DNA of 63,980 nucleotides, counting the filler. It is 7 parts of 7 records of this genome, joined end to end, with 100 filler letters (N's around TTAATTAATTAA, not from the genome) between each part and the next. Parts side by side here need not be neighbours in the genome. Positions count along the whole stretch, not along the records: positions 26,644 to 51,387 come from SRR31156797_18086; 6 more parts are not named here. One strand, 5' to 3'. Shown here piece by piece: positions 1 through 63,980 of this stretch. The translations under genes were made by a program, and so were the position numbers. The notes beneath the pieces are model-generated. The model searched no databases. It saw only the letters and a list, made by a program, of their open reading frames with translations, and was not told the DNA's origin. Each line of letters starts with the position of its first letter. Positions within the stretch are counted from its first letter, which is position 1.

Positions 1-1
1 A

Positions 2-334
2 TCACCTGTAATCTTTGATGTTGCGAGTCAACTAAAAACAAAAACAAAGATTTTTGATATGGACCCAATTGGTGAAGAAGTTGATAAAACTACTTTATTA
101 AACCATTTTGAGAATTTAGCGAAGATATTTAATCAAAAAGTTGAGGTTATTTCAAATGATAATAATCCAATTAGAGAGCTTAAAAAGCAGACAAATACTT
201 TACAAATTTTACCATTAAAAAATGAGATGTTTAAACAAAGATTCTCTTGGAAGTTTTTATATACAAACCCAGATTTAATCTCTTTTGATATGAAAAAATA
301 TAGTCAATTATTAATACCAGTTATTGAGGAATAA
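2..334 (+). CDS. C-terminal fragment of a conserved Campylobacterota protein (COG3400-like), 5'-truncated
   Basis: Frame is open from base 2 to the stop at 334 and lies 8 bp upstream of dapC. Family call is by resemblance and context only. Confidence 0.5.
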   Translation, partial: SPVIFDVASQLKTKTKIFDMDPIGEEVDKTTLLNHFENLAKIFNQKVEVISNDNNPIRELKKQTNTLQILPLKNEMFKQRFSWKFLYTNPDLISFDMKKYSQLLIPVIEE

Positions 335-342
335 GGAAAAAA

Positions 343-1473
343 ATGAAATTTGAAAAATACCCTTTTGAAAAGTTAAATGAGCTTTTAAAAGATATTACAC
401 CAAATGATAACTATGAGCTATCGGCTTTAACAATTGGTGAACCAAAATTTGAAACACCAAAGTTTATTCAAGATGAGTTAAAAAACACAACTTCTTTCTT
501 ACAAAAATATCCAGCAAGTGCAGGATTACCAGAGTTAAAAGAAGCAATGCTTACTTTTGTAAAAAACAGATTCAATGTTGAATTACAAATGAGTGAGATA
601 ATAGCAACTTTTGGTACAAGAGAAGTGTTATTTAACTTCCCTCAATTTGCTCTTTTTGATAAAAAAGACCCAGTAATTGCATTTACAAATCCTTTTTACC
701 AAATTTATGAAGGTGCTGCAATTGCTAGTAGGGCTGAGATTATTCATATTGATTTAACTAAAGAGAATAACTTTAAAGCAACACTTAGTGATGAAGAACT
801 TAAAAGATGTGACTTAGTGATTTTAAACTATCCAAATAATCCAACATCAGCTGAAATGACAAAAGAAGAGTTAGGAGAGTGGGTTAAAAAGGCTTTAGAG
901 TTTGATTTTATTTTAGTAAATGATGAGTGTTATTCTGAAATATATTTTGATGAAAATGATAAGCCAGTATCATTACTTGAAGCAAGTGTTGAGGTTGGAA
1001 ATAGTTCTTTTAAAAATGTACTTGTTATGAACTCTATTTCAAAAAGAAGTTCTGCTCCAGGTCTTAGAAGTGGATTTATTGCAGGAGACAAAGAGATTTT
1101 AGAAGAGTATATGAAGTACAGAACTTATGTTGGATGTGCAAGTCCTGTTCCATTACAAAAAACAGCAGCTTTAGCTTGGAGTGAAACTTCTCATGTAGAT
1201 GGATTTAGAAAAATCTATAAAAGAAATTTTGAACTTGCACAAGAGATTTTAGGGATAAAACCTCCTCAAGCAACTTTTTATATTTGGTTAGAAGTTGAAG
1301 ATGAGTTAGAGTTTACAAAAAATCTTTTCAAAGAGAAGCATATTAAAGTATTACCAGGAAGTTTCCTTGGAAGAAATGGTATTGGAAAAGGTTATGTAAG
1401 AATTGCCTTAGTTGAAAATGAAGAGAAGACAAAAGAAGTATTAAAAAGATTAAAGGATTTTATTGATGGATAA
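343..1473 (+). CDS. dapC: Succinyldiaminopimelate transaminase (class I/II PLP aminotransferase)
   Basis: YPFEKL N-terminus, IGEP, NYPNNPT, DECYSEIY, and SISKRSSAPGLRSG PLP-lysine motif. RBS AAGGA upstream. Confidence 0.85.
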   Translation: MKFEKYPFEKLNELLKDITPNDNYELSALTIGEPKFETPKFIQDELKNTTSFLQKYPASAGLPELKEAMLTFVKNRFNVELQMSEIIATFGTREVLFNFPQFALFDKKDPVIAFTNPFYQIYEGAAIASRAEIIHIDLTKENNFKATLSDEELKRCDLVILNYPNNPTSAEMTKEELGEWVKKALEFDFILVNDECYSEIYFDENDKPVSLLEASVEVGNSSFKNVLVMNSISKRSSAPGLRSGFIAGDKEILEEYMKYRTYVGCASPVPLQKTAALAWSETSHVDGFRKIYKRNFELAQEILGIKPPQATFYIWLEVEDELEFTKNLFKEKHIKVLPGSFLGRNGIGKGYVRIALVENEEKTKEVLKRLKDFIDG

Positions 1474-2047
1474 ACAAGAGTTACAAGAAGCTAGAACTAA
1501 TCCAGAGTTCTTAGATTATTTAGAAACAACAAGAATCAATGCAATTGCAGCAAAAGATATTGCAGCACTTTATGAAGTATTAGATTCAATGTTAATTTTA
1601 GATTTAGATGAAGAAAAAATAAACTCTGTTTACCAAACAATTTTAGAAACATCATTTGAAAAAGTAGAAGTGATTGTAAACAATAATCAAAAACTATCTT
1701 TAGATGATGAAAAACTTTTTTATGTAAGAGCACTTTATGAACATGGTATTGAAAAGTGGAGTTATGATAACTTTGATGGGGCAAAGGATTTACTATTTGT
1801 ACTTTCAAATATTGTTGAAGATGAAACTTTAGCTGATGCTTTACAAGTACATATTATAGCTTTAGCAAATAACATTACACTTGATGATTTCTATGAAAAA
1901 GAAGTAAATCTAAATGCTTGTAATAGTGAAGAAAAGTATGGATACTTTATAACTAGTTTTAACAATGATGTAAAAGCTTTATTAGAAGATAATAGTGAAC
2001 TTCTAAAAAAAGAGTTTGAAAATTTAAAACATTTACTGGACGCTTAA
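1466..2047 (+). CDS. Hypothetical acidic helical protein
   Basis: Long ORF overlapping the dapC stop and the murC start, consistent with translational coupling. Confidence 0.75.
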   Translation: MDKQELQEARTNPEFLDYLETTRINAIAAKDIAALYEVLDSMLILDLDEEKINSVYQTILETSFEKVEVIVNNNQKLSLDDEKLFYVRALYEHGIEKWSYDNFDGAKDLLFVLSNIVEDETLADALQVHIIALANNITLDDFYEKEVNLNACNSEEKYGYFITSFNNDVKALLEDNSELLKKEFENLKHLLDA

Positions 2048-3354
2048 TGAAGGTACATTTTATTGGTATTGGTGGAATAGGGCTTTCAGCTCTTGCAAGA
2101 TTTTTAAAAAATGATGGACATGAAGTTTGTGGTTCAGATATAAAAAGTTCTCCTATAACAAAAGACTTAGAGAATGAAGGCATTAAAGTTTTTTGTCCTC
2201 AAGATGCAAAAAATATTAGTGATGATTTAGATATTGTTATCTATTCTGCTGCAGTTACAGATGAAAATCCTGAGTTAATAGAAGCAAGATTAAAACAAAT
2301 AAGAACTATTTCTAGAAAAGAAGCTTTACCTATTATTTTAGGTGATAAGAAAAACTATTGTGTTGCAGGAGCTCATGGTAAATCAACAACAACAGCTATC
2401 TTAGCTTCTATCTTAGAAAGTTCTGCTTTAATTGGAGCTATCTCTAAAGATTTTGGTTCTAATTTTAGATATGTAAATGATTTAGTATCTTTTGAAGCTG
2501 ATGAATCAGATGCTTCTTTTTTACTTTCTAATCCTTATTGTTCTATAGTTACAAATGCAGAACCAGAACATATGGAATACTACCAATATGACTATGAAAA
2601 GTTTTTTGAAGCCTATAAAAAGTTTATTAATTTAGGTGAAAAAAGAGTTTTAAATGGTGAAGATGAGTACATCAAAAAACTTGAAATCAAAGAGGCTACT
2701 TACCTTTATCCAAGTAGTGATATTAAAAACCTATCATATCTTTTAAAAGATGGTGAGCCACATACAAGATTTGATTTAAAAGAGCTTGGTTCTTTTGAAG
2801 TTTGGGGTTTTGGGTATCATATTGCAATTGATGCATCATTAGCTATTTTAGCAGCACTTGAAGAGCTTGATGTGGAACAAATTAGAAAAAATATTCAAAA
2901 CTATAAGGGTATCAAAAAAAGATTTGATATTGTTCAAAAAAATCAAGACCTTGTAGTTGTTGATGATTATGCACACCATCCAACAGAGATAGAAGCAACA
3001 ATGAAATCTGTAGAAGTATATGATAACTTAACAAATATAAATAAAAGAGTTGTAATTTGGCAACCACATAAATATAGCAGAACTAATGACAATCTAGAAG
3101 GTTTTAAAAAGTGTTTTAGAAGATGTGATGAGTTAGTTATCTTACCAATTTGGACAATTCCAGGTGAACAAAAAATCGATATAGATTTTGAAAAAGAGTT
3201 CTCTTCTTATAATCCTACTTTTGCAGATAGTTTAAAAACTACTGATGGAAAAATTGAACTTATAAAAGATGGAAAAGTTATTCAAGAGATAAGTGATGGA
3301 ATAGTTTTAGGTGTAGGAGCTGGTGATATTACATATCAATTAAGACATAATTAG
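2047..3354 (+). CDS. murC: UDP-N-acetylmuramate--L-alanine ligase
   Basis: HFIGIGGIGLS, GAHGKSTTT P-loop, EADESD and DDYAHHPTEI motifs. Confidence 0.95.
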   Translation: MKVHFIGIGGIGLSALARFLKNDGHEVCGSDIKSSPITKDLENEGIKVFCPQDAKNISDDLDIVIYSAAVTDENPELIEARLKQIRTISRKEALPIILGDKKNYCVAGAHGKSTTTAILASILESSALIGAISKDFGSNFRYVNDLVSFEADESDASFLLSNPYCSIVTNAEPEHMEYYQYDYEKFFEAYKKFINLGEKRVLNGEDEYIKKLEIKEATYLYPSSDIKNLSYLLKDGEPHTRFDLKELGSFEVWGFGYHIAIDASLAILAALEELDVEQIRKNIQNYKGIKKRFDIVQKNQDLVVVDDYAHHPTEIEATMKSVEVYDNLTNINKRVVIWQPHKYSRTNDNLEGFKKCFRRCDELVILPIWTIPGEQKIDIDFEKEFSSYNPTFADSLKTTDGKIELIKDGKVIQEISDGIVLGVGAGDITYQLRHN

Positions 3355-3440
3355 AAGCTATAAAAAGATAATAATTTAATTTTTTGTAAAGTTTTTAATA
3401 ATAAAATAGAGTTATTATCTTTAAAGTTAAGGCGTTTAAG

Positions 3441-4628
3441 ATGAAAATATTAGTTAAAAAATTTATGAAAAATGAGTCAACTTCTGGACTTATTTTAATA
3501 TTAGTAACCATCATAGCATTAGCCTTACGAAACTCTGAGTTCTCAGGGTTTTATACTACTTTTTTACATACTCCAATTACTTTTAAAATAGGTGATGTTT
3601 TAGATATTGATAAACCATTGATTTTATGGATAAACGATGGTTTAATGGCTATTTTCTTTTTACTCATCGGTTTAGAAATAAAAAGAGAACTAATAGCAGG
3701 ACATCTCTCAAGTGCTTCAAAAGTCGCACTTCCTGCGATTGCTGCTCTTGGTGGAATGGTTGTTCCAGCAGTAATCTTTGTAATGTTTAACTATGGAGAT
3801 GATTTTGCATTAAGAGGTTGGGCAATACCAACAGCTACAGATATTGCTTTTGCCTTAGGTATTTTATCTCTTTTAGGTAAAAGAGTGCCAACAACTTTAA
3901 AAATCTTTTTAATGGCACTTGCAATATTTGATGACTTAGGTGCAATCTTAATTATCGCAGTTTTTTATACTTCAGATTTATCTTTCCATGCAATTTCTAT
4001 GGCTGCAATTTGTATCTTGCTTTTAATTATCTTTAATAGGTTCCATGTAACAAAACTTGGTTTTTATTGGATTACAGGTGCTGTTCTTTGGATTTTTGTA
4101 TTAAAATCAGGGGTACATGCAACCTTAGCAGGTATTATTGTTGCATTTACAATTCCATTAAATGCAGTAAATGAAAAAAGAAAAAGAGTATCTCCTGCTA
4201 AATCTTTAGAACATCATATTCATTATTGGGTTGCTTTTTATATTTTACCTCTGTTTGCTTTTGTAAATGCAGGAGTTGATTTAAGAGATATGTCTTTAGA
4301 AAAAGTTACGACAGGAGTCTCTTTAGGGATTATTTTAGGACTTTTTGTAGGTAAGCAACTAGGAGTATTTTTATTTACTTATTTAGCAGTTAAATACAAG
4401 CTAGCTAAGCTACCTAAATGTGCAAGTTGGCAACAGATATATGGTGTTGCAGTTTTAACTGGTATTGGCTTTACTATGAGTTTGTTTATTAACTCTTTAG
4501 CTTACCATGAATCAGATGTATTTTTCTATACAGATAAATTAGGTATTTTAATTGGTTCTTTTCTTTCTGGTATTTTAGGGTATTTAATTTTACGCTTTTC
4601 CAAACCTAAAAAAATATGTAATATCTAA
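3441..4628 (+). CDS. nhaA: Na+/H+ antiporter NhaA
   Basis: WINDGLMAIFF, GLEIKRE, GWAIPTATDIAF, AIFDD and GIGFTMSLFI motifs. Confidence 0.95.
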   Translation: MKILVKKFMKNESTSGLILILVTIIALALRNSEFSGFYTTFLHTPITFKIGDVLDIDKPLILWINDGLMAIFFLLIGLEIKRELIAGHLSSASKVALPAIAALGGMVVPAVIFVMFNYGDDFALRGWAIPTATDIAFALGILSLLGKRVPTTLKIFLMALAIFDDLGAILIIAVFYTSDLSFHAISMAAICILLLIIFNRFHVTKLGFYWITGAVLWIFVLKSGVHATLAGIIVAFTIPLNAVNEKRKRVSPAKSLEHHIHYWVAFYILPLFAFVNAGVDLRDMSLEKVTTGVSLGIILGLFVGKQLGVFLFTYLAVKYKLAKLPKCASWQQIYGVAVLTGIGFTMSLFINSLAYHESDVFFYTDKLGILIGSFLSGILGYLILRFSKPKKICNI

Positions 4629-4715
4629 TCAATGTTTACTGTGTATTTCTTCTTTTAAGTATTAATAACTTAATAGTGTTATATAATCAATATAATTATA
4701 TAAATAGGAAGAAAT

Positions 4716-5636
4716 ATGCAAATTACTTTATCTGGAACAGCATTTAAATCATATGAAGTAAATACAAAAAATAGGACAAAAGAAGAACTCTCAAAAGAAA
4801 ATCTTTCTTTTGAAAAGACTTTAACAAAAACAAACCAATCAGATAATATCACTTATCAAACAACTAATGAAAATGAAAATACTACAAATATAGTATTCAC
4901 TGACCCTACTAATGGAAATCATGTTCAAGTTGCTTTAGATAATTCAACAATCGATAGACTTAAAAGAAATTTTTCTGAAGATGATTTTTTTCAAAGAGAA
5001 AATGGGGATATAAGACTTAATGCCAAAGCAGAGTCTTTTGTATCTGGTTGGTTTGCAGATATTGCATATAAAAGAGAATTCTTATCATCTGATGTAAATA
5101 ATGATGGAAAACTTACCGAAGAAGAATATCTTAATACATATAATGCTTTTGGAATAAAAGGAACCATCACTTATAATTCTGATGATATATCTATTGATGA
5201 AAAAGTTGACAATTTAGGTTATGGGAATTATGGTAGTATTGATGAAACAATATATAGAACAGGTATTCATGTAAAATCTTTAGATGATGAACTAAACTAT
5301 ACACTAAATGCAGATAAAGATTTTGATGGAGAAATCTCTTTAGAAGAAGCTTACACTAGTGAAAGTACAATTGAAAATAAGGTAAAAGCTAATATAGGAG
5401 ATTTTTTTTCTCTTCCTGAAAACCAAGAAAAAGGTGAGCTTGCAAGTTTTTTCAATGATGCTATTAATTTTGTATTAGATATTCTTGAGAAAAATAAAAA
5501 AGATAAAAATAAAAATATCGAAATAGATAAAAAGCAGTGGGAACAAATACAGCAAAGACATAATATTTTAATTACTGAAAGTTTGAAACAAGTTTTCGAA
5601 AGTGAAAATAAAAAAGAAAAAACACATGAGCATTAA
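4716..5636 (+). CDS. Hypothetical protein with two EF-hand-like loops
   Basis: 306-aa ORF containing DVNNDGKLTEEEY and DKDFDGEISLEEA. Confidence 0.7.
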   Translation: MQITLSGTAFKSYEVNTKNRTKEELSKENLSFEKTLTKTNQSDNITYQTTNENENTTNIVFTDPTNGNHVQVALDNSTIDRLKRNFSEDDFFQRENGDIRLNAKAESFVSGWFADIAYKREFLSSDVNNDGKLTEEEYLNTYNAFGIKGTITYNSDDISIDEKVDNLGYGNYGSIDETIYRTGIHVKSLDDELNYTLNADKDFDGEISLEEAYTSESTIENKVKANIGDFFSLPENQEKGELASFFNDAINFVLDILEKNKKDKNKNIEIDKKQWEQIQQRHNILITESLKQVFESENKKEKTHEH

Positions 5637-6403
5637 AAAATGGGCTTGACAAGTCCATTTTCAACTATAATTGTTCCATCAAGTTCTAACTCAAATATTT
5701 TACTAGCATACTTTGATATGGCATCTTCATATTTTGGATGAGTTTTTAGATAGTTTGTAAGCTCATCATCCTTTTTCTCAATACTACAAAAAGAGTTTAA
5801 AAATGTTTCAATACAATATATTGGTTCAATTAGACCTTTTTCTAAAAGCTTTTGTGTTCCAATACTTTCATCTAATCTATGGGGAATAGTATATACCTTT
5901 TTGCCCATTTTAAGAGCATAGTTTATGGAACTTAATGTACCACTTTTTTCATCAGCATAAGTTACTATTAAAACTTCTCCAAGGGACACAACTATTTCAT
6001 TTCTTTGTACAAAACTATAGTTTCTAGCTTTCTCTCCTTTTTTATAAGAGCTAAGCATTAAACCACTTTGTTCAATCTCTTCAATAAGTTTTTTATTAAT
6101 AGCTGGATATTTTATGTCTAAACCATTTGCAACTACTGCAATTGTATTTTCTGCCTTAGCAGCCTTGTGAGCTATACTATCAACACCAATAGCAGCGCCA
6201 CTTACAACTACCATATCTCTTTGAGCAAAGCCTTGTGAAAGAAGGTGTGTCATTTTTTGAGAATATAGATTTGGTCTTCTACTTCCTACTACAGAAACCT
6301 TTCTTTTATTTAGAAGATTTTTGTTCCCAATACAAAAAAGTTCTTTGGGATATTTTTTCATTGAGTCTAATTCATTTATATAAAAATTAATTTTTTCTAT
6401 CAT
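5633..6403 (-). CDS. dprA: DNA-processing protein DprA
   Basis: VVGSRR, VSGAAIGVDSIAH, FVQRNEIV and KSGT motifs. Confidence 0.92.
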   Translation of the reverse strand: MIEKINFYINELDSMKKYPKELFCIGNKNLLNKRKVSVVGSRRPNLYSQKMTHLLSQGFAQRDMVVVSGAAIGVDSIAHKAAKAENTIAVVANGLDIKYPAINKKLIEEIEQSGLMLSSYKKGEKARNYSFVQRNEIVVSLGEVLIVTYADEKSGTLSSINYALKMGKKVYTIPHRLDESIGTQKLLEKGLIEPIYCIETFLNSFCSIEKKDDELTNYLKTHPKYEDAISKYASKIFELELDGTIIVENGLVKPIF

Positions 6404-6464
6404 TTTAAAACCTTAGATTTTAAAAGATAATATAGGAATTAAACTTTATAAATAATAAATAAAA

Positions 6465-7571
6465 TTATAAAATAGGAAGTTGATTTACATAAATAAGTTC
6501 TAAATCTTTTAATAAAGGTTTAGATTCTCTAAGAACTTTTATAGTGATATCGTGTGGGTGACCAATGGCAATTGCATAACCTCTTTTTTTAGCAATTGAT
6601 ATTGCTTTTTTTAATTGGTTTTGTATATAGTTAAACTCTTGTTCATTGTCTAAGAAAATATTTCTTGCAATATATGGCATATTATATTTATCTGCCATGA
6701 TTTTACCTTTACTTTTACTTGTCGTTCTACTATCCATAAAAGTAAAGTTATATTTTGTTAAAGCTTTAAATAGTCTGTCCATAGCTTCAGTATCTTGAGT
6801 AAACTTACTACCTGTATGGTTATTTGTAAATTGTGCATTTGGATACCAATCTCTTATTTGAGCAACTCTTTTTTCAATCTTTTCATAAGAGTCTTTTATA
6901 TGAAGTGTGCCTTGCTCTTCACCTTTGAAATATTTTGCTTCCATAGGAAAGTGAATCATATAAAATGGTAGACCATTTACCATCTCAATTGTACTTCCAT
7001 TTCTTGATGTAGGAGGTAGGATTGACATTGTAGTTTTATAGCCTATATTATTGATTTTATTGATTTGGTATTGTGTTGTAACATCATCAATAACAATTGC
7101 AAGTTTAGGTTTATTTGTTTGTATTGGAAGTGGTTTATGAAATACAGATACCTCTTCTGTCTGAATATCTGTTGTTTCTTCTGTTTTAGGTTTTGTGTCT
7201 GGCTTTTTTTCTTTTATAATATTTGTTGTTTTGTCTTCAGTTTTTTCATGAATATACTCTTTATATAAATCTTCAGTATACTCTTCAAATTTGTCTTTTT
7301 TTACTTCAATATTTTTTACGTATTTATTTAATTTATCTTCACTAGTTTCTTGTATTTTAGTAATATCTTCTTTGATTTTCTTTTCAATTTTAGAAATATC
7401 TTTTTTAGATTCTTCTACTTTTTTATTATCAATTAAATAGATTAAAATTCCAATTGCAATAATTAGGGCAAGGATTATTAATAGTAGTATATTAATTAGT
7501 TTGAAATTAATATTTTGTGATTTTCTATGTTTTGTGTTAGTAGATTTTCGTTTAGTTTTTCTTTTAGCCAT
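6465..7571 (-). CDS. Divergent polysaccharide deacetylase family protein (YibQ-like), membrane anchored
   Basis: N-terminal TM helix; LAIVIDD, HFPME, NNHTGS, DSRT, RNIFLDN and AIGHPH motifs. Confidence 0.88.
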   Translation of the reverse strand: MAKRKTKRKSTNTKHRKSQNINFKLINILLLIILALIIAIGILIYLIDNKKVEESKKDISKIEKKIKEDITKIQETSEDKLNKYVKNIEVKKDKFEEYTEDLYKEYIHEKTEDKTTNIIKEKKPDTKPKTEETTDIQTEEVSVFHKPLPIQTNKPKLAIVIDDVTTQYQINKINNIGYKTTMSILPPTSRNGSTIEMVNGLPFYMIHFPMEAKYFKGEEQGTLHIKDSYEKIEKRVAQIRDWYPNAQFTNNHTGSKFTQDTEAMDRLFKALTKYNFTFMDSRTTSKSKGKIMADKYNMPYIARNIFLDNEQEFNYIQNQLKKAISIAKKRGYAIAIGHPHDITIKVLRESKPLLKDLELIYVNQLPIL

Positions 7572-7572
7572 A

Positions 7573-7608
7573 TAAAAAAAGAAGTAAGAGAGTTAAACTC
7601 TCTTACTT
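7573..7608 (-). terminator. Intrinsic terminator after ilvC
   Basis: AAGTAAGAGAGT-TAA-ACTCTCTTACTT hairpin followed by a T-run on the minus strand. Confidence 0.7.
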
Positions 7609-7614
7609 AGATAA

Positions 7615-7744
<130 letters not shown>

Positions 7745-7844
7745 NNNNNNNNNNNNNNNNNNNNNNNNNNNNNNNNNNNNNNNNNNNNTTAATTAATTAA
7801 NNNNNNNNNNNNNNNNNNNNNNNNNNNNNNNNNNNNNNNNNNNN
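7745..7844. other. Artificial contig spacer N44-TTAATTAATTAA-N44 (also 13807-13906, 20408-20507, 26544-26643, 51388-51487, 58813-58912)
   Basis: Identical 100-bp spacer with six-frame stops occurs six times. Genes are truncated at the spacers and base composition changes across several of them. Confidence 0.98.
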
Positions 7845-7904
7845 CACGACCTTGCGATCAAGGGATTTTAAGTCCCTGGTGTCTACCAATTCCACCACCC
7901 AGGC
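7845..7904 (-). tRNA. tRNA-Leu(UAA), 3'-truncated by the contig end
   Basis: Minus strand reads GCCTGGGTGGTGGAATTGGTAGACACCAGGGACTTAAAATCCCTTGATCGCAAGGTCGTG: D-loop, anticodon TAA and long variable arm. Confidence 0.92.
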
Positions 7905-7956
7905 GCGAAGTTTTGTTTCATTATCCCGCAAAAAGGCAGGACGTCAATGGTTTTGG

Positions 7957-9642
7957 TTATTTGAATATTGCTAAATAATTTTTGAACAGCCGGGGACTGA
8001 CTCTGGAGTACTGGTCAAAGTCGGAAATAAGCTCAAGGCCGGGGATAACGGCGCGGGTAACTGGTATGTCCAAATCTTTACGGGTCAGATCCACGTAGGC
8101 TGGCGTGTATCCATTGTCCATGAGCGTCTTTTCAAGGACCATGAGGTCTCCCTCAGCGCTTCCTGTGGAATAATCAGGCAGGTCTTCTAGGCGTCTGGTT
8201 TCAAGTCCTTCCGGGGCTGATCCGCTTGCGGGGCCAGGGTATGGGTATGCTGTTTCTGTCATGGCGGAGATCAGGGCGGATTTTCCATTTAGGCCACAAC
8301 CGCCGCCTTTGTTTACATCACCATGTTTGCCGAGGACAACTGATTTATAACATGGCACGCCAAGTTCTGTGGTCATATCCATGAACCACACATCAATGCC
8401 GTCAGTCTTGTAGTCTTCGAGTAACTTAGAAATTCCCGGATCATCTGTTTCAATGCGGAAACAGTGTTTCGGATCATAAAGCATGGTTGCATCAGAGTCT
8501 CGTTCGATAACCTCTGTCAACGCGGCAACTTTTGCTTCGGCAATGGTGTTGCCTGAGGCTAAACCGGTAGAGCCAAGGGCACTGAACAAGCTTTGTTCGT
8601 CCAGATTACAGAAAAGGAATATAAATTGGGCCGGGATCAGGATGGATGTTGTCTCGCCGTTTCCATCTGGTCGTTGGCCTTCCAACCAATGGAGTTTTTG
8701 ACTTGCGTAAGGGACTTCCAGTCGAACGTCGTTTGGATTGATCGCGTCCTGGCTTAATTCGTCATATGTTCCATATGTCAGCGGGTACTTTTGTTTGTAA
8801 CCGACAAGACCGTCTTTGTTGGCGCTGGCGTATGAAGAGAATCTTTCGGCCATTTCCATACAGCAGGAAGCGTCTGCCTGTTTTCGGGACAAGCCTCGAC
8901 CGTAACTCGTTTGGATACCCTCAAGTGAATTAGAAAGCGTTCCGTTTACCGAGCGCGTTTTGACCATCCAGTGACGCAGGCTGGCTATGGGCGACAAGGA
9001 GGCCTTGTGTGCCATGACCGGCCCAAGGAAGGCGTCCACTTTGTCCAGTGCTCCGAATGCCCGCTCAATTGTTTCTTCCAGTGGACAACGAGGGTTAGCT
9101 GGCGGGAGTTGGCAGTCCAATTCTTTGCGCACTTCGCCTGCGGAGACTGAAATGGGTACGTCCAAGTCGGCTTGCGAATACAGCGGTTTTGGTGCGTCAT
9201 CTGGTGCGGGCAGCGGAGCCAGAGTGAAGATGTTTTTCCCAAAAAGATTGATCCATTCACGATGCAGCGGTTGATCTTTTACGAGTCGCGAACGGATGTG
9301 TATCGCCGGAGTGAAGTCGAGCAAATATGCCGGATCCAGACCTTCAAATAAAGGAAGCAAGGGAGCTTGTCGGGAATGGCAGATGCATGCTTCATACATG
9401 ACAGCGGTGAGAACCGGGTCGGATTGACCGTTGTCTTTCATTACTTCTTTAATGAGTTTCTGTAGCTTTCGGGTGCGAAAATCTTTGAATCCCTGAAGCA
9501 CGAATTCATGCATGTAGTCGTCATACGGATGCTTTCTCAGATAATCTGTCATTTCGTTGAAACTCAGATTGACGTCAGGCATAGCGGCGAACATGCCAAC
9601 TCCGAAGTCCGTATCCATCATTTGCAGCTTGTAGCGCATCAA
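7957..9642 (-). CDS. YcaO-like family protein with N-terminal extension
   Basis: SYGRG, MEMAERF, STGLASG, EVIERD, SAMTE and VIPGLE motifs of the YcaO ATP-binding fold. Confidence 0.85.
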   Translation of the reverse strand: MMRYKLQMMDTDFGVGMFAAMPDVNLSFNEMTDYLRKHPYDDYMHEFVLQGFKDFRTRKLQKLIKEVMKDNGQSDPVLTAVMYEACICHSRQAPLLPLFEGLDPAYLLDFTPAIHIRSRLVKDQPLHREWINLFGKNIFTLAPLPAPDDAPKPLYSQADLDVPISVSAGEVRKELDCQLPPANPRCPLEETIERAFGALDKVDAFLGPVMAHKASLSPIASLRHWMVKTRSVNGTLSNSLEGIQTSYGRGLSRKQADASCCMEMAERFSSYASANKDGLVGYKQKYPLTYGTYDELSQDAINPNDVRLEVPYASQKLHWLEGQRPDGNGETTSILIPAQFIFLFCNLDEQSLFSALGSTGLASGNTIAEAKVAALTEVIERDSDATMLYDPKHCFRIETDDPGISKLLEDYKTDGIDVWFMDMTTELGVPCYKSVVLGKHGDVNKGGGCGLNGKSALISAMTETAYPYPGPASGSAPEGLETRRLEDLPDYSTGSAEGDLMVLEKTLMDNGYTPAYVDLTRKDLDIPVTRAVIPGLELISDFDQYSRVSPRLFKNYLAIFK

Positions 9643-10214
9643 TCCCTCGTCTGTACTGTGTTGATCAATTCACGGGTTTGCGGAAGCAGAGAGCGGGCAA
9701 TAGCTTGGACACCGCTTGCATTGGGGTGCATCCCGTCGAGTAATGTCAATGAAGAGTCTCCGAAATAGCTACTGAGGATATCCGGGAATAGCGGAAGTCC
9801 GAAATTTGTGGCTAATGTCGGGAATATTGGATCGAAGCTGTGTTTGTACTTTGCCCCCATGTCAGGCAGGGCAGTGATACCTACCAAAAGGATAGGTAAA
9901 CCATGAGTGAGAAGGGCTTTGATGACAGTCGTGGCGGTAGCCATAATATCGTCAGCAGGATAAGTCATGAAGCTGTCATTGGCCCCGAACTCAAGAATCA
10001 CAGCATCTGGCCGGGCTTGCAGAACCATGTCGATTCTGTTGAGCCCGTCTTCGAAAGTGTCACCGGAAACACCAAAGTTAAGGCAGGTTGCATGAATGGC
10101 TTCGTCGGCCAGCAGACGTTCCAGAACTTTGGGTAGAGCTTCGTCCGGGGCAAGGCCGTATCCTTCGGTCAGGCTATCGCCGAAGCAAGCTATTCGCAGA
10201 GGCCTGTGTGTCAT
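9639..10214 (-). CDS. GDSL/SGNH arylesterase / acyl-CoA thioesterase (TesA-like)
   Basis: FGDSLT, GVSGDT, GAND and DGMHPN blocks. Start moved to ATG 10214. Confidence 0.9.
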   Translation of the reverse strand: MTHRPLRIACFGDSLTEGYGLAPDEALPKVLERLLADEAIHATCLNFGVSGDTFEDGLNRIDMVLQARPDAVILEFGANDSFMTYPADDIMATATTVIKALLTHGLPILLVGITALPDMGAKYKHSFDPIFPTLATNFGLPLFPDILSSYFGDSSLTLLDGMHPNASGVQAIARSLLPQTRELINTVQTRD

Positions 10215-10216
10215 TG

Positions 10217-10738
10217 TTAGCCGTTTATCCAGAGTTTGACACTGGCAGATTCCTCTTTCCACGCTTTGCTCATGCGCAATTTAAGGAATTGGGTGAAGAC
10301 GATATCGAGCATTTCCAGACATCGTTCCAGCAGAAACATTTTTTCAAGGAATTTTGCGTCTGGGTCGTCGCCTTCATCGTCTTTTGTGGCTATCTTGGGC
10401 GTTTTGAGACCGGAAAGACCAAAATCTGCGGCGTTTACCGACACCAGCCAGTCGTCTTGATCCATTGAAAAGAGGAGCTGTGCCTTGCTGACCTTTTTGC
10501 CGGTCCCCAAGCCTGTTTTGGCCTCAGATAATTCTCCTGCAGGGCTGGATACTGTGGCTGTGGCCTTAGTTTCACCTTCGCCACCTTGAACCGAGAGTTT
10601 TTGCTCCATGTGTAGGGTGAAGGTACGTTTGTCCTCTAGAGAGAAAAGTACGTTTTCATTGTCGGTCTTGTACCAGAGCCATGTCAGGAAATCCTGACCG
10701 AGCAGAGTGTTTTCGCGTTCGACGAGTGAAAGATCCAT
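10217..10738 (-). CDS. RdgC-related protein (C-terminal-half type)
   Basis: LGQDFLTWLW and EAKTGL..GKKV motifs; adjacent to an RdgC-like gene. Confidence 0.6.
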   Translation of the reverse strand: MDLSLVERENTLLGQDFLTWLWYKTDNENVLFSLEDKRTFTLHMEQKLSVQGGEGETKATATVSSPAGELSEAKTGLGTGKKVSKAQLLFSMDQDDWLVSVNAADFGLSGLKTPKIATKDDEGDDPDAKFLEKMFLLERCLEMLDIVFTQFLKLRMSKAWKEESASVKLWING

Positions 10739-10750
10739 GAACTGAAATCC

Positions 10751-11365
10751 TTATACAAAAATTGTGGGATCGAGATTTTCCAACTTGGGTGCGGCATCTT
10801 CGCCGAGGACATCCATGGCCATGAAAAATGGAGTCAAAGGCTCCAGATGGAGATCAAAGGTCAGGGCAAAGTAGTCTTCAAAAAGAGCGCAGACCTTTGA
10901 GTTGGTGGTGGTCAGATAGAGACGATTGCTTGATGGATTCCAGATAATATCAAACATGGCCGGAATCGGTAACGTCCGTGCACGCAGTCTGAGTGTGACC
11001 TGTTCCTTGAGTTCCCGTTTGCGGTCTCGGGACACGAAATTCTTGCCCTGTTCTTTGTTGTGCTCAAGCTCTTTGTTGAGCGCAATTGTCGTGTGCTTCT
11101 TGAGTACTGCGGGTGGGATGCGGCGTGTGTCCAGACGCAGGCCAAAGGCGAAGTATTCCGCTTTTTCAGGCGGAGATTGTGTCCAGTTCATGTCCAGCAT
11201 GTCATCAATGTTGGACCAACCGAAAGACCGTTCATCGGCTGTGGCATCTATGTCGACAAAACAGAATTTCTGGAGTTTTTCCGGGACTTCTTGCAACAAG
11301 TCCTTGGGAACATCTTCAATGATGCGGTATCGTGTCAGCCCAAGGCTGGCGGAGAGTATGCTCAA
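10751..11365 (-). CDS. rdgC: Recombination-associated protein RdgC-like (N-terminal-half type)
   Basis: ERSFGW, LRLDTRRIPPAVLK and RELKEQV..L..R.LP motifs. TTG start at 11365 follows RBS GAGGAG. Confidence 0.7.
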   Translation of the reverse strand: MSILSASLGLTRYRIIEDVPKDLLQEVPEKLQKFCFVDIDATADERSFGWSNIDDMLDMNWTQSPPEKAEYFAFGLRLDTRRIPPAVLKKHTTIALNKELEHNKEQGKNFVSRDRKRELKEQVTLRLRARTLPIPAMFDIIWNPSSNRLYLTTTNSKVCALFEDYFALTFDLHLEPLTPFFMAMDVLGEDAAPKLENLDPTIFV

Positions 11366-11527
11366 CTGAGTCTCCTCGAGTAGATATGTGTTTCGGGGGA
11401 GCCTTTGAGGTAAGATCAATGCGTGCTTTTGTCCAGAAATTTTGGGACATGAATGGTTTCATATTTGAGCATGTCTGCTTGTTTTCCTGATGAGCAGAGG
11501 GTACATGGCAGCAAACAGGAGAAAATT

Positions 11528-11899
11528 ATGCCCGATCATGTTTTGTTGGATTTAATAGAATTTCTTGAAAAAACCAATGCGGATGTCATTCGTTTGGAAG
11601 CTGAAGGAGAAGAAGCTTTGCAAAACGGAGGGCAACGCGATTTCCAGATCAAGTTGGAAGAAAAGGCTAAAATTCTTTCCGCTCTTGGTGAAAATGCGTG
11701 GAAATATTCCGAAAAAATTGAAGGGGCATTGGGAGCAGAGATTTCTACGCGACTTGAACAGTTTTCCACAAGCGCAGGTGCAGCCCTGCGTATCGGGAGT
11801 GTCTTTTTTATGACAGCGTTACTTTATCCGGAAGACCACAAACCGGGGGAACCCAACGATCTTGAGACATATATAGAGGATTTACGCCAACTGACCTAG
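11528..11899 (+). CDS. Hypothetical protein
   Basis: RBS CAGGAG before ATG 11528; conserved-looking C-terminus FFMTALLYPEDHKPGEPNDLE. Confidence 0.7.
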   Translation: MPDHVLLDLIEFLEKTNADVIRLEAEGEEALQNGGQRDFQIKLEEKAKILSALGENAWKYSEKIEGALGAEISTRLEQFSTSAGAALRIGSVFFMTALLYPEDHKPGEPNDLETYIEDLRQLT

Positions 11900-12519
11900 C
11901 TTGGGAGTTTGAAATCCTGATCTTTTTTAGCTGCTTTTCGGGCAGCTTGTTCCTTTTGGCCGATAAGAACGATTTTGTGGACGGCGTCGTCCTGTGCACG
12001 GTCGAGTTCAACAAAAACACAACCGACATTTCCTTTTTCGTGGCGTCTGACTTGGCACAATACGTTTGTCGCCAAATTTGTACCCTTGAGAATGAGGTCC
12101 ATCTTGATTTTGACTCCGGCCTTGATACGGGGTTTTGCGAATTTGAAGCCGAGTCCTGTTGCGCTGATGTCGGAGACTTCGAAGCTCTTTTTAAGTCGAG
12201 GGATATTGACAGCCAAGCCATCTACTGAGATGCGAATGGCATTGCGTTTTTTTGCATAGGCATCATCGGATTTGAGAGAAATACTGAAGCCGAGAGCCGT
12301 TTCATCAATAGGGTCGGAAGATATTTGTTTGGATTTTTTCCGACCTTTTCCCTTTGTTTGGACCTTGAGGGACATGCCTGAAGAATTTGGGACAGGTTTT
12401 TTTTTGCGTGCCGTTTTCTTTAATTTGTTTGTTTTTGTGGGCGTCGGTCCCTGATTCTTTTTGTGGGTGGTAGTTTTTGACGAGGAGAGGATATTTTTCA
12501 AGAAGTTGAGAAGGCCCAT
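11896..12519 (-). CDS. PilZ-domain (c-di-GMP-binding) protein
   Basis: RNAIR (RxxxR) and DISATG (DxSxxG) motifs. Confidence 0.85.
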   Translation of the reverse strand: MGLLNFLKNILSSSKTTTHKKNQGPTPTKTNKLKKTARKKKPVPNSSGMSLKVQTKGKGRKKSKQISSDPIDETALGFSISLKSDDAYAKKRNAIRISVDGLAVNIPRLKKSFEVSDISATGLGFKFAKPRIKAGVKIKMDLILKGTNLATNVLCQVRRHEKGNVGCVFVELDRAQDDAVHKIVLIGQKEQAARKAAKKDQDFKLPS

Positions 12520-12713
12520 TGTTCACCACTTTTGCTGCTGATTGATGAAAACTTGCATAGAATTGTATTAAAAAGAAGAGTCTATGACAAGTGATCCGTG
12601 AACGATGATATTCTCTGAGTCATTTTTGCGGAATAGGGTTGACAATTTGTCCTTTTGGTGAGCAATTAGATACATCTTTTCAAGCAAAAAGCGGATGATC
12701 GAGGAGGAATAAG

Positions 12714-12857
12714 ATGATTGGCGAACTGCTTTCTGGAATGGCTCATAGTTCGGGTCCCGGCTTTGTCGGCGTATCTTTGATTTTCATTTATCTCGCATGG
12801 ATTCTGACTATCGGTATTATCCGGGTCCGTGAAGCCATGAACGAAGACCATCATTAA
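12714..12857 (+). CDS. Small (47 aa) single-TM protein, missed by the ORF track
   Basis: RBS GAGGAGG at 12701-12707. Translation MIGELLSGMAHSSGPGFVGVSLIFIYLAWILTIGIIRVREAMNEDHH. TTGACA at 12639 and a downstream plus-strand terminator. Confidence 0.7.
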   Translation: MIGELLSGMAHSSGPGFVGVSLIFIYLAWILTIGIIRVREAMNEDHH

Positions 12858-12858
12858 A

Positions 12859-12887
12859 CAAAAAAACGCGACGAATTCGCCGCGTTT
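12859..12887 (-). terminator. Hairpin/terminator (likely for the rfbA transcript)
   Basis: AAACGCG-ACGAATTCGC-CGCGTTT stem with a T-run on the minus strand. Confidence 0.5.
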
Positions 12888-12903
12888 AGATTATTGATGT
12901 TAG

Positions 12904-12935
12904 ACCGCTTTCCTTGGGGGGAAAGCGGTTTTTTT
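12904..12935 (+). terminator. Intrinsic terminator
   Basis: ACCGCTTTCC-TTGGGG-GGAAAGCGGT followed by a T-run. Confidence 0.7.
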
Positions 12936-13806
12936 ATGTGCTTGGACAAGAGTCTGTCGAATCTTCAAGGACCACATCCAAAAGGTATTGACCATAGCTG
13001 TTATTGCTCATTTTGCACGCTAGGTCTTTGAGTTGATCGCGAGATATGAAGCCTCTGCGAAACGCGATTTCTTCTGGGCTGGAAATAACGTATCCTTGAC
13101 GGGCTTGAACTGCCTGAACAAAGCTTGACGCTCCGTGCAAGGATTCGTGGGTGCCCATGTCGAGCCATGCATATCCACGGCCCAACGTTTGCACTTCAAG
13201 CTCTTCCCTTTCCAAATATATTTTGTTGATGTCGGTGATTTCCAATTCGCCGCGAGCTGAGGGCTTGAGTGATTTTGCTATTTCGATGACGTCATTGTCG
13301 TAAAAATACAGTCCCGTGACTGCATACTTTGATTTTGGTTTTTCGGGTTTTTCTTCTATGGATAATGCTTTGAAGTTGGTATCGAATTCAACCACACCGT
13401 ATCGTTCTGGATCTTTAACCAGATAGGCGAAAACAATACCGCCTTTTTCCAAGTCTCCAGCTTTTTTGAGAATGGATCCAAGGCCGTGTCCATAGTAGAT
13501 GTTGTCGCCTAATACCAGACATACGGAATCGTTGCCGATAAAATCTTCGCCAATGATAAAGGCCTGAGCCAATCCTTCTGGTTTCGGTTGTATTTTATAT
13601 GAAATATTCAGCCCGAGTTGCGAGCCGTCGTTCAGCAAGTTTTTGAAATTGGGCAAATCTTGAGGGGTGGATATGATGAGTATGTCTCTTATACCTGCTA
13701 GCATAAGTGTAGACAAAGGATAATATATCATAGGTTTATCATAAACGGGCAGGAGTTGTTTGCTGACGACGCGAGTCAGGGGATGGAGTCGCGTGCCGGA
13801 GCCGCC
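12934..13806 (-). CDS. rfbA: Glucose-1-phosphate thymidylyltransferase, 5'-truncated
   Basis: Frame extends to the contig end ([26 protein letters not shown]); LGDN, EEKP, RGELEIT and WLDMGT motifs. Confidence 0.95.
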
Positions 13807-13906
13807 NNNNNNNNNNNNNNNNNNNNNNNNNNNNNNNNNNNNNNNNNNNNTTAATTAATTAANNNNNNNNNNNNNNNNNNNNNNNNNNNNNNNNNNNNNN
13901 NNNNNN

Positions 13907-15112
13907 CTTCTACTTGGTTTTTTATTTGCAGGAATCTTACATGTTTGGTTTCCTCAACATAAAGTGAATCGGTTTATGGGTGGTCACAATCTAAAAAGCG
14001 TATTTAATGCCTCCATTATTGGTGTGCCTTTGCCGCTTTGTAGCTGTGGAGTTATTCCCGCCGGAGTTTCTTTCTACAAAAATGGCGCGTCAAAAGGCTC
14101 TGCCATAAGCTTTATGACCTCCACCCCTCAAACCGGAGTAGATTCCATATTAGTAACCTGGTCGATGCTTGGACTGCCCTTAGCACTTATCCGTCCGGTA
14201 GTAGCCATGATAACTGGCATTTTTGGTGGATGGTGGGTGAATCGGGGTGAAAAGAAAAGGATAGCTACTCAGGACTTAGAAGCAACTGAAAATCAAAGTA
14301 TTAAAGGCAATAAAATAATAGCCATGCTGCGCTATGCCTTTATAGATTTTATGGCAGATATCGTTAAATGGTTAGCCATAGGATTACTATTAGCAGCACT
14401 AATTGCTGTGCTTGTGCCCAATGATTTCTTTAGCGAATATATGACCAATCCCTTTTATGAGTATCTGTTTGTGATTTTAGCTTCAGTTCCGCTTTATGTG
14501 TGCGCCACCGCTTCAGTACCTATAGCTGCAGTGCTTATTCTAAAAGGAATTTCACCCGGTGCCGCATTGGTATTTCTAATGGCCGGACCTGCTACAAATG
14601 CTGCAACTATTACTGTAATAGCACAGACATTGGGCCGTTTAACATTTATTAAATATCTGGCAACCATAATTGTAGGAGCTATTGCTTCAGGTTTGGTAAT
14701 AGATTACTTATTGCCTTCATCATGGTTTACAATTGCTGAGACCATGCAAAATCATGAACATGAAATACTGCCAGAATGGCTTGTATGGTCTTCTGCTATA
14801 ATATTAACCGGTTTAATTTTATATCATATTATGAAAATAATTGGAAACTTATTCAACAAGGAAAATTTCAAAACCCGTAAAGCTGTTGCAGGGGAAAAAA
14901 TAGATAACCCAAACATCCATGTATCAGGAATGGACTGTAAACATTGTAAAATGAATATTGAAAAACATTTGAAACAATTAGATGGAGTTGACAATGTAGA
15001 AGCTAATGAAAAGACAGGCTATGTAGCAGTGGAAGGAAAAAATGTATCTATTGATGATATTCAAATACAAGTAAAAGATCTTGGATATAAACTAGAAGGA
15101 ATTATCAAGTAG
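13907..15112 (+). CDS. ArsP/SO_0444-type metal permease with C-terminal HMA domain, 5'-truncated
   Basis: PLCSCGVIP, STPQTGVDS, PLYVCATASVP and GPATN motifs; GMDCKHC HMA motif. Frame is open from 13907. Confidence 0.85.
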   Translation, partial: LLLGFLFAGILHVWFPQHKVNRFMGGHNLKSVFNASIIGVPLPLCSCGVIPAGVSFYKNGASKGSAISFMTSTPQTGVDSILVTWSMLGLPLALIRPVVAMITGIFGGWWVNRGEKKRIATQDLEATENQSIKGNKIIAMLRYAFIDFMADIVKWLAIGLLLAALIAVLVPNDFFSEYMTNPFYEYLFVILASVPLYVCATASVPIAAVLILKGISPGAALVFLMAGPATNAATITVIAQTLGRLTFIKYLATIIVGAIASGLVIDYLLPSSWFTIAETMQNHEHEILPEWLVWSSAIILTGLILYHIMKIIGNLFNKENFKTRKAVAGEKIDNPNIHVSGMDCKHCKMNIEKHLKQLDGVDNVEANEKTGYVAVEGKNVSIDDIQIQVKDLGYKLEGIIK

Positions 15113-15217
15113 GCATTGCAATAAAATCTCGGTACTGATGTTTCATAGTAAGTAAAACTGTAACTATTTATTAACTTACGCGTCTTAATTCTGAAAACAA
15201 CCCAAAATCAGAAACTA

Positions 15218-16846
15218 ATGAAACATCTATTATTGCTACTGCCATTGGCATTTGTTGCATCTTTTGCATTTGCCCAATCAAATTTTGATGCTTACGTAAA
15301 TACAATTACTGAAAAAAGTGTAGAAACACATATCTACACACTTGCATCTGATAGCATGCAAGGAAGAAAAACCGCGGATGAAGGCCAAAAAATGGCAGCA
15401 AATTATATTGCAAACTATTTCCGCACAAATCATTTAGACAATCTGGGTCTGGAAAGTTATTTTCAACCTTTTACATTGCAAGGTTACGAGAAAAACGACA
15501 TTGATATTTATTATAGAAATAAAGGCTACAACGCCAAAAAGTATCCAAAAAGAGGATTTGGTTATGGTCACTACTTCTCGCACGAGATGCAACTTCACGA
15601 TACGCTGCTATTTGAATATGTAGGACATGGACGAGATGTTCAATCAGAAAACTTTGAAAATAAAGCTATCTTGATTCTGCTGGATGAAAATTTAGGGAAG
15701 ACCTATGAAAACATTAAACATGTAGCTGCAAAAACAAAAGCTAAAGTGTTTATTGTGCTTTTTTCAAAAATGGGAATCTGGCATTTTAACCCTGAAAAAC
15801 ACGTACTTGCTCAACAGAAAAAAGCGCAGCCCGTTGCAGCGCTGCCCAATTTTAGCAATTATTCATTTGAAGAACATATGGGCAAAATGAATAAAAAGGT
15901 TGAGATTTTTGAAAATTTCATGCAATCAGAAGATACCATTTTTATGGCTGTAGCTTTTCCATACGAAATTAAATATCTTTTTAATGAGAGTTATAAAGAG
16001 CTCGAAAAGCTGGAAAAAGAAATTGCCAAAGGAAGAGCCCAAAGGGATGTGCAACTAAAAAACGACTCGCTTATTTGTAACATCAATACTAAAAAATACA
16101 AAGTCAAGAACTATCCCACTGAAAATGTAGTGGCATACGTGGAAGGAACCGATAAAAAAGATGAAATAATTGTCATCACCGCGCATTATGATCACCTGGG
16201 AGCTAAAAAAGATAAAATATTTGTTGGTGCTGATGATAATGCTTCAGGTACAACTGCGGTTATGGAAATGGCGAGAGCTTTTCAGCAAGCTGCAGAAAAT
16301 GGTATCAGACCTAAACGAAGTATTGTTTTTGCAGCAGTTTCAGGAGAAGAAATGGGCTTAAGGGGTTCTGATTATTTCGTAAGAAATTGTCCCGTATCGT
16401 TAGACAATGTTGTTTTAAATGTAAACCTAGACATGATTGGTCGAAACAACAACAACAAAGATAAATATAACACAACTGCTTATTTTCTGACCAATGGAAA
16501 ACATAAACGGAAATATGGCCGAATTGCTAAGCGTTTCGACAAACAAAACCCCAATATTGAACTATCAAAACACCCTGGCTTCATGAAAAAACTAGCCTGG
16601 TCATTTTCTTCAGATCATTACCGTTTCAGAAGAAGAAATATTCCAGTAGCAGTAGTTTTTACAGGTTTACACCCTGATTACCACACCCCCAAAGACACCC
16701 CGGATAAAATTAATTATCCGAAAGCAACACAAGTTACACGGTTAACTTGTCAAACAGTATGGGAAATTGCCAACCTTGAAAAAGACTTGAAAGTAGAAGT
16801 AAAATATCCCACTAAGCAAAACTTGATAGAAAGGGCAATGGATTAA
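15218..16846 (+). CDS. M28 family metallopeptidase, secreted
   Basis: Signal peptide; AHYDH, GADDNASG, GEEMGL.GS, NLDMIGR, SDH and YHTP.D motifs. Confidence 0.9.
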   Translation: MKHLLLLLPLAFVASFAFAQSNFDAYVNTITEKSVETHIYTLASDSMQGRKTADEGQKMAANYIANYFRTNHLDNLGLESYFQPFTLQGYEKNDIDIYYRNKGYNAKKYPKRGFGYGHYFSHEMQLHDTLLFEYVGHGRDVQSENFENKAILILLDENLGKTYENIKHVAAKTKAKVFIVLFSKMGIWHFNPEKHVLAQQKKAQPVAALPNFSNYSFEEHMGKMNKKVEIFENFMQSEDTIFMAVAFPYEIKYLFNESYKELEKLEKEIAKGRAQRDVQLKNDSLICNINTKKYKVKNYPTENVVAYVEGTDKKDEIIVITAHYDHLGAKKDKIFVGADDNASGTTAVMEMARAFQQAAENGIRPKRSIVFAAVSGEEMGLRGSDYFVRNCPVSLDNVVLNVNLDMIGRNNNNKDKYNTTAYFLTNGKHKRKYGRIAKRFDKQNPNIELSKHPGFMKKLAWSFSSDHYRFRRRNIPVAVVFTGLHPDYHTPKDTPDKINYPKATQVTRLTCQTVWEIANLEKDLKVEVKYPTKQNLIERAMD

Positions 16847-16863
16847 ATTGCTTCTTTAAAAAC

Positions 16864-16903
16864 AAACCCACGGTGTCGCTCTGTGCAACGCCGTGGGTTT
16901 TTT
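16864..16903 (+). terminator. Intrinsic (probably bidirectional) terminator
   Basis: AAACCCACGG...CCGTGGGTTT stem with a T-run, between convergent genes. Confidence 0.75.
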
Positions 16904-16921
16904 ATGTTTTACATTAATAAA

Positions 16922-19900
16922 CTATGGAAGCTTCTGACCGGGTATCCAGGGTGCACCCGCTTCTTTTAATTGCTTCTCTATTGCTGGTAAATTTGTCTCA
17001 ATTATTTCTGTTAATTCAGCCCTTAAAACTTTAAATTCTTTTTGTGCAATCTCCAGGCTTCTCTTATGTGTTGGAGTTGGACCATAAGTTGAGTTATTAG
17101 TTCCCATTTGGGCCGCACTAATTCTATTATAAATGGTGGGATTATTCTTTTCGCCTACTTCATTTTTGGCCTGACTACCAAAGAATTTAAGTTTCAATTT
17201 TGCCAAATCCATTTTCAAATTATGCATTTCCTTGTTCATTTCGGTTGGATCTACATCTGTTCTGGAAAGAGCCAGTTCCATTGCATTTAATCTTTTTTCT
17301 GTCTCGCGAATTGCCAGAGAAACAGCACTCATTTTGCCTTGTAAAACCTCAATCTCTTCCCAAAAAGCAACCACCTGATCTGGCTCAGCACCCTCAAGTG
17401 CTCCTTTTCTCATCCGGACAACATCAAATTCCATTGGTTCCGATAAATTTGTAACAACACCGTCGATTTGTTTGGCTAATGTAACTGTATATGTACCTGG
17501 GGCTACCATAAATCCTTCCGGCTCCCAGCTTGGTTTACTTGTTCTTGGTCGGATAGCCCTTTGAGAAGGTGTACGTAAATTCCAGCTTACTCTGTGAAAT
17601 CCTTTACTGGCAGGGCCATCTAGTTTCCTTACTACTTTTCCATCTGAATCTCTAACGGTTAAAATAATCTTTGGCTCTTCCTGTAATTTTTCCTGATCCA
17701 GTTTTTCCCAACCTGGGAAAGGAATATCCTTTTTCTCTTCCGTAAGTTCTTTTTCTTTCTCTTTCCGGAGCTCTTTCAAGGTTTTGTATTCTTTACCGAT
17801 ATAGTAAGTAAATACAGCCCCAAATGGTGGATTAGGTGCAGTAAAATATTGTGCCCCCTGTGATCCTTTTTGACCTCCCAGGGTTGAACGCTCTTTGTAC
17901 CACCAGGCTTTACGTGTAGGGAATAATTTGGCTTCTTCATTTAGTTGCTCCTCCGTTACTTCTCGCAATGCAGCATAATCATCCAATACATAAAAACTGC
18001 GTCCGAAAGTTGCACCTACCAAATCATTTTCTCTTCGTTGGATGGCCAAATCACGAAACGAGATTGTTGGAACACCTCCTGTTAACTTTGCCCATTTTTC
18101 TCCTCCATTCACAGTAAAATAAACACCAAACTCAGTTCCTAAAAACATCAAGTCTTTATTCACATGATCCTGTACAAAGCGCCATAAAAGTGTTCTCTCT
18201 GGAAGATTTCCCTTCATTGATTTCCAGGATTTTCCCTTATCTGTGCTTTTAAAAATGTATGGATCAAAATCACCAAATTTGTGATTATCCAGCAAGATGT
18301 AAACTGTATTGGCGTCATATAAATCTGCTTTAATGTCATTGACAAAGGCCGTTTCGGGCACTTTAGGTAAATCATCTACCATTATTTTTCGCCAGTTGGC
18401 ACCACCATCTTCAGTTACCTGAATTATGCCGTCATCTGTTCCGGCATAAATTAATCCTTCTTGTACTGGAGATTCTGCCAGCGATGTGATGGTGTTATAA
18501 TTCGACATGGCATCCATATCCCATGGTGAATCGTAGCTCCACTGTTTATCCATAATGGGCAGTTCTATACGATTTTCATTTTTAGTTAAATCGCCTGAAA
18601 TGGCGGTCCAACTATCACCTCTATTTTCAGATTTCCAAACACGCTGTGAAGCAAAATAAATACGAGTTGGCTTATGTGGACTCACAAGAATGGGTGCATC
18701 CCAATTGAAACGCTCGTATACCTCTCCCTCTTCAGGTTGAGGTTGTATATAAACAAATTCACCCGTAGTTCTATCAACACGAACCAGATTTCCCTGCTGC
18801 CACTCGGCATAAACAATATCAGGATTTCCGGGTTCAGTAGCTGGTTGGTGTCCATCTGCAAACAGCACGACTTCCCAATCTGAATTGGCAATACCACGGA
18901 CATCATCTGTACGTGATGGTCCTCCCTGTGTATTATTATCCTGTGTACCACCGTAAATATTATAAAAAGGCTCAGCATCATCTACTGCTAATTTGTAAAA
19001 TTGGGTAATTGGTAAATTAGGAACATAACGCCAGTTTTCTGTACCGTCGAACGTTTCATAAATACCACCATCGGTACCCACCAACAAATAATTGGGGTCA
19101 TCTTTCAGAAACGTCAGAGAGTGATTATCAGAATGTTTAAATTCCTCTTTCATTCGGTTAAATGTCTTTCCGCCGTCTTCTGAAACCTGCATGCGCACAT
19201 CAACAAGGTAAAGTTTATCGAAATTGTGCGGACAAGCATATAATTCCTGATAGTAGTGTGGCCCTGTCGCCCCTGAAACAGCATCAGATTGCTTTGTCCA
19301 TGATGCGCCTCTATCGGTTGATTTATACACGCCACCTGTTCGCCTGTCTAGTTCAATCGCTGCATAAATTACATCTGGTTTTTGAGGTGAAATGGCTAAG
19401 CCTATTTTACCCATGTTTGAGGTTGGTAAACCATTTTTGAGTGTATCCCACTCTTCACCTCCATTTTCCGACTTAAAAATACCTGTTCCCGGTCCACCAC
19501 CCATATAAGCAGCTACATTACGATGACGTTGCCAAGTCGCAGCATATAATCGGTCCGGATTTCGTGGATCAATCAAAATGTCTGTAACTCCTACCCATTC
19601 ATCATCACCTAATGTTTTTTTCCAGGTTTTTCCACCATCAACAGTTTTATATAAACCCCTTTCACCACCTTTTGACCATAGTGGACCTTGCGCAGCAACC
19701 CACACTATGTTTGAATTTTCCGGATGAATGACAATCTTTGAGATGTGCTCCGACTTTTTCAAGCCCATATTCTCCCATGATTTTCCTGCATCTTTGCTCA
19801 AATAGACGCCATCTCCATACCCAACATGTCGTCCTCCAATGTTTTCACCTGTCCCAACCCAAACTATGTTAGGGTTATTCTCGTCAATTGTCACACAACC

Positions 19901-20185
19901 AATAGAATAAGTTGTTTGGTTGTCAAAGATTGGTGTCCAGGTTGTGCCAGCATTCATGGTTTTCCAAACTCCTCCTGATCCAACAGCCACATACCAAATA
20001 TTTCTGTTTTCCGGATGAATAGCAATATCAGCGATTCTTCCTGACATAAACGCCGGGCCGATACTCCGAAATTTCAATCCTGAAAAGGTTGGAGCAGAAA
20101 AAATATCTTCTTCTGTTTTCTTTTGAGCATTTGTTGGTAAAAAGAATAAAAATGCAATTAGAATAAGGAATAGATGTTTCATCAT
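16922..20185 (-). CDS. Secreted BNR/VPS10-repeat beta-propeller glycosyl hydrolase-like protein
   Basis: Signal peptide; RSIGPAFMSGRIADI; many S.D.G.TW Asp-box repeats; coiled-coil C-terminus. Confidence 0.85.
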   Translation of the reverse strand: MMKHLFLILIAFLFFLPTNAQKKTEEDIFSAPTFSGLKFRSIGPAFMSGRIADIAIHPENRNIWYVAVGSGGVWKTMNAGTTWTPIFDNQTTYSIGCVTIDENNPNIVWVGTGENIGGRHVGYGDGVYLSKDAGKSWENMGLKKSEHISKIVIHPENSNIVWVAAQGPLWSKGGERGLYKTVDGGKTWKKTLGDDEWVGVTDILIDPRNPDRLYAATWQRHRNVAAYMGGGPGTGIFKSENGGEEWDTLKNGLPTSNMGKIGLAISPQKPDVIYAAIELDRRTGGVYKSTDRGASWTKQSDAVSGATGPHYYQELYACPHNFDKLYLVDVRMQVSEDGGKTFNRMKEEFKHSDNHSLTFLKDDPNYLLVGTDGGIYETFDGTENWRYVPNLPITQFYKLAVDDAEPFYNIYGGTQDNNTQGGPSRTDDVRGIANSDWEVVLFADGHQPATEPGNPDIVYAEWQQGNLVRVDRTTGEFVYIQPQPEEGEVYERFNWDAPILVSPHKPTRIYFASQRVWKSENRGDSWTAISGDLTKNENRIELPIMDKQWSYDSPWDMDAMSNYNTITSLAESPVQEGLIYAGTDDGIIQVTEDGGANWRKIMVDDLPKVPETAFVNDIKADLYDANTVYILLDNHKFGDFDPYIFKSTDKGKSWKSMKGNLPERTLLWRFVQDHVNKDLMFLGTEFGVYFTVNGGEKWAKLTGGVPTISFRDLAIQRRENDLVGATFGRSFYVLDDYAALREVTEEQLNEEAKLFPTRKAWWYKERSTLGGQKGSQGAQYFTAPNPPFGAVFTYYIGKEYKTLKELRKEKEKELTEEKKDIPFPGWEKLDQEKLQEEPKIILTVRDSDGKVVRKLDGPASKGFHRVSWNLRTPSQRAIRPRTSKPSWEPEGFMVAPGTYTVTLAKQIDGVVTNLSEPMEFDVVRMRKGALEGAEPDQVVAFWEEIEVLQGKMSAVSLAIRETEKRLNAMELALSRTDVDPTEMNKEMHNLKMDLAKLKLKFFGSQAKNEVGEKNNPTIYNRISAAQMGTNNSTYGPTPTHKRSLEIAQKEFKVLRAELTEIIETNLPAIEKQLKEAGAPWIPGQKLP

Positions 20186-20638
20186 AGTAGATTTTATGTA
20201 ATGTTTTGGATGTTAAATGATTCAAATTACATAAAACCGATAACAAATCAAATAATGTAAAGTTTTTGCAAAAAAATGTTCGTATTCGTTCTACTTTAAA
20301 ATAATAACCTTTAGTCGATATTATACCTTAAAAAATCCTAAATTTGTGGTAATTAGTGGTTGCAAGAAAACTCCGTTTCTGATAAAGAAAGCTTCATTTT
20401 TGAGGCANNNNNNNNNNNNNNNNNNNNNNNNNNNNNNNNNNNNNNNNNNNNTTAATTAATTAANNNNNNNNNNNNNNNNNNNNNNNNNNNNNNNNNNNNN
20501 NNNNNNNCAAGCCAAAACCAAACAGGGTTTTACAATTTAAAAAGTTTGCAAAAGTAACTTCCGTCTCAACTTCTGCCAAAAAATGACAGATTCTTAGTTG
20601 GAAGTTACTAAGGTGTCTAATCTGTTAATTAAACCTGG

Positions 20639-21454
20639 TCAGGGAAGCTGAAAGCGATAATTGATTCCAAAGGAGAACGCATCAAAACCTTCCAGGCCGG
20701 CAAGAATGACGATGTGTTTTAGAATGGTTATCCGGGTACCGGCATTCCATTTATCGGCATCATATTCCACCATCAGTTCAGCAAATTCCAGGCCTTTGAA
20801 CGAAAAGTTTATACCCCCGAAGAGACCGATGAACTGGTACGTATTGGCAGCAATAAAATCACTTCCATATCCTAGTGAAAATCCAACCTTATTAAAAAAC
20901 TGCTTTGGTCGGATATTTTTGGTTAGTACGATGTATGAAGAATTAAAAAATGATGCTCCACTACCATCAGCATTGATTAACCCGTCACCAGTAGTTTTAT
21001 AAAATCCCTGCAAACCAACGACAATAGCCGGCATATACTTACCTTCTTTTATTGGCCTTAATCGCCCTGAAATCATCCGATCACCAATAATAATATCCTC
21101 ATGATCTGCATTATAACCATTTGGGTAGGTTATTCTTACGCTTACCTCTGCAAAAGGCACCATAGTTAGCGAAAAATAGCCAAGACTGTAAGAATAATCT
21201 TTCCCCTTTGAATAAAGGTCATAATATTTGCTATTCAGGTAAGTATAACCGAAAAAAATGGTTTTATCCTTTTGAAAATTTGCGGTTGGAATTGAATAGC
21301 CACCACTCAAACCGGTTAATGACTGTCCAATCAATTTTATAGAAGCGAATGATAAAAATATCAGAAACGAAAATAAAACAATTTTCAAAATCCTGGCATA
21401 TGAAACAGATAGAATCCTAGGCACTTTCAGCAATTTTTTTATCAAGTTTTTCAA
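20639..21454 (-). CDS. YjbH-domain (exopolysaccharide-associated outer-membrane) protein
   Basis: TG..G...IPTA, DR..S.RLR...E, P.IVVG and EYD motifs. Start position uncertain. Confidence 0.7.
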   Translation of the reverse strand: MKNLIKKLLKVPRILSVSYARILKIVLFSFLIFLSFASIKLIGQSLTGLSGGYSIPTANFQKDKTIFFGYTYLNSKYYDLYSKGKDYSYSLGYFSLTMVPFAEVSVRITYPNGYNADHEDIIIGDRMISGRLRPIKEGKYMPAIVVGLQGFYKTTGDGLINADGSGASFFNSSYIVLTKNIRPKQFFNKVGFSLGYGSDFIAANTYQFIGLFGGINFSFKGLEFAELMVEYDADKWNAGTRITILKHIVILAGLEGFDAFSFGINYRFQLP

Positions 21455-23351
21455 ACTTTGAGTTGTTGCTTCGATAATCCGGAATGCCTGATTTAAGAAG
21501 TTTCACCAAAGCGTACTGGTCGTTTTGCTGGAGGGCATTTTTCAGTTCATTAATAAGGTACGTAACACTACCATTGAGCATATGATCAACATTGGCAATC
21601 ATAATTTTTGGATGGTGTGTTTCAATGGTGTTTTCGCTTGAGCATAATAATTCCTCATAAAGTTTTTCTCCCGGCCGAAGCCCGGTGAAAGTGATTTCGA
21701 TATCTTCACCTATTTTTAACCCGGCAAGACTTATCATTTTTTTGGCGAGTTCAGCAACCTTCACAGGTTCACCCATGTCAAACACAAAAATATCACTACC
21801 GTGGCCCATAATACTCGCCTCAAGCACCAATTGGCAAGATTCAGGTATGGTCATAAAGTAACGGGTGATCTCTGGGTGGGTCACTGTAACCGGGCCACCG
21901 GACTCTATTTGCTTCCTGAATATTTTAACTACTGATCCATTGGAACCCAAAACATTCCCAAACCTGGTTGTCACAAATTTTGTATTAACCTTGCCTGACT
22001 GTCCCAATGACTGGCAATACATCTCAGCCAGTCTTTTACTTGCCCCCATAACATTTGTTGGCCTAACTGCCTTATCAGTGGATACCATTACAAACCTTTC
22101 AACATTAAATTCCACGGATAAGTCTGCCATGTTTCTGGTCCCAAAAACATTCACCCGGAGGGCTTCTTCAGGATGATCTTCCATTAAAGGTACGTGCTTG
22201 TATGCTGCGGCATGATAAACAAACGAAGGGTGATATTGATTAAATATCTGCGCCATCCTGGGTTTATCTGTCACATCTGCAATAATAAACCTCAAAACAG
22301 ACTCATTTTCAGGATTTTCCTTAAGCAAGGCATGTCTTAATTCAAAAACCGGTGTTTCGGCATTATCGACCACTACAATAAGTGCCGGTTTATAGGTAAT
22401 TAGTTGATGAACAAGTTCACTTCCAATACTTCCGGCACCACCGGAAACCATGACCACCTTATCTTCAATCGCCAATTTTACCTTAGGATTTTTCAAATTT
22501 ATCGGATCCCGTTGAAGCAAGTCTTCAATTTTTACTTTCTCGATTTGATTGATTTTTAACTGGCCTTGAATCCAGTGATCAACAGGAGGTACCGACCTGA
22601 TGGTAACACCAAGTTTAATCAAGCTATCAATTACTTCTTTCCTTTTTTCAGGTGAAATGTTTTGAATAGAAAAGATTATCTCTGAAATCTTTTTCTTTTC
22701 AACAAAGTCCTTTGTAATATCTTCTGGATTATAGACCCGAATACCATCAATGGTTTTACCTATTTTTCCTGGCTTTTTATCAATAAAACCTTCTATTTTG
22801 TATTTCATTGAGCCTTTCCCATCCAACGTATTCTTGGCAATTATCCCAAGTTCACCGGCTCCATAAATTAAAATGTTTGTTTTACTTGGCTTGTCCTTAT
22901 GAAATCCCACATGATAGATAAGCTTTACCAAAATACGAATGAAAATCAATGCAAACATACTGTTGGTAAAAAAGATGATGATAATCGAAAGTGGAATACT
23001 GAGTGTTTCATTTTTTAGCCAGTAAAACTCAATATTACTTAACACAAATAAAGTTAAAGAAGTGAATCCAATGGCCTTAAATACCCGAATAGCATCTGTT
23101 AAGCTGGTATGTCTGACAATACTGGCATACGACCTGAATAACAAATAAAATCCTGCACTGATCAGGAGTACGTATCCTGATTGGATAAAAACCGTTTGCC
23201 AGTCAAAAGTTGAGAATTCAAAATTAAACCTGATCAGGTTGGCAGCAATAAAACTCAGGAAAACAATAACCAGATCGATGAAAAAAATAAGCCAGCTGGA
23301 GGCAATTTTTCCATCCAGGGCATTTACGAAAATATGTAAAATTTTTTGCAT
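21417..23351 (-). CDS. Polysaccharide biosynthesis nucleotide-sugar dehydratase (CapD/PglF family)
   Basis: Four N-terminal TM helices; GGAGSIGSE, HAAAYKHVP, STDKAV and RFGNVLGSNGSV motifs. Confidence 0.92.
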   Translation of the reverse strand: MQKILHIFVNALDGKIASSWLIFFIDLVIVFLSFIAANLIRFNFEFSTFDWQTVFIQSGYVLLISAGFYLLFRSYASIVRHTSLTDAIRVFKAIGFTSLTLFVLSNIEFYWLKNETLSIPLSIIIIFFTNSMFALIFIRILVKLIYHVGFHKDKPSKTNILIYGAGELGIIAKNTLDGKGSMKYKIEGFIDKKPGKIGKTIDGIRVYNPEDITKDFVEKKKISEIIFSIQNISPEKRKEVIDSLIKLGVTIRSVPPVDHWIQGQLKINQIEKVKIEDLLQRDPINLKNPKVKLAIEDKVVMVSGGAGSIGSELVHQLITYKPALIVVVDNAETPVFELRHALLKENPENESVLRFIIADVTDKPRMAQIFNQYHPSFVYHAAAYKHVPLMEDHPEEALRVNVFGTRNMADLSVEFNVERFVMVSTDKAVRPTNVMGASKRLAEMYCQSLGQSGKVNTKFVTTRFGNVLGSNGSVVKIFRKQIESGGPVTVTHPEITRYFMTIPESCQLVLEASIMGHGSDIFVFDMGEPVKVAELAKKMISLAGLKIGEDIEITFTGLRPGEKLYEELLCSSENTIETHHPKIMIANVDHMLNGSVTYLINELKNALQQNDQYALVKLLKSGIPDYRSNNSKFEKLDKKIAESA

Positions 23352-23515
23352 TTGGTGAGGGGTAAAAGTTCAAATTTCACATAAACTGCTTTATTTACAC
23401 GACAAATATATTAATTCTTCTATTAACATTTCAAGCGTTAATGCTTTAAGGCCGTATATTAAAATTAATTAACATCAAATTAACTTTAAATATGATTAGC
23501 GGATCAAAACCATAA

Positions 23516-24121
23516 TCATGATGGCTTCCTTTCATGTCGCAAAATGAGCGAACTGAAACCGCCAAATTTTTCAACCCAAATAACCCACAAAAAGAAAATG
23601 ACTACATAAAAAAACGGGCGAAGAATCCAATCATGTGTGAAAGCCCAGTAATCTGGCAACCAGAGTGTAACCATGCCCAGAAGTATGATTCTCAGTATGT
23701 TTGTAAGGTGCATAACAACAATACTCATCGGGATAAACCAAAGTTTATGTCTGGCTGCTCCGGGGAAAAGTATAAATAAAACTACGATCTGATAAAATTG
23801 CTTCAGACCAGAACAGCTTTCATTAACTTCGATATAGCCACCATTACTGAAACGGATTGTATTCACAGCTTCTTGTATTGCATGACTGTCGTAGGTCCAG
23901 GTAATGACAGCGTAAGATGCAACAAAAACCTGATGCGCCAACCAGTTAGCTGCATTGATGATCAGGCCAACAGTTTTGATTTCTGCAGCAAACTGCCACC
24001 AAAGATTATGAAACACCCAGGTAATGAGCATAAATAATGCCACATCAAGTATGAAAGCATACCTGGAAAGAAGATTTCGAAAACTACGGGTATGCGTTGA
24101 TTTATTATTTGAATCACTCAT
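23516..24121 (-). CDS. Exosortase/archaeosortase family transpeptidase
   Basis: Multi-TM protein with candidate triad Cys (ESCSG), Arg (NILRI) and His (THDW). Confidence 0.8.
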   Translation of the reverse strand: MSDSNNKSTHTRSFRNLLSRYAFILDVALFMLITWVFHNLWWQFAAEIKTVGLIINAANWLAHQVFVASYAVITWTYDSHAIQEAVNTIRFSNGGYIEVNESCSGLKQFYQIVVLFILFPGAARHKLWFIPMSIVVMHLTNILRIILLGMVTLWLPDYWAFTHDWILRPFFYVVIFFLWVIWVEKFGGFSSLILRHERKPS

Positions 24122-24315
24122 TTTTGCAGGATTTTAAAGTTCCAAAGAAAATCCGTTACTTGCCCCAGCAAAAGTATTGAACATTGAGGATATTCTATCA
24201 TATTTATTTGAACAGAAATCTTGGAATAGCGAATGACACGGATTAAATGGAAGATTGTAAGGTTGGAAGATTGGAATGATGGAGTTTTGCAATGTATCAC
24301 TCGTTTCAGGAAGTC

Positions 24316-24380
24316 CAGATGATTAGGATCAAACAGATTGACCAGAATTATGAATTATCTGTGGAGATCAGTATCGTCTG
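24316..24380. repeat. Imperfect periodic palindrome (CAGAT family) overlapping the deacetylase stop
   Basis: CAGATGATTAGGATCAAACAGAT ... ATCTGTGGAGATCAGTATCGTCTG; encodes the unusual tail TDDTDLHR. Confidence 0.5.
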
Positions 24381-25227
24381 TGTTTTGGATTTCTAAGTCA
24401 ACTGCTTCAATATTATTTGATAAAACTTCTTCGCGTGCCTTTCCGATGGTTTTAAAATTATAATGCTCAAGCAACCACTCGAATTTTATTATTCCGGATT
24501 TGGCTCCTGCCAGATTCCTGAAATTTCTCATCAATGATAAGTCCTTTGAATATTTCAAATCAAAATCAAAATCCCGGGGGTGAAAGTAGGTCATGATGTA
24601 GTTTTCCCTTTCAAATAACTTTTTTAGCATCCAAAGAGGAATGAGCCTAAAATACCCGCCACCTGAAAACACAGCCCGATGAAAAGGAAAGTACAAGTTA
24701 TTCAAGGGAAATTCCATAAAATCTTCATCAACATGACTGATGACTATTGGCTCATTTCCACATACCCTTCCGCCAAGCCTGCTTCCCGCTTTAATGGAAC
24801 TGCTGGTTTTTATACCCAAACTTAATAACTGATCATAAACCCATTTGGTCTGTTCAGTCATAGCAAAAAATGGTGCCCTGAATAAAATTACCTTTTTGCC
24901 AGTTAAAGCTTCAAGCAACCCCACTCCCTTTTTTAAATCCTCCCTAAAAGATTTTGCTGTGAATTCCGACAGATGTTGATGGTAATAAGTGTGATATCCA
25001 ATTTCATGTCCGGCTTTAGCAATCTGCTTAACCAATCCAGGATATTGTTCCGCAATCCAACCTAAAATAAAGAAGGTTGCCCGGGTATTTTTTGAGGCCA
25101 GCATTTCCAGAATGGTTTTAGTATTCCTTTCAGCCCTGTTTTCAAAATCGCCCCATGTGGATGGTGGATTCCGTTTATTGCTGGTTGATAAAAACCATTC
25201 TTCAATATCAATGGTGAGTATCTTCAT
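24355..25227 (-). CDS. Polysaccharide deacetylase (CE4 + DUF3473; XrtA-system-like)
   Basis: LTIDIEEWF, ATFFILGW.A, HEIGYH, FRAP, SGGGYFR and YFHP motifs. Confidence 0.88.
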   Translation of the reverse strand: MKILTIDIEEWFLSTSNKRNPPSTWGDFENRAERNTKTILEMLASKNTRATFFILGWIAEQYPGLVKQIAKAGHEIGYHTYYHQHLSEFTAKSFREDLKKGVGLLEALTGKKVILFRAPFFAMTEQTKWVYDQLLSLGIKTSSSIKAGSRLGGRVCGNEPIVISHVDEDFMEFPLNNLYFPFHRAVFSGGGYFRLIPLWMLKKLFERENYIMTYFHPRDFDFDLKYSKDLSLMRNFRNLAGAKSGIIKFEWLLEHYNFKTIGKAREEVLSNNIEAVDLEIQNTDDTDLHR

Positions 25228-25230
25228 CTG

Positions 25231-26418
25231 TTAATAAATGATTTTTGAAATCAACGCATCCAAAGGATTCAATAATTTATCAGGTAAATTTTTTAAAATT
25301 CCTGAAACAAATTTATATTTTTCAGTTCTTATTGTCAGTTTCTGATTACTGCTTAGCACCAACGGAATATCTGAAGTTCCCCACTGTTTCTTATAATGAT
25401 GTCCTGAGCTTTGATCTGTGCTTCTTCCAAAGGAATAAATTCTACAATTCTTTTCGATTGCATACCTGATCATGGCCTCATGCAAGGCATAGGTTACATA
25501 ATGTTTGTTGTAGTCCTGCAAAGATGCAAACCAGCCATTCTCGGCATGTGAACCAAAGTTCAGCAGGATTGCAGCGCCAGCAGGCTTTTGATCCAATTCT
25601 GCTATGAGTACCTTAGCAAACCCAAATTGATATCCACCAATTAGATTTTGAAAGAATGATTTCGGTAGCCCAAATGACCCCAGCTGGCGTATGTTTTTTC
25701 GATAAACTCCGTAAAATATATCTATAAATTCTACTCCACCGGATTTAACCGTTATACCATTACTACCTGCCTTTCTGATTTTCCTCCTTACTCTGGCATT
25801 GAATTTTGCAAATTGAATATCATAATCCTCCTTAAGGAGCATAGTAGGAATTACTTTTGAGAAATCCTTATGCTTTAGCACCGGATATTGATTCCGGCTA
25901 ATCAATTTAACTTTCTGGTTTGCTAAATCGAATTGATTGATTTGGTTAAGATCATTCGCTTCAGTCCGAACATGTATGACCATTCCATGACCAAAGGAAT
26001 TCTTATCCCCATATGCAACTAGTACCTTTGAAGACAGACCATAAAACAGCCTGTATGCAATTTCCTCCTGGTACTGGCCAAAACTTTGGTTAAAAGAAGG
26101 TAAACCAACTAAAAAGCTGTGATTTATCCACATGCTGTCATGATCGAAATGGGGCAGGGAAACCCAGGTATTCCGAACTTTCACGAAAGATACCAGGGCA
26201 ATCAAATGTTGGTCAAGATAGAACTCTATAAAAACAGAGGGCCATCCCCAGGTTTGGCGGATGATAGAAGGAAGGATCGGGTTATTGCCAATTGTAATGG
26301 TCTGATCAGACTTACCCATTGCAGATACCCACGAGGTAAATTTGTCGTTCATGCTATAATCTGCAATTTGATGGTGCATCGTGCAAATGTAATAAAGCGT
26401 GGTTGAAGTTTTTGACAA
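25231..26418 (-). CDS. FemAB-like GNAT protein
   Basis: VSLPHF, RRKIRKA, FY.VY...R.LG and FGRS....GHHYKKQWG motifs. Start position uncertain. Confidence 0.8.
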   Translation of the reverse strand: MSKTSTTLYYICTMHHQIADYSMNDKFTSWVSAMGKSDQTITIGNNPILPSIIRQTWGWPSVFIEFYLDQHLIALVSFVKVRNTWVSLPHFDHDSMWINHSFLVGLPSFNQSFGQYQEEIAYRLFYGLSSKVLVAYGDKNSFGHGMVIHVRTEANDLNQINQFDLANQKVKLISRNQYPVLKHKDFSKVIPTMLLKEDYDIQFAKFNARVRRKIRKAGSNGITVKSGGVEFIDIFYGVYRKNIRQLGSFGLPKSFFQNLIGGYQFGFAKVLIAELDQKPAGAAILLNFGSHAENGWFASLQDYNKHYVTYALHEAMIRYAIEKNCRIYSFGRSTDQSSGHHYKKQWGTSDIPLVLSSNQKLTIRTEKYKFVSGILKNLPDKLLNPLDALISKIIY

Positions 26419-26465
26419 ATAGCTGAAATTTTGAGGGAGAGAAGGGGGGGGGACTTAGAGATGGG

Positions 26466-26510
26466 GAGACAGAGGGACCGAGAGACAGAGGGACGGAGAG
26501 ACAGAGGGGA
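26466..26510. repeat. 16-bp tandem repeat GAGACAGAGGGAC(C/G)GA, about 2.8 copies
   Basis: Read directly from the sequence. Confidence 0.85.
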
Positions 26511-26514
26511 ACCT

Positions 26515-26543
26515 TGTCTTGTCCTGAAATAGGTTTACATAAA
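26515..26543. mobile_element. Probable IS3-family terminal inverted repeat at the contig end
   Basis: TGTCTTGTCCTGAAATAGGTTTACA has the TG-initiated form of IS3 ends, and the contig breaks right after it. No transposase is visible. Confidence 0.35.
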
Positions 26544-26783
26544 NNNNNNNNNNNNNNNNNNNNNNNNNNNNNNNNNNNNNNNNNNNNTTAATTAATTAAN
26601 NNNNNNNNNNNNNNNNNNNNNNNNNNNNNNNNNNNNNNNNNNNGGTAAATGTTAAGGATGAGGGAAGTATTTGCCTGTTTTTCAGCGGTAACGTTTGCAG
26701 CGTTTCACGCAAGCCTGATAGTTATCTGGCTGCAGAGAAATCGTAAAGCGCTATGCAAAAATCATCAGATGTGTACAATAATA

Positions 26784-26876
26784 TTTAACCACAAGGAACA
26801 CAAAGTAGTCACAATGCGCACAAAGAAGGAGCGAATACTTTGTGAACTCCGTGCATTTCTGGTGTGCTTTGTGGTT
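26784..26876. repeat. Periodic palindromic repeat, CACAAAG family, copy 1
   Basis: TTTAACCACAAGGAACACAAAG...CTTTGTG...GGTGTGCTTTGTGGTT; closely similar to the reverse complement of 40651-40746. Confidence 0.85.
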
Positions 26877-26932
26877 TTTAAAACTATTTTTTGATAATGC
26901 GTTTCACCTGTTTTGTGAACCATAACGATGCT

Positions 26933-27508
26933 CTAAAACCCCATCAGTTTCCTTACATTTTCTGTGTTTTCTTTGGATGTGAGTTTTTCAAGTAAATGTG
27001 AGGCAACATCTATGGCTGTTGAAGGATTCCAGGATGTAATGATATTGTCTTCGAAAACAATGGGTTGATGCAATACATTGGCGCCAAAATCTTTCAATGC
27101 CTGTCTTCGTTTGGGTGAGTTGTAAGTAGTGGCGTTTTTGCCTTTTAATACGCCTGTTTTTGCTACGGGTAGCGCACCAACGCATATAGAGGCAACCATT
27201 TTACCATTATTCGTAAAGTGATTTATAACATTTGAAAACTTTTCGCTGTATGCATCTTCATAAAACCCATACTCTTCAAATCCGCCGGGAATCGCCAATG
27301 CGTCGAAAGTATCCAGGTCGATCTCGTCAATGGTGTGATCTGCAATAAATTTCTGGCCAAATGAACTGTTGAGCTCTTTTCTCAATCCGCATGAGAATAG
27401 TTCTGTGGTATGATCGCCTTCCAAATGGTTCCAACCCAATACATCAATAAAAACACTGGCTTCATATATTTCAAATCCTTCGGCGAGTAACAAAAGTACT
27501 TTTTTCAT
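26933..27508 (-). CDS. DJ-1/PfpI family protein
   Basis: GFEIYE, IPGG and SICVG nucleophile-elbow motifs. Confidence 0.9.
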   Translation of the reverse strand: MKKVLLLLAEGFEIYEASVFIDVLGWNHLEGDHTTELFSCGLRKELNSSFGQKFIADHTIDEIDLDTFDALAIPGGFEEYGFYEDAYSEKFSNVINHFTNNGKMVASICVGALPVAKTGVLKGKNATTYNSPKRRQALKDFGANVLHQPIVFEDNIITSWNPSTAIDVASHLLEKLTSKENTENVRKLMGF

Positions 27509-27571
27509 AATCGTCGATTAGTTTTCGATTAGCTTCCAAATGTATCGTTTTTTTGGGAAAATAGATACTTA

Positions 27572-27844
27572 GGGTTTGCTGAAAAAGTCAGAAAGTAGTA
27601 AGATGCAACTTGACAAAATGAAGATGTATTAATATACCTCGAAATTGCAGGCAAGGAAGCAGATTACCTCCGGTGAGCTCCACTTTGTTCCGGTTGCTAC
27701 TTTCGGGCTAGCACTTTTTTATTCTTGGTGTGTTTGAGGTGCAAGGTATTTTAATGTATATCTCCAAAAATTATGCACTTGAAATGTAAAAAAATTAAAG
27801 TAATGCATTGATAATGAATTATAAGTGTGTTTTTCAGCAAGCCC
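27572..27844. mobile_element. Non-autonomous MITE (IS5/IS1182-like ends), 273 bp
   Basis: TIRs GGGTTTGCTGAAAAA / TTTTTCAGCAAGCCC (1 mismatch). Direct repeat TACTTA at 27566-27571 and 27845-27850. No transposase. Confidence 0.8.
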
Positions 27845-27847
27845 TAC

Positions 27848-29128
27848 TTAGCCAACCAATGGGAAATGAACAATAATTTCTGTACCAATCCCTTCTTCAC
27901 TTTTGATTGATATTTTGCCATTATTCTGTTTTACAAATTCTTTACACAGCTTCAAACCAAATCCTGTACCTTTCTCTTTATTTGTACCTCTTCTGCTAAC
28001 GGGTTTTTCATTGTTGAAAACTTTTGTTTGCAAACTGTTGCTCATGCCAACCCCAAAGTCTTTTACAGAGATTTGAATTTCATCATCAGATTGAGTTGCA
28101 GAAACAATTATTTCGTTGTCTTTTTCTGAAAATTTAATAGCATTCGATATTAAATTTCTAATTATTGTATCAATCATATTATGGTCTGCAAATAGCGATA
28201 AATTCTCTTCAATATTTACCCGTATTTTTAAGTTTTTTTGATTGGCACTTTCTTGTAATAAATCAACTGAATTATTGACAACATTCAGAACTACGATTTT
28301 TTCGGGGTTTAGCTCAATATTTCCTGACTCTGATCGCGCCCACATTAGCAAGTTTTCAAGCAAATTGTATGTTCCTTCTGTGGATTCAATCATTGTTTTT
28401 ATATAGGCAGCTCTTCGTTCACTGCCCATTTCATTGTGTGTTTCTAGAAGCAGATTGTTTAGGTTATTCAGGGTTCCGATTGGGTTTTTTAAATCATGGG
28501 CTATAATTGATAGCAGCTTGTTTTTGGAATTATTCAATTCTACCACCTTCTGATGCTCTTTATTGTAACCGTGCAGAATCAGAAAGACCACACCTAAAAC
28601 TGAAATTGAGATTAAAAATGCAGTAATAAATTTATCGATGAGTCTTGTTTGCTTATCTTCAATTATGTGGACAAAATCAGGATTATTTATTTCAAACCAT
28701 AAAAGCGCTAAACCAATTGAAGTAAGAAATATAATACCTATTAACCTGTGAAAACCACTAACAAACAATGGAATAACGCCAATCATTGGTATCATAATTA
28801 TCAACGCAACTCCTTCCAATCCCCCATTATAATACCAGAGATAAACAAATGCCGTAACCAATATCAGATTAAAAACGTGGATTAGCAACTTTTGGATTCT
28901 ATACCTTCTGGCCAGAATATACATTGCTATAAAGAAAACAGAGGTAAGAAAAGAAGCTATATAAATATTAAAATCTAGTCCCTCAATAATGTCTCCAATA
29001 AACAGCAAGACTAAAACTACTGCTGAAATAAAAAATAAGGAATTATAAACCCGCTCTTTCAAAGAGAATTCATTCTCTTCTCCAAGAATTATATCAATTA
29101 GTTTCTTCTTTCTAAAATGCTTTTCCAT
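27848..29128 (-). CDS. Membrane sensor histidine kinase
   Basis: About 6 TM helices; AHDLKNP H-box, NLISNAIKF, DFGVGM and GTGFGL motifs. Confidence 0.92.
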   Translation of the reverse strand: MEKHFRKKKLIDIILGEENEFSLKERVYNSLFFISAVVLVLLFIGDIIEGLDFNIYIASFLTSVFFIAMYILARRYRIQKLLIHVFNLILVTAFVYLWYYNGGLEGVALIIMIPMIGVIPLFVSGFHRLIGIIFLTSIGLALLWFEINNPDFVHIIEDKQTRLIDKFITAFLISISVLGVVFLILHGYNKEHQKVVELNNSKNKLLSIIAHDLKNPIGTLNNLNNLLLETHNEMGSERRAAYIKTMIESTEGTYNLLENLLMWARSESGNIELNPEKIVVLNVVNNSVDLLQESANQKNLKIRVNIEENLSLFADHNMIDTIIRNLISNAIKFSEKDNEIIVSATQSDDEIQISVKDFGVGMSNSLQTKVFNNEKPVSRRGTNKEKGTGFGLKLCKEFVKQNNGKISIKSEEGIGTEIIVHFPLVG

Positions 29129-29305
29129 TATAAAACGCCCCCTCTTTCTCCATTAAAAATGATTTGCTTTGTTCTCAAACGCAGACTTTACATTTTGGTT
29201 ACAAAAAAGTGATGAATGTCAAAAAAAAGAAAAACAACCAAAGCGACATGGCGAATAAACAACTATAAAACAGCAAATTATACAACATAAATATTTGTCT
29301 CGTTA

Positions 29306-29348
29306 TGTTTCACGCAGCGACCGCAAAGAAAACGCAAAGAGCGCAACG
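29306..29348 (+). repeat. CGCAAAG-family periodic repeat arm, copy 1
   Basis: TGTTTCACGCAGCGACCGCAAAGAAAACGCAAAGAGCGCAACG; direct repeat of 30168-30210. Confidence 0.85.
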
Positions 29349-29413
29349 GGAAAAACTGCAGCGTAAATGGCGGTTAAGTCTAAACCAGATACTTTCAGCA
29401 CATATAGAAAATT

Positions 29414-30046
29414 TTATTCACGAACAATCCTCTTTACTAATCTTCCCATGTTGGTGTCAATCTGTAAGATATAAACTCCTGATTTAATTTGATTTAATTC
29501 AATTTTACTTTCTGAATTTTGGATCTCCGAAATCTTTTTTCCTAACATATCAAACAATGTCATTGACTTGATTTGAATACAGTTTGCTGATTCTATTGAA
29601 ATAAAATCATTGGCAGGATTTGGAAATACAGAAATCATAGAAGCTAAGTCCTTCTCAGAGCTGGGAGGTGAAACACCTAATGTAGAAATTGGAATAGTTG
29701 TTGAATCTGTCATTTCATAATAGGAACAAGTATCTATCGATAAAGACGAATGGATCATAATATTCAAATTATACTCTTCAGGTGGAGCTGTAATATGTAT
29801 GGAAAGCGTATCCCAATCTACAACTGGGGCCTCCCCCCGATAATAACAAATTGACAAGTCTATTTCATTATCATTTATTGAAAACACATGGTTAATATGT
29901 TCAAGATTATAAACATGATAAATCACCATATCCACGTTAATTCCTTCAGCAGTATCGCATGGCGAAACGGTTAAACTATCGATTACTTGTGCCTGAGATG
30001 ACAAAGCAAAGGCGAAAAACACACAAAATAGGATTAGATTTTTCAT
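29414..30046 (-). CDS. T9SS type A sorting-domain protein
   Basis: Signal peptide; C-terminal domain FPNPA...DMLGK...SGVYIL...KRIV. Confidence 0.88.
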   Translation of the reverse strand: MKNLILFCVFFAFALSSQAQVIDSLTVSPCDTAEGINVDMVIYHVYNLEHINHVFSINDNEIDLSICYYRGEAPVVDWDTLSIHITAPPEEYNLNIMIHSSLSIDTCSYYEMTDSTTIPISTLGVSPPSSEKDLASMISVFPNPANDFISIESANCIQIKSMTLFDMLGKKISEIQNSESKIELNQIKSGVYILQIDTNMGRLVKRIVRE

Positions 30047-30167
30047 AGCTACATTTATTATTTAGTCTACCAAAGTTATTCACTTTTTAGCGAAAAAACA
30101 ACAGTCAACATACTGCCTAATCAAAGAAAATACCTGAATGGCTATCCTTAAAATCTTTACTTCGTAT

Positions 30168-30210
30168 TGTTTCACGCAACGGACGCAAAGGAAACGCAAA
30201 GAGCGCAACG
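30168..30210 (+). repeat. CGCAAAG-family periodic repeat arm, copy 2
   Basis: TGTTTCACGCAACGGACGCAAAGGAAACGCAAAGAGCGCAACG. Confidence 0.85.
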
Positions 30211-30281
30211 AGAATGGCCGCTACGGTCATGGCTTGCAAAATATATGCTTGGTTGTTTATTTCTTCAAATAACAGCCTTGT

Positions 30282-32078
30282 TTAGTTTTTACTTACCTTT
30301 TTGAAAAGGCCAAAATGCTTGATATTGTCTACTCCCAGTTCTTCTTTGATTATCTCATTCCACTTGTGCATCTCGGATGCTACAATTCCGCGTTTCACAT
30401 CGTTTTTAAACTTATCAAGCGTTTGATTATAATGATAAATATGGCTGTTATAGATTTCGATAATATCATCTCTGTTATCTGGTCTTCTGTAATTCAACTC
30501 CGATTCTAGTTTGCGCTTTTGAATTTCCAACAAATCAAAAAACATATTGATATATGCTTTTGAATTAGCATTCAGTTCATCATTAAAGTATGTCTGATAA
30601 GGATCAATTATACCATTTAGAACATAATGCATTGTGTTGTTCCGTTCATAATAGTCAAGATAAAGCTTCACATTTAACTCATAAGCAAACAGCCGCTCCT
30701 GAACACCTGCATGCCTTGTAACGGACTTTACTTTAGATTCTTTTACAGGATCATACTTCAGGTTTCTCAGCTTTAGCCGTTCCGGTCTCCAATGTCGGTA
30801 AACGTAATTGTATAAATGGCTTTTCTCGGTAAGTAAACTCAATGTAGGAACTTTATTTTCAATTCGATATTTTTCAATGAAATCAAATTTCTCCTGTGAT
30901 TCCGTATTTATAGCAAACTCTTTAACACTTTGCCAAAACTCATTGTCAATTGGAATGGCTGTAATATCCCGAAAATCCTTATGCATTGTTTCACTAAATT
31001 CAAAAATTGGCAGATTAAACTGATTTTCATGATCATAAGCCTTAATGTAAGCTACTGTTGTAAATTGGCGTTTTTCGCCTGAAACATAAATGCAATCAAG
31101 CGTATAATCGAAGTTAATGGTGTTGATCAATGACTTCTTGTCTTTTTCAAAAAATGTTTTCGTTAAGGTCATTGACACATTTTCAATGTTTCTAATATTT
31201 CCGTAAGGAACAAATGGATGTCTTTCAGCATTTTCGCAGGTCAGCTCTATTTTTTGAACGGTTTTATCTCTGATCTTCACCCATATTTTACCGGCAAATG
31301 CTTTTGTAACGTCGGCTTTAGGAATAAACTCTATTTCGAAAATTTTATCGCCATTTTGCAGGTAAGCATTGGTAAGTGACAAATTATAACCTTTCTTTAA
31401 TTTACTTTTTGAGAGTTGTAAAGGATTGACCGGGAAATATTTGTATTCGATAAATAATTCATGTCTGTAAAATGATTGGGAAGTTTCACTTGAAACATAG
31501 AATATTGACCCAACCGGTTTCACGCCGGTTCTGCCTTTTTTAATTTTCAGATTTTTGAGATCATAATCACCATAATACCCATTAAAAAAAGCTTCGGTAA
31601 GCTCAATACGGTCATTTTTATGGAAGCTTTCGAGCAAATAATAAGTTTTAGCCGTTTCAGCAATTCCATCGCTGGTAATCGCATTACGCCTGAAGTACTT
31701 CTTTCGAATACCGTGCAATAAATCATACAAATAATCATCGTCGGCCAAAACGGTTACCTCATCTATCTTGATTGAACTTTGACGAAGTAAAATTGTCTGT
31801 GGAAATTGTGCTGTACATAAAATTACCGTATCATCATACCCAAGATGTGATATTCTGATACTGTCTCCAACTCTGTTTTTTTGTAATTTAAAATGGCCCT
31901 TAAAATCAGTGGCTGTCCCAAACTTTGTTTGCAAATTGTACACCGCAGCATAAATAAGTGGTTTTTTGGTTTCGGCGTCCAGGATTTTTGATCCGATAAT
32001 GAAATCTTTTGTATCGGTTTGACCAAATGCAATAGCAAAATAAGCCACCAAGGATAAAATTAGTAGGTTTCTTTTCAT
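30282..32078 (-). CDS. Carboxypeptidase-like regulatory domain-containing protein
   Basis: Signal peptide; D.ET..PL.YA, GT.TD..G.F, SHLGY and IDEV.V N-terminal domain. Start moved to ATG 32078. Confidence 0.8.
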   Translation of the reverse strand: MKRNLLILSLVAYFAIAFGQTDTKDFIIGSKILDAETKKPLIYAAVYNLQTKFGTATDFKGHFKLQKNRVGDSIRISHLGYDDTVILCTAQFPQTILLRQSSIKIDEVTVLADDDYLYDLLHGIRKKYFRRNAITSDGIAETAKTYYLLESFHKNDRIELTEAFFNGYYGDYDLKNLKIKKGRTGVKPVGSIFYVSSETSQSFYRHELFIEYKYFPVNPLQLSKSKLKKGYNLSLTNAYLQNGDKIFEIEFIPKADVTKAFAGKIWVKIRDKTVQKIELTCENAERHPFVPYGNIRNIENVSMTLTKTFFEKDKKSLINTINFDYTLDCIYVSGEKRQFTTVAYIKAYDHENQFNLPIFEFSETMHKDFRDITAIPIDNEFWQSVKEFAINTESQEKFDFIEKYRIENKVPTLSLLTEKSHLYNYVYRHWRPERLKLRNLKYDPVKESKVKSVTRHAGVQERLFAYELNVKLYLDYYERNNTMHYVLNGIIDPYQTYFNDELNANSKAYINMFFDLLEIQKRKLESELNYRRPDNRDDIIEIYNSHIYHYNQTLDKFKNDVKRGIVASEMHKWNEIIKEELGVDNIKHFGLFKKVSKN

Positions 32079-32147
32079 AGCTGTTCGTTTTTTAGCAGTT
32101 TTCAAATGAAAAAATACGAAAAACTATCTGAAAATCAAAAAATAAAA

Positions 32148-32209
32148 GAGGCTGTACAAAAAGCTCAAATTCTACGTCAATGACGTCTTCGAATACTTTT
32201 AGACAGCCC
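32148..32209. repeat. Short IS1182-like inverted-repeat remnant / hairpin
   Basis: GAGGCTGTACAAAAAG ... CTTTTAGACAGCC. Confidence 0.5.
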
Positions 32210-32233
32210 TAATAATTTAAGCTCAATTAAATT

Positions 32234-32908
32234 TTACTGTGCTGCTCCGGGATATTTTGTTTCCATATCGAATAAATCAACAGGCATTTCTGCTATATAA
32301 TCGTTAAGTAAGAATACTGAAACCACAATAAAGGCTATAAATGCCAATACAATTAAAAAATGCTTCCAGGAGGTTTTTTGAATGTCGTGGCGGGTTTTGA
32401 TGTCACAAATTTCACCAGGGCAATATTGTGCTTTCTTACCATGATACCATCTATAAGCCAAACAACCCAGGCAAATTCCAAAGGCCGATTCAAAAAACAG
32501 AAAGATCAAACAAATCATACAAATTAAGCCGGTAATAATACTGAAAGTGTTCATGATGACCATAAGCACCATCATTACCACTCCCAGACCTATACCGATA
32601 ATCCAGGCCACTTTCTTTTGCGCCGCACCCACATATTCCGGTGTTTGACGGCGGACAATCCAACGACCTAAAATTAAGGTTGGCGAAAACTTAGGATTAA
32701 TTAGCACACGTATTAAAAAGTCTGCCGTAAAAATGATTACAAAATACTTGATGGGAGCAAAATTTCCTTGTCCGGCCATATTAATGGCAATAAATGCAAA
32801 TAAAAACAGGATTCCGGCAGTCGCTCGTATTTCGCGTTCGTTTAAAACAGGAATGGTGTATCCTTCTACGTGTTCTCCAAATTGGATGGTTTTGTTTTCT
32901 TTAGTCAT
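32234..32908 (-). CDS. DUF4395 family membrane protein
   Basis: NEREIRA.AG, EYVGAAQK, FESAFGICLGC and CPGE.C motifs. Confidence 0.8.
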   Translation of the reverse strand: MTKENKTIQFGEHVEGYTIPVLNEREIRATAGILFLFAFIAINMAGQGNFAPIKYFVIIFTADFLIRVLINPKFSPTLILGRWIVRRQTPEYVGAAQKKVAWIIGIGLGVVMMVLMVIMNTFSIITGLICMICLIFLFFESAFGICLGCLAYRWYHGKKAQYCPGEICDIKTRHDIQKTSWKHFLIVLAFIAFIVVSVFLLNDYIAEMPVDLFDMETKYPGAAQ

Positions 32909-33129
32909 GATTATTAAGGTTAAAGTTTTAACGGATTAAAAGTAATGTAATTTAAGGTATTTTATTCTAATACTATGTTAAATCTTTGTGTGGCCGGGAA
33001 GTAAAATTGAAAAGAAAGGTATTTAAAAGATCTTAGCACACGAACGCTATTTGGGGATGTTGAGGATGGTAATAACACGAAATGAAAACCAAAGCTAACT
33101 GGGTTGTAAATTCATGCTATCGAATGCGC

Positions 33130-33160
33130 TTTGTTTTTATTAATAAATAAAGTATATTTG
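33130..33160 (+). promoter_or_regulatory. Bacteroidota housekeeping promoter (-33 TTTG / -7 TAnnTTTG)
   Basis: TTTG (33130-33133), 19-bp spacer, TATATTTG (33153-33160), just upstream of the CDS at 33172. Confidence 0.7.
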
Positions 33161-33171
33161 AGTCTAAGCAA

Positions 33172-34776
33172 ATGATAATTAAAGCTATGAAAACTAAATT
33201 TTTATTACTCGTTGTATTCAACTGTTACGTACTATTATCTTTTTCTCAACTAAATCTGGAGTGGTCAAAAAGAATTGGTGGTGGTAATGGTCGTTCAGAA
33301 ATACCCGGAGGAATATTTATTGGTGAAAGTGGTAACATCTATTTATCAAGTTTTATTAACAAAGGTGATTCCATTGGCTATTATGCAAGAGTTTATAAAT
33401 ATAGTACTACAGGAGAACAATTGTGGTCTAAAGAGTGGAATTTAGAAGTACATAATAGTATCAATAACACAAGTATAAGTTCTGATGACTCAGGATTCCT
33501 TTATTTACTTGTTAAGACTATTTGGAATGGTATAGCTATTGTAAAATATGATCAAAATGGCAATGAAATATCATCTTACAGCCTAAATGCACTAAAAGAT
33601 GCTTCATGGACGATATCAAATAATGCATTCTATTTCTTAAGAAAAGGTGAAATTAACAACTATGCTCCAAGAGTTTATAAGTATTCATTAGAAATGGAGC
33701 CTTTATGGAACACATCGCTTAGTAATGCAACTTATGTTAATGCAATCACATTTGATGAGGATGGAAATGTTTATTTAACCGGCACTTCAAATTTAACATA
33801 CAATCCTTTTACCGGAGAATATTCAGGTGGTGATTTATATGCGGGCAAGATGAGTTTAGATGGACAAATAATATGGGAAAATAACTATGCTACAGAAACA
33901 TACTATGAAAGTGGGAGGGCAATTGTCATCGACGGGGAGAATCAGGTATATATAACTGGTATAAAGGAAGATCCATTTGTTGATTATGATGTACTGACAG
34001 TTTCTTTTGATGAAAACGGCACCCAAAGATGGGTTAATATTTATGAAGAAAACGACAGTTCTTTAAAATTGGGAAATCAAATAAAAATAACCCCAAACAA
34101 TACAGTTATTATTCAAGCCTACGAGTTAGGAATAAATGACAGTAGCAATATTATTAATTTTGCTTATAATCAAGATGGAGCTTTTTTATGGGAGAAAAAT
34201 CACTACGTGAATACCCGCTATGACTTAAAGCCAACCTCGATGCAAGTTGACGAACATGGAAATGTTTATAATTGTGGCTTTTGGAATGCTCTACCTGGGC
34301 CTCAATCTGCTTATGTAAACGCCTTTAACTATTCAAACAATACGTTCTGCGAAAACTATTATTTATCAACTCCTGAAGCAAATGAAAAAGTCCGAAAAAT
34401 GAGATTAGACGGTACAGGAGGGATTTATTTGTTGATAAGTAGCGACACATCATCTTATAGCGGTAATGAAGTGTTATTAAGAAAATTTAATCACCCATTA
34501 TCTATTAATAATAAAGAAAATATTAAGAGTGAAAAGTATTTAGTTTATCCGAATCCCGTAACAAAAACATCTATCTTAGATTTAAATAATCCGACACATA
34601 AAAAACTTAATGTTGAGTTTATTAGTATAGAGGGTCGTACAATAAAATCAATTTCCACAAACAAGGAGCAATTGATCATAAGTATTACTGAATTTGAAGA
34701 AGGTATAAACTTTTTTGTTGTTTCTGATGGATCTAAAAGATTAGGCATTGGAAAGTTTATAGTAAAATATAAGTGA
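33172..34776 (+). CDS. T9SS-secreted beta-propeller (SBBP-like repeat) protein
   Basis: Signal peptide; D..GNVY.TG / K....G...W repeats; YPNP C-terminal domain. Confidence 0.82.
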   Translation: MIIKAMKTKFLLLVVFNCYVLLSFSQLNLEWSKRIGGGNGRSEIPGGIFIGESGNIYLSSFINKGDSIGYYARVYKYSTTGEQLWSKEWNLEVHNSINNTSISSDDSGFLYLLVKTIWNGIAIVKYDQNGNEISSYSLNALKDASWTISNNAFYFLRKGEINNYAPRVYKYSLEMEPLWNTSLSNATYVNAITFDEDGNVYLTGTSNLTYNPFTGEYSGGDLYAGKMSLDGQIIWENNYATETYYESGRAIVIDGENQVYITGIKEDPFVDYDVLTVSFDENGTQRWVNIYEENDSSLKLGNQIKITPNNTVIIQAYELGINDSSNIINFAYNQDGAFLWEKNHYVNTRYDLKPTSMQVDEHGNVYNCGFWNALPGPQSAYVNAFNYSNNTFCENYYLSTPEANEKVRKMRLDGTGGIYLLISSDTSSYSGNEVLLRKFNHPLSINNKENIKSEKYLVYPNPVTKTSILDLNNPTHKKLNVEFISIEGRTIKSISTNKEQLIISITEFEEGINFFVVSDGSKRLGIGKFIVKYK

Positions 34777-34873
34777 CTGTTTTTTATTTCGACAAATTTA
34801 AGTGAGAAATATAAAATTATTTCACTTAGCATTGCCATTTTTCACTTGAAATTGCCTGTGCATCACTCACGGA

Positions 34874-36007
34874 TTACATATCGGATTTGCTATGCAACAT
34901 AAACCAATCATACAATTCCTGCCCCGGATACACCGACCAATACATGCCATGACCTGCTTCGGGGTCGGCGGTAAATTTTATATTGGCATTTTTATCTTTG
35001 AGTTGATTTACCAGCCACTGAGTGTCTTCAAACTCTACTATTTTATCCTTTTTTCCATGAAAGGCCCAAATAGGAATGTCGATTAATCTATCGATGTTTT
35101 GTTTTATAAAATCCATGTGGCGGGTAAATCCGCTGATGGGAGCAATAGCAGCAAATTTCTCCGGATATTTCATGGCCAAATACCATGTGCCGGAACCGCC
35201 CAAACTAACTCCCGTAAGGTAAACTCTGTCAGTATCAACTCTGTATTTTTTGGTTATCTCTTCGTAAAAATGCTCGAACCAATTGTCCGTAGACCACCTC
35301 TGATTAATAGGACATTGGGGTGCAACAACAATAGATTTGAAATCTCTCTTCCGCCACATTTGATCAGGTATACCGCAACAAAAGAGCTTCATGGTATCTG
35401 TGCCTCTGCTTGAACCACCGTGTAAATAAATAATCAATGGCCATTTTTTGGTTGTATCAGCAGCATAAGTCTTGGGCAATGAATGTATGTAATGATAATG
35501 CACATCTTTTGGATGCTGATTGAGCCCTTTTTTAAAAACCAATTGTTGCTGAACGGAACCATCTGTATTCCACCAGGTGCAAGTGCCATGTTTTTGTCCG
35601 TTACGGTAGTTTTGTGTGGACTCTCTCTGTCCGTTTGCATACCAATATTCATGCAGGCCGTGTCTTAATCCGTTTTTATAATTGGCTATGCGCTCCAATT
35701 GCCCATTTTTATACCACGTTTTAAATGTTCCCTCTCTTGTATTGGTATGGTAATTACACCATAGACTCTTTTCTTTGATGTTTTTATCGAAACTGCTGTA
35801 AGTGCCTTCCATTTGCAACTGACCATTGGGATAATAGTCGCGCACATGATACAAATTCGTGGTTTTATCGAATTGTATTATGCGTTTGTAAACTATGGTA
35901 TCGTTTTTTGATTTGGGAATGTGCAGATAAAATGTTTCTGTGTTCTGAGCATTTATTGCTCCAATACAAACAAATAGTGAAATAATTAGTATGAGGTTTT
36001 TGATCAT
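34874..36007 (-). CDS. MORN-variant repeat + alpha/beta-hydrolase (predicted peptidase/esterase) fusion
   Basis: YY.NGQ....Y.NG..HG repeats; PLIIYLHG, APQCP, GVSLGG and FHG..D motifs. Confidence 0.82.
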   Translation of the reverse strand: MIKNLILIISLFVCIGAINAQNTETFYLHIPKSKNDTIVYKRIIQFDKTTNLYHVRDYYPNGQLQMEGTYSSFDKNIKEKSLWCNYHTNTREGTFKTWYKNGQLERIANYKNGLRHGLHEYWYANGQRESTQNYRNGQKHGTCTWWNTDGSVQQQLVFKKGLNQHPKDVHYHYIHSLPKTYAADTTKKWPLIIYLHGGSSRGTDTMKLFCCGIPDQMWRKRDFKSIVVAPQCPINQRWSTDNWFEHFYEEITKKYRVDTDRVYLTGVSLGGSGTWYLAMKYPEKFAAIAPISGFTRHMDFIKQNIDRLIDIPIWAFHGKKDKIVEFEDTQWLVNQLKDKNANIKFTADPEAGHGMYWSVYPGQELYDWFMLHSKSDM

Positions 36008-36038
36008 GGTGGGTTGTAATCAAAATTAAAATCTGTAA

Positions 36039-36701
36039 TTAACTATTCACAAAAATTTGAAACGTAATCCATAAGGGTAAAAATATAGCCCCTATGATCA
36101 ATATGTTTCTTCCATGTTTCCGGTCTCTATCATTAAAGGCATTTATTTTTTGACCATTAGGTAGCGTTTTGCGATAAGCTCTGATATACCAACCAATGGC
36201 AAATCCAAGTAAACCGCCCAAGAATGCAAAAATATATCCCATAACAATCCAGGGTTTTTGCCCCTCTTCCGGTTTTGATAAATCATCTAATCTTTGTTTT
36301 TTGAGAGTGTTTAATAGCGCTTCATTCACCTCCTGACCTCTTTCTGACAGAATTTTTTGAGCTAGTTTATAGTCAAACGAACTCCATTCATCTGATTTTA
36401 ATAAAATCTCGTACAACTCTTCATTGGAAAACTCAAACAAATAATAATCCTTATCTACCTGATCATACATTTTAACAGCTTCATTTTCCAGCACGCGATC
36501 TGCCGCTTCAAAATCAGATTGCTTAATGAGCAATTGTATTTCATTTTGCAAAGTGTTCCCTGTAAATGTGATATCTACTGCTTGAGAATTATCTACCAAT
36601 TGGCACTCAATGTTGTTTTCTTTTAAGGTTGCTTCAAATTCCTGCGCCAGTTCAGCTTCCTGAAAGCGCTTGTATACTGCAAATTTGTTGTCTATTGTCA
36701 T
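36039..36701 (-). CDS. Hypothetical membrane protein
   Basis: 220-aa ORF with two C-terminal TM helices; DEWS..D and KTLPNG segments. Confidence 0.75.
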   Translation of the reverse strand: MTIDNKFAVYKRFQEAELAQEFEATLKENNIECQLVDNSQAVDITFTGNTLQNEIQLLIKQSDFEAADRVLENEAVKMYDQVDKDYYLFEFSNEELYEILLKSDEWSSFDYKLAQKILSERGQEVNEALLNTLKKQRLDDLSKPEEGQKPWIVMGYIFAFLGGLLGFAIGWYIRAYRKTLPNGQKINAFNDRDRKHGRNILIIGAIFLPLWITFQIFVNS

Positions 36702-36734
36702 TTTTTGAAAATGCTTTAATTATACTAAAAATAG

Positions 36735-37283
36735 CTATTTAATATAATTCATAACTATAGGAGGTGGTTTTAAATTGTAATAAGGGTCGTGTCTTGAGTT
36801 TAATTCATCTATCAATTCTTTGTTTATAATCTCAAAATACCAATTTGAGTAGTCTTTCAGTTTCTTTATTTTACATTTGGATAAAACTATTTCATCACTG
36901 TTTCTATTATCTTTCCACAAATACTCTTTACAATCCCAAAGTCCTATAGTATTTTCATACATAGAATCATTGCTCATATTTAGTTGCCAGTTTATTTCAT
37001 TCTTGAGTTTCGAAGCCTCTTCATCGGATAATTCAGTTCTAGTAAGATCAAAAATAGTGTCGGCAATTGTTCGGCAGGTGAAATTTGTATCAATTTTATG
37101 ACGCAAGTATTTAGTTTTATCTAATTCATCTTCAAATACGACAACCCAATTGGTATCTATTCTTTCACCAAGAGAATAGCCCTTGTATTCAAATCGTGGA
37201 CTCCTTTCTTTTTGGCAAGTCAGGAAAAGAAAAGAAAGGGTTATTGCGAGTAAAATGGTTAGGAGAAGGGGAAGAGTTTTCAT
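36735..37283 (-). CDS. Hypothetical lipoprotein
   Basis: MKTLPLLL...FLTC lipobox-like signal. Start moved to 37283. Confidence 0.65.
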   Translation of the reverse strand: MKTLPLLLTILLAITLSFLFLTCQKERSPRFEYKGYSLGERIDTNWVVVFEDELDKTKYLRHKIDTNFTCRTIADTIFDLTRTELSDEEASKLKNEINWQLNMSNDSMYENTIGLWDCKEYLWKDNRNSDEIVLSKCKIKKLKDYSNWYFEIINKELIDELNSRHDPYYNLKPPPIVMNYIK

Positions 37284-37314
37284 TAGGTTATGTATTATTA
37301 TCAAAGTGTTCGAT

Positions 37315-38289
37315 TTAATTTTCTTTTGCACAATTCCCATTATATGCGCTTTTGCTCAAAATGTCTTGGGGATTTGATAGTTTAATAATATCAAGTAATG
37401 CTTTCTCTTTATCGGGTTGTAGGTTAACGTATGATTCAATTATTCGGTAACCAATAAAATACCCCATGTCCGGATGTGCATTATTGGCATAATTGCCAAA
37501 CCACTTGCCATAATTAGCGTCGTTTTCAATGTCTACTTTAATTTCATTCCAGAGTTCACATTCATTCTCATACCCATACTCATATTTTTTTGTTCTAAAG
37601 GCTCTTTTTAAAATATAATGCGAAATATATTCAGCAGAACCTTCCATTAAGGTTTCGGTTAGCATGGACGGCTCTCCATTCGGATTTTGTGCGGTGTGTA
37701 TGGCTTCGTGAATTACATATAATTCGACATTTAGCGTTCCTAGTATTTCTTTAAGCACATTCGTAAATTCGGACACATCAACCGTTGCGTCGGCGGCAAC
37801 AATTTCAGCTCCAATTAACAGCATGCTTTCATCCTCTGATGATGTTCCTCCCATTCCAACAGGAGTTATTAAAAAACACACATCAGGTATATTGAAATCA
37901 GGATATAATTTCTTTATTTCATTGAAAGCTTTATCTATTTTTTCCGCTTCATTCTTAATGCTTTCAGTACATTTGCGCACCGACTGCCAAAACTTTGGAT
38001 AGCTTCTGATGGCTTTCACGTACTCACTGGCCGTAAACATAGGTCTAATTTTCAGCAGTTCAATTAAACCTTCGCTTGCATTGTCTAAATAAAGCTCTTG
38101 AATAATTTTCACACTATCTTGAGCATTCGCTAAACTGTCATATGCTGTCCAGAAATTGTCAATGTCTGATGTAACAAGCTTATAATCTTTTGTTTGCGGG
38201 CTTGCTTGATTGTTTGTATTAGTATGATTGCTACATGAAAAAATGGCTATAGCCATTAAAGCCACAGATATTTTTTTCCAATAATTCAT
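37315..38289 (-). CDS. Putative Zn-dependent protease lipoprotein (DUF2268-like)
   Basis: IFSC lipobox; HEAIH plus downstream EG.AE; P.DMGYFIGYRI motif. Confidence 0.78.
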   Translation of the reverse strand: MNYWKKISVALMAIAIFSCSNHTNTNNQASPQTKDYKLVTSDIDNFWTAYDSLANAQDSVKIIQELYLDNASEGLIELLKIRPMFTASEYVKAIRSYPKFWQSVRKCTESIKNEAEKIDKAFNEIKKLYPDFNIPDVCFLITPVGMGGTSSEDESMLLIGAEIVAADATVDVSEFTNVLKEILGTLNVELYVIHEAIHTAQNPNGEPSMLTETLMEGSAEYISHYILKRAFRTKKYEYGYENECELWNEIKVDIENDANYGKWFGNYANNAHPDMGYFIGYRIIESYVNLQPDKEKALLDIIKLSNPQDILSKSAYNGNCAKEN

Positions 38290-38506
38290 AATGGTTTTCT
38301 TTAGCTTCATTGCTGAAGGGCATGTATAAGAATAATAACTCATTTACTGCTTTTCCATTATGTAGGGAGTTTGAATGATTAAACCATTCCAAAGTTACCA
38401 AAACAACCCAACAAAAACAACACTCACTTAACCCAATTGCCCGTGTAAACAAAAAAAGGTGTCCTAAAAATATTCGGAGAAGTCCTTCCATATGAAGCAG
38501 CCTTTC

Positions 38507-39349
38507 TCAAGTTCCTACAGCGGTTAATCGAATGTGTTTCACCAAATCCAGAAAGTATGTTTGAGACCATATTTCCATTTTCTTTTGATCAGAAATGAAT
38601 GGTAACATATCTTGTTTGGCCATTTCTATATCTAATCGTTCAATTTTCGATTGCAATAGTTGGAAAAATTGATCTTTTGAAAGGTGAGGTGTGTCTATGT
38701 GACCACTTTGTAATGCTCGTTGCGTAAAATGCTCAAAGTTTAGCTTTACGCCCTTCTGTATATACCATTCAAAATCGTACCAGTCACGACCTTTTACTCT
38801 GTTTTTCCAATTTCGAAAAAGCAACGCATGCATCTTACCGGCAAACAAATCTGGTAAACTATATGTGCGCACGTAAAATGAAAATGGTTTAATAAGTAAA
38901 TTATTTTCTGTGTTAAACTTTGGTGGTGGATTTAAGTCAACTTCAAACTTTATTTTTACTTTTCTATTTGTTTTTAATGCAATATTGTACAAAGCGGTTG
39001 TCTGCTTTAAAAATGCCGATTCAACTTGCGTTTTTTGTTTTTTGTCTTTTTTCAATATTTCCACACTAAGCCCGGCCGATTCAAATTCGGTTTCAATTGC
39101 CTTAAAATAAGGTGTTAATGAAAAACTTTCATCCGTTTTAAGCAATGAGAAATCCATGTCTTCCGAAAAACGATCCATTTGATGGAAGATGCGCAGACAA
39201 GTTCCTCCATAAAAAGCAGCCTTTTCAAAAAAACCTCCCCTAAAGAGCCCGGCCAAAGCAAATTCCTGCATTAGCTCACGGGTTGCATTTATGAGGTCGT
39301 CGTCCGTTTTTATATCGTATTGTGATAATAAATTTTCAAAAGGAGTCAT
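38507..39349 (-). CDS. Type IV TA toxin, AbiEii/AbiGii nucleotidyltransferase
   Basis: FYGGTCLR, RFSEDMDFS, AGKMHA and KGRDWYD motifs. Confidence 0.92.
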   Translation of the reverse strand: MTPFENLLSQYDIKTDDDLINATRELMQEFALAGLFRGGFFEKAAFYGGTCLRIFHQMDRFSEDMDFSLLKTDESFSLTPYFKAIETEFESAGLSVEILKKDKKQKTQVESAFLKQTTALYNIALKTNRKVKIKFEVDLNPPPKFNTENNLLIKPFSFYVRTYSLPDLFAGKMHALLFRNWKNRVKGRDWYDFEWYIQKGVKLNFEHFTQRALQSGHIDTPHLSKDQFFQLLQSKIERLDIEMAKQDMLPFISDQKKMEIWSQTYFLDLVKHIRLTAVGT

Positions 39350-39981
39350 CGTTTTTTAATAAGTTGAATTAATAAAGCTAACGTTTTTCTTTTTTTTGAT
39401 GCTTCGGCGCATTTTTGGATTATTTCCGTGTTGAATTGTGCAATATCAAATTCCTCACAGCGTAGGTTGTCAAAAAGAAATTCTGATAGTCCTTTTACAG
39501 ACCGAATGTTTAAATTTTTGGTGTATACAATTTTATCGCAAAGTGCTTTTTCCGGTGTAGCCATAAGAAAAGCTTCGTTTTCATCCGTTTTAAACCATGA
39601 AACGCCGATTGGATAGTATTGCGTGGGAGCGAATTTGTAGGTAAATACCCCAATTTTATTTTCAAATGTTTTGGCCCTTTTGGTGGTGACAGACTGCATG
39701 ATTGTAACTCTCTCGGGAATGATTCCATGAAAAGAGAGTGCTGAGTCTAGTGATATATAGGATGGTCCGTACAATGTGTTTGCAATAAGCTTTTCGTTCA
39801 ATGGTTTATTTCGAAAGGTTTCTCCATTTACGTAAAGACCTTTTTTTAATTGAATGATTTGCGCTGATTGGAGCAAGCGGGATATTTTATCATTGGGTGA
39901 TTTGTAGTTATCCATTAACGATACTAATTCACCATGACTAAATGGTATAGAGCCAAATTGCGATAGATCAATTTGTGACAT
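39346..39981 (-). CDS. Type IV TA antitoxin, AbiEi-like
   Basis: LKKGLY, PSYISL.SAL..HG.IPE and ATPEKALCD motifs; 4-bp overlap with the toxin gene. Confidence 0.88.
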   Translation of the reverse strand: MSQIDLSQFGSIPFSHGELVSLMDNYKSPNDKISRLLQSAQIIQLKKGLYVNGETFRNKPLNEKLIANTLYGPSYISLDSALSFHGIIPERVTIMQSVTTKRAKTFENKIGVFTYKFAPTQYYPIGVSWFKTDENEAFLMATPEKALCDKIVYTKNLNIRSVKGLSEFLFDNLRCEEFDIAQFNTEIIQKCAEASKKRKTLALLIQLIKKR

Positions 39982-40022
39982 GTATTAAAATTTCTACTAA
40001 ATTAACACTAAAATGTCAAAAA

Positions 40023-40061
40023 TTACACACATAATCGTAAAAATATCGATTATATGTGCAA
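40023..40061. promoter_or_regulatory. Inverted repeat upstream of abiEi, candidate autoregulatory operator
   Basis: CACACATAATCG-N9-CGATTATATGTG (1 mismatch), about 45 bp upstream of the start codon. Confidence 0.6.
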
Positions 40062-40148
40062 AAAAACACACAACAAGCACAGACTGAAGTAGAATTTTGA
40101 CTTTTTGGATACCCTCTTAGCGTGTATTAATCAGTGACGGTTTCGATT

Positions 40149-40568
40149 TTACCGCTCGAAAGTCTTCATAAACCCATCCACAGCTACGCCTTCATCTAGC
40201 TGTAAAACGACATCCAGTAAAGTGATGTATCCCATGTTTAAATCATCTACAACTAGTGATTCTAATTCTCCATTTTCTGCAATTTCAAAAGTGTAGGTTC
40301 CGGTTTCAAAACCTGCGTAAATGTCTTCCGGCCCGGTGGTAATAATATTATTTTGAACGGTTAGTACGTTGGTTTCCAGATTGAAGTTCCAGATAACCTG
40401 CCCTGCGGTGTAGTCGATATCAACGCCCCCAAAGCCTCCACTGACATTTTTTAGGTTCCAGTTTCCGCTTATGGTGGCGGGATTGTTTGTGTCATCATCA
40501 TCTTTTTTGCAGCTTGTGGAAAGTACGAGTGCAGAAATCATCATTAAAATCAAAATTCTTGTTTTCAT
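40149..40568 (-). CDS. Lipocalin-like lipoprotein
   Basis: STSC lipobox; G.W.L..VSGGF.G motif. Confidence 0.7.
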   Translation of the reverse strand: MKTRILILMMISALVLSTSCKKDDDDTNNPATISGNWNLKNVSGGFGGVDIDYTAGQVIWNFNLETNVLTVQNNIITTGPEDIYAGFETGTYTFEIAENGELESLVVDDLNMGYITLLDVVLQLDEGVAVDGFMKTFER

Positions 40569-40650
40569 AGGGGTAGTATTTTGTTGTTTGAATAAATATA
40601 CGGAAAAGGAAGCGTTTTATTGTTGAATATTTAATACTTGTGGTAATCTG

Positions 40651-40746
40651 TTTAACCACAAAGCACACCAAGGTTTCACTAAGGACACAAAGTGGTCGCT
40701 TCTTCTTAGTGAACTTTGTGCAGAATTTGTGTTCCTTGTGGTTAAA
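40651..40746. repeat. Periodic palindromic repeat, CACAAAG family, copy 2
   Basis: TTTAACCACAAAGCACACCAAG...CTTTGTG...TTGTGTTCCTTGTGGTTAAA. Confidence 0.85.
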
Positions 40747-40821
40747 TTAAGGGTCTACTCCGCCAACCTTAACTTTCCGTTTTCAATGATGTATTTTTTG
40801 GTGTAGAACTAATTAGTCAAA

Positions 40822-41688
40822 CTAATTCTTAGTTGCTGGACATTCTAAATCCAATTGACCAATCCCTTCGCCATAACCAGCACCAATTTTTGCTTCTAGT
40901 TGATCCCAATTTTGAATTATTTCTTCAGTTGACTTAACGCCATAAAAATTATAATCAGATGTTGGAATGTTTTCAACTTCTTTTCTGATATAGTCTGCTT
41001 TTGAGAAGGTTTTTGACCATCCGTTTTCCAGGTATTTGTAATTGATTGAAAGCTCACCACCACCAATGTCAAAGTCAGAAAAGTATTTGGCTGGAAATCG
41101 TTCAAATCCCCAAGCAATGAGTTTTTCGTCACAATCAGTTGGTTTATAGCTTCCTATCCATTGATTTTTAAAGCCCTCTTCATACACAAAATTATTCCGA
41201 TCTGCCAACTGATAATTGTCTGTAATTGCTGTCACAACTCTTCCAAATCCGTTTATTTCTCCGTCAGTAGAATTAAAAGTTAAGAATATTTCAACAACAG
41301 CTCTTTGGCTTTCTGTATTTTGAAATTTTAAAATACGATCGATTGAAATGAGTAGCTTTTTGCCTAAGATCTTATTTGTCAAATTGTATCGACAATCAAC
41401 AATTGCCTTATTTTCAGAAATCTTTTCAATGCTCTTATAGTTAACGAGAAGCCGAGAATAATTCGACCCAAACACGCCAAACTCCGGGCAGTTTTCGTAA
41501 ATACGATTCCCGTGTAGTTTTATAACTTTTTCAAGGTCAATCTTTTCTTTTAAGGAGATCGTCACATCTTCACCAACTCCAAATATTGAGGTTTCATTTT
41601 TGAAGTCTGAAATAAGCTTTTCTGGGGGTTGCCCAAAGGAGTGAAAGTATATAAAACTTAAAATAATTATTATTGAGCTTTTTATCAT
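40822..41688 (-). CDS. Exported hypothetical protein, candidate immunity protein
   Basis: Signal peptide; ATGA overlap with the upstream toxin-like gene. Confidence 0.6.
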   Translation of the reverse strand: MIKSSIIIILSFIYFHSFGQPPEKLISDFKNETSIFGVGEDVTISLKEKIDLEKVIKLHGNRIYENCPEFGVFGSNYSRLLVNYKSIEKISENKAIVDCRYNLTNKILGKKLLISIDRILKFQNTESQRAVVEIFLTFNSTDGEINGFGRVVTAITDNYQLADRNNFVYEEGFKNQWIGSYKPTDCDEKLIAWGFERFPAKYFSDFDIGGGELSINYKYLENGWSKTFSKADYIRKEVENIPTSDYNFYGVKSTEEIIQNWDQLEAKIGAGYGEGIGQLDLECPATKN

Positions 41689-43817
41689 TCTGTTTCTTGA
41701 TTAGTTGTAGTTTCTTGACTTTCTAAATTTATAATTGTATAATACCATCTTCTTTGACCGGAATCTTCTGCTTTATCTGTAACATGGCCCCAAAACTCAT
41801 AAAACTTTTCAGGGCCAAAAACAATTTGACAACCTTCTGACCAACCTCCTACATTTTGCTCAATAACCTGACTACCATCTTCATTATTATTAGTAATTGC
41901 ATTATCCCCATCATATTTACTATCTTCAGTTACTGTACCTGGTTTTAAGTCCTTAAGATAATTAATTTTAGATTTTGACACTTCATCTCCTAAGGTTTCT
42001 TTTAGATTATCAAACACAGATTCTAAGTCTTCAAAATCTTCAATGGCTTTATTATGTAGATTATCAAATGACTCAACTTCCCCATCTAAAATTGCTATAA
42101 AAGCATTACCGGGTTTACCATCTATATCACCAACATCTTTTGTATAATTCATTTGTTTTTCCAATATCCCTTTGACATGATCATCTTTAATTAGAGCTTT
42201 AATATCGTCTGAGTTAAGTTCTGATAGATTGTCTGGTTTTTCAAAAGTATCATCAACAGACTCCAAAATTCTTACAAATGATTCTTTCAATTCATCACTA
42301 GCTGAATATTTATTAGAAATGTAAGATTTAATTCCATCAACATCTCTTTCAATATTATCTTCACTACCCTCTAATTTGAATATTGCTTTCCCTTCATTAA
42401 ACTCAACAAATTCATATTTTTTAGCATCTTTCCAATCCTTTAAATTATCATAAGCTTTAATGTTTCGCTTTTCGCCCCATTGTGTTAATACTTTAAAGGC
42501 TGTAACATACATTAAGTTGATTAAAAATTCATCCTCCTCTGTTGAGATATAGTCTGCGGATAAACTATTTGAACTCATACCAGAGATATTTACACCATCA
42601 TTACCTCCATGATGGAAGTTAAAAGTAGTATCATCAGCATAAAAATTAGTAGTATCACTATCTCCGCTGTTTTTAATAAGTGCATGGCTTGTTCTTCCTC
42701 CAGGTTGGCGTCCCTTATGGTAACCTAGCTCCATTGTTAAAGTTTGAGGTAATAAAATACGATGGTCATCTAACTCACCTGGTTCTGTTGATGCCGTATA
42801 AACTTTTGCATGTTTCGTGACTACATCTTCTTCAGTCTCTGTGGTCCAACAAACAGCAATACTATCATTGTATTGAGTAACATTATCATCAATAGCACGC
42901 CTAATACTAACTACATTAGTAATATTTGTCTTAGTACTCCATAAACCGTTTCTTGCATGAGTTATATCTTCAAAAAAATCATATATCGTTTCTTCACTTG
43001 CATTTTCAAAATTGGGTATTTCAATTTCATTTCCTTCTTCGTCCATTAAACTCTCATTATCTTTCTCATTTCTTAAAGAATCCTTATCATTCTCACCCAT
43101 AATTGAAGCAAAGCTATTTCCTGGCTTTCCATCAACCCCATTCATTAGATTATCTAGGTTCTCATTAGTAATATCATTTCCATTGATATTATTATTAACT
43201 TGTTTTTCAACAATTGCTATAATTCCAGCATCAGGAATTATCTTTACGTCATCTGCGCTTGTGCCCTCCAAGTCAGTAGGGATGTTGTAATCAAAGTCAA
43301 TGGATTCATCCGAAGCATATATCATTATTTTGATAATTGCATTCCAATTATAATTTTGTAATATCCAGTTCCGCTTTTCAACTATTGTTTGAGACACTTC
43401 TCTTTCATCCTCTTCCCCACCAACAGTATAAAAACGAACAATAATCTTTCCTTCAGAATTTATAAACACCTCTATCTCATTTGTTTGAATGTCAAGAGTA
43501 GTTCCCACTGGAACATAAGACTGTATTGGGCTATTTAAAAGACTCGAGTTATCAACCATCTTTCCATTAGCTGCTTCTCTTCCCATTTCATCAGCTTCAT
43601 TTTCTAAGAAGGGATCAGAATTAACAGTAATTCCTTTTAATTGAGTTCGTTCCTCCTCCGGCTCTTCATTTATTTGTAGCTGTCTGGTTGCATTATAAGC
43701 CTCTACCTGCGCTTTCATTTGCGCCATGATGGCTTCGGTGTTTTGTTTGCGAGGTTTTTTGGATCCTGTTCTGGGGCCTAGAACACTTTGTTCTTTGCGC
43801 TGCATGTATTCCGACAT
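41685..43817 (-). CDS. Candidate effector: partial eCIS-core (DUF4157-like) leader + L,D-transpeptidase-like (H...SxGC) domain
   Basis: NSDPFLENEADEMGREA; NVVSIRR..YND..STEPG..NFHHGG..GGWSEGCQIV..WYYTII; two DGKPG motifs. Start moved to ATG 43817. Confidence 0.55.
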   Translation of the reverse strand: MSEYMQRKEQSVLGPRTGSKKPRKQNTEAIMAQMKAQVEAYNATRQLQINEEPEEERTQLKGITVNSDPFLENEADEMGREAANGKMVDNSSLLNSPIQSYVPVGTTLDIQTNEIEVFINSEGKIIVRFYTVGGEEDEREVSQTIVEKRNWILQNYNWNAIIKIMIYASDESIDFDYNIPTDLEGTSADDVKIIPDAGIIAIVEKQVNNNINGNDITNENLDNLMNGVDGKPGNSFASIMGENDKDSLRNEKDNESLMDEEGNEIEIPNFENASEETIYDFFEDITHARNGLWSTKTNITNVVSIRRAIDDNVTQYNDSIAVCWTTETEEDVVTKHAKVYTASTEPGELDDHRILLPQTLTMELGYHKGRQPGGRTSHALIKNSGDSDTTNFYADDTTFNFHHGGNDGVNISGMSSNSLSADYISTEEDEFLINLMYVTAFKVLTQWGEKRNIKAYDNLKDWKDAKKYEFVEFNEGKAIFKLEGSEDNIERDVDGIKSYISNKYSASDELKESFVRILESVDDTFEKPDNLSELNSDDIKALIKDDHVKGILEKQMNYTKDVGDIDGKPGNAFIAILDGEVESFDNLHNKAIEDFEDLESVFDNLKETLGDEVSKSKINYLKDLKPGTVTEDSKYDGDNAITNNNEDGSQVIEQNVGGWSEGCQIVFGPEKFYEFWGHVTDKAEDSGQRRWYYTIINLESQETTTNQETE

Positions 43818-43884
43818 AACTCGTTTTTGACTGTTTGAGGCAAAAATAGGGTTTATTTCAAATTTGGCAAAGGGAATACAATTA

Positions 43885-43936
43885 AAACCATTTGCTACGA
43901 CTCCGCTCAGCAACCGTACTTCGACTCCGCTCAGCA
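43885..43936 (+). repeat. Tandem pair of C(T/A)CGACTCCGCTCAGC REP-like motifs
   Basis: AACCATTTGCTACGACTCCGCTCAGCAACCG TACTTCGACTCCGCTCAGCA. The first unit nearly equals the reverse complement of 50792-50823. Confidence 0.8.
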
Positions 43937-43982
43937 GCAATGCTAGCTTCTTTCAGCAACCTATAGTGAAATTAGTTAAGAA

Positions 43983-46829
43983 TTAAAGAAAGGTTTCCAA
44001 AGATAGTTGACTATCATCATCGGTTTGTTTTAAGGGTAAAGTGATAATAAATGTACTTCCTTTTTCTGGTTGGCTTTTCACGCAAATTGAACCATTGTGT
44101 TTATCAACAAATTCTTTGCACAACAACAAGCCAAAGCCTGTTCCTTTTTCGCCTTTTGTGCCCGGATTCGATCTTGTTTTATCTAATTTAAATAATGATT
44201 TTACCATTTCTTTATCCATTCCTACACCTGAGTCAGCTATGCTCAACTCCAACTTATCTTTCCTGGTTTTTGCCGAAATATGCACAATGCCATTTTCTGG
44301 TGTAAATTTAATGGCATTACTCAATAAATTTCGAATAATCGTATTGAGCATACCCTTGTCAGCCTCAAAGCGAATTGAGTCGGACACATCAATAGTAATT
44401 TTGATGTTTTTATCTGATGCTTCTTGCTCTAAAAATTTATGAGAGCTGTTCACTAATTTAATCAACTGAATATCATCCGGGTTAAATGGTGATTTATCAC
44501 TTTGGACTTTTGACCACTCCAATAAATTACTCAGAAGAATAAATGTTTCACTAGATGTTTTATTTATGGCCAGTGCAAATTCTTTAATTCTGTCTTTGCT
44601 ATATTCATATACATTTTCAACTAACAATTCAGAAAGCCCTAAAATTGAGTTAAATGGTCCCCTTAAATCGTGACTTAAAATAGAAATAAAACGATCCTTA
44701 GTTTTAATGGCAAGTTCAAGTTCTTTATATTGTGCTGATAGTATTTCTTTTTTGCGATCTTCCTTAATACGATTGCTAATTTTTTCGGCACTGGCTTTCA
44801 AGTATTCAAAATCAGTATGCTGCCATTCTTTATCATCAATACAATTATCAAATCCAATAAAGCCCCATAACTCTGTGTCAATCAAAATCGGAATAATTAA
44901 AATCGCTTTAATATCCTGAGGCTCCAATATTGCTCTTTCAGACTCAGGAAAATGAGCCACCTTACCACTTACAATTTTATTGCTTTGCAAATTATTAAGC
45001 CATCTGGGAAATGATTCGGCATAAGGTAAATTTTGAAGCTCCGGATTGTCAATTTCGGGCTTAATGCCTTTTGCAACGTACTCCGCAATTTGACTCATTA
45101 ACAATTCATCTTTTTCATTGGTGTGATTTTTAAACACATAGGCTCTACTGGCATTTGACACCTTGCCAACCACATCCACAAACAATTGAAGCTGAATATT
45201 AAAATGTCCGTTTTGAAGAATATCTGATCCTTGATTAAGAGCTACCAGGTAATCTTTACGTTGATCCAACAACTGCTTCTGTTTCACCTCCTTAGTAATA
45301 TCACTACATACTACATAAGCCCTCTGATAAACTCCATTCTCATCATATTCAAACGATGCCTTATCTCTGCGCCAGATATATTTTCCATTTTTATGCTTAG
45401 CTCTAAAAACATAGCTAAGTTCTTCTTCTTTATTTTCAATAGCTGTATAAATATTTTGAAAAACTATATCTCTGTCGTCTGAGTGAATAAGTTGCTCAAT
45501 AGCTCCAACATCTCTTGCTAACTCTTCTTTTTCTGAATATCCTAAAATTTTTAGATAGGAAGGCGAAACATATTCAACACCATTCTCCGGATGTAATATC
45601 AACAACCCATCAGCTGTGTTATTTACTAGCGCTTTAAATTTTTGCTCGCTCTTCTGAAGCGCAATTTCAGCTTTTTTACGTTGATTGATATTTGTATGGG
45701 TGCCCACAAATCTTATGGGTATTCCTTTGTCATCCTTTTCTACTATCTCTCCGCGACCCATTATCCATATCCATCCACCATTTTTCTGTTTGAATCTAAA
45801 CTCCACAACAAAACGATCAATTTTGCCTTCCAAGTGCTTCTGCGCTTCATTCATCACATAGTCAACATCTTTCGGATGCAAACGCTTTTGAAACTCATCA
45901 AGTTGATGTGGAAAATCATCAATATTATATCCGGCCATTTTGTAGTATTGCGGATCAAAATATACTTCGTTGGTAATTAAATTCCAATCCCACAACCCAT
46001 CATTTGAAGCCAACATTACTTTTGATAATCGGTCTTCACTTAAACGAAGTTTCTCTTCAATTTCTTTTCTGCGGGTGATATCAGAAGCATGTCCTTCAAT
46101 GATAACCTCATCACCTTCTTGATGCTTGTGCATGAAACTGTCATGTAACCAAATCCATTGCCCTTCCTTAGATTGAATACGATACTCTATATCGAAATCG
46201 GCTCCTTTGCCATGATCTTCAATGGCTTTTTTAACCATTTCCCGATCATCAGGATGAACGGATTTAGTCCACAAAAAAGGATCTGAAATCACTTCTTCGG
46301 GTTCATAACCTAAAATATTCTTTATTGTTGGAGAATAAAATAATGCACCTCGTTTATTCGACTTCCTATAAAGTATATCAGGAGAGTGATTAATTAAATT
46401 TCGATAACGTTCTTCTCTTAATTGTAACTCTTGCTCTGCTTTAACACGATCTGTTATATCGCGCGAATTAATAATTACACCATCGTTAATCTTGTTTGAA
46501 CTAAATCTTTGTCCAATAGACTCAAACCAGCGCCAATCTCCATTCTTATGTTGAATGCGATAAACTCCTTTTTTTACATCCTGATTTAACGATGTAAACT
46601 TCTTCTTTACACTTTCTAAATCATCAGGATGTATAAATTGAAAAACACTTTTACCTTTTCGATCATCAGGATTATATCCCAATAAATTTTCCAGGGCTTC
46701 ACTTTCATAAATAATCTTTCCTTTATCAGATAAGATTGTAATAATATCAAATGAGTTTTTTGTAATAAGTTTTAAAGTCTCCAGATCCAGAGATAAAGCA
46801 TCTTTTTTTATTTCACCAATACCACCCAT
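43983..46829 (-). CDS. Multi-PAS/GAF cytoplasmic histidine kinase
   Basis: Four PAS/PAC units (HPDD..., W.W), a GAF domain, SHDLRGP H-box and HATPase motifs. Confidence 0.93.
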   Translation of the reverse strand: MGGIGEIKKDALSLDLETLKLITKNSFDIITILSDKGKIIYESEALENLLGYNPDDRKGKSVFQFIHPDDLESVKKKFTSLNQDVKKGVYRIQHKNGDWRWFESIGQRFSSNKINDGVIINSRDITDRVKAEQELQLREERYRNLINHSPDILYRKSNKRGALFYSPTIKNILGYEPEEVISDPFLWTKSVHPDDREMVKKAIEDHGKGADFDIEYRIQSKEGQWIWLHDSFMHKHQEGDEVIIEGHASDITRRKEIEEKLRLSEDRLSKVMLASNDGLWDWNLITNEVYFDPQYYKMAGYNIDDFPHQLDEFQKRLHPKDVDYVMNEAQKHLEGKIDRFVVEFRFKQKNGGWIWIMGRGEIVEKDDKGIPIRFVGTHTNINQRKKAEIALQKSEQKFKALVNNTADGLLILHPENGVEYVSPSYLKILGYSEKEELARDVGAIEQLIHSDDRDIVFQNIYTAIENKEEELSYVFRAKHKNGKYIWRRDKASFEYDENGVYQRAYVVCSDITKEVKQKQLLDQRKDYLVALNQGSDILQNGHFNIQLQLFVDVVGKVSNASRAYVFKNHTNEKDELLMSQIAEYVAKGIKPEIDNPELQNLPYAESFPRWLNNLQSNKIVSGKVAHFPESERAILEPQDIKAILIIPILIDTELWGFIGFDNCIDDKEWQHTDFEYLKASAEKISNRIKEDRKKEILSAQYKELELAIKTKDRFISILSHDLRGPFNSILGLSELLVENVYEYSKDRIKEFALAINKTSSETFILLSNLLEWSKVQSDKSPFNPDDIQLIKLVNSSHKFLEQEASDKNIKITIDVSDSIRFEADKGMLNTIIRNLLSNAIKFTPENGIVHISAKTRKDKLELSIADSGVGMDKEMVKSLFKLDKTRSNPGTKGEKGTGFGLLLCKEFVDKHNGSICVKSQPEKGSTFIITLPLKQTDDDSQLSLETFL

Positions 46830-46974
46830 ATTCTGATATCATTCAATTTAGAGACATAGAGAAGAGCAAATAAAGGCTTACAAATTATTTCCCGAGCATA
46901 ATAGTGTAAACAGAGCAAAAGGAAAGTTAAGGAAAGTTTTAACAAAAAACAAGTTTAATTTTCATGATCAAAAC

Positions 46975-48930
46975 CTACTGAATAGCCTTACGCATTTTCA
47001 GAATATATTTTGAACGATCCAGGGGACTAATTCCCTTAAATGGCCTGATTACACCCTGTTCATCTACGCATGGTTGATAGGAATGAAGCCGTGTAGATAT
47101 TTTTGCCTTGCCACCGGAGCGAGAGCTCAATTGAATGGGATATTCCAATGATGTGGCTAACGGTAAAAGTCCGGTTAATGTAAATTTTCCATCATTCATT
47201 TCAGGACTCTCAAATGAACCTCTCATTTGGGTTATATCACCTGTAATAACTCCTAATAAATCTTCGGTGGCTGAAATTTTAAATTCCAAAACAGGCTCTA
47301 GTAAGGTTGTGCCAATATCTTTTAATCCCTCCATAATTCCCATTGGAGTAGCTATGATAAAATCACCCGGGCGAGAGTGAATTTCATGATCTTCTCCATC
47401 AATCAGGGTAATTTTAAGATCAGTAACTTCCCATCCCTTAATACCTTGCTTCAAAGCCTCAGGAATGGTTCTCTCCACCTCATTCTGATATTTACGGTGA
47501 ATTTTATCTACACTAACTTCAGATTTGTAAACGACTCCTTTTCCTGGTTCACCAGGTTCAATTCTGAATTTTACAACTGCCCAACAAGGCTTAGGCATGG
47601 TGTATTCAGCAAATCCATATCCTTCGGCAACGGGTTTCTCTTTATAAATGACAGTAGGATCTTCAAATTGAGCTTCGATGTTAAATCTGTCTTGCAAAAT
47701 GGATGTAAGCACTTCCATTTGTATCCAACCCATTACTTTCACATGTAATTCCTTATCCTCCTTGAGCCATTCAAAGCTAAGTTCGGGATTCTCAAGGGTT
47801 AAAAACTGCAATGCTTCTGCCAGCGCTATATAATCTTTATCCAAAGCAGGTTTTACCTGAACTGTAAGCAGTGGTGATTGCAATTTATTAGTGTCATTTT
47901 CATCCGAAGGAGCCTTTCCAAGCACATTGCCAACCTCAACCTCTTTAAGTCCATAAATATTGACTATATCGCCCTCATTTGCCATTTTTAGGTCTATAAT
48001 ATCTCCACCTCTGTTTTGTTTTAGCAAAGTAACTTTCTCCTCAATTTCTTTTGTGCTGTTTTTTATGAGATCGCGCGGTTGAATTTGTCCCTTTAGAATT
48101 TTGGCATATGTAATTAGTCCCTGGCCAGATTCATTAGTTACTCCGAATACCTTTGCAGAAAAAGGAGCATCATCATTGAAATTTGAATACGAAAGACCGA
48201 CAATATTTTGTAGCAATAAGTCAATACTTAATCCGGTTTTAGCACTTCCCAAAATAACAGGTGTTATTTTTGCCTTAATAATTGCTTGTTTCAGTGCCTC
48301 ATTAAGTACTTCAAAACTCGGTAATTCTCCTGATAGATATTTCTCAAGCACTTCATCATTTAGACTTGCAAGTGCTTCAATTATTTCTTCATTAAGATTC
48401 TCGCCGTGCCATAATAATTTCGAAGTTGCTTCGGCTGTTTCTTCTCCATCAATTTCGTTAAGCACAATTACATTTTCGCTAAACTGCTTTTCCAATTCAG
48501 ATATAACCAACTCACTATCAGCACCAACCCTGTCAACCTTGTTGATGAAAACAATAACAGGGATTCCTGCTTGCTGCAATACTTTCCATAAGGTTTCGGT
48601 ATGTGCCTGAATACCTTCCACTGCAGATATAACCAAAACAGCCACATCAATTACACCTAAAACTCGCTCTACTTCAGCAGAAAAATCAACATGACCTGGT
48701 GTGTCAATTAAGAAGATCTCAGTATTATCCCATTCAATGGTTGTATAAGCAGATTGCACAGAAATGCCTCTATTCTTTTCTACCGCTAATCGGTCTGTTT
48801 GGGCGGTTCCATCATCCACGCTTCCAAGGTTTTTGGTAGCTCCACTCACATACAATAGCTGCTCGGTAAGTGATGTTTTACCGGCATCAACGTGCGCTAA
48901 AATTCCTATGCTGATTTTTGGTTTATGCAT
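46975..48930 (-). CDS. TetM/TetO-like ribosomal protection protein-related translational GTPase
   Basis: AHVDAGKTSLTE, RGISV, DTPGHVDF and NKVD motifs; 651 aa from ATG 48930; RPP-like C-terminus DRSKY. Confidence 0.8.
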   Translation of the reverse strand: MHKPKISIGILAHVDAGKTSLTEQLLYVSGATKNLGSVDDGTAQTDRLAVEKNRGISVQSAYTTIEWDNTEIFLIDTPGHVDFSAEVERVLGVIDVAVLVISAVEGIQAHTETLWKVLQQAGIPVIVFINKVDRVGADSELVISELEKQFSENVIVLNEIDGEETAEATSKLLWHGENLNEEIIEALASLNDEVLEKYLSGELPSFEVLNEALKQAIIKAKITPVILGSAKTGLSIDLLLQNIVGLSYSNFNDDAPFSAKVFGVTNESGQGLITYAKILKGQIQPRDLIKNSTKEIEEKVTLLKQNRGGDIIDLKMANEGDIVNIYGLKEVEVGNVLGKAPSDENDTNKLQSPLLTVQVKPALDKDYIALAEALQFLTLENPELSFEWLKEDKELHVKVMGWIQMEVLTSILQDRFNIEAQFEDPTVIYKEKPVAEGYGFAEYTMPKPCWAVVKFRIEPGEPGKGVVYKSEVSVDKIHRKYQNEVERTIPEALKQGIKGWEVTDLKITLIDGEDHEIHSRPGDFIIATPMGIMEGLKDIGTTLLEPVLEFKISATEDLLGVITGDITQMRGSFESPEMNDGKFTLTGLLPLATSLEYPIQLSSRSGGKAKISTRLHSYQPCVDEQGVIRPFKGISPLDRSKYILKMRKAIQ

Positions 48931-49072
48931 TGTATAATAGAAAAGCTGTAAACTTAAGTATTTTGCAGCATTTATAAATATTAAAACCATTAAGTTATTA
49001 TGTTTGAAAAAGCATAAGCTAAAATTTTTATATTGGTTTACCACAATACAACAACCATAAAAATTAAAGCTT

Positions 49073-50155
49073 ATGCCACGTAAAATTAATGAAAATTCAT
49101 TTGAAGGTCAATCTATCTTTATTGGAATAGATGTGCACAAAAAGAGTTGGAAAGTGAACATACTTGGAAAACATTACGAACACAAAGCATTTAGTCAGGA
49201 TCCTGATCCTACAATTTTAGCTAGTTATGTGAAAAAGAATTTTCCTGGTGCTGAGTTTCATGCGGTATATGAAGCAGGATTTAGCGGATTTGAAGCATGT
49301 CGATCACTTAATAATTTAGGGATTAATTGTATGGTTATTCATCCAGCAGATGTGCCTACAAGTTCTAAAGAAAGACTGCAAAAGACAGATAAAATAGATA
49401 GCCGTAAACTTGCGCGAGCACTCAGAAGTGGTGAACTTGAAGCAATCCATATTCCTGCAAAAGAGTTAGAAGCGAATAGAGCTCTAGTTCGGCAACGATT
49501 TAGAATTGTAAAAGATATTAGTAGGATAAAAAACAGACTTAAATCATTACTTTTTCAATTTGATATTTCAATTCCTAATGAATTTACAGATTATCAGAGT
49601 AGATACTGGTCAAAGACCTATACAAACTGGCTTAAAGAACTAACTATCAAACATGAATCACTAAAACAAACTATTAATAATTATGTGAAAATTGGTGAAA
49701 TATTACGATCAGAACTTTTAACTATTAATAAGCAAATAAGACAATTATCTCGCTCACAACTATATGAACACAACCATAATCTGTTACTAGGAATACCTGG
49801 TATAGGTACTATTGCTGCGATGATAATTTTAACAGAATTAGGAGATATTAAAAGATTTAAACGGATAGATGAGCTTTGTAGCTATGTTGGATTAATTCCA
49901 AGAATGTACGGATCTGGAGATAAGATGCAAACAGGAAAGTTAACTAAAAGAGGAAGGAAAATTCTGAAAATAATATTAATTGAAGCCTCTTGGATTGCAA
50001 TTAGAAAAGATCCTGCATTAATGCTGAAATTCAACGAGCTTTCAGAGAAGATGAAAAAGAATAAAGCAATTATACGTATTGCAAAAAAGCTATTAAGCCG
50101 AATTAGATTCGTATTAGTCAATCAACAACCTTATGAATATAGTATAGTAGAATAA
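49073..50155 (+). CDS. IS110 family transposase/recombinase
   Basis: DEDD RuvC-like residues GIDVH, YEAG and KTDKIDS; C-terminal IPGIG...GLIP...SG with the catalytic Ser. Confidence 0.95.
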   Translation: MPRKINENSFEGQSIFIGIDVHKKSWKVNILGKHYEHKAFSQDPDPTILASYVKKNFPGAEFHAVYEAGFSGFEACRSLNNLGINCMVIHPADVPTSSKERLQKTDKIDSRKLARALRSGELEAIHIPAKELEANRALVRQRFRIVKDISRIKNRLKSLLFQFDISIPNEFTDYQSRYWSKTYTNWLKELTIKHESLKQTINNYVKIGEILRSELLTINKQIRQLSRSQLYEHNHNLLLGIPGIGTIAAMIILTELGDIKRFKRIDELCSYVGLIPRMYGSGDKMQTGKLTKRGRKILKIILIEASWIAIRKDPALMLKFNELSEKMKKNKAIIRIAKKLLSRIRFVLVNQQPYEYSIVE

Positions 50156-50182
50156 AATAAATTATTTCAAACCTTAAAAATT

Positions 50183-50335
50183 GGATGGAGGAATAAACGG
50201 TGTTTAATTTTTGCGGCACTCCAATATGAAGAAGACCGCTACATTAAGATTACGTCCTCCTTCCTCTTTAAAAAGAAAAGTACGTTGCAGCTATAATTAC
50301 AGACTGCTGATAGAAGATTGATTAAGAGGATTTTG
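50183..50335 (+). ncRNA. Candidate bridge/seek RNA of the IS110 element
   Basis: Two parallel stem-internal loop-stem modules carrying CATTAAGA (target match) and ATAGAAG (donor-junction match). Boundaries are approximate. Confidence 0.65.
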
Positions 50336-50520
50336 GAATAAATAATAAACGCTTTTTTTAAAAGCAAAAATAGGCCAATCAAAGAGTCTGTCAAGGTTAT
50401 ATAAACTTCGCTTCGCTCAGACCTTGACAAAATCTTTTATTGACCTAAAAGATGCATTGAGAAAAAAAGCTCGAAAAAAATAAAAGTTTTAGTCAACTTG
50501 CTTGGATTTCAACATAGAAG

Positions 50521-50582
50521 AAGTTAAGAGTAATTAAGAGCTCTCCTTTAACTTCTTAACTAATCGTAATGCCTTTATGGTT
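50521..50582. repeat. AACCATTAAG-family palindrome unit 1 (right part; left 10 bp at 48985-48994)
   Basis: AAGTTAAGAGTAATTAAGAGCTCTCCTTTAACTTCTTAACTAATCGTAATGCCTTTATGGTT aligns with units 2-4. Confidence 0.85.
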
Positions 50583-50607
50583 CAAGAAAAACTACTATTT
50601 AAAATAT

Positions 50608-50702
50608 AACCATTAAGCACTTCGACAAGCTCAGCATAAACAGTGAAGAATAATTAAGGGCTATGCTTTAACTTCATAACTAACCTTAATGTCTTAATGG
50701 TT
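50608..50702. repeat. AACCATTAAG-family palindrome unit 2 with nested CTTCGACAAGCTCAGC
   Basis: AACCATTAAG[CACTTCGACAAGCTCAGCATAAA]CAGTGAAGAATAATTAAG...CTTAATGTCTTAATGGTT. Confidence 0.85.
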
Positions 50703-50729
50703 AAAAAAAAAAGGTCAAATAAAAATACT

Positions 50730-50823
50730 AACCATTAAGCAGTTAAGTATAATTAAGAGCTCTACTTTAGCTTATTAACTAACCTTAATATCGGTTGCTG
50801 AGCGAAGTCGTAGCATAATGGTT
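50730..50823. repeat. AACCATTAAG-family palindrome unit 3 with nested reverse GCTGAGCGAAGTCG
   Basis: AACCATTAAGCAGTTAAGTATAATTAAGAGCTC...CTTAATATC[GGTTGCTGAGCGAAGTCGTAGC]ATAATGGTT. Confidence 0.85.
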
Positions 50824-50832
50824 CAAAAACTA

Positions 50833-51249
50833 TCATTTAGGCAGTCTTCTAAAATACTCATTTACAAAAGGCTTTATTGTTTCGGTAATGTTCATAACAT
50901 TAAAGTTAATTAAAAGGCCTTGTGGTTTTTTCAACAACTTCATGTATGTAATCAACTGTGCCTCATGTATTGGCAAGGTCTGCTCAATCGCTTTCAACTC
51001 GACGATAACAGTGTCATTTACCAGTAAATCTAAGCATAATTCTGCCTCAATATCAATTGTGTCGTAAACTACAGGAACTTTTACCTGCTGCTTCACATCG
51101 TAACCCTTCTTTACTAATTCGTGTTTTAAACACTTCTCATATATACTTTCCAATAAACCTGGACCAAGTGCTTTATGAACTTTGATAGCCATTCCAGTAA
51201 TCTCATAGGATAGATGAGTCACATCAGTTTTTGTTTTGTAATAATCCAT
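50833..51249 (-). CDS. GxxExxY protein (PD-(D/E)XK-like nuclease fold)
   Basis: VHKALGPGLLESIY, DLLV...VELK, HEAQL..Y.K and GLLINF motifs. Confidence 0.93.
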   Translation of the reverse strand: MDYYKTKTDVTHLSYEITGMAIKVHKALGPGLLESIYEKCLKHELVKKGYDVKQQVKVPVVYDTIDIEAELCLDLLVNDTVIVELKAIEQTLPIHEAQLITYMKLLKKPQGLLINFNVMNITETIKPFVNEYFRRLPK

Positions 51250-51314
51250 GGGTAATAAATAAGCTTTGAAAACTAACTTGTTTGATCTATAAAACTAGTA
51301 AAATCAAATAATTA

Positions 51315-51386
51315 AACTATTAAAAATATAAGAATAATAAAAATCATGAATGTAACTTCTTAACTAATCTTAATACCTTAATGGTT
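51315..51386. repeat. AACCATTAAG-family palindrome unit 4 (upstream of GxxExxY)
   Basis: AACTATTAAAAATATAAGAATAATAAAA...TAACTTCTTAACTAATCTTAATACCTTAATGGTT. Confidence 0.8.
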
Positions 51387-51487
51387 TNNNNNNNNNNNNN
51401 NNNNNNNNNNNNNNNNNNNNNNNNNNNNNNNTTAATTAATTAANNNNNNNNNNNNNNNNNNNNNNNNNNNNNNNNNNNNNNNNNNNN

Positions 51488-52321
51488 ACCTATATGACCC
51501 TGAACAACTCCTTCTTCGTGGCCCTGGACAACAGCCTGCGGGAGGCCTGCGAAGCCCGGGGCGACCGGCTGCTGAGCTACAATCCCGATCTGGATCAGAT
51601 CAGACAGATCCACCAGATTCAGGACATGATCTCCCTGGGCGTGGACGCCATCTTCCTGAACCCTGTGGACTGGAAGGGCATCCGCCCGGCTCTGGAGGAG
51701 GCCCGGAGGGCGGGGATCCCCGTGATCGTCGTGGACGCCCCGGTCTTCGATAGCGAATTGGTTGTCTCTACCATAGCCTCGAATAACTACGGGGCCGGGG
51801 TCCTGATCGGGCTTGATCTTCTGGGACGCCGGAAGGCCGGCTCCATCGTCATTCTGGACCATCCGACCAACAAGCCCTCCATCGACCGGCTGCAGGGCTT
51901 TCTGGATACCCTGGAGGGACATGAGGACTTCAAGGTCATCGCCACGGGCAGCGCCTTCGGTTCCCTGGACGGCGCCGTTCCGGTGATGGAGAATATCATC
52001 CAGACCCATCGCAGGATAAGCGTTATCTTCTGTACCAACGATCCCACGGCCCAGGGGGCCGTCGCCGCCCTGGAGGCGGCCAATGTGAATCAGAATATTC
52101 TGATCTACGGGATAGACGGTTCTCCCGAGGGGATGGCCCTGGTCAGGGAGGAGAAGATGATGGCCACGGTGGCCCAGTCTCCCATCAGCATCGGAGAGGA
52201 AGCCCTGGTACAAGCCCTGAACCATATAGAAGGGCGTCCCGTAGACGCCCGCGTCACCATTCCGGTAACCTTGATAAACAGCGGGAACATCCGTCAGTAC
52301 CCCTTTAACCGCTGGCGTTGA
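51488..52321 (+). CDS. Sugar ABC transporter substrate-binding protein (RbsB-like), 5'-truncated
   Basis: NNSFF, IPVIVVD, SNNYGAG, ND..A.GA, GIDG and TVAQ motifs. Confidence 0.88.
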   Translation, partial: TYMTLNNSFFVALDNSLREACEARGDRLLSYNPDLDQIRQIHQIQDMISLGVDAIFLNPVDWKGIRPALEEARRAGIPVIVVDAPVFDSELVVSTIASNNYGAGVLIGLDLLGRRKAGSIVILDHPTNKPSIDRLQGFLDTLEGHEDFKVIATGSAFGSLDGAVPVMENIIQTHRRISVIFCTNDPTAQGAVAALEAANVNQNILIYGIDGSPEGMALVREEKMMATVAQSPISIGEEALVQALNHIEGRPVDARVTIPVTLINSGNIRQYPFNRWR

Positions 52322-52343
52322 GCTCCCGGCAGGAGAGATAAAA

Positions 52344-53336
52344 GTGAAAAGCATCTTACAGGATATGGCGGGGAATCCCCTGTCCCTCCGTCACATCGCC
52401 ATCAGGTTTCAGACCTTTTTCAGACGCTACGGGGCGACCCTTGTCGGGCTTTTCGTCCTGGGTACGGTGATGACCTTCCTCACTCCCGTATTCCTGACCC
52501 CTTCCAATCTGATGAATGTCATGCGCCAGGTCTCTACCAACGGCATGCTGGCCATGGCCATGACCTTTGTCATCCTGACGGGGGGGATCGATCTCTCCGT
52601 CGGATCGGTCGCAGCCTTTACGGGAACCCTTTCGGCGGGATTGATCGCCGTATCGGATCTGCCCGTCGGGTCTGCGGTGCTGATCGCCCTCCTCTGCGGC
52701 CTGGCGATCGGCTCTCTCAACGGTCTAATCATCGCCAATACGGGGATAGCCCCGTTCATCGTGACCCTGGCCATGATGAATATCGCCAGGGGGCTGGCCT
52801 ATATCTATACCGACGGCCTTCCCGTAAGGGTGGTCGTCGAGTCGTACAACCGCATCGGACTCGGCTACCTGGGGCCCGTTCCCTTCCAGGTCATCTACCT
52901 GATCCTGCTTTTTCTTCTGCTGGACCTCATCCTGAAGCGAACCACCTTCGGCCGCCAGGTCTATGCGGTGGGGGACAGCCGGGAGGCCGCCTACTTCGCG
53001 GGCATCAAGGTGAACCGCGTCCGTTTCTCGGTTTACGCCCTTTCGGGACTGATCACCGCCTTTACGGGCGTGGTTCTCTCCGCCAGGCTGTATTCGGGGC
53101 AGCCCACCGCCGCCCAGGGCTTCGAGCTGGACGCCATAGCCGCCTGCGTGCTCGGCGGCGCCAGCATGTCGGGCGGATCGGGTCGGCTGACGGGCACCCT
53201 CCTGGGGGCCATGATCATAGGGGTGCTCAACAACGGTCTCAATCTGCTGAATATAAACTCGTTCTGGCAGCTGGTGGTCAAGGGGCTGGTGATCCTGATC
53301 GCCGTCTACCTGGACGATCTGAAGAAACGGAGATAA
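52344..53336 (+). CDS. Sugar ABC transporter permease (RbsC-like)
   Basis: GGIDLSVGS, PFIVTL, FGR..YAVG and ELDAIAA..LGG motifs. Confidence 0.92.
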   Translation: MKSILQDMAGNPLSLRHIAIRFQTFFRRYGATLVGLFVLGTVMTFLTPVFLTPSNLMNVMRQVSTNGMLAMAMTFVILTGGIDLSVGSVAAFTGTLSAGLIAVSDLPVGSAVLIALLCGLAIGSLNGLIIANTGIAPFIVTLAMMNIARGLAYIYTDGLPVRVVVESYNRIGLGYLGPVPFQVIYLILLFLLLDLILKRTTFGRQVYAVGDSREAAYFAGIKVNRVRFSVYALSGLITAFTGVVLSARLYSGQPTAAQGFELDAIAACVLGGASMSGGSGRLTGTLLGAMIIGVLNNGLNLLNINSFWQLVVKGLVILIAVYLDDLKKRR

Positions 53337-53343
53337 AGAGAAA

Positions 53344-54495
53344 TCAACTTCCGGATAAAAGTTCTTTAAGAAAGCTTCGCACGTTATGAACCCATATGTC
53401 TTTTTGAATCGGATATGGTTCTGTAACGGGAGCGATAACATACGCTTTGTCCGGGCCGATATCCTCTAAGGCATTATAGAAACCCTTCGTCGGTTTGGGC
53501 GCCTGGGATGATTTTATTTCAATGGCAATCTTCTTCAGTCCCTTTTCCATAATCAAATCAATTTCGGCGCCATTTGAAGACCTGTAAAAGCAGGGAGTAT
53601 AACGGGGGAGGTGCTCTGTGATTGTAGATATGATAAAGGCTTCGTAGCTATTCCCGAGACATGGGTGTCCCAGAAGGTCATTGTAACTCTCAATCCCCAG
53701 GAGGCAGTGGATGAGTCCTGTGTCACGTATGTAAATTTTGGGTGATTTCACAAGTCTCTTTTTTGTGTTTGCATGATACGGGCGTAGCCTGCGGATGATG
53801 AATGTCCCTTCAAGGATATCCAGATAGCGTCTTACCGTTGGAACGCTAACACCCAGAGATGAAGCCAGTTCGCTTTGATTCAGCAGATTTCCGCTGACAT
53901 GGGCTAGCATGGTCCATAATCTCCTTAAGGTTTCCGCCGGGATATCGAAGCCCAGTTGGGGAATGTCTCTTTCTAGGAACGTTCTTATATAGTTAATTCT
54001 CCATTCAAAGCTGCTTTCTTCATCAAGAATATAGCTGTCAGGATAGCCTCCCTGCAGCCATAATTTCTGCAGTTCATTTGCCTCCAGGGCTGTAAAGGGT
54101 GGAATTTCGATATAGGATATTCGACCGGCCAGGGATTCGGAACTTTGACGGATGAGATCTCGCGACGCCGATCCCAGAAGAAGCAGCTGGCCGGGACGGT
54201 TTGTCATATCAAGGAAGGGACGGAATAACCGGAATATTTCAGGATACATCTGAACTTCATCAATACAGATGAGAGACCTGCTATTCGCTTCCAGGAAGGC
54301 CAGGGGCTCCCGAAGTTTTGCATAATCCCTGGGATCTTCAAGATCCAGATAGACGGCGTTCTCATATTTCCCGATAATCCGCTTTGCAAGGGTCGATTTG
54401 CCCACCTGTCTTGCTCCCAGAAGGACTACTGCGGGGAACGACGAAAGGTGTTTAAGTATGATTTCTTCTTGAAAACGATCTATATAACCATGCAT
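53344..54495 (-). CDS. AAA+ ATPase with DUF4143 domain
   Basis: GARQVGKS, IDEVQ, ESLAGR, GGYP, K.PKIY..DTG and EIDL...IEIK motifs; lower GC than its flanks. Confidence 0.9.
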   Translation of the reverse strand: MHGYIDRFQEEIILKHLSSFPAVVLLGARQVGKSTLAKRIIGKYENAVYLDLEDPRDYAKLREPLAFLEANSRSLICIDEVQMYPEIFRLFRPFLDMTNRPGQLLLLGSASRDLIRQSSESLAGRISYIEIPPFTALEANELQKLWLQGGYPDSYILDEESSFEWRINYIRTFLERDIPQLGFDIPAETLRRLWTMLAHVSGNLLNQSELASSLGVSVPTVRRYLDILEGTFIIRRLRPYHANTKKRLVKSPKIYIRDTGLIHCLLGIESYNDLLGHPCLGNSYEAFIISTITEHLPRYTPCFYRSSNGAEIDLIMEKGLKKIAIEIKSSQAPKPTKGFYNALEDIGPDKAYVIAPVTEPYPIQKDIWVHNVRSFLKELLSGS

Positions 54496-54526
54496 ATTTA
54501 AAGTTTAACTTTAAAATTACATGGTT
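54486..54526. promoter_or_regulatory. 41-bp palindrome overlapping the DUF4143 ATPase start codon
   Basis: AACCATG-CATAT-TTAAAGTT-T-AACTTTAA-AATTA-CATGGTT. Confidence 0.6.
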
Positions 54527-54551
54527 GCAATAATCCCTCCTTATAATAAAT

Positions 54552-54598
54552 AAAAAAAGCCGGTTCGGAAGAAGGAGAAAGAAACTTCCGAAACCGGC
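54552..54598 (-). terminator. Intrinsic terminator of the minus-strand sugar ABC operon
   Basis: GCCGGTTCGGAAG...CTTCCGAAACCGGC stem with T7 on the minus strand. Confidence 0.75.
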
Positions 54599-54634
54599 GG
54601 GATTATTCGACAGGCCCCCTCGCAGGGGGCGGAT

Positions 54635-55591
54635 TCAGCTTCTCATATTGGCGACCCGGAACTTATCGATGACCACGGCCACGATGATCACCACGCCGCG
54701 GATGACCAGCTGCCAGAAGTAGGATATGTTCAGAACCGTCAATCCGTTGTTCAGAACGGCGATGATCAGGGCTCCGATCAGGGTTCCGAAGATGCCCCCT
54801 ATCCCTCCGGTCATACTGGTTCCTCCCAGGATAACCGCGGCGATGGCGTCCAGTTCGTAGCTCTGGCCCAGAAGGCCGTTGGCGCTGTACAGGCGGCTGG
54901 AGAGCATGATGCCCGCCAGTCCCGAGAGGAGCCCGCTCAGGCCGTAGACGATGAGCATGATCTTCCAGGTTTTGATACCCGTCAGCTTGGCGGCCTCTTC
55001 GTTGCCGCCCACGGCGTAGATCCTGACGCCCGTTACGGTCCGCCTGAGCAGAAACCAGACCGCCAGCACGATGATCAGGGCTATGGCCGACAGCCAGGGG
55101 AGGGGACCGATATAGTCGTTTCCTATCCAGGCGTAGTTCAGGTCGTTGTTGATCACCGTGGTACCGTTGGCCAGCAGATAGGCCGCCCCGCGGAAGGCGG
55201 TCATGCTTCCCAGGGTCACGATAAAGGGGGGCAGCCCCACAAAGGAGATCAGCGCCCCGTTGACCAGGCCTATGAGGAGTCCGAAAAGGAGTCCCAGGGG
55301 GACGGCCAGAGGGGCCAGGCCGGGCATCAGGGAGACGGAGAGGGAGATAACGGCTCCCGAGGCCACTATGGAGCCTACGGACAGATCGATCCCCCCGGTC
55401 AGGATGACCACGGTCATACCCGCGGCCAGAACGATATTCATCGACGCCTGACGCAGGATGTTGGTCATGTTATGGCTGGTCATAAAGTTGGGACTCAGCA
55501 TAGAGAAAAAGATCAGGATCAGTATGAGGATCGGAAAGATCCCCAGGTTCTTCAATATATTCGTGTTTTTCAGTGACAGGGATTTCGTCAT
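54635..55591 (-). CDS. Sugar ABC transporter permease (RbsC-like)
   Basis: GGIDLSVGS, PPFIVTLG, YAVGGN and YELDAIAAV motifs. Start moved to ATG 55591 (RBS GGAGG). Confidence 0.92.
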   Translation of the reverse strand: MTKSLSLKNTNILKNLGIFPILILILIFFSMLSPNFMTSHNMTNILRQASMNIVLAAGMTVVILTGGIDLSVGSIVASGAVISLSVSLMPGLAPLAVPLGLLFGLLIGLVNGALISFVGLPPFIVTLGSMTAFRGAAYLLANGTTVINNDLNYAWIGNDYIGPLPWLSAIALIIVLAVWFLLRRTVTGVRIYAVGGNEEAAKLTGIKTWKIMLIVYGLSGLLSGLAGIMLSSRLYSANGLLGQSYELDAIAAVILGGTSMTGGIGGIFGTLIGALIIAVLNNGLTVLNISYFWQLVIRGVVIIVAVVIDKFRVANMRS

Positions 55592-55592
55592 T

Positions 55593-57122
55593 TCAACCCT
55601 CCTTGCTAAAGCTGTAATCCGCCTCCCGGACACCGGTGGCGTAGGACATGATATTTTCCTGTGTGATCTGTTCGCGGTCGGTGATCTCACCAATGATCTC
55701 TCCCTCCCGCATGACAAGTACCCTCTGACAGACGCCCACGATCTCCGGGAGTTCGCTGGAGATAAAGATCACCGCCACCCCCCGGGAGGCCAGCTCGCCG
55801 ATGATGCGGTAGATCTCGCTTTTGGCTCCCACGTCGACGCCCCGGGTGGGTTCGTCCAGGATCAGAACCCTGGGATTGATGGCCAGCCAGCGGGCCAGAA
55901 GGACCTTCTGCTGGTTTCCTCCCGAGAGCTTCTGAACCCTGACGGAGGGGGAGGTGACCTTTATGTTCAGATCGCTGATGGAATCTCCCGAGAACCTGTC
56001 TCCCGTTCCCTTGGGAAGAACGCCCCCCCGGGAGAGCCTGGTCAGGACATTCATGCCGATATTGTCTCCAACGCTCATATCAAGAAAGAGCCCTTGGAGT
56101 TTGCGGTCCTCGGGGACGTAGCCGATTCCGTTGCCGATGGCGTCGCCGGGGGCGTGGATGGCGATGCCTTCCCCGTCCAGAAAGACCTGGCCGGATGTTT
56201 TGCGGTCCACACCGAAGATCATCCTCGCCAGTTCGGTCCGGCCGGCTCCCACCAGTCCCGACAGGCCCAGTATCTCCCCGGCCCCCACATCGAAGCTGGC
56301 GTTCCGTACCAGCTTGCCGTCGGAGAAGTTCTCCACCACAAAGGTGCCCCTGCGGACATGGGTGTTCACTTCGTGTTTATAGAAATCGTCCAGAGACCGG
56401 CCTACCATCATGGAGACGACTCTGTCCGAATCGATTTCTTCTTTATCCAGGGTGCCGATGTACTTTCCGTCCCGGAGGACGCTGACGCGGTCGGCTATCC
56501 TGGTCACCTCGTTGAGGCGGTGGCTTATATAGATGATGGATATCCCCTGGTCCCTCAGGCCCAGGACGACTTCGAAGAGCTTTTCCGTCTCCCGGTCGCT
56601 CAGGGCGGCGGTGGGCTCGTCCATGATCAGCACCTTGCTCTCGTGGATCAGGGCCCGGGCGATCTCGATCTGCTGCTGTTCGGCGATGGAGAGATTTCCC
56701 GCCGTCATGGCCGGATCGTAGTCCGCGCCGAGCCTCTCCAGTACCCCTTTCGAGCGTTTTATCATCTCATCCCGGCGCACCAGGTGGTACCGGGAGATCT
56801 CGCTGCCCATGAAAATGTTTTCCGCGACGCTGAGGTTGGGAGCGACGCTCAGCTCCTGGTAGATCAGGTTGATTCCCTTTTGGATGGCATCCAGGGTGCC
56901 GGATATTTCAACCCTCTCGCCCCCCAGCCAGATCTCGCCTTCATCGGCGGTGTAGACGCCGGCCAGGATCTTCATAAGGGTGCTCTTGCCGGCTCCGTTT
57001 TCGCCCATTACGACATGGACTTCTCCGGGCCTTATCTCCAGCTCCGCCTTGTCCAGGGCTTTGACCCCCGGAAAGGACTTGCTCAGGCCCGTCACACGGA
57101 GTGTTAATTCATCATTATTCAT
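55593..57122 (-). CDS. Sugar ABC transporter ATP-binding protein (RbsA-like, two ABC domains)
   Basis: [22 protein letters not shown] and DEPTRGVD motifs. Confidence 0.95.
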
Positions 57123-57138
57123 ACGATCTTTCCTGCAT

Positions 57139-57175
57139 AAAAAACGGCTCCCGCCTCCGGGGAAACGGGAGCCGT
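57139..57175 (-). terminator. Internal hairpin/partial terminator between the binding-protein and ATPase genes
   Basis: ACGGCTCCCG...CGGGAGCCGT stem with a T-run on the minus strand. Confidence 0.65.
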
Positions 57176-57199
57176 CGATTTTCTTCCTCGAAGGAATAC

Positions 57200-58165
57200 T
57201 TACTTACTGGTCCAGCCCTTGTAGGAGCCTACGTTTTCGGCGGTGATCAGCTCGACGGGGATCAGGATGGTTTCTTCGGCGGGCTTATTGCCCTGCATGA
57301 TTTCCCAGCCGATCTCGACGGCGGTCTTGGCCATGGTGTAGGGATCCTGAGCGGGGGTGGCTTCGAAGATGGTGCCGGGTTCGACAAGAGCCACCTCGGC
57401 ATCGGGGGAACCGTCGACGCCGACAACGAACATTTCGGACTCTCTCTTGGCCTGCTTGATGGCCAGTTCGCATCCGATGCCGGTGGGGTCGTTGATGGCG
57501 AATACCGCATCGATCTCGGGGAAGGCGGTCAGCAGGTCCTGCATAACGCGCAGCCCGCCGTCACGGCTGCCGCCGGCGTTCTGGTTTTCCGAAAGGATCT
57601 CGATTCCGGGATTCTTGGCGAAGACTTCCTTGGCGCCGTTAACGCGGTCGATGACGGCGGTTACGGGAGGACCGTTGGCGATAACGACCTTTCCCTCTCC
57701 TCCCAGCTTCTCAACTATGTATTCACCGGCCTGGACGCCGGCCTGATAGTTGTTGGATGTTACGGTGGCGTCAACGCCCCCGTCGGCTCCCACATCGGCG
57801 GCGATGACTATGACGCCCGCTTCCTTGGCTCTGCGGACGGCGGGAGCGATTCCTTTTGAGTCTACGGCGTTGAGAACGATGATCTGCACACCGGAGGCTA
57901 CGAAGTTTTCGATCTGGTTAACCTGCTTGTTCAGGTCGTACTGAGCGGACTCAACGGCTACGCGAACTCCCGAACCGCCTATCTCGGAAGCGGCGGCCTT
58001 GGTTCCCTCTCCCATCTGGAAGAAGAAGGGGTTTCCGATATCTCCGAGGGTAATGCCCACGGCCTTCAGCTCTGCGGGGCCCTCTGACGCGGCCTCCTGC
58101 TGCCCGTTTGCGAATGCACTGAATGCAACCATTGTGATCAGGAGAAGTGTTACTAACTTTTTCAC
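57200..58165 (-). CDS. Sugar ABC transporter substrate-binding protein (RbsB-like)
   Basis: Spirochaete-style signal [22 protein letters not shown] and GVDG motifs. GTG start after AAGGAGG. Confidence 0.92.
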
Positions 58166-58419
58166 CTGAACCTCCTTTGATAAAATAAAATGTAAATTAA
58201 TTGTAAATCAGAATGCGGATATGTCAACTTATAAGTTTGCAAATGTTGTTTAATTGACAATTGAATTGATAATTTGTTGTCTTATATGAGGTTGTGGCAG
58301 CTTTCTACGATGAGTCTATGGAATTTAATCTGTTGGGATCTATTATTTTGATAAGAAATTTGTCAAATAGATTGATAAGAAGACAGCCCTCCGGGGCTTT
58401 GAATCCGCAGTAATAAGAA

Positions 58420-58453
58420 GGCCTCCCGTCTTCAACGAAGAAGACGGGAGGCC
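58420..58453. terminator. Strong hairpin downstream of the 47-aa ORF
   Basis: GGCCTCCCGTCTTC-AACGAA-GAAGACGGGAGGCC, a perfect 14-bp stem. Confidence 0.65.
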
Positions 58454-58505
58454 CGGGCTGCTATGAAAAAGTCCAACAGGGAGTGAATGTTGTGAACTAT
58501 GAAAA

Positions 58506-58649
58506 TCAGGAGAAGAAGAGAAGGACCCCGATGGTGCTCGCGCTGAGGATCATCAGCATGGTCAGGGCGCCGATCAGAAGGACATCGACGGGCGTTATGC
58601 TGGGGTACCTGTGTTTACAAAGCCTGCGGCAAAGATTTGACTCGGGCAT
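58506..58649 (-). CDS. Small (47 aa) membrane protein, missed by the ORF track
   Basis: RBS AAAGGAG. Translation MPESNLCRRLCKHRYPSITPVDVLLIGALTMLMILSASTIGVLLFFS. GC-rich third codon positions like neighbouring genes. Confidence 0.65.
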   Translation of the reverse strand: MPESNLCRRLCKHRYPSITPVDVLLIGALTMLMILSASTIGVLLFFS

Positions 58650-58669
58650 CGGATTCTCCTTTCGGTTGT

Positions 58670-58733
58670 GTAAACTGATCAGTTTACCTGTACGATAGTG
58701 AAATCCTCTGAAAGTGTAAATAGTTCAGTTTAC
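58670..58733. promoter_or_regulatory. Two 18-bp operator-like palindromes in a divergent promoter
   Basis: Perfect GTAAACTGATCAGTTTAC (58670-58687) and imperfect GTAAATAGTTCAGTTTAC (58716-58733). Confidence 0.7.
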
Positions 58734-58789
58734 TTTTTTTATTTTTTTCGGATAATGGATAGCAAGAGGGACCAGGGAACGGAGGGCAT

Positions 58790-58812
58790 ATGAAGCTTAC
58801 GGAACAGAAGCG
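58790..58812 (+). CDS. N-terminal fragment (MKLTEQK..), possibly a TetR-family regulator
   Basis: RBS GGAGG plus ATG; only 7 codons are visible, so the family is a guess. Confidence 0.3.
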
Positions 58813-59178
58813 NNNNNNNNNNNNNNNNNNNNNNNNNNNNNNNNNNNNNNNNNNNNTTAATTAATTAANNNNNNNNNNNNNNNNNNNNNNNNNNNNNNNN
58901 NNNNNNNNNNNNTTAATGAAATGACTTGTTTTGAAGCAGTTTTAATATGTAATAGACTTTTTAATGCGCATTCCGAGTTTAAACACATTTCTGGCATTTA
59001 ATCATAATAATTCCACGAATACCCCACTCGCCTAAAACACTAACAAACATGCACTAACACGACTAAAAACAAATTTCATATTCTGCAATTTCATAGTATA
59101 AATTCGTCAATTTCTTTATCATCCAATTATATCTATATTATTATAGTTATTTTTGAGAGTTATATATCTAAATTGTCT

Positions 59179-62100
59179 ATGAAAATTAATAAGTATTTGT
59201 TTTTGTTTTTACTGATAAATATGGTAAATCTGTTTTCAGTTAAAGCATACAATATTAAAAAGCTGGGACTGGAAAGTGGGTTATCAAACAACAATGTTAT
59301 TAGTATCACACAAGATAACGATGGCTTTATATGGATTGCAACTAAAGATGGTTTAAACAGGTTTGACAGTAACACATTTGAAGTATTTAAAAACTCTGAA
59401 TCAGAATTAAATTCAATATCTAGTAATGTTTTAAATTGTGTTTATGCCGATAAACACGATGATATTGTTTGGATTGCCACCGAAAAAAATGGAATTGATG
59501 CCTACAACTACAAAACGAAAGTATTTACACACTACGAGCACACACCTAAAGACAGGAATAGCCTAATTGCAAACGGCGTAACAGATATCCAATCTGATAG
59601 TTCTGGCAACTTGTGGTTGGCCACCTATATGAGAGGAATTGATTATTTCAATAAAAAAACAAGACAATTTACTCATTACAACCAATCGAATGTACAAGGA
59701 TTAGGCTCTGATTACAATTGGTGCATTTTACCAGATAACGATGGTAAATTATATGTTGGCCATGTAAATGCAGGATTAAGTATAATTGATTTAGAAAGCA
59801 AAACAGCCATAAACCTGCACTGGGAACCAAACAATCCTAATTGCATTCCTAATAATACAGTAACCAGTTTATTTAAAGATTCAAAAGGGAATATCTGGGT
59901 AGGTTCAAGAGGTGGACTCTCGTTGTTTAATCCAGAAACTAATTCGTTTACAAACTTTAGTCACGAAGCACAGAATCCAAACTCATTATCTAGCAACAAT
60001 GTAGAAAGCATTATCGAAACACAGAAATCAGAAATTTGGTTTGGAACTGAAGGTGGAGGTATAAACATCCTGAATCTGGATGATTTATCTTCAAATATTT
60101 CACAAGCAACAATAAAATTCAAACATTTATATTCCGGTGATTTACCTTCTAGTATTTCATCCAGCTCTGTACAAACACTGCTTCAAGATAGTTTTGGAAA
60201 CATTTGGTTGGGAGGTTATATCGGAGGTGTTAATTTTATATCCAACCAAGAATCTTTTTTTAATAAAATCGATTACCTCCCACTTACTTCAAATAAGAAT
60301 ACACTTTTAGATAAGGTTGTTCCAGATATTAGTTGTGACGAGAATAACAATATTTGGGTGGCAAATAGCACTGGTGGAATTTCTCAATACAACAAAGGCA
60401 CCAAAATAAAAGATTACAATTATATTTTAGGTGAAAAATATAATGCAGCAGCAATTTTTTATACCGATAGAAACAATATATGGGTGGGCACACAGGATGG
60501 TAAAATCTTTCGCTTTAATCCCATTACCGAAAAATTTACGCACCTTAATTTAATCAATGAAATTTCAGGAATCGCCATTTATAAGCTATTTAAGGATTCT
60601 AACAATCATTTATGGGCATGCACCGATGTTGGCTTGTTTTCAATTGACTTAAACACCATGAATTATGCATATTACAACACTTCTAATTCAGCACTAACCG
60701 ATGATAATATCAGATGTATTACTGAGAGCAAGAATGGCCAGCTTTGGGTAGGCAGTTTAGGCGGAGGACTTTTTGTTTTCGACAGTAATTTTAACTTGCT
60801 GTATAATTACGGTAAATACTATGATTTTTACAGTGTCAATCAAATTTATGTAGATAAGCGCAATCGGGTTTGGGTTGGTTCTCAAAATGATTTGTTTATG
60901 TTTCAAGGTGAGCAAGATTCTGTGCTTAGAATTGGTAAAGATTACGGATTAACTGAAAATACCATTTTAGCTATTACGGAAGGCCAAAGTCCGAACGAAA
61001 TATGGGTTAGTACCATTAACGGGATAAGCTTTATCAACCTAAATTCTAAACACGTTAGCAACTACAGCATTTACGATAACATCTCAAAAGGACATTACAT
61101 GAATGGTTCTGTGGTAAAAACAGATGATGGCACCATATACTTTGGGTCTCAGGATGGAATCACTTACTTCAATGAACAACCGGCTCAAATTAATCTTACT
61201 GTACCTAAAGTAACCATAACACAGTTTTCAGTTTCAAATACAGAAAATGAAAATCTGAGTGAATTTGTACATATTCCTTTTGACGCCATTATGGACCTCA
61301 AGTATGTTAACAATTCCTTTCAAATTAATTTTAATACTTTAAATTATGCACTGGCCGATAAGGTTGAATTTATGTTTCAAATGTCGGAGCTTGATGAAAA
61401 CTGGTATTTCTTAGGAAAAGAAAAACAAGTCACCTTTAGAAACCTAAAACCCGACAATTATACTTTTAAATTAAAAGCACGCATTCACAATAAGGATTGG
61501 TCCAATGAAGTAACCTCCATGTACATTAATATTCTTCCTCCTATTTGGTTAAGATGGTGGGCTAAGGTTATTTATATCGTTCTTTTGTTTTGCATGGGCT
61601 ATTACATACTCATATTTTATAAAAAGAAATTACAAATTGAAAACCAGCTTATTCTCGAAAAGAAATCGCACCAGCAAGAGTTACAGCTTAATGAAGATAA
61701 GATTAAGTTTTTTACCAATATTACCCATGAACTGAGATCCCCAATGACATTGATTCTTGGGCCTCTGGAAGACTTAATAATAGACAAAAGCCTATCTCCG
61801 GAACATGTAAAAAAAATAAACAATATACACCGAGTAGCCAATCGTTTACTCCAGTTAATAAACCAAATTTTAGAGTTTAGAAAGTCTGAAACACAGAGTA
61901 GAAAGCTGACTGTTTTAAAGGAGGATTTTGCGAAATTCTTTTATGAAACAGGAGTTAAATATAAGGAACTAAACAGTAATAAAAACATCGAGTTTGAAGT
62001 CTCCATTCCCGAAAAAGAAGTGGAAATGTATTACGATCCAGAGGTTGTGAGTATTATTTTGGATAACCTTATTTCTAACGCTATTAAATACACGCCAAAG

Positions 62101-63228
62101 GGAAAAATAAATCTTACTTTAAGTCAAACTAACGATCAGAACTTACCATATGCAGAAATAACAATTGAGGATACTGGTTTTGGAATTGCAAAAGAAGACC
62201 TACCCTATATTTTCGATCGTTACTTTCAAGCAAAAAACACCTCATATCAAGTATCCGGAACCGGTATTGGATTAGATTTGGTTAAAAAGATGATTGATTT
62301 ACACGAAGCCGAAATAGAAGTAAGCAGTGAACTTGGTGAAGGAACTTGTTTTACTTTGAAGTTTTTAATCAACAACTCATATCCGGAAGCTAAACATTTT
62401 GAAATAGAAGATATACCAGAAGAAACAGCTGACGACGATAAAAACGTAATATTAATTGTTGAAGATAACGCTGATATTGCCGAATATATTGAAGAATGCC
62501 TTTCGGAAGATTATAACATCATACATGCAGAAAACGGTAAAGTAGGTTTTGAAAAATCCTGCGAAACTGTTCCTGATATCATTGTTAGCGATGTAATGAT
62601 GCCAGTAATGGATGGAATTGAAATGTGTAAAGAACTTAAAAAAGATGTTCGTACTTGTCACATTCCAGTTGTACTTTTAACAGCAAAAGATTCCTTAAAA
62701 GATAAAAGTGAGGGATACGAAGCAGGAGCTGATTCCTATCTTACAAAACCTTTTAGTGGCACTTTATTACGCAGCAGGATTAAGAATATTTTTGAAACCA
62801 GAAGGAAATTATCAGAAAATAATGTTTCTAAAATAAGTACAACAAAACAACCTGAATTACCTTCTGAATCAAAAGCCAGCAACGAGTTAGATCAGGATTT
62901 CTTTGATAAACTTAATTCGGTTATCTATGAAAAACTGGAAGATGAACAAATAAGTATTGCTGAAATCGCTTCATTGATGCATATGAGCCACTCCACGCTA
63001 TACAGAAAGGTAAAAGCACTCACTAACATTACGGTTAATGAATACATCAGAAAAATAAAAATGAATGAAGCAGTCAAACTCCTTGAAACCACACAATTTA
63101 ACATTAGCGAAATAATGTACAAAGTTGGTATTAATAGCAGTGGCTATTTCAGACAGTGTTTTAAAAAGGAATTTGGTATGAATCCGAGTGAATATTTACA
63201 GCAGGTAAAAAATAAAAGCTCAGAATAA
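59179..63228 (+). CDS. Hybrid two-component system sensor/regulator (Reg_prop-YYY-HisKA-HATPase-REC-AraC)
   Basis: Propeller repeats, Y_Y_Y domain, TM helix, THELRSP, NLISNAIKY, SDVMMP and AraC HTH (YFRQCFKKEFG). Confidence 0.95.
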   Translation: MKINKYLFLFLLINMVNLFSVKAYNIKKLGLESGLSNNNVISITQDNDGFIWIATKDGLNRFDSNTFEVFKNSESELNSISSNVLNCVYADKHDDIVWIATEKNGIDAYNYKTKVFTHYEHTPKDRNSLIANGVTDIQSDSSGNLWLATYMRGIDYFNKKTRQFTHYNQSNVQGLGSDYNWCILPDNDGKLYVGHVNAGLSIIDLESKTAINLHWEPNNPNCIPNNTVTSLFKDSKGNIWVGSRGGLSLFNPETNSFTNFSHEAQNPNSLSSNNVESIIETQKSEIWFGTEGGGINILNLDDLSSNISQATIKFKHLYSGDLPSSISSSSVQTLLQDSFGNIWLGGYIGGVNFISNQESFFNKIDYLPLTSNKNTLLDKVVPDISCDENNNIWVANSTGGISQYNKGTKIKDYNYILGEKYNAAAIFYTDRNNIWVGTQDGKIFRFNPITEKFTHLNLINEISGIAIYKLFKDSNNHLWACTDVGLFSIDLNTMNYAYYNTSNSALTDDNIRCITESKNGQLWVGSLGGGLFVFDSNFNLLYNYGKYYDFYSVNQIYVDKRNRVWVGSQNDLFMFQGEQDSVLRIGKDYGLTENTILAITEGQSPNEIWVSTINGISFINLNSKHVSNYSIYDNISKGHYMNGSVVKTDDGTIYFGSQDGITYFNEQPAQINLTVPKVTITQFSVSNTENENLSEFVHIPFDAIMDLKYVNNSFQINFNTLNYALADKVEFMFQMSELDENWYFLGKEKQVTFRNLKPDNYTFKLKARIHNKDWSNEVTSMYINILPPIWLRWWAKVIYIVLLFCMGYYILIFYKKKLQIENQLILEKKSHQQELQLNEDKIKFFTNITHELRSPMTLILGPLEDLIIDKSLSPEHVKKINNIHRVANRLLQLINQILEFRKSETQSRKLTVLKEDFAKFFYETGVKYKELNSNKNIEFEVSIPEKEVEMYYDPEVVSIILDNLISNAIKYTPKGKINLTLSQTNDQNLPYAEITIEDTGFGIAKEDLPYIFDRYFQAKNTSYQVSGTGIGLDLVKKMIDLHEAEIEVSSELGEGTCFTLKFLINNSYPEAKHFEIEDIPEETADDDKNVILIVEDNADIAEYIEECLSEDYNIIHAENGKVGFEKSCETVPDIIVSDVMMPVMDGIEMCKELKKDVRTCHIPVVLLTAKDSLKDKSEGYEAGADSYLTKPFSGTLLRSRIKNIFETRRKLSENNVSKISTTKQPELPSESKASNELDQDFFDKLNSVIYEKLEDEQISIAEIASLMHMSHSTLYRKVKALTNITVNEYIRKIKMNEAVKLLETTQFNISEIMYKVGINSSGYFRQCFKKEFGMNPSEYLQQVKNKSSE

Positions 63229-63253
63229 GATTCTTATTCATAAATGAACATTT

Positions 63254-63285
63254 AAAGACTGGCTATTGACGTCAGTCTTTTTTTT
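63254..63285 (+). terminator. Intrinsic terminator
   Basis: AAAGACTGGC...GTCAGTCTTT stem followed by a T-run. Confidence 0.75.
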
Positions 63286-63488
63286 ATCCATTGTGATATG
63301 CAAGCTATGGCCTAATAGTAAAATACCCATTCGATGCTCTTTTAGATCAATAACCAAAACCGGAACTACAGTTTTCACCCCCCATCAAAATATCTCTTTA
63401 TAAAAAACATGCGTCTTGTTTAGTAAAAATATTCTAATAACAACAAAACATGCTATCGCGTATGTAAAGTAATATATAATGGGTTAAT

Positions 63489-63511
63489 AAAAAAGGGGCC
63501 ATATAGGCCCC
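63489..63511 (-). terminator. Intrinsic terminator
   Basis: GGGGCC-ATATA-GGCCCC stem with T6 on the minus strand. Confidence 0.7.
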
Positions 63512-63537
63512 TCAATTATTCATAAATAATATGTTAC

Positions 63538-63980
63538 TTATTTTTTAATAACTTTAAATAGTTTAGTAACACCATCAGTATTTACCTTAACGATATACAT
63601 TCCGGCTTGATCTAAACTGAAAGTTTCAATTGATGAGTTGGTTTCAAATTGCTTAACCACTCTACCTGTAAGCGCATAAACAGTTACAACTGTTGATGCA
63701 CCCTCTGAAGCTACAGTAAAATCAGCATCACTAACAGTTGGATAAACTTTTACAGTTACATCCTTCACTTCATCTACTGCTGTTACAACATCATAATTAA
63801 TGGTATATGTATTTGTATTTCCATCAACTGCAGTTACAAGAATAGTAGTTTGTCCCGGTATAGTTGTCGCTGTTGAAGTAATTATAACTGAAGCTCCATC
63901 TGCTTTGGCCGTTGGAATAACTTCTGTAGGTAATTCATCTACTTCAACATTATACTCTAACACAGCTCCATTAAATCCTT
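63538..63980 (-). CDS. C-terminal fragment of a T9SS-secreted protein (cadherin-like domain + CTD)
   Basis: VTAVDG...TY.I Ig-like repeat; VYPT...GMYIVKV...KVIKK C-terminal domain; runs off the window. Confidence 0.8.
   Translation of the reverse strand, partial: GFNGAVLEYNVEVDELPTEVIPTAKADGASVIITSTATTIPGQTTILVTAVDGNTNTYTINYDVVTAVDEVKDVTVKVYPTVSDADFTVASEGASTVVTVYALTGRVVKQFETNSSIETFSLDQAGMYIVKVNTDGVTKLFKVIKK

Follow-up and report, generated by a model that had tools for sequence, protein, structure and literature searches.

The locus described here raises the question of how a transposase-bearing stretch of DNA came to lie precisely inside a short palindromic repeat, and of what selects such a site. 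In this study, we analysed a window of 63,980 nucleotides, meaning by this the whole stretch of DNA, in which several contigs are joined by N44-TTAATTAATTAA-N44 spacers; G+C content across these contigs ranges from 27% to 60%. The element of interest lies on the contig that covers 26644-51387 and ends inside a copy of the repeat. Our preferred reading, to which we give a probability of about 0.87, is that of an IS1111-type element of the IS110 family, steered by a bridge RNA and inserted in a hairpin repeat through a shared core. In the assembly of run X1, one contig of 24,744 nt covers the region of the element with 0 differences, and as X1 is probably its source, this agreement is not independent. 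Among the assembled contigs of run X2 (soil), one of 151 nt was identical to 49989-50139 and weaker pieces were also noticed, an amount too small for use; those of run X3 gave no match. Among all these contigs, none linked 48994 directly to 50521 or led from the right end of the element round to its left end, and the ends were covered by no further contig of X1; as absence cannot be shown by contigs, this result has no bearing on empty sites, circles or copy number.

The element was delimited as follows.

48995-50520, plus strand: insertion sequence of 1526 bp with one terminal AAG counted in; IS110 family with IS1111 layout, ends taken from 28 relatives.
48999-49009, plus strand: left sub-terminal inverted repeat (TATGTTTGAAA), 4 nt inside the element end.
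49073-50155, plus strand: transposase gene, full length, 360 aa, recognized by Pfam PF01548 and PF02371 and by NCBIfam NF033542.
50507-50520, plus strand: right sub-terminal inverted repeat (50507-50516) followed by the terminal GAAG, with the core AAG at 50518-50520.

The 28 relatives, 9 from genome contigs and 19 from metagenome contigs, share 64-71% amino acid identity with the window transposase and align across its residues 1-360. Counting the window element, 26 of 29 sequences have a left end that could be placed and 25 of 29 a right end; in the rest, the element is cut off by a contig end. The right end reads CATAGAAG in 24 of these 25, the exception being a one-base variant in L008, and the left flank ends in AG in every visible case (25/25, the window among them), with AAG in 10. 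The flanks of the relatives diverge directly after CATAGAAG and directly before (G/T)T(A/G/T)TTATG, and outside these ends the sequence is unrelated from locus to locus. Since the ends are conserved to the base among relatives and the flanks diverge beyond them, the element is 48995-50520. It is bounded by AAG at 48992-48994 on the left and at 50518-50520 on the right. Its sub-terminal inverted repeats pair over 10 of 11 nt, the left copy having one extra T, and in the relatives a left GAAA or GCAA accompanies a right TTTC or TTGC, so that the two sides co-vary; lengths of about 7-17 bp have been reported for such repeats in the IS1111 group (PMC11208160). The first-pass annotation had fixed the element ends at base resolution, with AAG at both junctions and sub-terminal inverted repeats, and all these coordinates were confirmed, in agreement with the relatives. 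The relatives adjoin assorted genes, for example a four-helix-bundle gene (L018) and a YraN gene (L027).

The transposase matched the two Pfam models with 62 and 75 bits, both over the Pfam cut-offs, and NF033542, the NCBI model for IS110 RNA-guided transposases, with 212 bits (cut-off 140). It could also be aligned to the structurally solved transposases of IS621 (55 bits) and ISCro4; D, E, D..D and SG are conserved in this alignment, and the IGID, YEAG, KTDKID and YGSG of the window protein fall on the corresponding residues of both. The aligned D, E, D and D, together with the Ser of the SG motif, are the residues that we take to be catalytic. The translation also contains GLIPRMYGSG, which reproduces the GL-P----S(t)G motif given for the C-terminal domain of the IS1111 group (PMC11187229), and its length of 360 aa is 10 aa over the range of 330-350 aa stated there. 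The non-coding sequence measures 78 nt on the 5' side of the gene against 365 nt on its 3' side, and a longer non-coding region downstream of tnp is a mark of IS1111 (PMC11187229). Based on this long 3' non-coding region, the sub-terminal repeats and the GL-P----SG motif, 48995-50520 is a member of the IS110 family with IS1111 layout (PMC11187229, PMC11208160). The Pfam and NCBIfam matches, the IS621/ISCro4 alignment, the sub-terminal repeats and the layout all agree with the assignment to IS110/IS1111 that was first proposed for it.

The sequence in which the element lies belongs to a repeat with further copies in the same contig.

48985-48994, plus strand: part of the interrupted repeat unit left of the element, 10 nt, AACCATTAAG, matching the initial 10 nt in both the 50608 and the 50730 copy.
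50521-50582, plus strand: remaining 62 nt of that unit, right of the element, from the repeat-family match and the alignment of the rebuilt unit.
50608-50702, plus strand: intact repeat copy 2, with a 23-nt insert located where the IS junction would fall, from alignment.
50730-50823, plus strand: intact repeat copy 3, with an unoccupied site at 50733-50747 that both target guides fit, from alignment.
51330-51386, plus strand: fourth repeat copy, right arm, cut by the contig end, from alignment.

Joining 48994 to 50521 rebuilds a palindromic unit of 72 nt, of which 62 positions are identical to 50730-50823 and likewise 62 to 50608-50702. Against the copy at 50730 the rebuilt unit runs through the junction without a gap; the gaps that do occur in these alignments are copy-specific inserts of 22-23 nt, of which that of the 50730 copy lies elsewhere and that of the 50608 copy at the point of the IS junction. 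Beyond the window, repeats in three other genomes contain the 18-mer that spans the junction, uninterrupted and free of mismatches, at 5 listed places. A precise insertion in a palindromic repeat, as was originally described for this locus, is therefore borne out by base-exact ends and by the identity of the rebuilt unit to each neighbour. No target duplication was seen, and a short core (AG/AAG) is common to the donor junction and the target, both of which are features of the IS110 family. One may also place the junctions 3 nt further to the right, so that AAGTTA, which is present at 48992-48997 and at 50521-50526, becomes a direct repeat of 6 nt, pointing to a target duplication or to different ends. 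The empty unit would then be 3 nt shorter than both neighbours and than the family motif in other genomes, and the ends would be displaced from positions that are conserved in 24-25 relatives. We consider this placement very improbable, and it was rejected because of the conflict of the shorter empty unit with the neighbours and with the repeat family elsewhere.

The repeat is widely dispersed. Allowing one mismatch, its 18-nt terminal motif was detected in 23 of 401 genomes sampled from the phylum of the relative G003, judged to be Bacteroidota, and counts of 14, 14, 7, 5 and 5 were recorded in five of the 23, whereas a reversed control gave 0-2. The copies are often arranged as inverted pairs 40-46 nt apart, that is, as hairpins, and in run X1 pieces of 50-60 nt are borne by four other long contigs (15.7-41.8 kb). 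Like REP and BIME sequences, the repeat is short, folds as a palindrome, lies between genes in all four window copies and is present in multiple copies per genome. These counts uphold the earlier description of a multi-copy repeat family of Bacteroidota. It may be asked whether the repeats are themselves part of the mobile unit, as arms of a composite or MITE-like element, rather than a host target that was there before, given that copies cluster around the element and that a MITE linked to the IS110 family is known for ISPpu9 (PMC12288879). This seems scarcely credible to us, as the repeat was carried by none of the 28 relatives' loci (blastn) and is abundant in five genomes that gave no transposase relative at E<=1e-20. 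The preferred reading, with the repeat as a pre-existing target, is thus retained.

What selects this target is suggested by the non-coding region on the 3' side of the transposase gene, where the following features were recognized.

50187-50261, plus strand: predicted target-binding module of the bridge RNA, with outer stem, 5' guide, inner stem-loop and 3' guide, from alignment, consensus fold and guide-flank statistics.
50203-50210, plus strand: predicted target 5' guide, complementary to the right flank (top strand).
50242-50248, plus strand: predicted target 3' guide, CATTAAG, identical to the left flank.
50263-50329, plus strand: predicted donor-binding module of the bridge RNA, with outer stem, 5' guide, inner stem-loop and 3' guide, from alignment, consensus fold and donor co-variation.
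50279-50283, plus strand: predicted donor 5' guide, pairing partner of the outermost left-end bases.
50310-50316, plus strand: predicted donor 3' guide, ATAGAAG, identical to the right end of the element.
50371-50447, plus strand: second conserved long hairpin of the 3' non-coding region, an inverted repeat.

The first 160 nt past the stop codon are the best-conserved part of the non-coding sequence. An RNA alignment was made from 24 of the 29 sequences, L004, L015, L016, L018 and L019 being omitted as near-duplicates of L003, L014, L006 and L017, and it folds into two modules, each consisting of a stem, an internal loop and a stem-loop. As the targets are self-complementary repeats, the pairs that RNAalifold placed between the two target guides were dropped, and the 28 remaining pairs were counted. 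These are formed in 98.8% of the cells of the alignment, against 37-62% when the partners were slid by 1-3 columns, and double-sided changes were observed at six pairs, a number that 1 of 500 shuffles attained. The structural support comes from the alignment alone, as the RNA of the window folded singly does no better than shuffles (z = -0.5). The RNA region gave no match in Rfam (E<=1), and a scan for a sigma-70 promoter and a terminator gave nothing better than shuffles, sigma-70 being the wrong model for Bacteroidota. Accompanying the two modules, the hairpin motif of 50371-50447 was found in 21 of 29 elements, and 12 of its 21 pairs show compensatory changes (15 of the 21 motif-bearing elements folded). 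Judging from this conserved structure and from the guide words described below, 50187-50329 is predicted to encode a two-loop bridge/seek RNA. The first-pass annotation, which had the element and its precise insertion right, missed this RNA in the 3' non-coding region and therefore offered an incomplete mechanism.

In the target module, the word on the 3' strand equals the last 7 nt of the element's own left flank, and this holds for elements with different flanks: CATTAAG in the window, CGCAGAG in L005, CACGAAG in L006 and ACACAGAG in L009. The word on the 5' strand of the same module is complementary to the right flank. Guide statistics were computed from 27 non-redundant rows of the 29. At the five variable positions, the left guide agrees with its own flank at a mean of 4.65/5 (5/5 in 14 of 20 loci, 4/5 in 5 and 3/5 in 1), as compared with a mean of 2.6/5 in 328 cross pairs with a different guide, 4.9% of which reach 5/5. 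On the right, 14 of 19 loci show a 7/7 match of the 7-nt guide, with G-U pairs allowed, provided that the match may be offset from the core by 0-3 nt; only 7 of the 19 do so at offset 0, the remaining 7 of the 14 needing +1 to +3. Among the other loci, two gave 6/7, one gave 5/7 and two gave 3/7, the last being L008, which is mis-registered through its variant right end, and L027, which is also poor. As relatives target similar heptads, cross pairs match as well (16% of 326 reach 7/7), and the right-side statistic is consequently weak outside the window. Most relatives in the same IS clade target tandem heptads of the CAC(A/G)(A/G)AG type. The window element itself scores 5/5 on the left and 7/7 at offset 0 on the right, two of the right-side pairs being G-U, and the other 25 guide sets score at most 3/5 and 6/7 on its flanks.

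The donor module follows the same pattern. Its guide pairs fully with bases 1-5 of the left end in 22 of 25 elements and tracks the variation of that end among GTG, GTA and GTT. Loop segments of a structured RNA that match both target and donor strands and co-vary with them are a feature of bridge and seekRNAs. The order of the segments observed here, the top-strand match lying 5' of the bottom-strand match, is also that of IS1111 seekRNAs (PMC11187229). A coincidental match, with the protein alone recognizing the hairpin repeat, might be imagined from the AT-rich, low-complexity target, from the two G-U pairs that the right side requires and from the fact that the RNA is itself predicted from sequence. 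The matches, however, fall at the same alignment columns at which the relatives match their own, different flanks, the chance of 5/5 and 7/7 at fixed positions is roughly estimated at 1 in 100,000 or less, and guidance by RNA was shown experimentally in other members of the family (PMC11187229, PMC11208160). Coincidence is therefore regarded as a most improbable explanation, and guidance by the RNA as the preferred one.

The 15-nt site that the element is predicted to read is the conserved terminal motif of the hairpin repeat family. In the five genomes mentioned above, 15-mers that both target guides could pair with number 25, 30, 10, 9 and 6, against 2-4 in the control. The commonest variant of the site has A where the window site has G, giving a Watson-Crick pair and one G-U pair fewer with the guide, and the target guides fit the consensus of the family better than they do the local copy. 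In the window, apart from the unoccupied exact site in copy 3, two sites with one mismatch were seen on the opposite strand in neighbouring copies. As the repeat is multi-copy in many such genomes, Bacteroidota genomes that bear it offer several to tens of sites. Since target choice is written in the bridge/seek RNA, targeting of a REP-like sequence is expected behaviour in this family (PMC11208160, PMC11187229, PMC1525189).

With reference to these results, the following course of events is proposed. A DEDD/serine recombinase would be directed to its sites by a bridge (seek) RNA, the coding region of which closely follows the recombinase gene on the 3' side, at about 50187-50329, provided that the RNA is made and bound by the transposase. 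In the target loop, the 3' segment, which equals the left-flank CATTAAG, would pair with the bottom strand and the 5' segment with the top strand of the right flank, and equivalent segments of the donor loop would serve the right end (ATAGAAG) and the left end. Insertion presumably took place from a circular form of the element, which would have recombined at the shared AG/AAG core without target duplication, at a point 10 nt inside the 72-nt palindromic repeat unit. The copy in the window may still be mobile.

One position departs from the pattern. The first base of the left end (48995) is T in the window only and G in 24/24 relatives, and it is the sole base of the five that cannot pair with the window's own donor guide, which would pair with G; L010, having the same donor guide, has G there. 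In IS621, mismatches to the donor guide are generally poorly tolerated (PMC11208160). Either the window copy may be impaired or base 1 of the left end may tolerate a mismatch. The same element could accordingly be a stranded relic that arrived once, suffered decay of its left end and no longer excises or re-inserts. Consistent with this, no second copy of the element was found elsewhere in the window or in either contig collection, where the best relative has 71% amino acid identity, and the exact transposase sequence is absent from a collection of 15 billion proteins. On the other hand, the transposase is complete and retains its catalytic positions, every other guide and end position is intact, two relatives likewise carry one donor mismatch each, and a single natural variant may be tolerated. 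We regard the relic as possible, if on balance unlikely, and continue to favour the RNA-guided insertion of a potentially mobile element.

The scarcity of copies also bears on the earlier proposal that the element uses the repeat as a multi-copy landing pad. In addition to the searches just given, the five repeat-rich genomes contained no second copy, so that the proposal found no support. Five genomes with relatives show one copy each; these are draft assemblies, in which multiple copies of an element are prone to be merged. A search of 401 sampled Bacteroidota genomes for the 145-nt RNA region gave a match in G003 only. Since no second copy is known, the target specificity suggested for the window element is drawn from one insertion and from analogy with the pattern of its relatives.

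Comparatively, one close likeness is to the IS1111 elements with seekRNAs, ISEc11, ISPa11 and ISKpn4 (PMC11187229), which share a DEDD transposase with GL-P----SG, sub-terminal inverted repeats with short terminal extensions, a long non-coding region downstream of tnp, the top-strand match placed 5' in the RNA, and a target of its own for each element or close group of elements. The element of this study differs from them, as they are described in PMC11187229, in a transposase of 360 aa rather than the 330-350 aa of the family, in a conserved RNA of about 143 nt with both loops readable in sequence, as against purified seekRNAs of 82-96 nt, in the additional conserved long hairpin that follows the RNA, and in a host from Bacteroidota. 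With IS621 (PMC11208160; 8wt6 and others) it shares two internal loops, left and right guides around a short core, and a natural target of REP type. In IS621, however, the RNA is located at the left end, upstream of tnp, and here at the right end; the core is CT there and AG/AAG here; and the sub-terminal repeats measure only 2-3 bp, against 10/11 nt here (PMC11208160). The REP-targeting IS110 elements of Proteobacteria (ISPpu9, ISPpu10, ISPa11, ISPsy8 and ISRm19/22) likewise insert at a fixed distance in a palindromic repeat (PMC1525189), and ISPpu9 has, like the window element, an AG dinucleotide at both ends (PMC12288879). The repeat described here belongs to another phylum and is unrelated, AT-rich and about 60-95 nt long, whereas the Proteobacterial REP is GC-rich and about 35 nt long, and a single known copy of the window element stands against 7 copies of ISPpu9 in KT2440.

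REP elements were described as targets of IS110/IS1111 elements in 2003-2006 (PMC1525189; PMC11208160), and guidance of the IS110 family by RNA was shown in 2024 (PMC11208160, PMC11187229). In the literature searched, nothing was found on the hairpin repeat, nor on IS110-family elements of Bacteroidota that target REP-type sequences; related elements may already be included in the supplementary ISfinder tables that accompany PMC11187229 and PMC11208160. This is known biology in a bacterial group for which no earlier description was found, and the mechanism itself is unchanged. The locus provides a natural example of probable targeting by bridge/seek RNA beyond the Proteobacteria and Firmicutes in which the system was worked out, with both guide loops legible in the sequence and 28 relatives that display natural reprogramming. 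Moreover, a conserved hairpin repeat of Bacteroidota has been identified, the clade supplies a recombinase and an RNA that make a compact pair and whose natural target is AT-rich, and the strictness of the right-guide register is raised as a testable question. A broader reading, in which the hairpin repeat acts as a cross-species landing pad for RNA-guided insertion sequences, the right guide has a flexible register of 0-3 nt, unlike the fixed one of IS621, and the second hairpin forms an extra functional module, is a speculative conjecture that we hold to be doubtful.

One neighbouring gene was also observed between repeat copies 3 and 4, as context and not as part of the element.

50836-51249, minus strand: GxxExxY / PD-(D/E)XK gene (PF13366, TIGR04256).

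The repeat had at first been described as GxxExxY-associated. As a general rule this link was rejected, since such a gene was detected at none of the other 19 of 20 repeat loci examined and at 0 of the loci L001-L033 (the 28 relatives and five re-fetches). The association stands for the window and, as the one positive among the 20 repeat loci, for one other genome (L036), and with two genomes it is anecdotal; at L036 the same repeat lies beside a GxxExxY gene that is 63% identical.

The flanks of the 28 loci (L001-L028) that harbor relatives of the element revealed that, for most of these relatives, the surrounding sequence is an array in which short, heptad-like units (CACAGAG, CACAAAG, CACGAAG and CGCAAAG) are repeated in tandem. 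In most relatives the insertion point within these arrays lies directly 3' of the AG of one heptad, and the right guide, the target-loop segment pairing with the right flank, matches the next heptad at a variable distance of 0-3 nt. We also observed that near-identical elements occupy different heptad-type sites, as noticed in L003/L004/L024/L025, L017/L018/L019 and L014/L015.

Besides the bridge RNA, the non-coding part of the element harbors a second structure, as follows.

50371-50447, long conserved hairpin located 3' of the bridge RNA and ahead of the element's right end

A counterpart of this hairpin was detected at the equivalent place in 20 of the 28 relatives, while it is missing in the sub-clade of L009, L017-L022 and L028, whose non-coding region is longer. 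The top of the hairpin, GTCAAGG...CCTTGAC, is invariant, and the lower stem is variable through compensatory changes (12 of 21 pairs). These figures come from folding 15 sequences out of the 21 that carry the motif.

A motif of about 23 nt with the core ACTYCGCTCAGCA was recorded three times in the window, against 0.07 occurrences expected. The places concerned, one of which holds a looser form, are as follows.

50618-50640, motif site
50790-50815, motif site
43886-43960, motif site

Repeat copy 2 displays a looser form of this motif exactly where copy 1 holds the insertion sequence, the mirror arm of repeat copy 3 carries the motif, and another intergenic region of the window harbors it twice in tandem. 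The motif also bears a loose likeness to the apical loop of the second hairpin of the element.

The palindromic repeat family of the window was also found beside another GxxExxY gene, in genome G392.

L036 1255-1655, tandem copies of the palindromic repeat family, in units of about 110-145 nt

These copies are located directly upstream of the GxxExxY gene, which is 63% identical to that of the window, and a run of N follows.

To its left, the element is situated in the upstream region of the following gene, with 64 nt between the gene start and the left end of the element.

46978-48930 (-), translational GTPase gene

The top-scoring NCBI model for this gene was that of tetracycline ribosomal protection, at 552 bits, which is below its cut-off of 775.

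In the soil metagenome run X2, one contig of 151 nt was identical to window positions 49989-50139, at the 3' end of the gene for the transposase. Several further, weaker pieces of the run also aligned. This unrelated sample may therefore harbor an element that is very closely related to the one described here.

The contigs of the window are separated by spacers of the form N44-TTAATTAATTAA-N44.

7745-7844, contig spacer
13807-13906, contig spacer
20408-20507, contig spacer
26544-26643, contig spacer
51388-51487, contig spacer
58813-58912, contig spacer

Since the G+C content differs strongly from piece to piece, spanning 27-60%, these contigs may originate from more than one organism.

Follow-up and report, generated by a model that had tools for sequence, protein, structure and literature searches.

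Downstream of an intact transposase gene in the DNA analysed here lies a long stretch of non-coding sequence, and the question is whether this stretch encodes an RNA that guides the recombinase to its insertion site and to its own joined ends. The window (the whole stretch of DNA that was analysed, 63,980 nucleotides) consists of seven parts joined with filler, and the locus lies in the part taken from record SRR31156797_18086 (positions 26,644 to 51,387). A first-pass annotation, made from the letters alone, had proposed a candidate IS110/IS1111-type guide RNA with target- and donor-binding loops. That proposal is borne out by homologous loci, in which the guides covary with the flanks and with the element ends. 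Taken together, the sequence evidence makes it highly probable that positions 48995-50520 are an IS110-family, IS1111-type insertion sequence encoding a predicted bridge/seek RNA with a target loop and a donor loop. The anatomy of the RNA, its structural covariation, the covariation of guides with flanks and with ends, and the element boundaries were observed directly and are described below, with coordinates collected in Table 1.

Boundaries and ends of the element

The two flanks of the element, when joined, aligned without gaps to an uninterrupted copy of the host repeat at 50730, which sets the element at 48995-50520 (1526 bp, counting the duplicated AG once). The host repeat is palindromic and holds the element in one arm; the motif AACCATTAAG occurs five times in the window against 0.3 occurrences expected. 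On the left the non-coding end measures 78 nt; the right one, which follows the transposase gene, is longer at 365 nt. Both ends carry a subterminal inverted repeat of 10-11 bp, set in by 5 nt from the left terminus and by 3 nt from the core copy on the right. Its left copy is ATGTTTGAAAA and the right end carries the complement with a 1-nt indel; the subterminal repeats of both ends covary in three lineages (L021, L042 and L051). Subterminal repeats and a short left and long right end are marks of the IS1111 group as described in the text of Siddiquee et al. (2024; PMC11187229) and Durrant et al. (2024; PMC11208160), such repeats in the group measuring 7-17 bp, and the element is read as one of the IS1111 type.

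The whole stretch is covered by a contig of the probable source assembly, at a depth equal to that of the flanks (contigs from three DNA runs). Among the contigs of that assembly there was no joint skipping the element, of which a single copy was seen; another of the three runs, from soil, contains only short pieces of the stretch. None of the sequencing runs listed as containing the stretch is recorded as an RNA run.

Table 1. Positions of the transposase gene, the element ends with their target halves, and the predicted RNA with its candidate guides, counted along the window.
Feature	Position	Strand	Description	Relation to other features
Left target half and left core copy	48988..48994	+	CATTA, then AG (48993-94)	Identical to RNA bases 50242-48
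Left end	48995..49072	+	78 nt; terminal TTATT, then ATGTTTGAAAA (49000-49010)	
Transposase/recombinase gene	49073..50155	+	360 aa; DEDD (RuvC-like) and Tnp domains; intact ORF	
Predicted bridge/seek RNA, whole	50165..50338	+	About 174 nt; closed by outer stem 50165-71/50332-38	
Module 1, predicted target-binding	50187..50260	+	Outer stem 50187-91/50256-60 and ACG 50197-99/CGU 50253-55; inner stem 50213-17/50234, 50236-39	Helices 1-3
Right target guide (predicted)	50203..50212	+	5′ strand of loop 1	Pairs with AG core and right flank
Left target guide (predicted)	50242..50248	+	3′ strand of loop 1	Same bases as left flank (CATTA) and AG; hence pairs with bottom strand
Putative handshake guide for left end	50249..50250	+	Two bases (AU) after the guide's AG	Window matches at 1 of 2
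Module 2, predicted donor-binding	50262..50330	+	Outer stem 50262-68/50324-30; inner stem 50287-91/50302, 50304-07	Helices 4-5
Right donor guide (predicted)	50279..50286	+	AGUAC (50279-83); GUU (50284-86)	AGUAC pairs with left-end 48999-48995; GUU faces core
Left donor guide (predicted)	50310..50316	+	ATAGA and AG	Identical to the element's last 7 bases
Right end with right core copy	50501..50520	+	ATTTCAACAT (50504-13), AGA, AG (50519-20)	
Right target half	50521..50528	+	AAGTTAAG; from the empty-site alignment	Complementary to 50203-50210 with wobbles

The transposase

The encoded protein matched Pfam PF01548 (residues 17-162, 6.8e-17) and PF02371 (residues 236-316, 7.5e-21), and scored 212 bits against a cut-off of 140 with the NCBIfam model NF033542, 'IS110 family RNA-guided transposase'. 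Sequence matches to PDB entries identified the ISCro4 (3.6e-17) and IS621 (8.8e-14) transposases as its sole solved relatives. Residues D20, E67, D106, D109, S281 and G282 were unchanged across nine relatives and aligned with IGIDV, EA, KTDxxD and SG of the ISCro4 transposase; the catalytic residues reported for IS621 are D11/E60/D102/D105/S241 (Hiraizumi et al., 2024; PMC11208158), and the equivalence of the catalytic D/E/D/D/S to those of IS621 is one of motif, not structure. Judged by its sequence, the protein is an IS110-family member with DEDD and Tnp domains and a predicted catalytic D/E/D/D/S set.

Identity in tblastn to the transposases of the IS1111-type, plasmid-borne IS4321/IS5075 was only about 26%, a difference from that group, and every match to plasmid-borne family members fell below 35% identity, a level of similarity that does not decide between the IS1111 and IS110 clades for the protein. 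The GL-P----SG motif is present as GLIPRMYGSG; ISCro4 has the same motif, which hence does not discriminate for the IS1111 clade.

Extent, fold and conservation of the predicted RNA

The RNA region starts 10 nt past the transposase stop codon. The extent given in the first-pass annotation, 50183-50335, lies within the RNA but is too short, the outer stem at 50165-71/50332-38 being what closes it. Duplex energies of this outer stem were -5.1 kcal/mol for cognate strands vs -2.0 kcal/mol for non-cognate strands (0 of 2000 permutations as good), and because of this support for the closing stem the RNA probably spans about 50165-50338. Within it, the stems named in the first pass were found where they had been placed: GGAGGA (50187-92)/TCCTCC (50255-60) and GCGG (50213-16)/CCGC (50236-39) in module 1, TCCTCTT (50262-68)/AAGAGGA (50324-30) and GCAG (50287-90)/CTGC (50304-07) in module 2. 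Module 1 has an extra pair, C50217-G50234, which spans the bulged A50235, and the inner stem of both loops consists of GC(A/G)GC paired with G-A-C(C/U)GC, with a bulged A.

Homologous loci were fetched from two sources, nine from species-representative genomes (64-68% identity) and 80 from metagenomes (45-71%), 89 in all. The nine species-representative loci came from metagenome-assembled genomes titled Bacteroidales, Marinilabiliaceae, Mariniphaga, Cyclobacteriaceae and Ignavibacteriaceae. A covariance model of homologous right ends, the check that had been suggested for the candidate RNA, was built from 60 aligned 3′ regions, the window being part of the seed alignment, and revealed a conserved structure with compensatory changes. 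The model matched 81 of the 90 sources (window included), in every case on the transposase strand and directly 3′ of the ORF; of the nine sources without a match, six are contigs that stop within 125 nt of the ORF end, and three are truncated in their 3′ part or have it replaced. The window itself matched over 50162-50348 with 163 bits, a score that it has by construction since it is in the seed.

In a MAFFT alignment the five helices were 95.2% paired, against 39-60% in slid controls; both partners had changed in 9 of 25 pairs, and none of 500 shuffles did as well. In the model-fitted alignment of 78 distinct RNAs, which leans towards the model, they were 95.5% paired with compensatory changes in 17 of 25 pairs (0 of 500 shuffles as good; slid controls 41-53% paired). 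By module, and again in the model-fitted alignment, pairing was 87-99% in helices 1-3, where 9 of 13 pairs had compensatory changes, and 97-99% in helices 4-5, where 8 of 12 had them.

A single-sequence fold of the window RNA was not significantly stable (z = -1.73, with 14 of 200 shuffles as stable), and its minimum-energy structure lacks the module-2 outer stem and pairs the two loop-1 strands together. Support for the RNA is comparative; taken alone, the window does not show more than chance would. An extension of the outer stem by ACCU/AGGU, present in the minimum-energy fold, was rejected, as covariation favours the module-2 outer stem. A search of 48800-51400 against Rfam at E values up to 10 returned no relevant family, the sole row being a chance lncRNA match (E = 4.1); this negative result means only that no curated model covers the region.

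In 52 of the 78 RNAs the inner stem of loop 1 has a non-standard third pair, the consensus being A opposite C; the equivalent pair in loop 2 is Watson-Crick and covarying (AU 38, GC 33). The frame that had been described as common to the two modules is shared as far as the inner-stem motif and AGAU, but the modules overall are not significantly alike. Tandem duplication as their origin was considered and rejected, since in a global alignment 875 of 1000 shuffles did as well for the window and 573 of 1000 for the consensus.

Between the RNA and the right end lies a conserved long hairpin (50374..50447, + strand), found by pattern in 54 loci. Compensatory changes occur in 12 of its 19 predicted pairs (45 sequences); conservation extends to its 23-nt apical loop and to a symmetric internal loop, and several sublineages lack the hairpin. 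It has no Rfam match, and a role as a classic + strand terminator was rejected, no terminator-like site being called. As a third module, it could have a part in the reaction or in its control, for example by serving formation of the 3′ end of the guide RNA, by blocking antisense transcription or by binding a factor.

Target guides in loop 1

The loop strands CATTAAGA (50242-49), TTAATTTTT (50204-12) and ATAGAAG (50310-16) were present as first read. Across homologues, 67 RNAs were parsed by sequence anchors and their ends located without filtering for AG. The 3′ strand of loop 1 had been equated over eight bases with the empty target. Seven of these, CATTAAG, are indeed identical to the left flank at 48988-94; the eighth, A50249, is probably not a guide base. 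In 22 of 43 loci the base after AG agrees with the next target base; the enrichment is weak at best, and the eighth base of CATTAAGA was rejected as part of the target guide. The pairing proposed for the 5′ strand held: TTAATTTTT pairs with the core AG and the right flank (50521-27) with two rU:dG wobbles, and in the window the pairing extends further, to 50203/50528, for 10 contiguous pairs with three rU:dG wobbles.

The core had been read as AAG/AG. The AG is invariant, ending the left flank in 55 of 55 homologous loci and, in 67 of 67 RNAs, standing at a fixed place on the loop-1 3′ strand; the AAG is not, as the preceding base varies between A, G and T. Among 48 unique pairs, between 38 and 47 have the same base in left guide and flank at each of positions -1 to -5, and only 18 do at -6; because matches drop at position -6, the left target guide is taken as five bases plus AG. 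Scores for cognate and non-cognate combinations were 4.81 of 6 vs 3.00 for the left guide and 4.44 of 7 vs 2.97 for the right guide, with 0 of 10,000 permutations as good on either side, in tests that treat loci without correction for relatedness. Guides thus covary with insertion sites among homologues, the property that the first-pass annotation had put forward as a check. Its caveat that matches of 7-8 nt can arise by chance in AT-rich DNA holds for the window alone; across the 89 homologous loci the matches exceed chance.

In the commonest register of the right guide, the last U before the inner stem faces the A of the core and the next base (U or C) faces the G. This register 0 was best in 35 of 50 unique junctions; 11 were shifted by 1 nt, three by 2 nt and one by 2 nt in the opposite direction. 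Such shifts of 1-2 nt at the right junction could mean that variable spacing between the core and the right half is tolerated. At a single locus, L014, the flanks mismatch the locus's own guides. The 58 distinct guide pairs, each read against its own flanks, form a natural retargeting series.

The two loop-1 strands might instead form mainly an RNA helix with each other, their likeness to the flanks coming from repeat-rich or palindromic targets and not from guiding. The minimum-energy fold of the window pairs the strands over 6 bp, strand-strand duplex energy is -4.18 kcal/mol for cognate and -3.20 kcal/mol for non-cognate strands, and the left-flank motif is repeated in many right flanks; many targets are short direct repeats, so that non-cognate matches reach about half and the loop strands are partly self-complementary. 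Yet 10 RNAs whose loop-1 strands hardly pair (weaker than -3 kcal/mol; the window, included among them, at -1.1) match their flanks equally well, at 4.5 of 5 on the left and 5.5 of 7 on the right, and in loci such as L003, L033 and L044 the two strands each match a different flank. Because flank matches persist where the strands hardly pair, we read the strands as guides and not merely as a helix, and consider the helix account very improbable.

The two bases that follow the left guide's AG (50249-50250) resemble the handshake guides described for IS621 (Hiraizumi et al., 2024; PMC11208158). The left end opens with the same two bases in 25 of 73 loci; within divergent subgroups it does so in 10 of 12 (AC/AC, TT/TT). 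As few independent lineages are involved, the resemblance is suggestive only.

Donor guides in loop 2

The first-pass reading of ATAGAAG (50310-16) as the element end agrees with the last 7 bases of the element, 50514-20. This heptamer is present in 60 of 67 RNAs and is terminal at the right end in 52 of 53 loci. The second donor guide, which had been called not clearly readable, can now be located: it is AGUAC (50279-83), in the 5′ strand directly before the inner stem. Its reverse complement, AA-N-GTATT or AA-N-GTGTT depending on the locus, covaries with the five bases that open the left end (GTATT/GTATT in 19 loci, GTGTT/GTGTT in 13, ATACT/ATATT in one). Agreement between this guide and the first five left-end bases was 5 of 5 in 33 of 55 loci and 4 of 5 in a further 21, and none of 10,000 permutations was as good. 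The left end begins with GT in 59 of 61 main-group loci, and in a subgroup of 45-49% identity the same covariation can be seen by eye (for example TTCCT, ACCTT). The register of the right donor guide is one base longer than that of the right target guide.

In the window, AGUAC and TTATT form three Watson-Crick pairs and one wobble, with a mismatch at the first left-end base, the lowest match of the 55 loci. Because that base is unpaired with the donor guide and the probable source assembly has one copy of the element, this copy may be poorly mobile.

Strand of the RNA

A real RNA transcribed from the - strand would read the complementary strands of the DNA. On the - strand the commonest non-standard pair, the A opposite C of the loop-1 inner stem (52 of 78), would become a U:G wobble, and there is a sigma-70-like site on that strand at 50394-50367. 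The remaining pairs point the other way: about 50 G:U cells over some 15 pairs would turn into A-C mismatches. Mismatches between guide and DNA that count as rU:dG/rG:dT wobbles also favour the + strand, at 34 for a + strand RNA vs 5 for a - strand RNA in the right guide and 13 vs 6 in the left guide, and the IS1111 seekRNAs described in Siddiquee et al. (2024; PMC11187229) are of the transposase strand, downstream of the gene. A - strand origin therefore seems highly unlikely, and the + strand RNA is retained below.

Least credible of all, with a probability close to nil, is the view that the transposase mRNA simply has a structured 3′ untranslated region or terminator here, the flank matches being chance 7-9-mers in AT-rich DNA: the window fold is no more stable than shuffles to a significant degree, the window is AT-rich (RNA GC 0.33) and the matching strands were picked in the first pass after the flanks had been seen, but the same loop positions spell the local flanks at dozens of loci with different targets (0 of 10,000 permutations on each side), AG is invariant both at the junction and in the RNA, and no terminator-like site was called.

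Proposed mechanism and circle-junction promoter

Transcription of the predicted bridge/seek RNA, its processing, its binding by the protein, the chemistry and a circle-junction promoter are steps that we infer. The RNA would probably be made from the transposase transcript. Loop 1 would read the insertion site. Loop 2 would read the joined ends of the excised circle, its 3′ strand AUAGA and AG matching the right end and its 5′ strand AGUAC pairing with the first five left-end bases. Strand exchange at the AG dinucleotide would follow, carried out by a tetramer of the DEDD/serine recombinase in the manner shown for IS621.

A putative promoter at the circle junction would drive the transposase and then the RNA. 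TAnnTTTG, a -7 box of Bacteroidetes type, lies within the left-end repeat (49000-49010) and was found in 41 of 42 unique end pairs; a right-end TTG (50498-50500) stands 20 nt upstream of it when the ends are joined, in 38 of 42. TTG and TAnnTTTG are given as -33 and -7 motifs for the primary sigma factor of Bacteroidetes in the text of PMC7366714, and a junction promoter that drives the transposase, with the RNA behind it, is described for IS1111 and IS110 elements in that of Siddiquee et al. (2024; PMC11187229).

Comparison with IS1111-type seekRNAs

The IS1111-type seekRNAs described by Siddiquee et al. (2024; PMC11187229) belong to ISEc11, ISPa11, ISKpn4 and ISPst6. The present element shares with them a DEDD transposase, a long non-coding region downstream of the gene and subterminal inverted repeats. 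As described there, the guide for the target's top DNA strand lies 5′ of the guide for its bottom strand, and here too the two target matches overlap at the insertion point. Repeated palindromic host elements are the insertion targets here as in ISPa11, and natural retargeting likewise proceeds via changes of guide bases only. Sizes are comparable: seekRNAs are given as short forms of 82-96 nt and long forms of 148-172 nt in a table of PMC13604230, against 74 nt for module 1 and about 174 nt for the whole predicted RNA here.

The element differs from the IS1111 family in the length of its protein (360 aa here, 330-350 aa in the account of PMC11187229), and from the listed examples in target and core (AG here) and in its hosts, apparently Bacteroidota and relatives judging by the titles of the metagenome-assembled genomes. 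The RNA here, moreover, is a predicted one, as are its expression and its binding by the transposase.

Durrant et al. (2024; PMC11208160) predict bridge RNAs for 93% of the IS1111 elements in ISfinder; as far as their text goes, these have the same right-end position and patterns of 8-14 nt of target and donor base-pairing. In many IS1111 orthologues the donor-binding bases are placed in a multi-loop, whereas here they lie in a simple internal loop like the target loop (compared with the text of PMC11208160).

Comparison with the IS621 bridge RNA

The left guides of IS621 base-pair with the bottom strand and its right guides with the top strand, each of them with the CT core included (Durrant et al., 2024; PMC11208160). 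The present system resembles IS621, as presented there and in Hiraizumi et al. (2024; PMC11208158), in carrying the dinucleotide core in both guides, in a donor loop that reads the joined ends, and in the conservation of the catalytic D/E/D/D and Ser-Gly motifs; the two guide-adjacent bases behave, suggestively, like handshake guides. AG here is CT on the other strand, which is the IS621 core. It differs in that the IS621 RNA lies 5′ of the gene, at the left end, and the RNA here 3′ of the gene, at the right end; in the order of guides within each loop, which relative to element orientation is reversed here; in subterminal repeats of 2-3 bp in IS621 vs 10-11 bp here; and in transposase sequence, to which the match is remote (E = 8.8e-14).

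Seen from the side of the RNA, the system shares its geometry with IS621: the 5′ guide has (C/U)U at its end, facing the AG of the DNA, and the AG of the 3′ guide is opposite CT. Because the geometry is equal in this RNA view, we infer that the 'reversed order' described for IS1111 in Siddiquee et al. (2024; PMC11187229) amounts to an inversion of the gene-RNA cassette relative to the ends.

Implications

The first-pass annotation had spoken of a potentially new programmable recombinase. That was overstated, as NCBIfam already names the protein RNA-guided and bridge RNAs are predicted in most ISfinder IS1111 elements. The element probably represents a new subfamily of a known type of RNA-guided insertion sequence; it is not a new mechanism, and the known picture of how such elements work is unchanged. 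In a 2026 preprint, 181,180 sequences adjoining IS110 recombinases are reported as clustered (bioRxiv 10.64898/2026.10.21.760802), and the RNA family may already be catalogued in that database. That the element belongs to a distinct, so far uncharacterised IS1111-like branch in Bacteroidota and neighbours, with a transposase below 35% identity to any plasmid-borne family member and a bridge RNA of two simple internal loops in like frames, and perhaps marked by a third hairpin module and by tolerated variation in the spacing between core and right half, we regard as unlikely.

For annotation, the reading given here is useful in that it accounts for a 'non-coding' right end of 365 nt and for a preferred insertion site in one arm of the host repeat. 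The set of natural RNA-guided recombinases gains a compact predicted pair: a recombinase of 360 aa together with its guide RNA, about 174 nt long. The retargeting series shows which guide positions matter, namely AG with the five bases before it on the left, and about seven bases past the AG on the right, and supports the same RNA-centred geometry and CT/AG core for IS1111 and IS110 systems.

Right-end hairpin

The element's right end carries a long conserved hairpin with a symmetric internal loop; its apical loop, roughly 23 nt in length, is also conserved. When the homologous loci were searched, the hairpin was recovered in 54 of them, with some sublineages lacking it, and compensatory changes were found in 12 of its 19 predicted pairs.

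Coordinates of the features at and around the insertion sequence
Feature	Window position	Strand	Detail
Translational GTPase gene adjoining the element's left end	46975-48930	-	sequence model match
Host palindromic repeat family	50522-51395; 48985-48994		
22-24 nt inserts in host repeat copies, motif also near 43900	50618-50641; 50786-50807; 43893-43940		
Long conserved hairpin in the element's right end	50374-50447		
Hairpin inner stem	50390-96; 50422-28		GTCAAGG pairs with CCTTGAC

Host palindromic repeats and small inserts

The element lies in one arm of a host palindromic repeat, whose 70-nt unit occurs four times and whose arm motif, AACCATTAAG, occurs five times. The left target half and the AG core are kept in other repeat arms, yet these arms contain no element. 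Copies of the repeat also carry inserts of 22-24 nt, one of which is found at the exact position where the element entered the other repeat copy; the motif of these inserts has two further occurrences near 43900. A 10-mer is common to this motif and the hairpin loop (50411-50420), and may be shared by chance. Separately, runs of N flank a short readable stretch at 51388-51487, marking a gap or masked stretch in the record.

Homologous loci departing from the pattern

Among the fetched loci encoding transposase relatives, several departed from the usual arrangement. At L049 (1186-1539), the transposase ORF is full-length and is followed by an array of direct repeats (units of ~22 nt) in place of the guide RNA; the 3′ part of the element seems to have been replaced. 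At L014, the element's own guides disagree with its flanks except at AG (left half, 2/5; right half, 2/7), and the same left flank is present at L084. Off-target insertion could explain the mismatch at L014, as could chimerism of the contig or a different history. At L008 and L076, the right junctions read ...CATAG+AG where ...CATAGA+AG is usual, and the right ends are 1 base short of the donor-guide prediction.

Neighboring gene at the left end

The top model for the GTPase gene was tetracycline ribosomal-protection, with a score of 552 bits, which is under the cut-off of 775. In the longest ORF, homology begins only at residue 44, which makes the ATG at 48930 the probable true start. This ATG is 64 bp from the element, and the gene and the element are divergent.

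Follow-up and report, generated by a model that had tools for sequence, protein, structure and literature searches.

Small genes that are associated with palindromic or inverted repeats are known from several systems. REP repeats form short, imperfect hairpins marked by a conserved tetranucleotide of the GTAG type; they are the cognate palindromes of the RAYT transposases (Y1/HUH, PF01797), and REP arrays serve as IS110 targets. The ends of Tn7-like transposons contain several transposase-binding sites. Homing endonuclease genes, PD-(D/E)XK types among them, occupy a conserved host gene and bring no inverted repeats. Intervening sequences (IVSs) of 23S rRNA carry a small ORF in the loop of a long inverted-repeat stem, and the four-helix-bundle family PF05635/TIGR02436 was first named for these ORFs. 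To our knowledge, PD-(D/E)XK nucleases take part in transposition only as partners, e.g., TnsA, and we know of no enzyme of this type that acts alone in transposition.

For the GxxExxY/PDDEXK_3 family, with its 16,021 representative clusters (E ≤0.001), a survey table gives the function as “Unknown” (PMC3424549). The literature that we searched, with subscription journals and supplements outside the search, held no functional account of GxxExxY, PDDEXK_3, PF13366, or TIGR04256 and no description of a GxxExxY gene with cognate arms. Among the matches listed, six arm 10-mers brought up unrelated papers only, no paper on PDDEXK proteins together with mobile elements or with inverted or palindromic repeats was relevant, and flanking repeats were not described for the four-helix-bundle/IVS protein. 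The original prediction likewise knew of no characterised nuclease-plus-repeat system of this kind, and the pairing of gene and palindrome described below points to a small mobile gene cassette of a widespread and apparently undescribed type.

The window, a stretch of DNA of 63,980 nt, consists of seven unrelated contigs (GC 0.28 to 0.55) joined end to end. The contig with the GxxExxY gene occupies positions 26644-51387, has a GC content of 0.345, and stops one base past the last repeat copy. The gene is surrounded by three palindromes and one half-palindrome made of (C)CATTAAG-type units, as follows.

48985..48994, AACCATTAAG, outer left unit separated from palindrome copy 1; lies to the left of the IS110 element
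48995..50492, + strand, element of the IS110 family, lying within palindrome copy 1; ends approximate, taken from the split palindrome
50523..50582, palindrome copy 1: GTTAAG, ATTAAG / CTTAAC, CGTAAT, CTTTATGGTT; outer left unit absent, detached by the IS110 element
50608..50702, palindrome copy 2, 95 nt, complete, AACCATTAAG...CTTAATGGTT
50730..50823, palindrome copy 3, 94 nt, complete, with a 24-nt insert (50790-50813) in the right arm
50833..51249, - strand, GxxExxY/PDDEXK_3 gene; ORF of 138 aa with PF13366 and TIGR04256 profiles, active-site residues intact
51352..51386, copy 4, right arm only: CTTAAC TAAT CTTAAT AC CTTAATGGTT; 51387 is the last base of the contig
51388..51487, filler joining two contigs (N44-TTAATTAATTAA-N44), artificial, not biology

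The assignment of the gene to GxxExxY with a PD-(D/E)XK-like motif, made originally from the sequence alone, is well founded: the 138-aa protein scores 139.1 bits with the TIGR04256 GxxExxY profile (cutoff, 35) and 135.3 bits with the PF13366 PDDEXK_3 profile (cutoff, 22), and the catalytic residues are present. The GxxExxY motif reads G31-L-L-E34-S-I-Y37 and the D...ExK residues are D74, E84, and K86; these residues (G31, E34, Y37, D74, E84, K86) and G29 are invariant in 55/55 aligned family members. PF13366 is the sole match, so the gene is no Y1/HUH transposase (PF01797), and identity with a RAYT gene is rejected. The top structural neighbors of the AlphaFold2 model (mean pLDDT, 95.6) are weak matches, all of them to PD-(D/E)XK proteins (VIA Z ≤7.7, Foldseek E ≥3.7e-3); such generic neighbors name no substrate. 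Cas4/RecB-like PD-(D/E)XK nucleases are the closest detectable relatives, with weak matches (Foldseek best match Cas4 SSO0001, E 3.7e-3; PADLOC match to Cas4, E 4e-4); however, there is no cas context around the gene, and the protein is much smaller. No PDB relative was detected by sequence at E ≤0.01, and PHROGs gave no match. Two-domain tandem forms, found in 13 of the best 150 relatives, may hint at a dimeric unit.

The arm units read AACCATTAAG / RTTAAG / ATTAAG versus CTTAAC / CTTAAT / CTTAATGGTT at a spacing of 8 to 10 nt, and this unit-by-unit anatomy agrees with the arms of three TAAG/CTTA units that had been predicted. A direct-repeat search returned one family with four copies, at 50522, 50642, 50741, and 51326, the latter three being 83%, 64%, and 66% identical to the first. 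Four palindromes had been claimed; three stand (copies 2 and 3 are complete, and copy 1 lacks its outer left unit), while copy 4 is not a palindrome because it consists of a right arm only, which in the direction of the gene is a 5′ arm lying 110 to 137 nt upstream of the ATG. Copy 2 carries a 25-nt insert (50618-50642) between left-arm units 1 and 2, a variant also found in G001 (L078) and L034, and copy 3 ends 9 nt from the stop codon of the gene. The anatomy, with palindromes of 58 to 95 nt containing periodic TTAAG units and spaced by 25 to 27 nt of A/T-rich filler that is itself repeated in relatives (e.g., CAAATAAAAAT), rejects a CRISPR array, in which short identical repeats alternate with unique spacers of like length. 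An integron cassette is improbable on anatomy as well: it has a single attC, at its 3′ end, and an integron integrase nearby, whereas isolated GxxExxY cassettes have, as judged by eye, mutually pairing half-arms on both sides.

TTAAG/CTTAA occurs at 39.8 per kb in the repeats versus 3.6 per kb in the contig. With up to three mismatches the 16-mer CTTAACTAAYCKTAAT has 10 matches, against 3.57 ± 1.89 in shuffles (0/100 shuffles reach 10), and all four matches with at most one mismatch lie inside this locus; the unit at 48985-48994 is the sole exact AACCATTAAG in the window beyond the repeat cluster. The claim that no intact copies occur elsewhere in the window is borne out by these 4/4 near-exact 16-mers, over a scope of only 24.7 kb of this organism because the window joins seven contigs. 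Genome-wide palindrome counts were taken from relatives and from contigs of the probable source sample. In that sample the palindrome is on at least four further contigs of like depth (174 to 188 versus 178.6), the depth summed over the repeats is 941 to 1044, and no clean excision joint was found among its contigs or in a run with a small share. Over 48900-51387 there are no terminator-like sites, and promoter-like sites are at shuffle level (16 versus 12.4).

The palindromes and the gene belong together, as the original prediction held. Orthologues in four reference genomes sit between or inside TTAAG palindromes; they are 84% (tblastn) or 83% (alignment A1) identical in G001, 72% by tblastn in G002 and G003 (70% and 71%, respectively, in A1), and 63% in A1 in G004. 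The only two exact palindromes of G002 bracket its sole GxxExxY gene. Among metagenome loci, CCATTAAG/CTTAATGG ends are present in 21/23 at ≥61% identity and in 0/57 below.

The arms extend to the family as a whole. We took the best GxxExxY match from each of 53 Bacteroidota genomes, 51 of them with full flanks. The flank-to-flank inverted-repeat score had a median of 34 for these 51 genes versus 17.5 for 52 control genes at the same loci, a significant difference (Mann-Whitney p = 4e-9). Of the 51 genes, 33 lay above the 95th percentile of the controls, i.e., had terminal inverted repeats of the kind that defines a transposon or MITE; for 18/51 the flanking repeat was not above that percentile, and the same holds for many soil relatives. 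The bracketing arms are inverted and comprise two to four periodic ~7-nt units, which are (C)CATTAAG in the window and CACAGAG, CGCAAAG, CACTAAG, CGCAGAT, and others elsewhere; other GxxExxY subfamilies combine different unit sequences with the same architecture. At least two CRCNRAG units upstream together with at least two complementary units downstream were found for 22/51 genes versus 0/57 controls. Arms of this style also accompany 4/4 GxxExxY genes found in a Planctomycetota genome. The sequence of the arms follows the protein subfamily (Mantel r = 0.36, with 0/2000 permutations as high), a co-variation that plain co-inheritance of linked DNA would produce as well.

The gene and its arms are inherited together and insert together. 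An arm-gene-arm unit of ~425 bp lies between the same two host genes in three genomes (G068, G036, and G032), and these two host genes abut or overlap in six others (G151, G121, G072, G111, G100, and G130), i.e., the orthologous site is filled in the former and empty in the latter. The empty sites contain no palindrome whatsoever, and arms and gene therefore arrived together. At the same site G084 has a 137-nt remnant with an arm. No target-site duplication of gene-bearing cassettes was readable between filled and empty sites, which are ~70% identical.

Gene-less “solo” palindromes (arm-loop-arm) occur scattered over the genome or in tandem stacks next to the gene. They greatly outnumber the genes, with up to roughly 100 sites per genome versus 10 genes, and are nearly confined to gene-bearing genomes. 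The gene itself is patchy (60/101 genomes, with 1 to 13 matches each), and at least five triple-unit arms are present in 33/60 genomes with the gene versus 2/41 without it (Fisher p = 5e-8). Across the 101 genomes, palindrome abundance tracks the gene with a Spearman coefficient of 0.72, the reversed-pattern control being near zero. The original prediction had proposed testing the repeat family against protein phylogeny and genome-wide repeat abundance, and the co-variation of repeat family and protein is borne out.

In our judgment it is an even call that the locus is a hairpin-bracketed mobile cassette whose nuclease, as we infer, acts on its own arms. The GxxExxY protein would recognize the repeated units of its arms, as duplex DNA, extruded hairpin, or cruciform, and would cut at them. 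By cutting, the protein could cause the cassette to excise and insert, as happens at transposon ends with several binding sites; the gene could also be copied into cognate solo palindromes in the fashion of a homing nuclease. The solos would be non-autonomous derivatives or targets, as REPs are to a RAYT or MITEs to a transposon. With transposons and MITEs the cassette shares inverted ends of repeated sites, gene-less derivatives that outnumber the gene-bearing copies, and variable presence at orthologous sites, whereas its sole protein has ~125 to 138 aa and no known transposase fold, and its gene-bearing copies are without an observed target duplication. With homing endonucleases it shares a small, selfish nuclease gene that is patchy and sits at a defined kind of site; however, the GxxExxY gene brings its arms, and its empty sites hold no palindrome.

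The pairing offers the GxxExxY family a candidate substrate, namely, the flanking periodic arms that co-vary with the gene, and accounts for a class of intergenic palindromes without an Rfam family, which is abundant in Bacteroidota and occurs in at least one Planctomycetota genome. Should the nuclease act on the arms, REP/RAYT would be joined by a second, independent system of nuclease and repeat, which might also be a new minimal mobile element. A bolder version, possible but doubtful, is that minimal (~450 bp) autonomous mobile elements form a new class with GxxExxY as their only enzyme; this nuclease of ~125 aa would read the periodic units in the arms around its gene and, helped by repair or ligation enzymes of the host, move the cassette or convert cognate solos. 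In that event the 16,021-cluster family and its palindromes (up to ~100 per genome, in two or more phyla) would together make up a single transposon/MITE-like system. For the study, and later reuse, of sequence-specific recognition, proteins paired with subfamily-specific 7-nt units would be natural material.

Rather unlikely is an IVS-like insulating hairpin, in which the arms would pair as RNA and the insert would be processed out (e.g., by RNase III) or the neighboring genes would stay translationally coupled; the selfish gene would be harmless where it landed, the target of its protein would lie elsewhere, and the solos would be leftovers of gene deletion. The likeness to a 23S rRNA IVS with its four-helix-bundle ORF lies in the small ORF in the loop of a long inverted-repeat stem. 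Identity with such an IVS, which lies inside an rRNA helix and is removed by RNase III, is rejected: the window copy and all loci inspected lie between protein-coding ORFs, and the gene family and unit sequences differ. Periodic arms in the style of the GxxExxY genes nevertheless bracket the four-helix-bundle TIGR02436 genes, which encode no nuclease (13/20 above the control 95th percentile), so the architecture does not need a nuclease, and the reading in which the nuclease acts on its own arms is weakened. These cassettes may be a parallel second system, and the parallel suggests a general way for small guest genes to live inside hairpins. An insulating hairpin would also suit arms that often begin 0 to 5 nt from the stop codon and end 0 to 36 nt from the start codon, a cassette between host genes that otherwise overlap, the arm left in the G084 remnant, and the fixed polarity of the arms (purine-type arm upstream on the sense strand in 22/51 genes, the reverse arrangement in 4). 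It fits less well with the mismatches between arms, which show no bias of G-U over A-C on the sense strand (50 versus 46) and amount to 6.5% inside the units versus 21% in the spacers, in a test that is partly circular. Complementarity is thus not kept at variable positions and spacers, and the motif rather than the pairing appears conserved. Plain pairing, moreover, needs neither periodic units nor unit sequences that track the subfamily, the number of solos per genome far exceeds that of genes, and no Rfam match was found at E ≤1 over 48900-51387 or at E ≤0.1 over 12 related loci.

We likewise regard it as unlikely that the genes are passengers, i.e., that REP/MITE-like palindromes are spread by other enzymes and small genes land and survive at their centers. 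The periodic hairpin of G065 is the core of a 130- to 160-nt MITE with its own outer terminal repeats (91 matches) and a 4-bp target duplication in 12/14 pairs. Because this MITE shell gives the sole clear target duplication, another transposase may spread solos; however, the gene-bearing cassettes of G065 are without the outer repeats of the MITE. MITEs are also nested inside the loops of MITEs, and together with the IS110 element in copy 1 this indicates that nesting at palindromes is common. G037, with 51 arm matches, ~25 solos, and no GxxExxY match, retains solos without the gene, which also weakens the nuclease-specific reading. Against passengers, on the other hand, stand the empty orthologous sites without a palindrome and the tie of arm type to subfamily (21/23 versus 0/57), across phyla too. 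As for the enzyme that would spread the palindromes, Y1 transposases show only a weak association with the arms across genomes (31/35 versus 45/66, p = 0.03), and RAYT-like genes in the same genomes have separate GTAG/CGTAG hairpins with 0 to 1 CRCNRAG units; a RAYT as mover of the periodic palindromes is rejected on both counts.

The comparison with REP/RAYT that had been drawn originally holds as an analogy: in both, a small gene lies between cognate palindromes, each gene lineage has its own repeat type, many gene-less copies lie in intergenic DNA, and the repeats cluster in arrays and are targets of IS110. It does not extend to the components, which here are a PD-(D/E)XK protein instead of an HUH/Y1 enzyme and repeats of 58 to 95 nt that have two to four periodic units and no GTAG-type short hairpin.

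It is very improbable that the units are operator sites for self-regulation, or that the gene has a host function (e.g., repair or defense at hairpin DNA) without mobility. Operator-like units roughly one helical turn apart do adjoin the start codon, the protein has its weak Cas4 similarity (PADLOC and Foldseek), and some copies, at two loci inspected, lie inside type I restriction-modification operons. Self-regulation would nevertheless leave the downstream arms and far-off solos unexplained, and it does not account for filled versus empty sites or for the patchy distribution across genomes. Chance low-complexity similarity or an assembly artifact at the contig end, to which an AT-rich contig ending at copy 4 and a 10-mer frequency (at most one mismatch) like that of shuffles (9 matches versus a mean of 8.07) might point, has practically no likelihood and is refuted by the 16-mer count above all 100 shuffles and by the recurrence of the same palindrome and gene in independent assemblies and metagenomes.

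The IS110 element that splits copy 1 has a transposase ORF at 49073-50155, with profile matches to NF033542 (212.4 bits), PF01548, and PF02371. No copies of the element were found in G001 to G005, where the palindrome part alone matched, and its ends therefore remain those inferred from the split. The 3′ noncoding part of the element contains a hairpin at 50371-50447, and the loop of this hairpin has a 10-mer in common with the insert of copy 3, for which our own arithmetic on the compared lengths gives a chance expectation of ~0.2.

The window of 63,980 bases consists of seven contigs with GC contents from 0.28 to 0.55 and is not a single molecule. The contigs are joined by linkers, and DNA on the two sides of a linker may come from different organisms. 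The GxxExxY locus forms the right end of the contig at 26644-51387 (GC 0.345), and the contig starting at 51488 is GC-rich and bears no relation to it. A translational GTPase of the EF-G or tetracycline ribosomal-protection type is encoded at 46975-49044 (minus strand); its top NCBIfam model is tet_protect (NF012153), with 552 bits under a cut-off of 775, evidence too weak for naming it a resistance gene.

Features of the GxxExxY locus and the joins of the window
49073-50155, plus strand: IS110-family transposase ORF (NF033542, 212 bits), immediately left of copy 1
50523-50582: palindrome copy 1, without its outer left unit
50608-50702: palindrome copy 2, complete; units 1 and 2 of one arm are separated by a 24-25-nt insert (50618-50642)
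50730-50823: palindrome copy 3, complete; units 1 and 2 of one arm are separated by a 24-25-nt insert (50790-50813)
50833..51249, minus strand: GxxExxY gene, 138 aa (PF13366 PDDEXK_3, 135.3 bits; TIGR04256 GxxExxY, 139.1 bits)
51352-51386: palindrome copy 4, a single arm; the contig ends one base further on
7745-7844, 13807-13906, 20408-20507, 26544-26643, 51388-51487, 58813-58912: six linkers, N44-TTAATTAATTAA-N44

Judged by its profile matches, the ORF at 50833..51249 clearly belongs to both PF13366 and TIGR04256. The family is large, numbering 16,021 representative clusters (E ≤ 0.001). Residues G29, G31, E34, Y37, D74, E84, and K86 are invariant in 55/55 aligned members and contain the usual E-D-ExK set of PD-(D/E)XK nucleases. 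AlphaFold2 gives a high-confidence model (pLDDT 95.6). Its neighbors are generic (best Foldseek match Cas4 SSO0001, E = 3.7e-3; VIA Z ≤ 7.7; PADLOC Cas4 match, E = 4e-4), and the predicted fold does not name a particular substrate. Two GxxExxY domains occur in tandem in 13 of the 150 best representatives (266-295 aa; proteins P0001, P0002, P0004, P0009, and others), which may be a single-chain version of a dimer.

A repeat search of the window found one direct family, with four copies, whose consensus, read base by base, is AACCATTAAG nn RTTAAG nnnn ATTAAG - centre - CTTAAC TAAY CTTAAT nn CTTAATGGTT. The original prediction of four palindromes with three units per arm at 8- to 10-nt spacing was right as to units and spacing and needs correction as to number, copy 1 being incomplete and copy 4 a single arm; so corrected, the observation holds. 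The repeats exceed chance expectation: a 16-mer pattern has 10 matches versus 3.57 ± 1.89 in shuffles, none of which reached 10, and TTAAG/CTTAA occurs 39.8 times per kb of repeat versus 3.6 times per kb of the contig. Their absence from the rest of the window holds but says little, as just 24.7 kb comes from this organism. The palindrome is also present on at least four further contigs of equal depth from the probable source sample and thus represents a family scattered through this genome.

The 24- to 25-nt inserts are CTTCGnnnnGCTCAGC-like and recur at the junction of units 1 and 2 in either arm (also in loci L078 and L034), and such an insert occupies the identical palindrome position in a related genome. 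The same position is that of the IS110 element in copy 1. Outside the repeat cluster, AACCATTAAG has a single exact match in the window, at 48985-48994; this is the unit missing from copy 1, so that an element of ~1.5 kb probably sits inside that copy and separates its units 1 and 2. We infer that it spans ~48995-50492, with approximate ends; no further copies were found in five relatives searched. The 337-nt noncoding stretch 3' of the transposase contains a strong hairpin (50371-50447), possibly a guide RNA of the bridge or seek type. Its loop has CTTCGCTCAG in common with the reverse complement of the copy 3 insert, a match with a chance expectation of ~0.2 by our own arithmetic. REPs serve as targets of IS110 elements.

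The same palindrome accompanies the same protein subfamily elsewhere. A right-arm scan of one genome per species gave 76 stretches, and all 19 loci with the 4-nt gap of the window are Bacteroidota by title (among them Pedobacter, Flavobacterium, Niabella, Saprospiraceae, Salinivirgaceae, and Lentimicrobiaceae). With the window protein as a tblastn query, orthologues of 84% and 72% identity were found in three such genomes, each within palindrome arrays, and a further orthologue, in a fourth genome (63% identity in the protein alignment), has arrays of a related palindrome on its flanks. In one genome, the sole GxxExxY gene is flanked by the only two exact palindromes; in another, three of six exact palindromes lie less than 700 nt from the orthologue. 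Among 80 metagenome loci encoding relatives, near-duplicates included, 21/23 loci of at least 61% identity have CCATTAAG/CTTAATGG ends no more than 250 nt away, versus 0/57 below 61%. This subfamily has two layouts: the gene either lies between single arms or, as in the window, is flanked by arrays of complete palindromes.

The pattern extends across the family: further GxxExxY paralogues of these genomes have different flanking palindromes of the same build, e.g., ATTCGTGCATTCGTGGC arrays and units of CACAAGG, CGCAGAT, and CACCTTAG. In 101 genomes taken evenly across the phylum, the family is present in 60, with 213 matches altogether. Flanks were compared for the best listed match from each of 53 genomes, 51 of which had full 200-nt flanks. 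The best upstream-downstream inverted repeat has a median score of 34 for these 51 genes versus 17.5 for 52 other genes of the same loci; 33/51 lie above the 95th percentile of the controls (Mann-Whitney p = 4e-9), and 18/51 do not. The arms consist of two to four CRCNRAG units (CACAGAG, CGCAAAG, CACTAAG, CACGGAT, etc.) with a period of 8 to 11 nt and are frequently flush with the start and stop codons. Arm polarity is fixed, at least two forward units upstream and at least two complementary units downstream being found at 22/51 genes versus 0/57 controls; opposite polarity is seen at 4 of the 51. Repeat type covaries with the protein, a check that the original prediction had proposed, higher protein identity going with more similar arms (Mantel r = 0.36; 0/2000 permutations as high). 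In a Planctomycetota genome, like-styled arms are found on 4/4 GxxExxY genes.

Triple CRCNRAG units number 1,389 in the 101 genomes, while a control with the reversed pattern gave zero or nearly so. Five or more are present in 33/60 genomes with the gene versus 2/41 without it (Fisher p = 5e-8, Spearman 0.72, statistics that ignore kinship of the genomes). The main exception is a genome with 51 matches and zero GxxExxY genes (G037); another has ~100 diverse sites and 10 genes (G073). Most of the solo sites inspected are single arms or short arm-loop-arm palindromes in intergenic DNA. Genome G065 contains a MITE of 130 to 160 nt (L187-L208) with its own outer terminal repeats, GGGCRGTTCYAWAAATT (91 matches in the genome), around a core that is a periodic CGCAAAG-type hairpin. 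Identical 4-nt flanks, i.e., 4-bp target duplications, are found in 12/14 pairs, and the gene-bearing cassettes of this genome are without the outer repeats. The MITE loop hosts nested MITEs and small hairpins, one with an 8-bp duplication.

An arm-gene-arm cassette of ~425 bp (locus L105) lies between two host genes in three genomes. In six others, the same host genes are 2 to 21 nt apart by BLAST coordinates, and by sequence they abut or overlap with no palindrome in between; in a further genome (G084), a remnant of 137 nt includes an arm-like stretch. At ~70% identity between filled and empty sites, the junctions are approximate and no target duplication was discernible.

Our preferred reading, to which we give about even chances, is a mobile cassette bracketed by hairpins, with a nuclease that acts on the cassette's own arms. 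Of the nuclease-plus-repeat idea, association, covariation, and mobility are supported, and action on the palindromes is a candidate step. Such a cassette would work similarly to REP/RAYT or to a transposon with MITEs, but it falls outside the RAYTs by the tests that define them. Of the two main rivals, independent palindromes with genes as mere passengers are rather improbable. Twenty four-helix-bundle TIGR02436 genes in five genomes (G032, G043, G065, and G101 among them; loci L149-L168) have periodic arms of other sequences on both sides, with 7- to 9-nt units such as GATGTTAGAT, GTTAGCG, and AGCTGAAGGC; 13/20 exceed the control 95th percentile, which counts against a nuclease-specific reading. 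They look like a parallel cassette family.

The other main rival, an RNA hairpin like the intervening sequences of 23S rRNA, with an unrelated protein function, is similarly unlikely. On the sense strand, G-U-compatible mismatches between arms are not above A-C mismatches (50 versus 46; transversions, 152). The mismatch rate is 6.5% in units versus 21% in spacers (partly circular, as the pattern picked the units) and 24% at the free position of the unit. The motif, not pairing, seems to be conserved, a pattern more in keeping with recognition by a protein than with a plain RNA stem. The palindromes are not RAYT repeats, as Y1 transposase genes (76/101 genomes) track the arms weakly (31/35 versus 45/66, p = 0.03), and the RAYT-like ones (L267-L286; 143-187 aa) are flanked by hairpins of type GTCCCTACGGGAC or GATCCTCGTAGAGGATC, with short GTAG/CGTAG hairpins and zero to one CRCNRAG units at 18 loci. 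Those hairpins are classical REP-like repeats, separate from the periodic palindromes.

No description of the association between GxxExxY genes and palindromes was found in the literature searched. A table in PMC3424549 gives GxxExxY/PDDEXK_3 the function "Unknown," the range "Prokaryota & Viruses," and "Multiple transfers," and a passage of PMC8934634 names only the domain.

Locus L142 (2450-5086, plus strand; genome G032) encodes an 878-aa protein in which a GxxExxY domain continues in frame, apparently through the translated 3' arm, into a helicase that is RecQ-like as judged by eye from the sequence. The same frame, open for 883 aa, is listed in two further genomes, G036 and G048 (L143, L144). 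Two other GxxExxY cassettes, with GATT/AATC-type arms, seem by eye to lie inside a type I restriction-modification cluster (L079 and L082, genome G003), the former looking as if placed after an hsdS-like C terminus.
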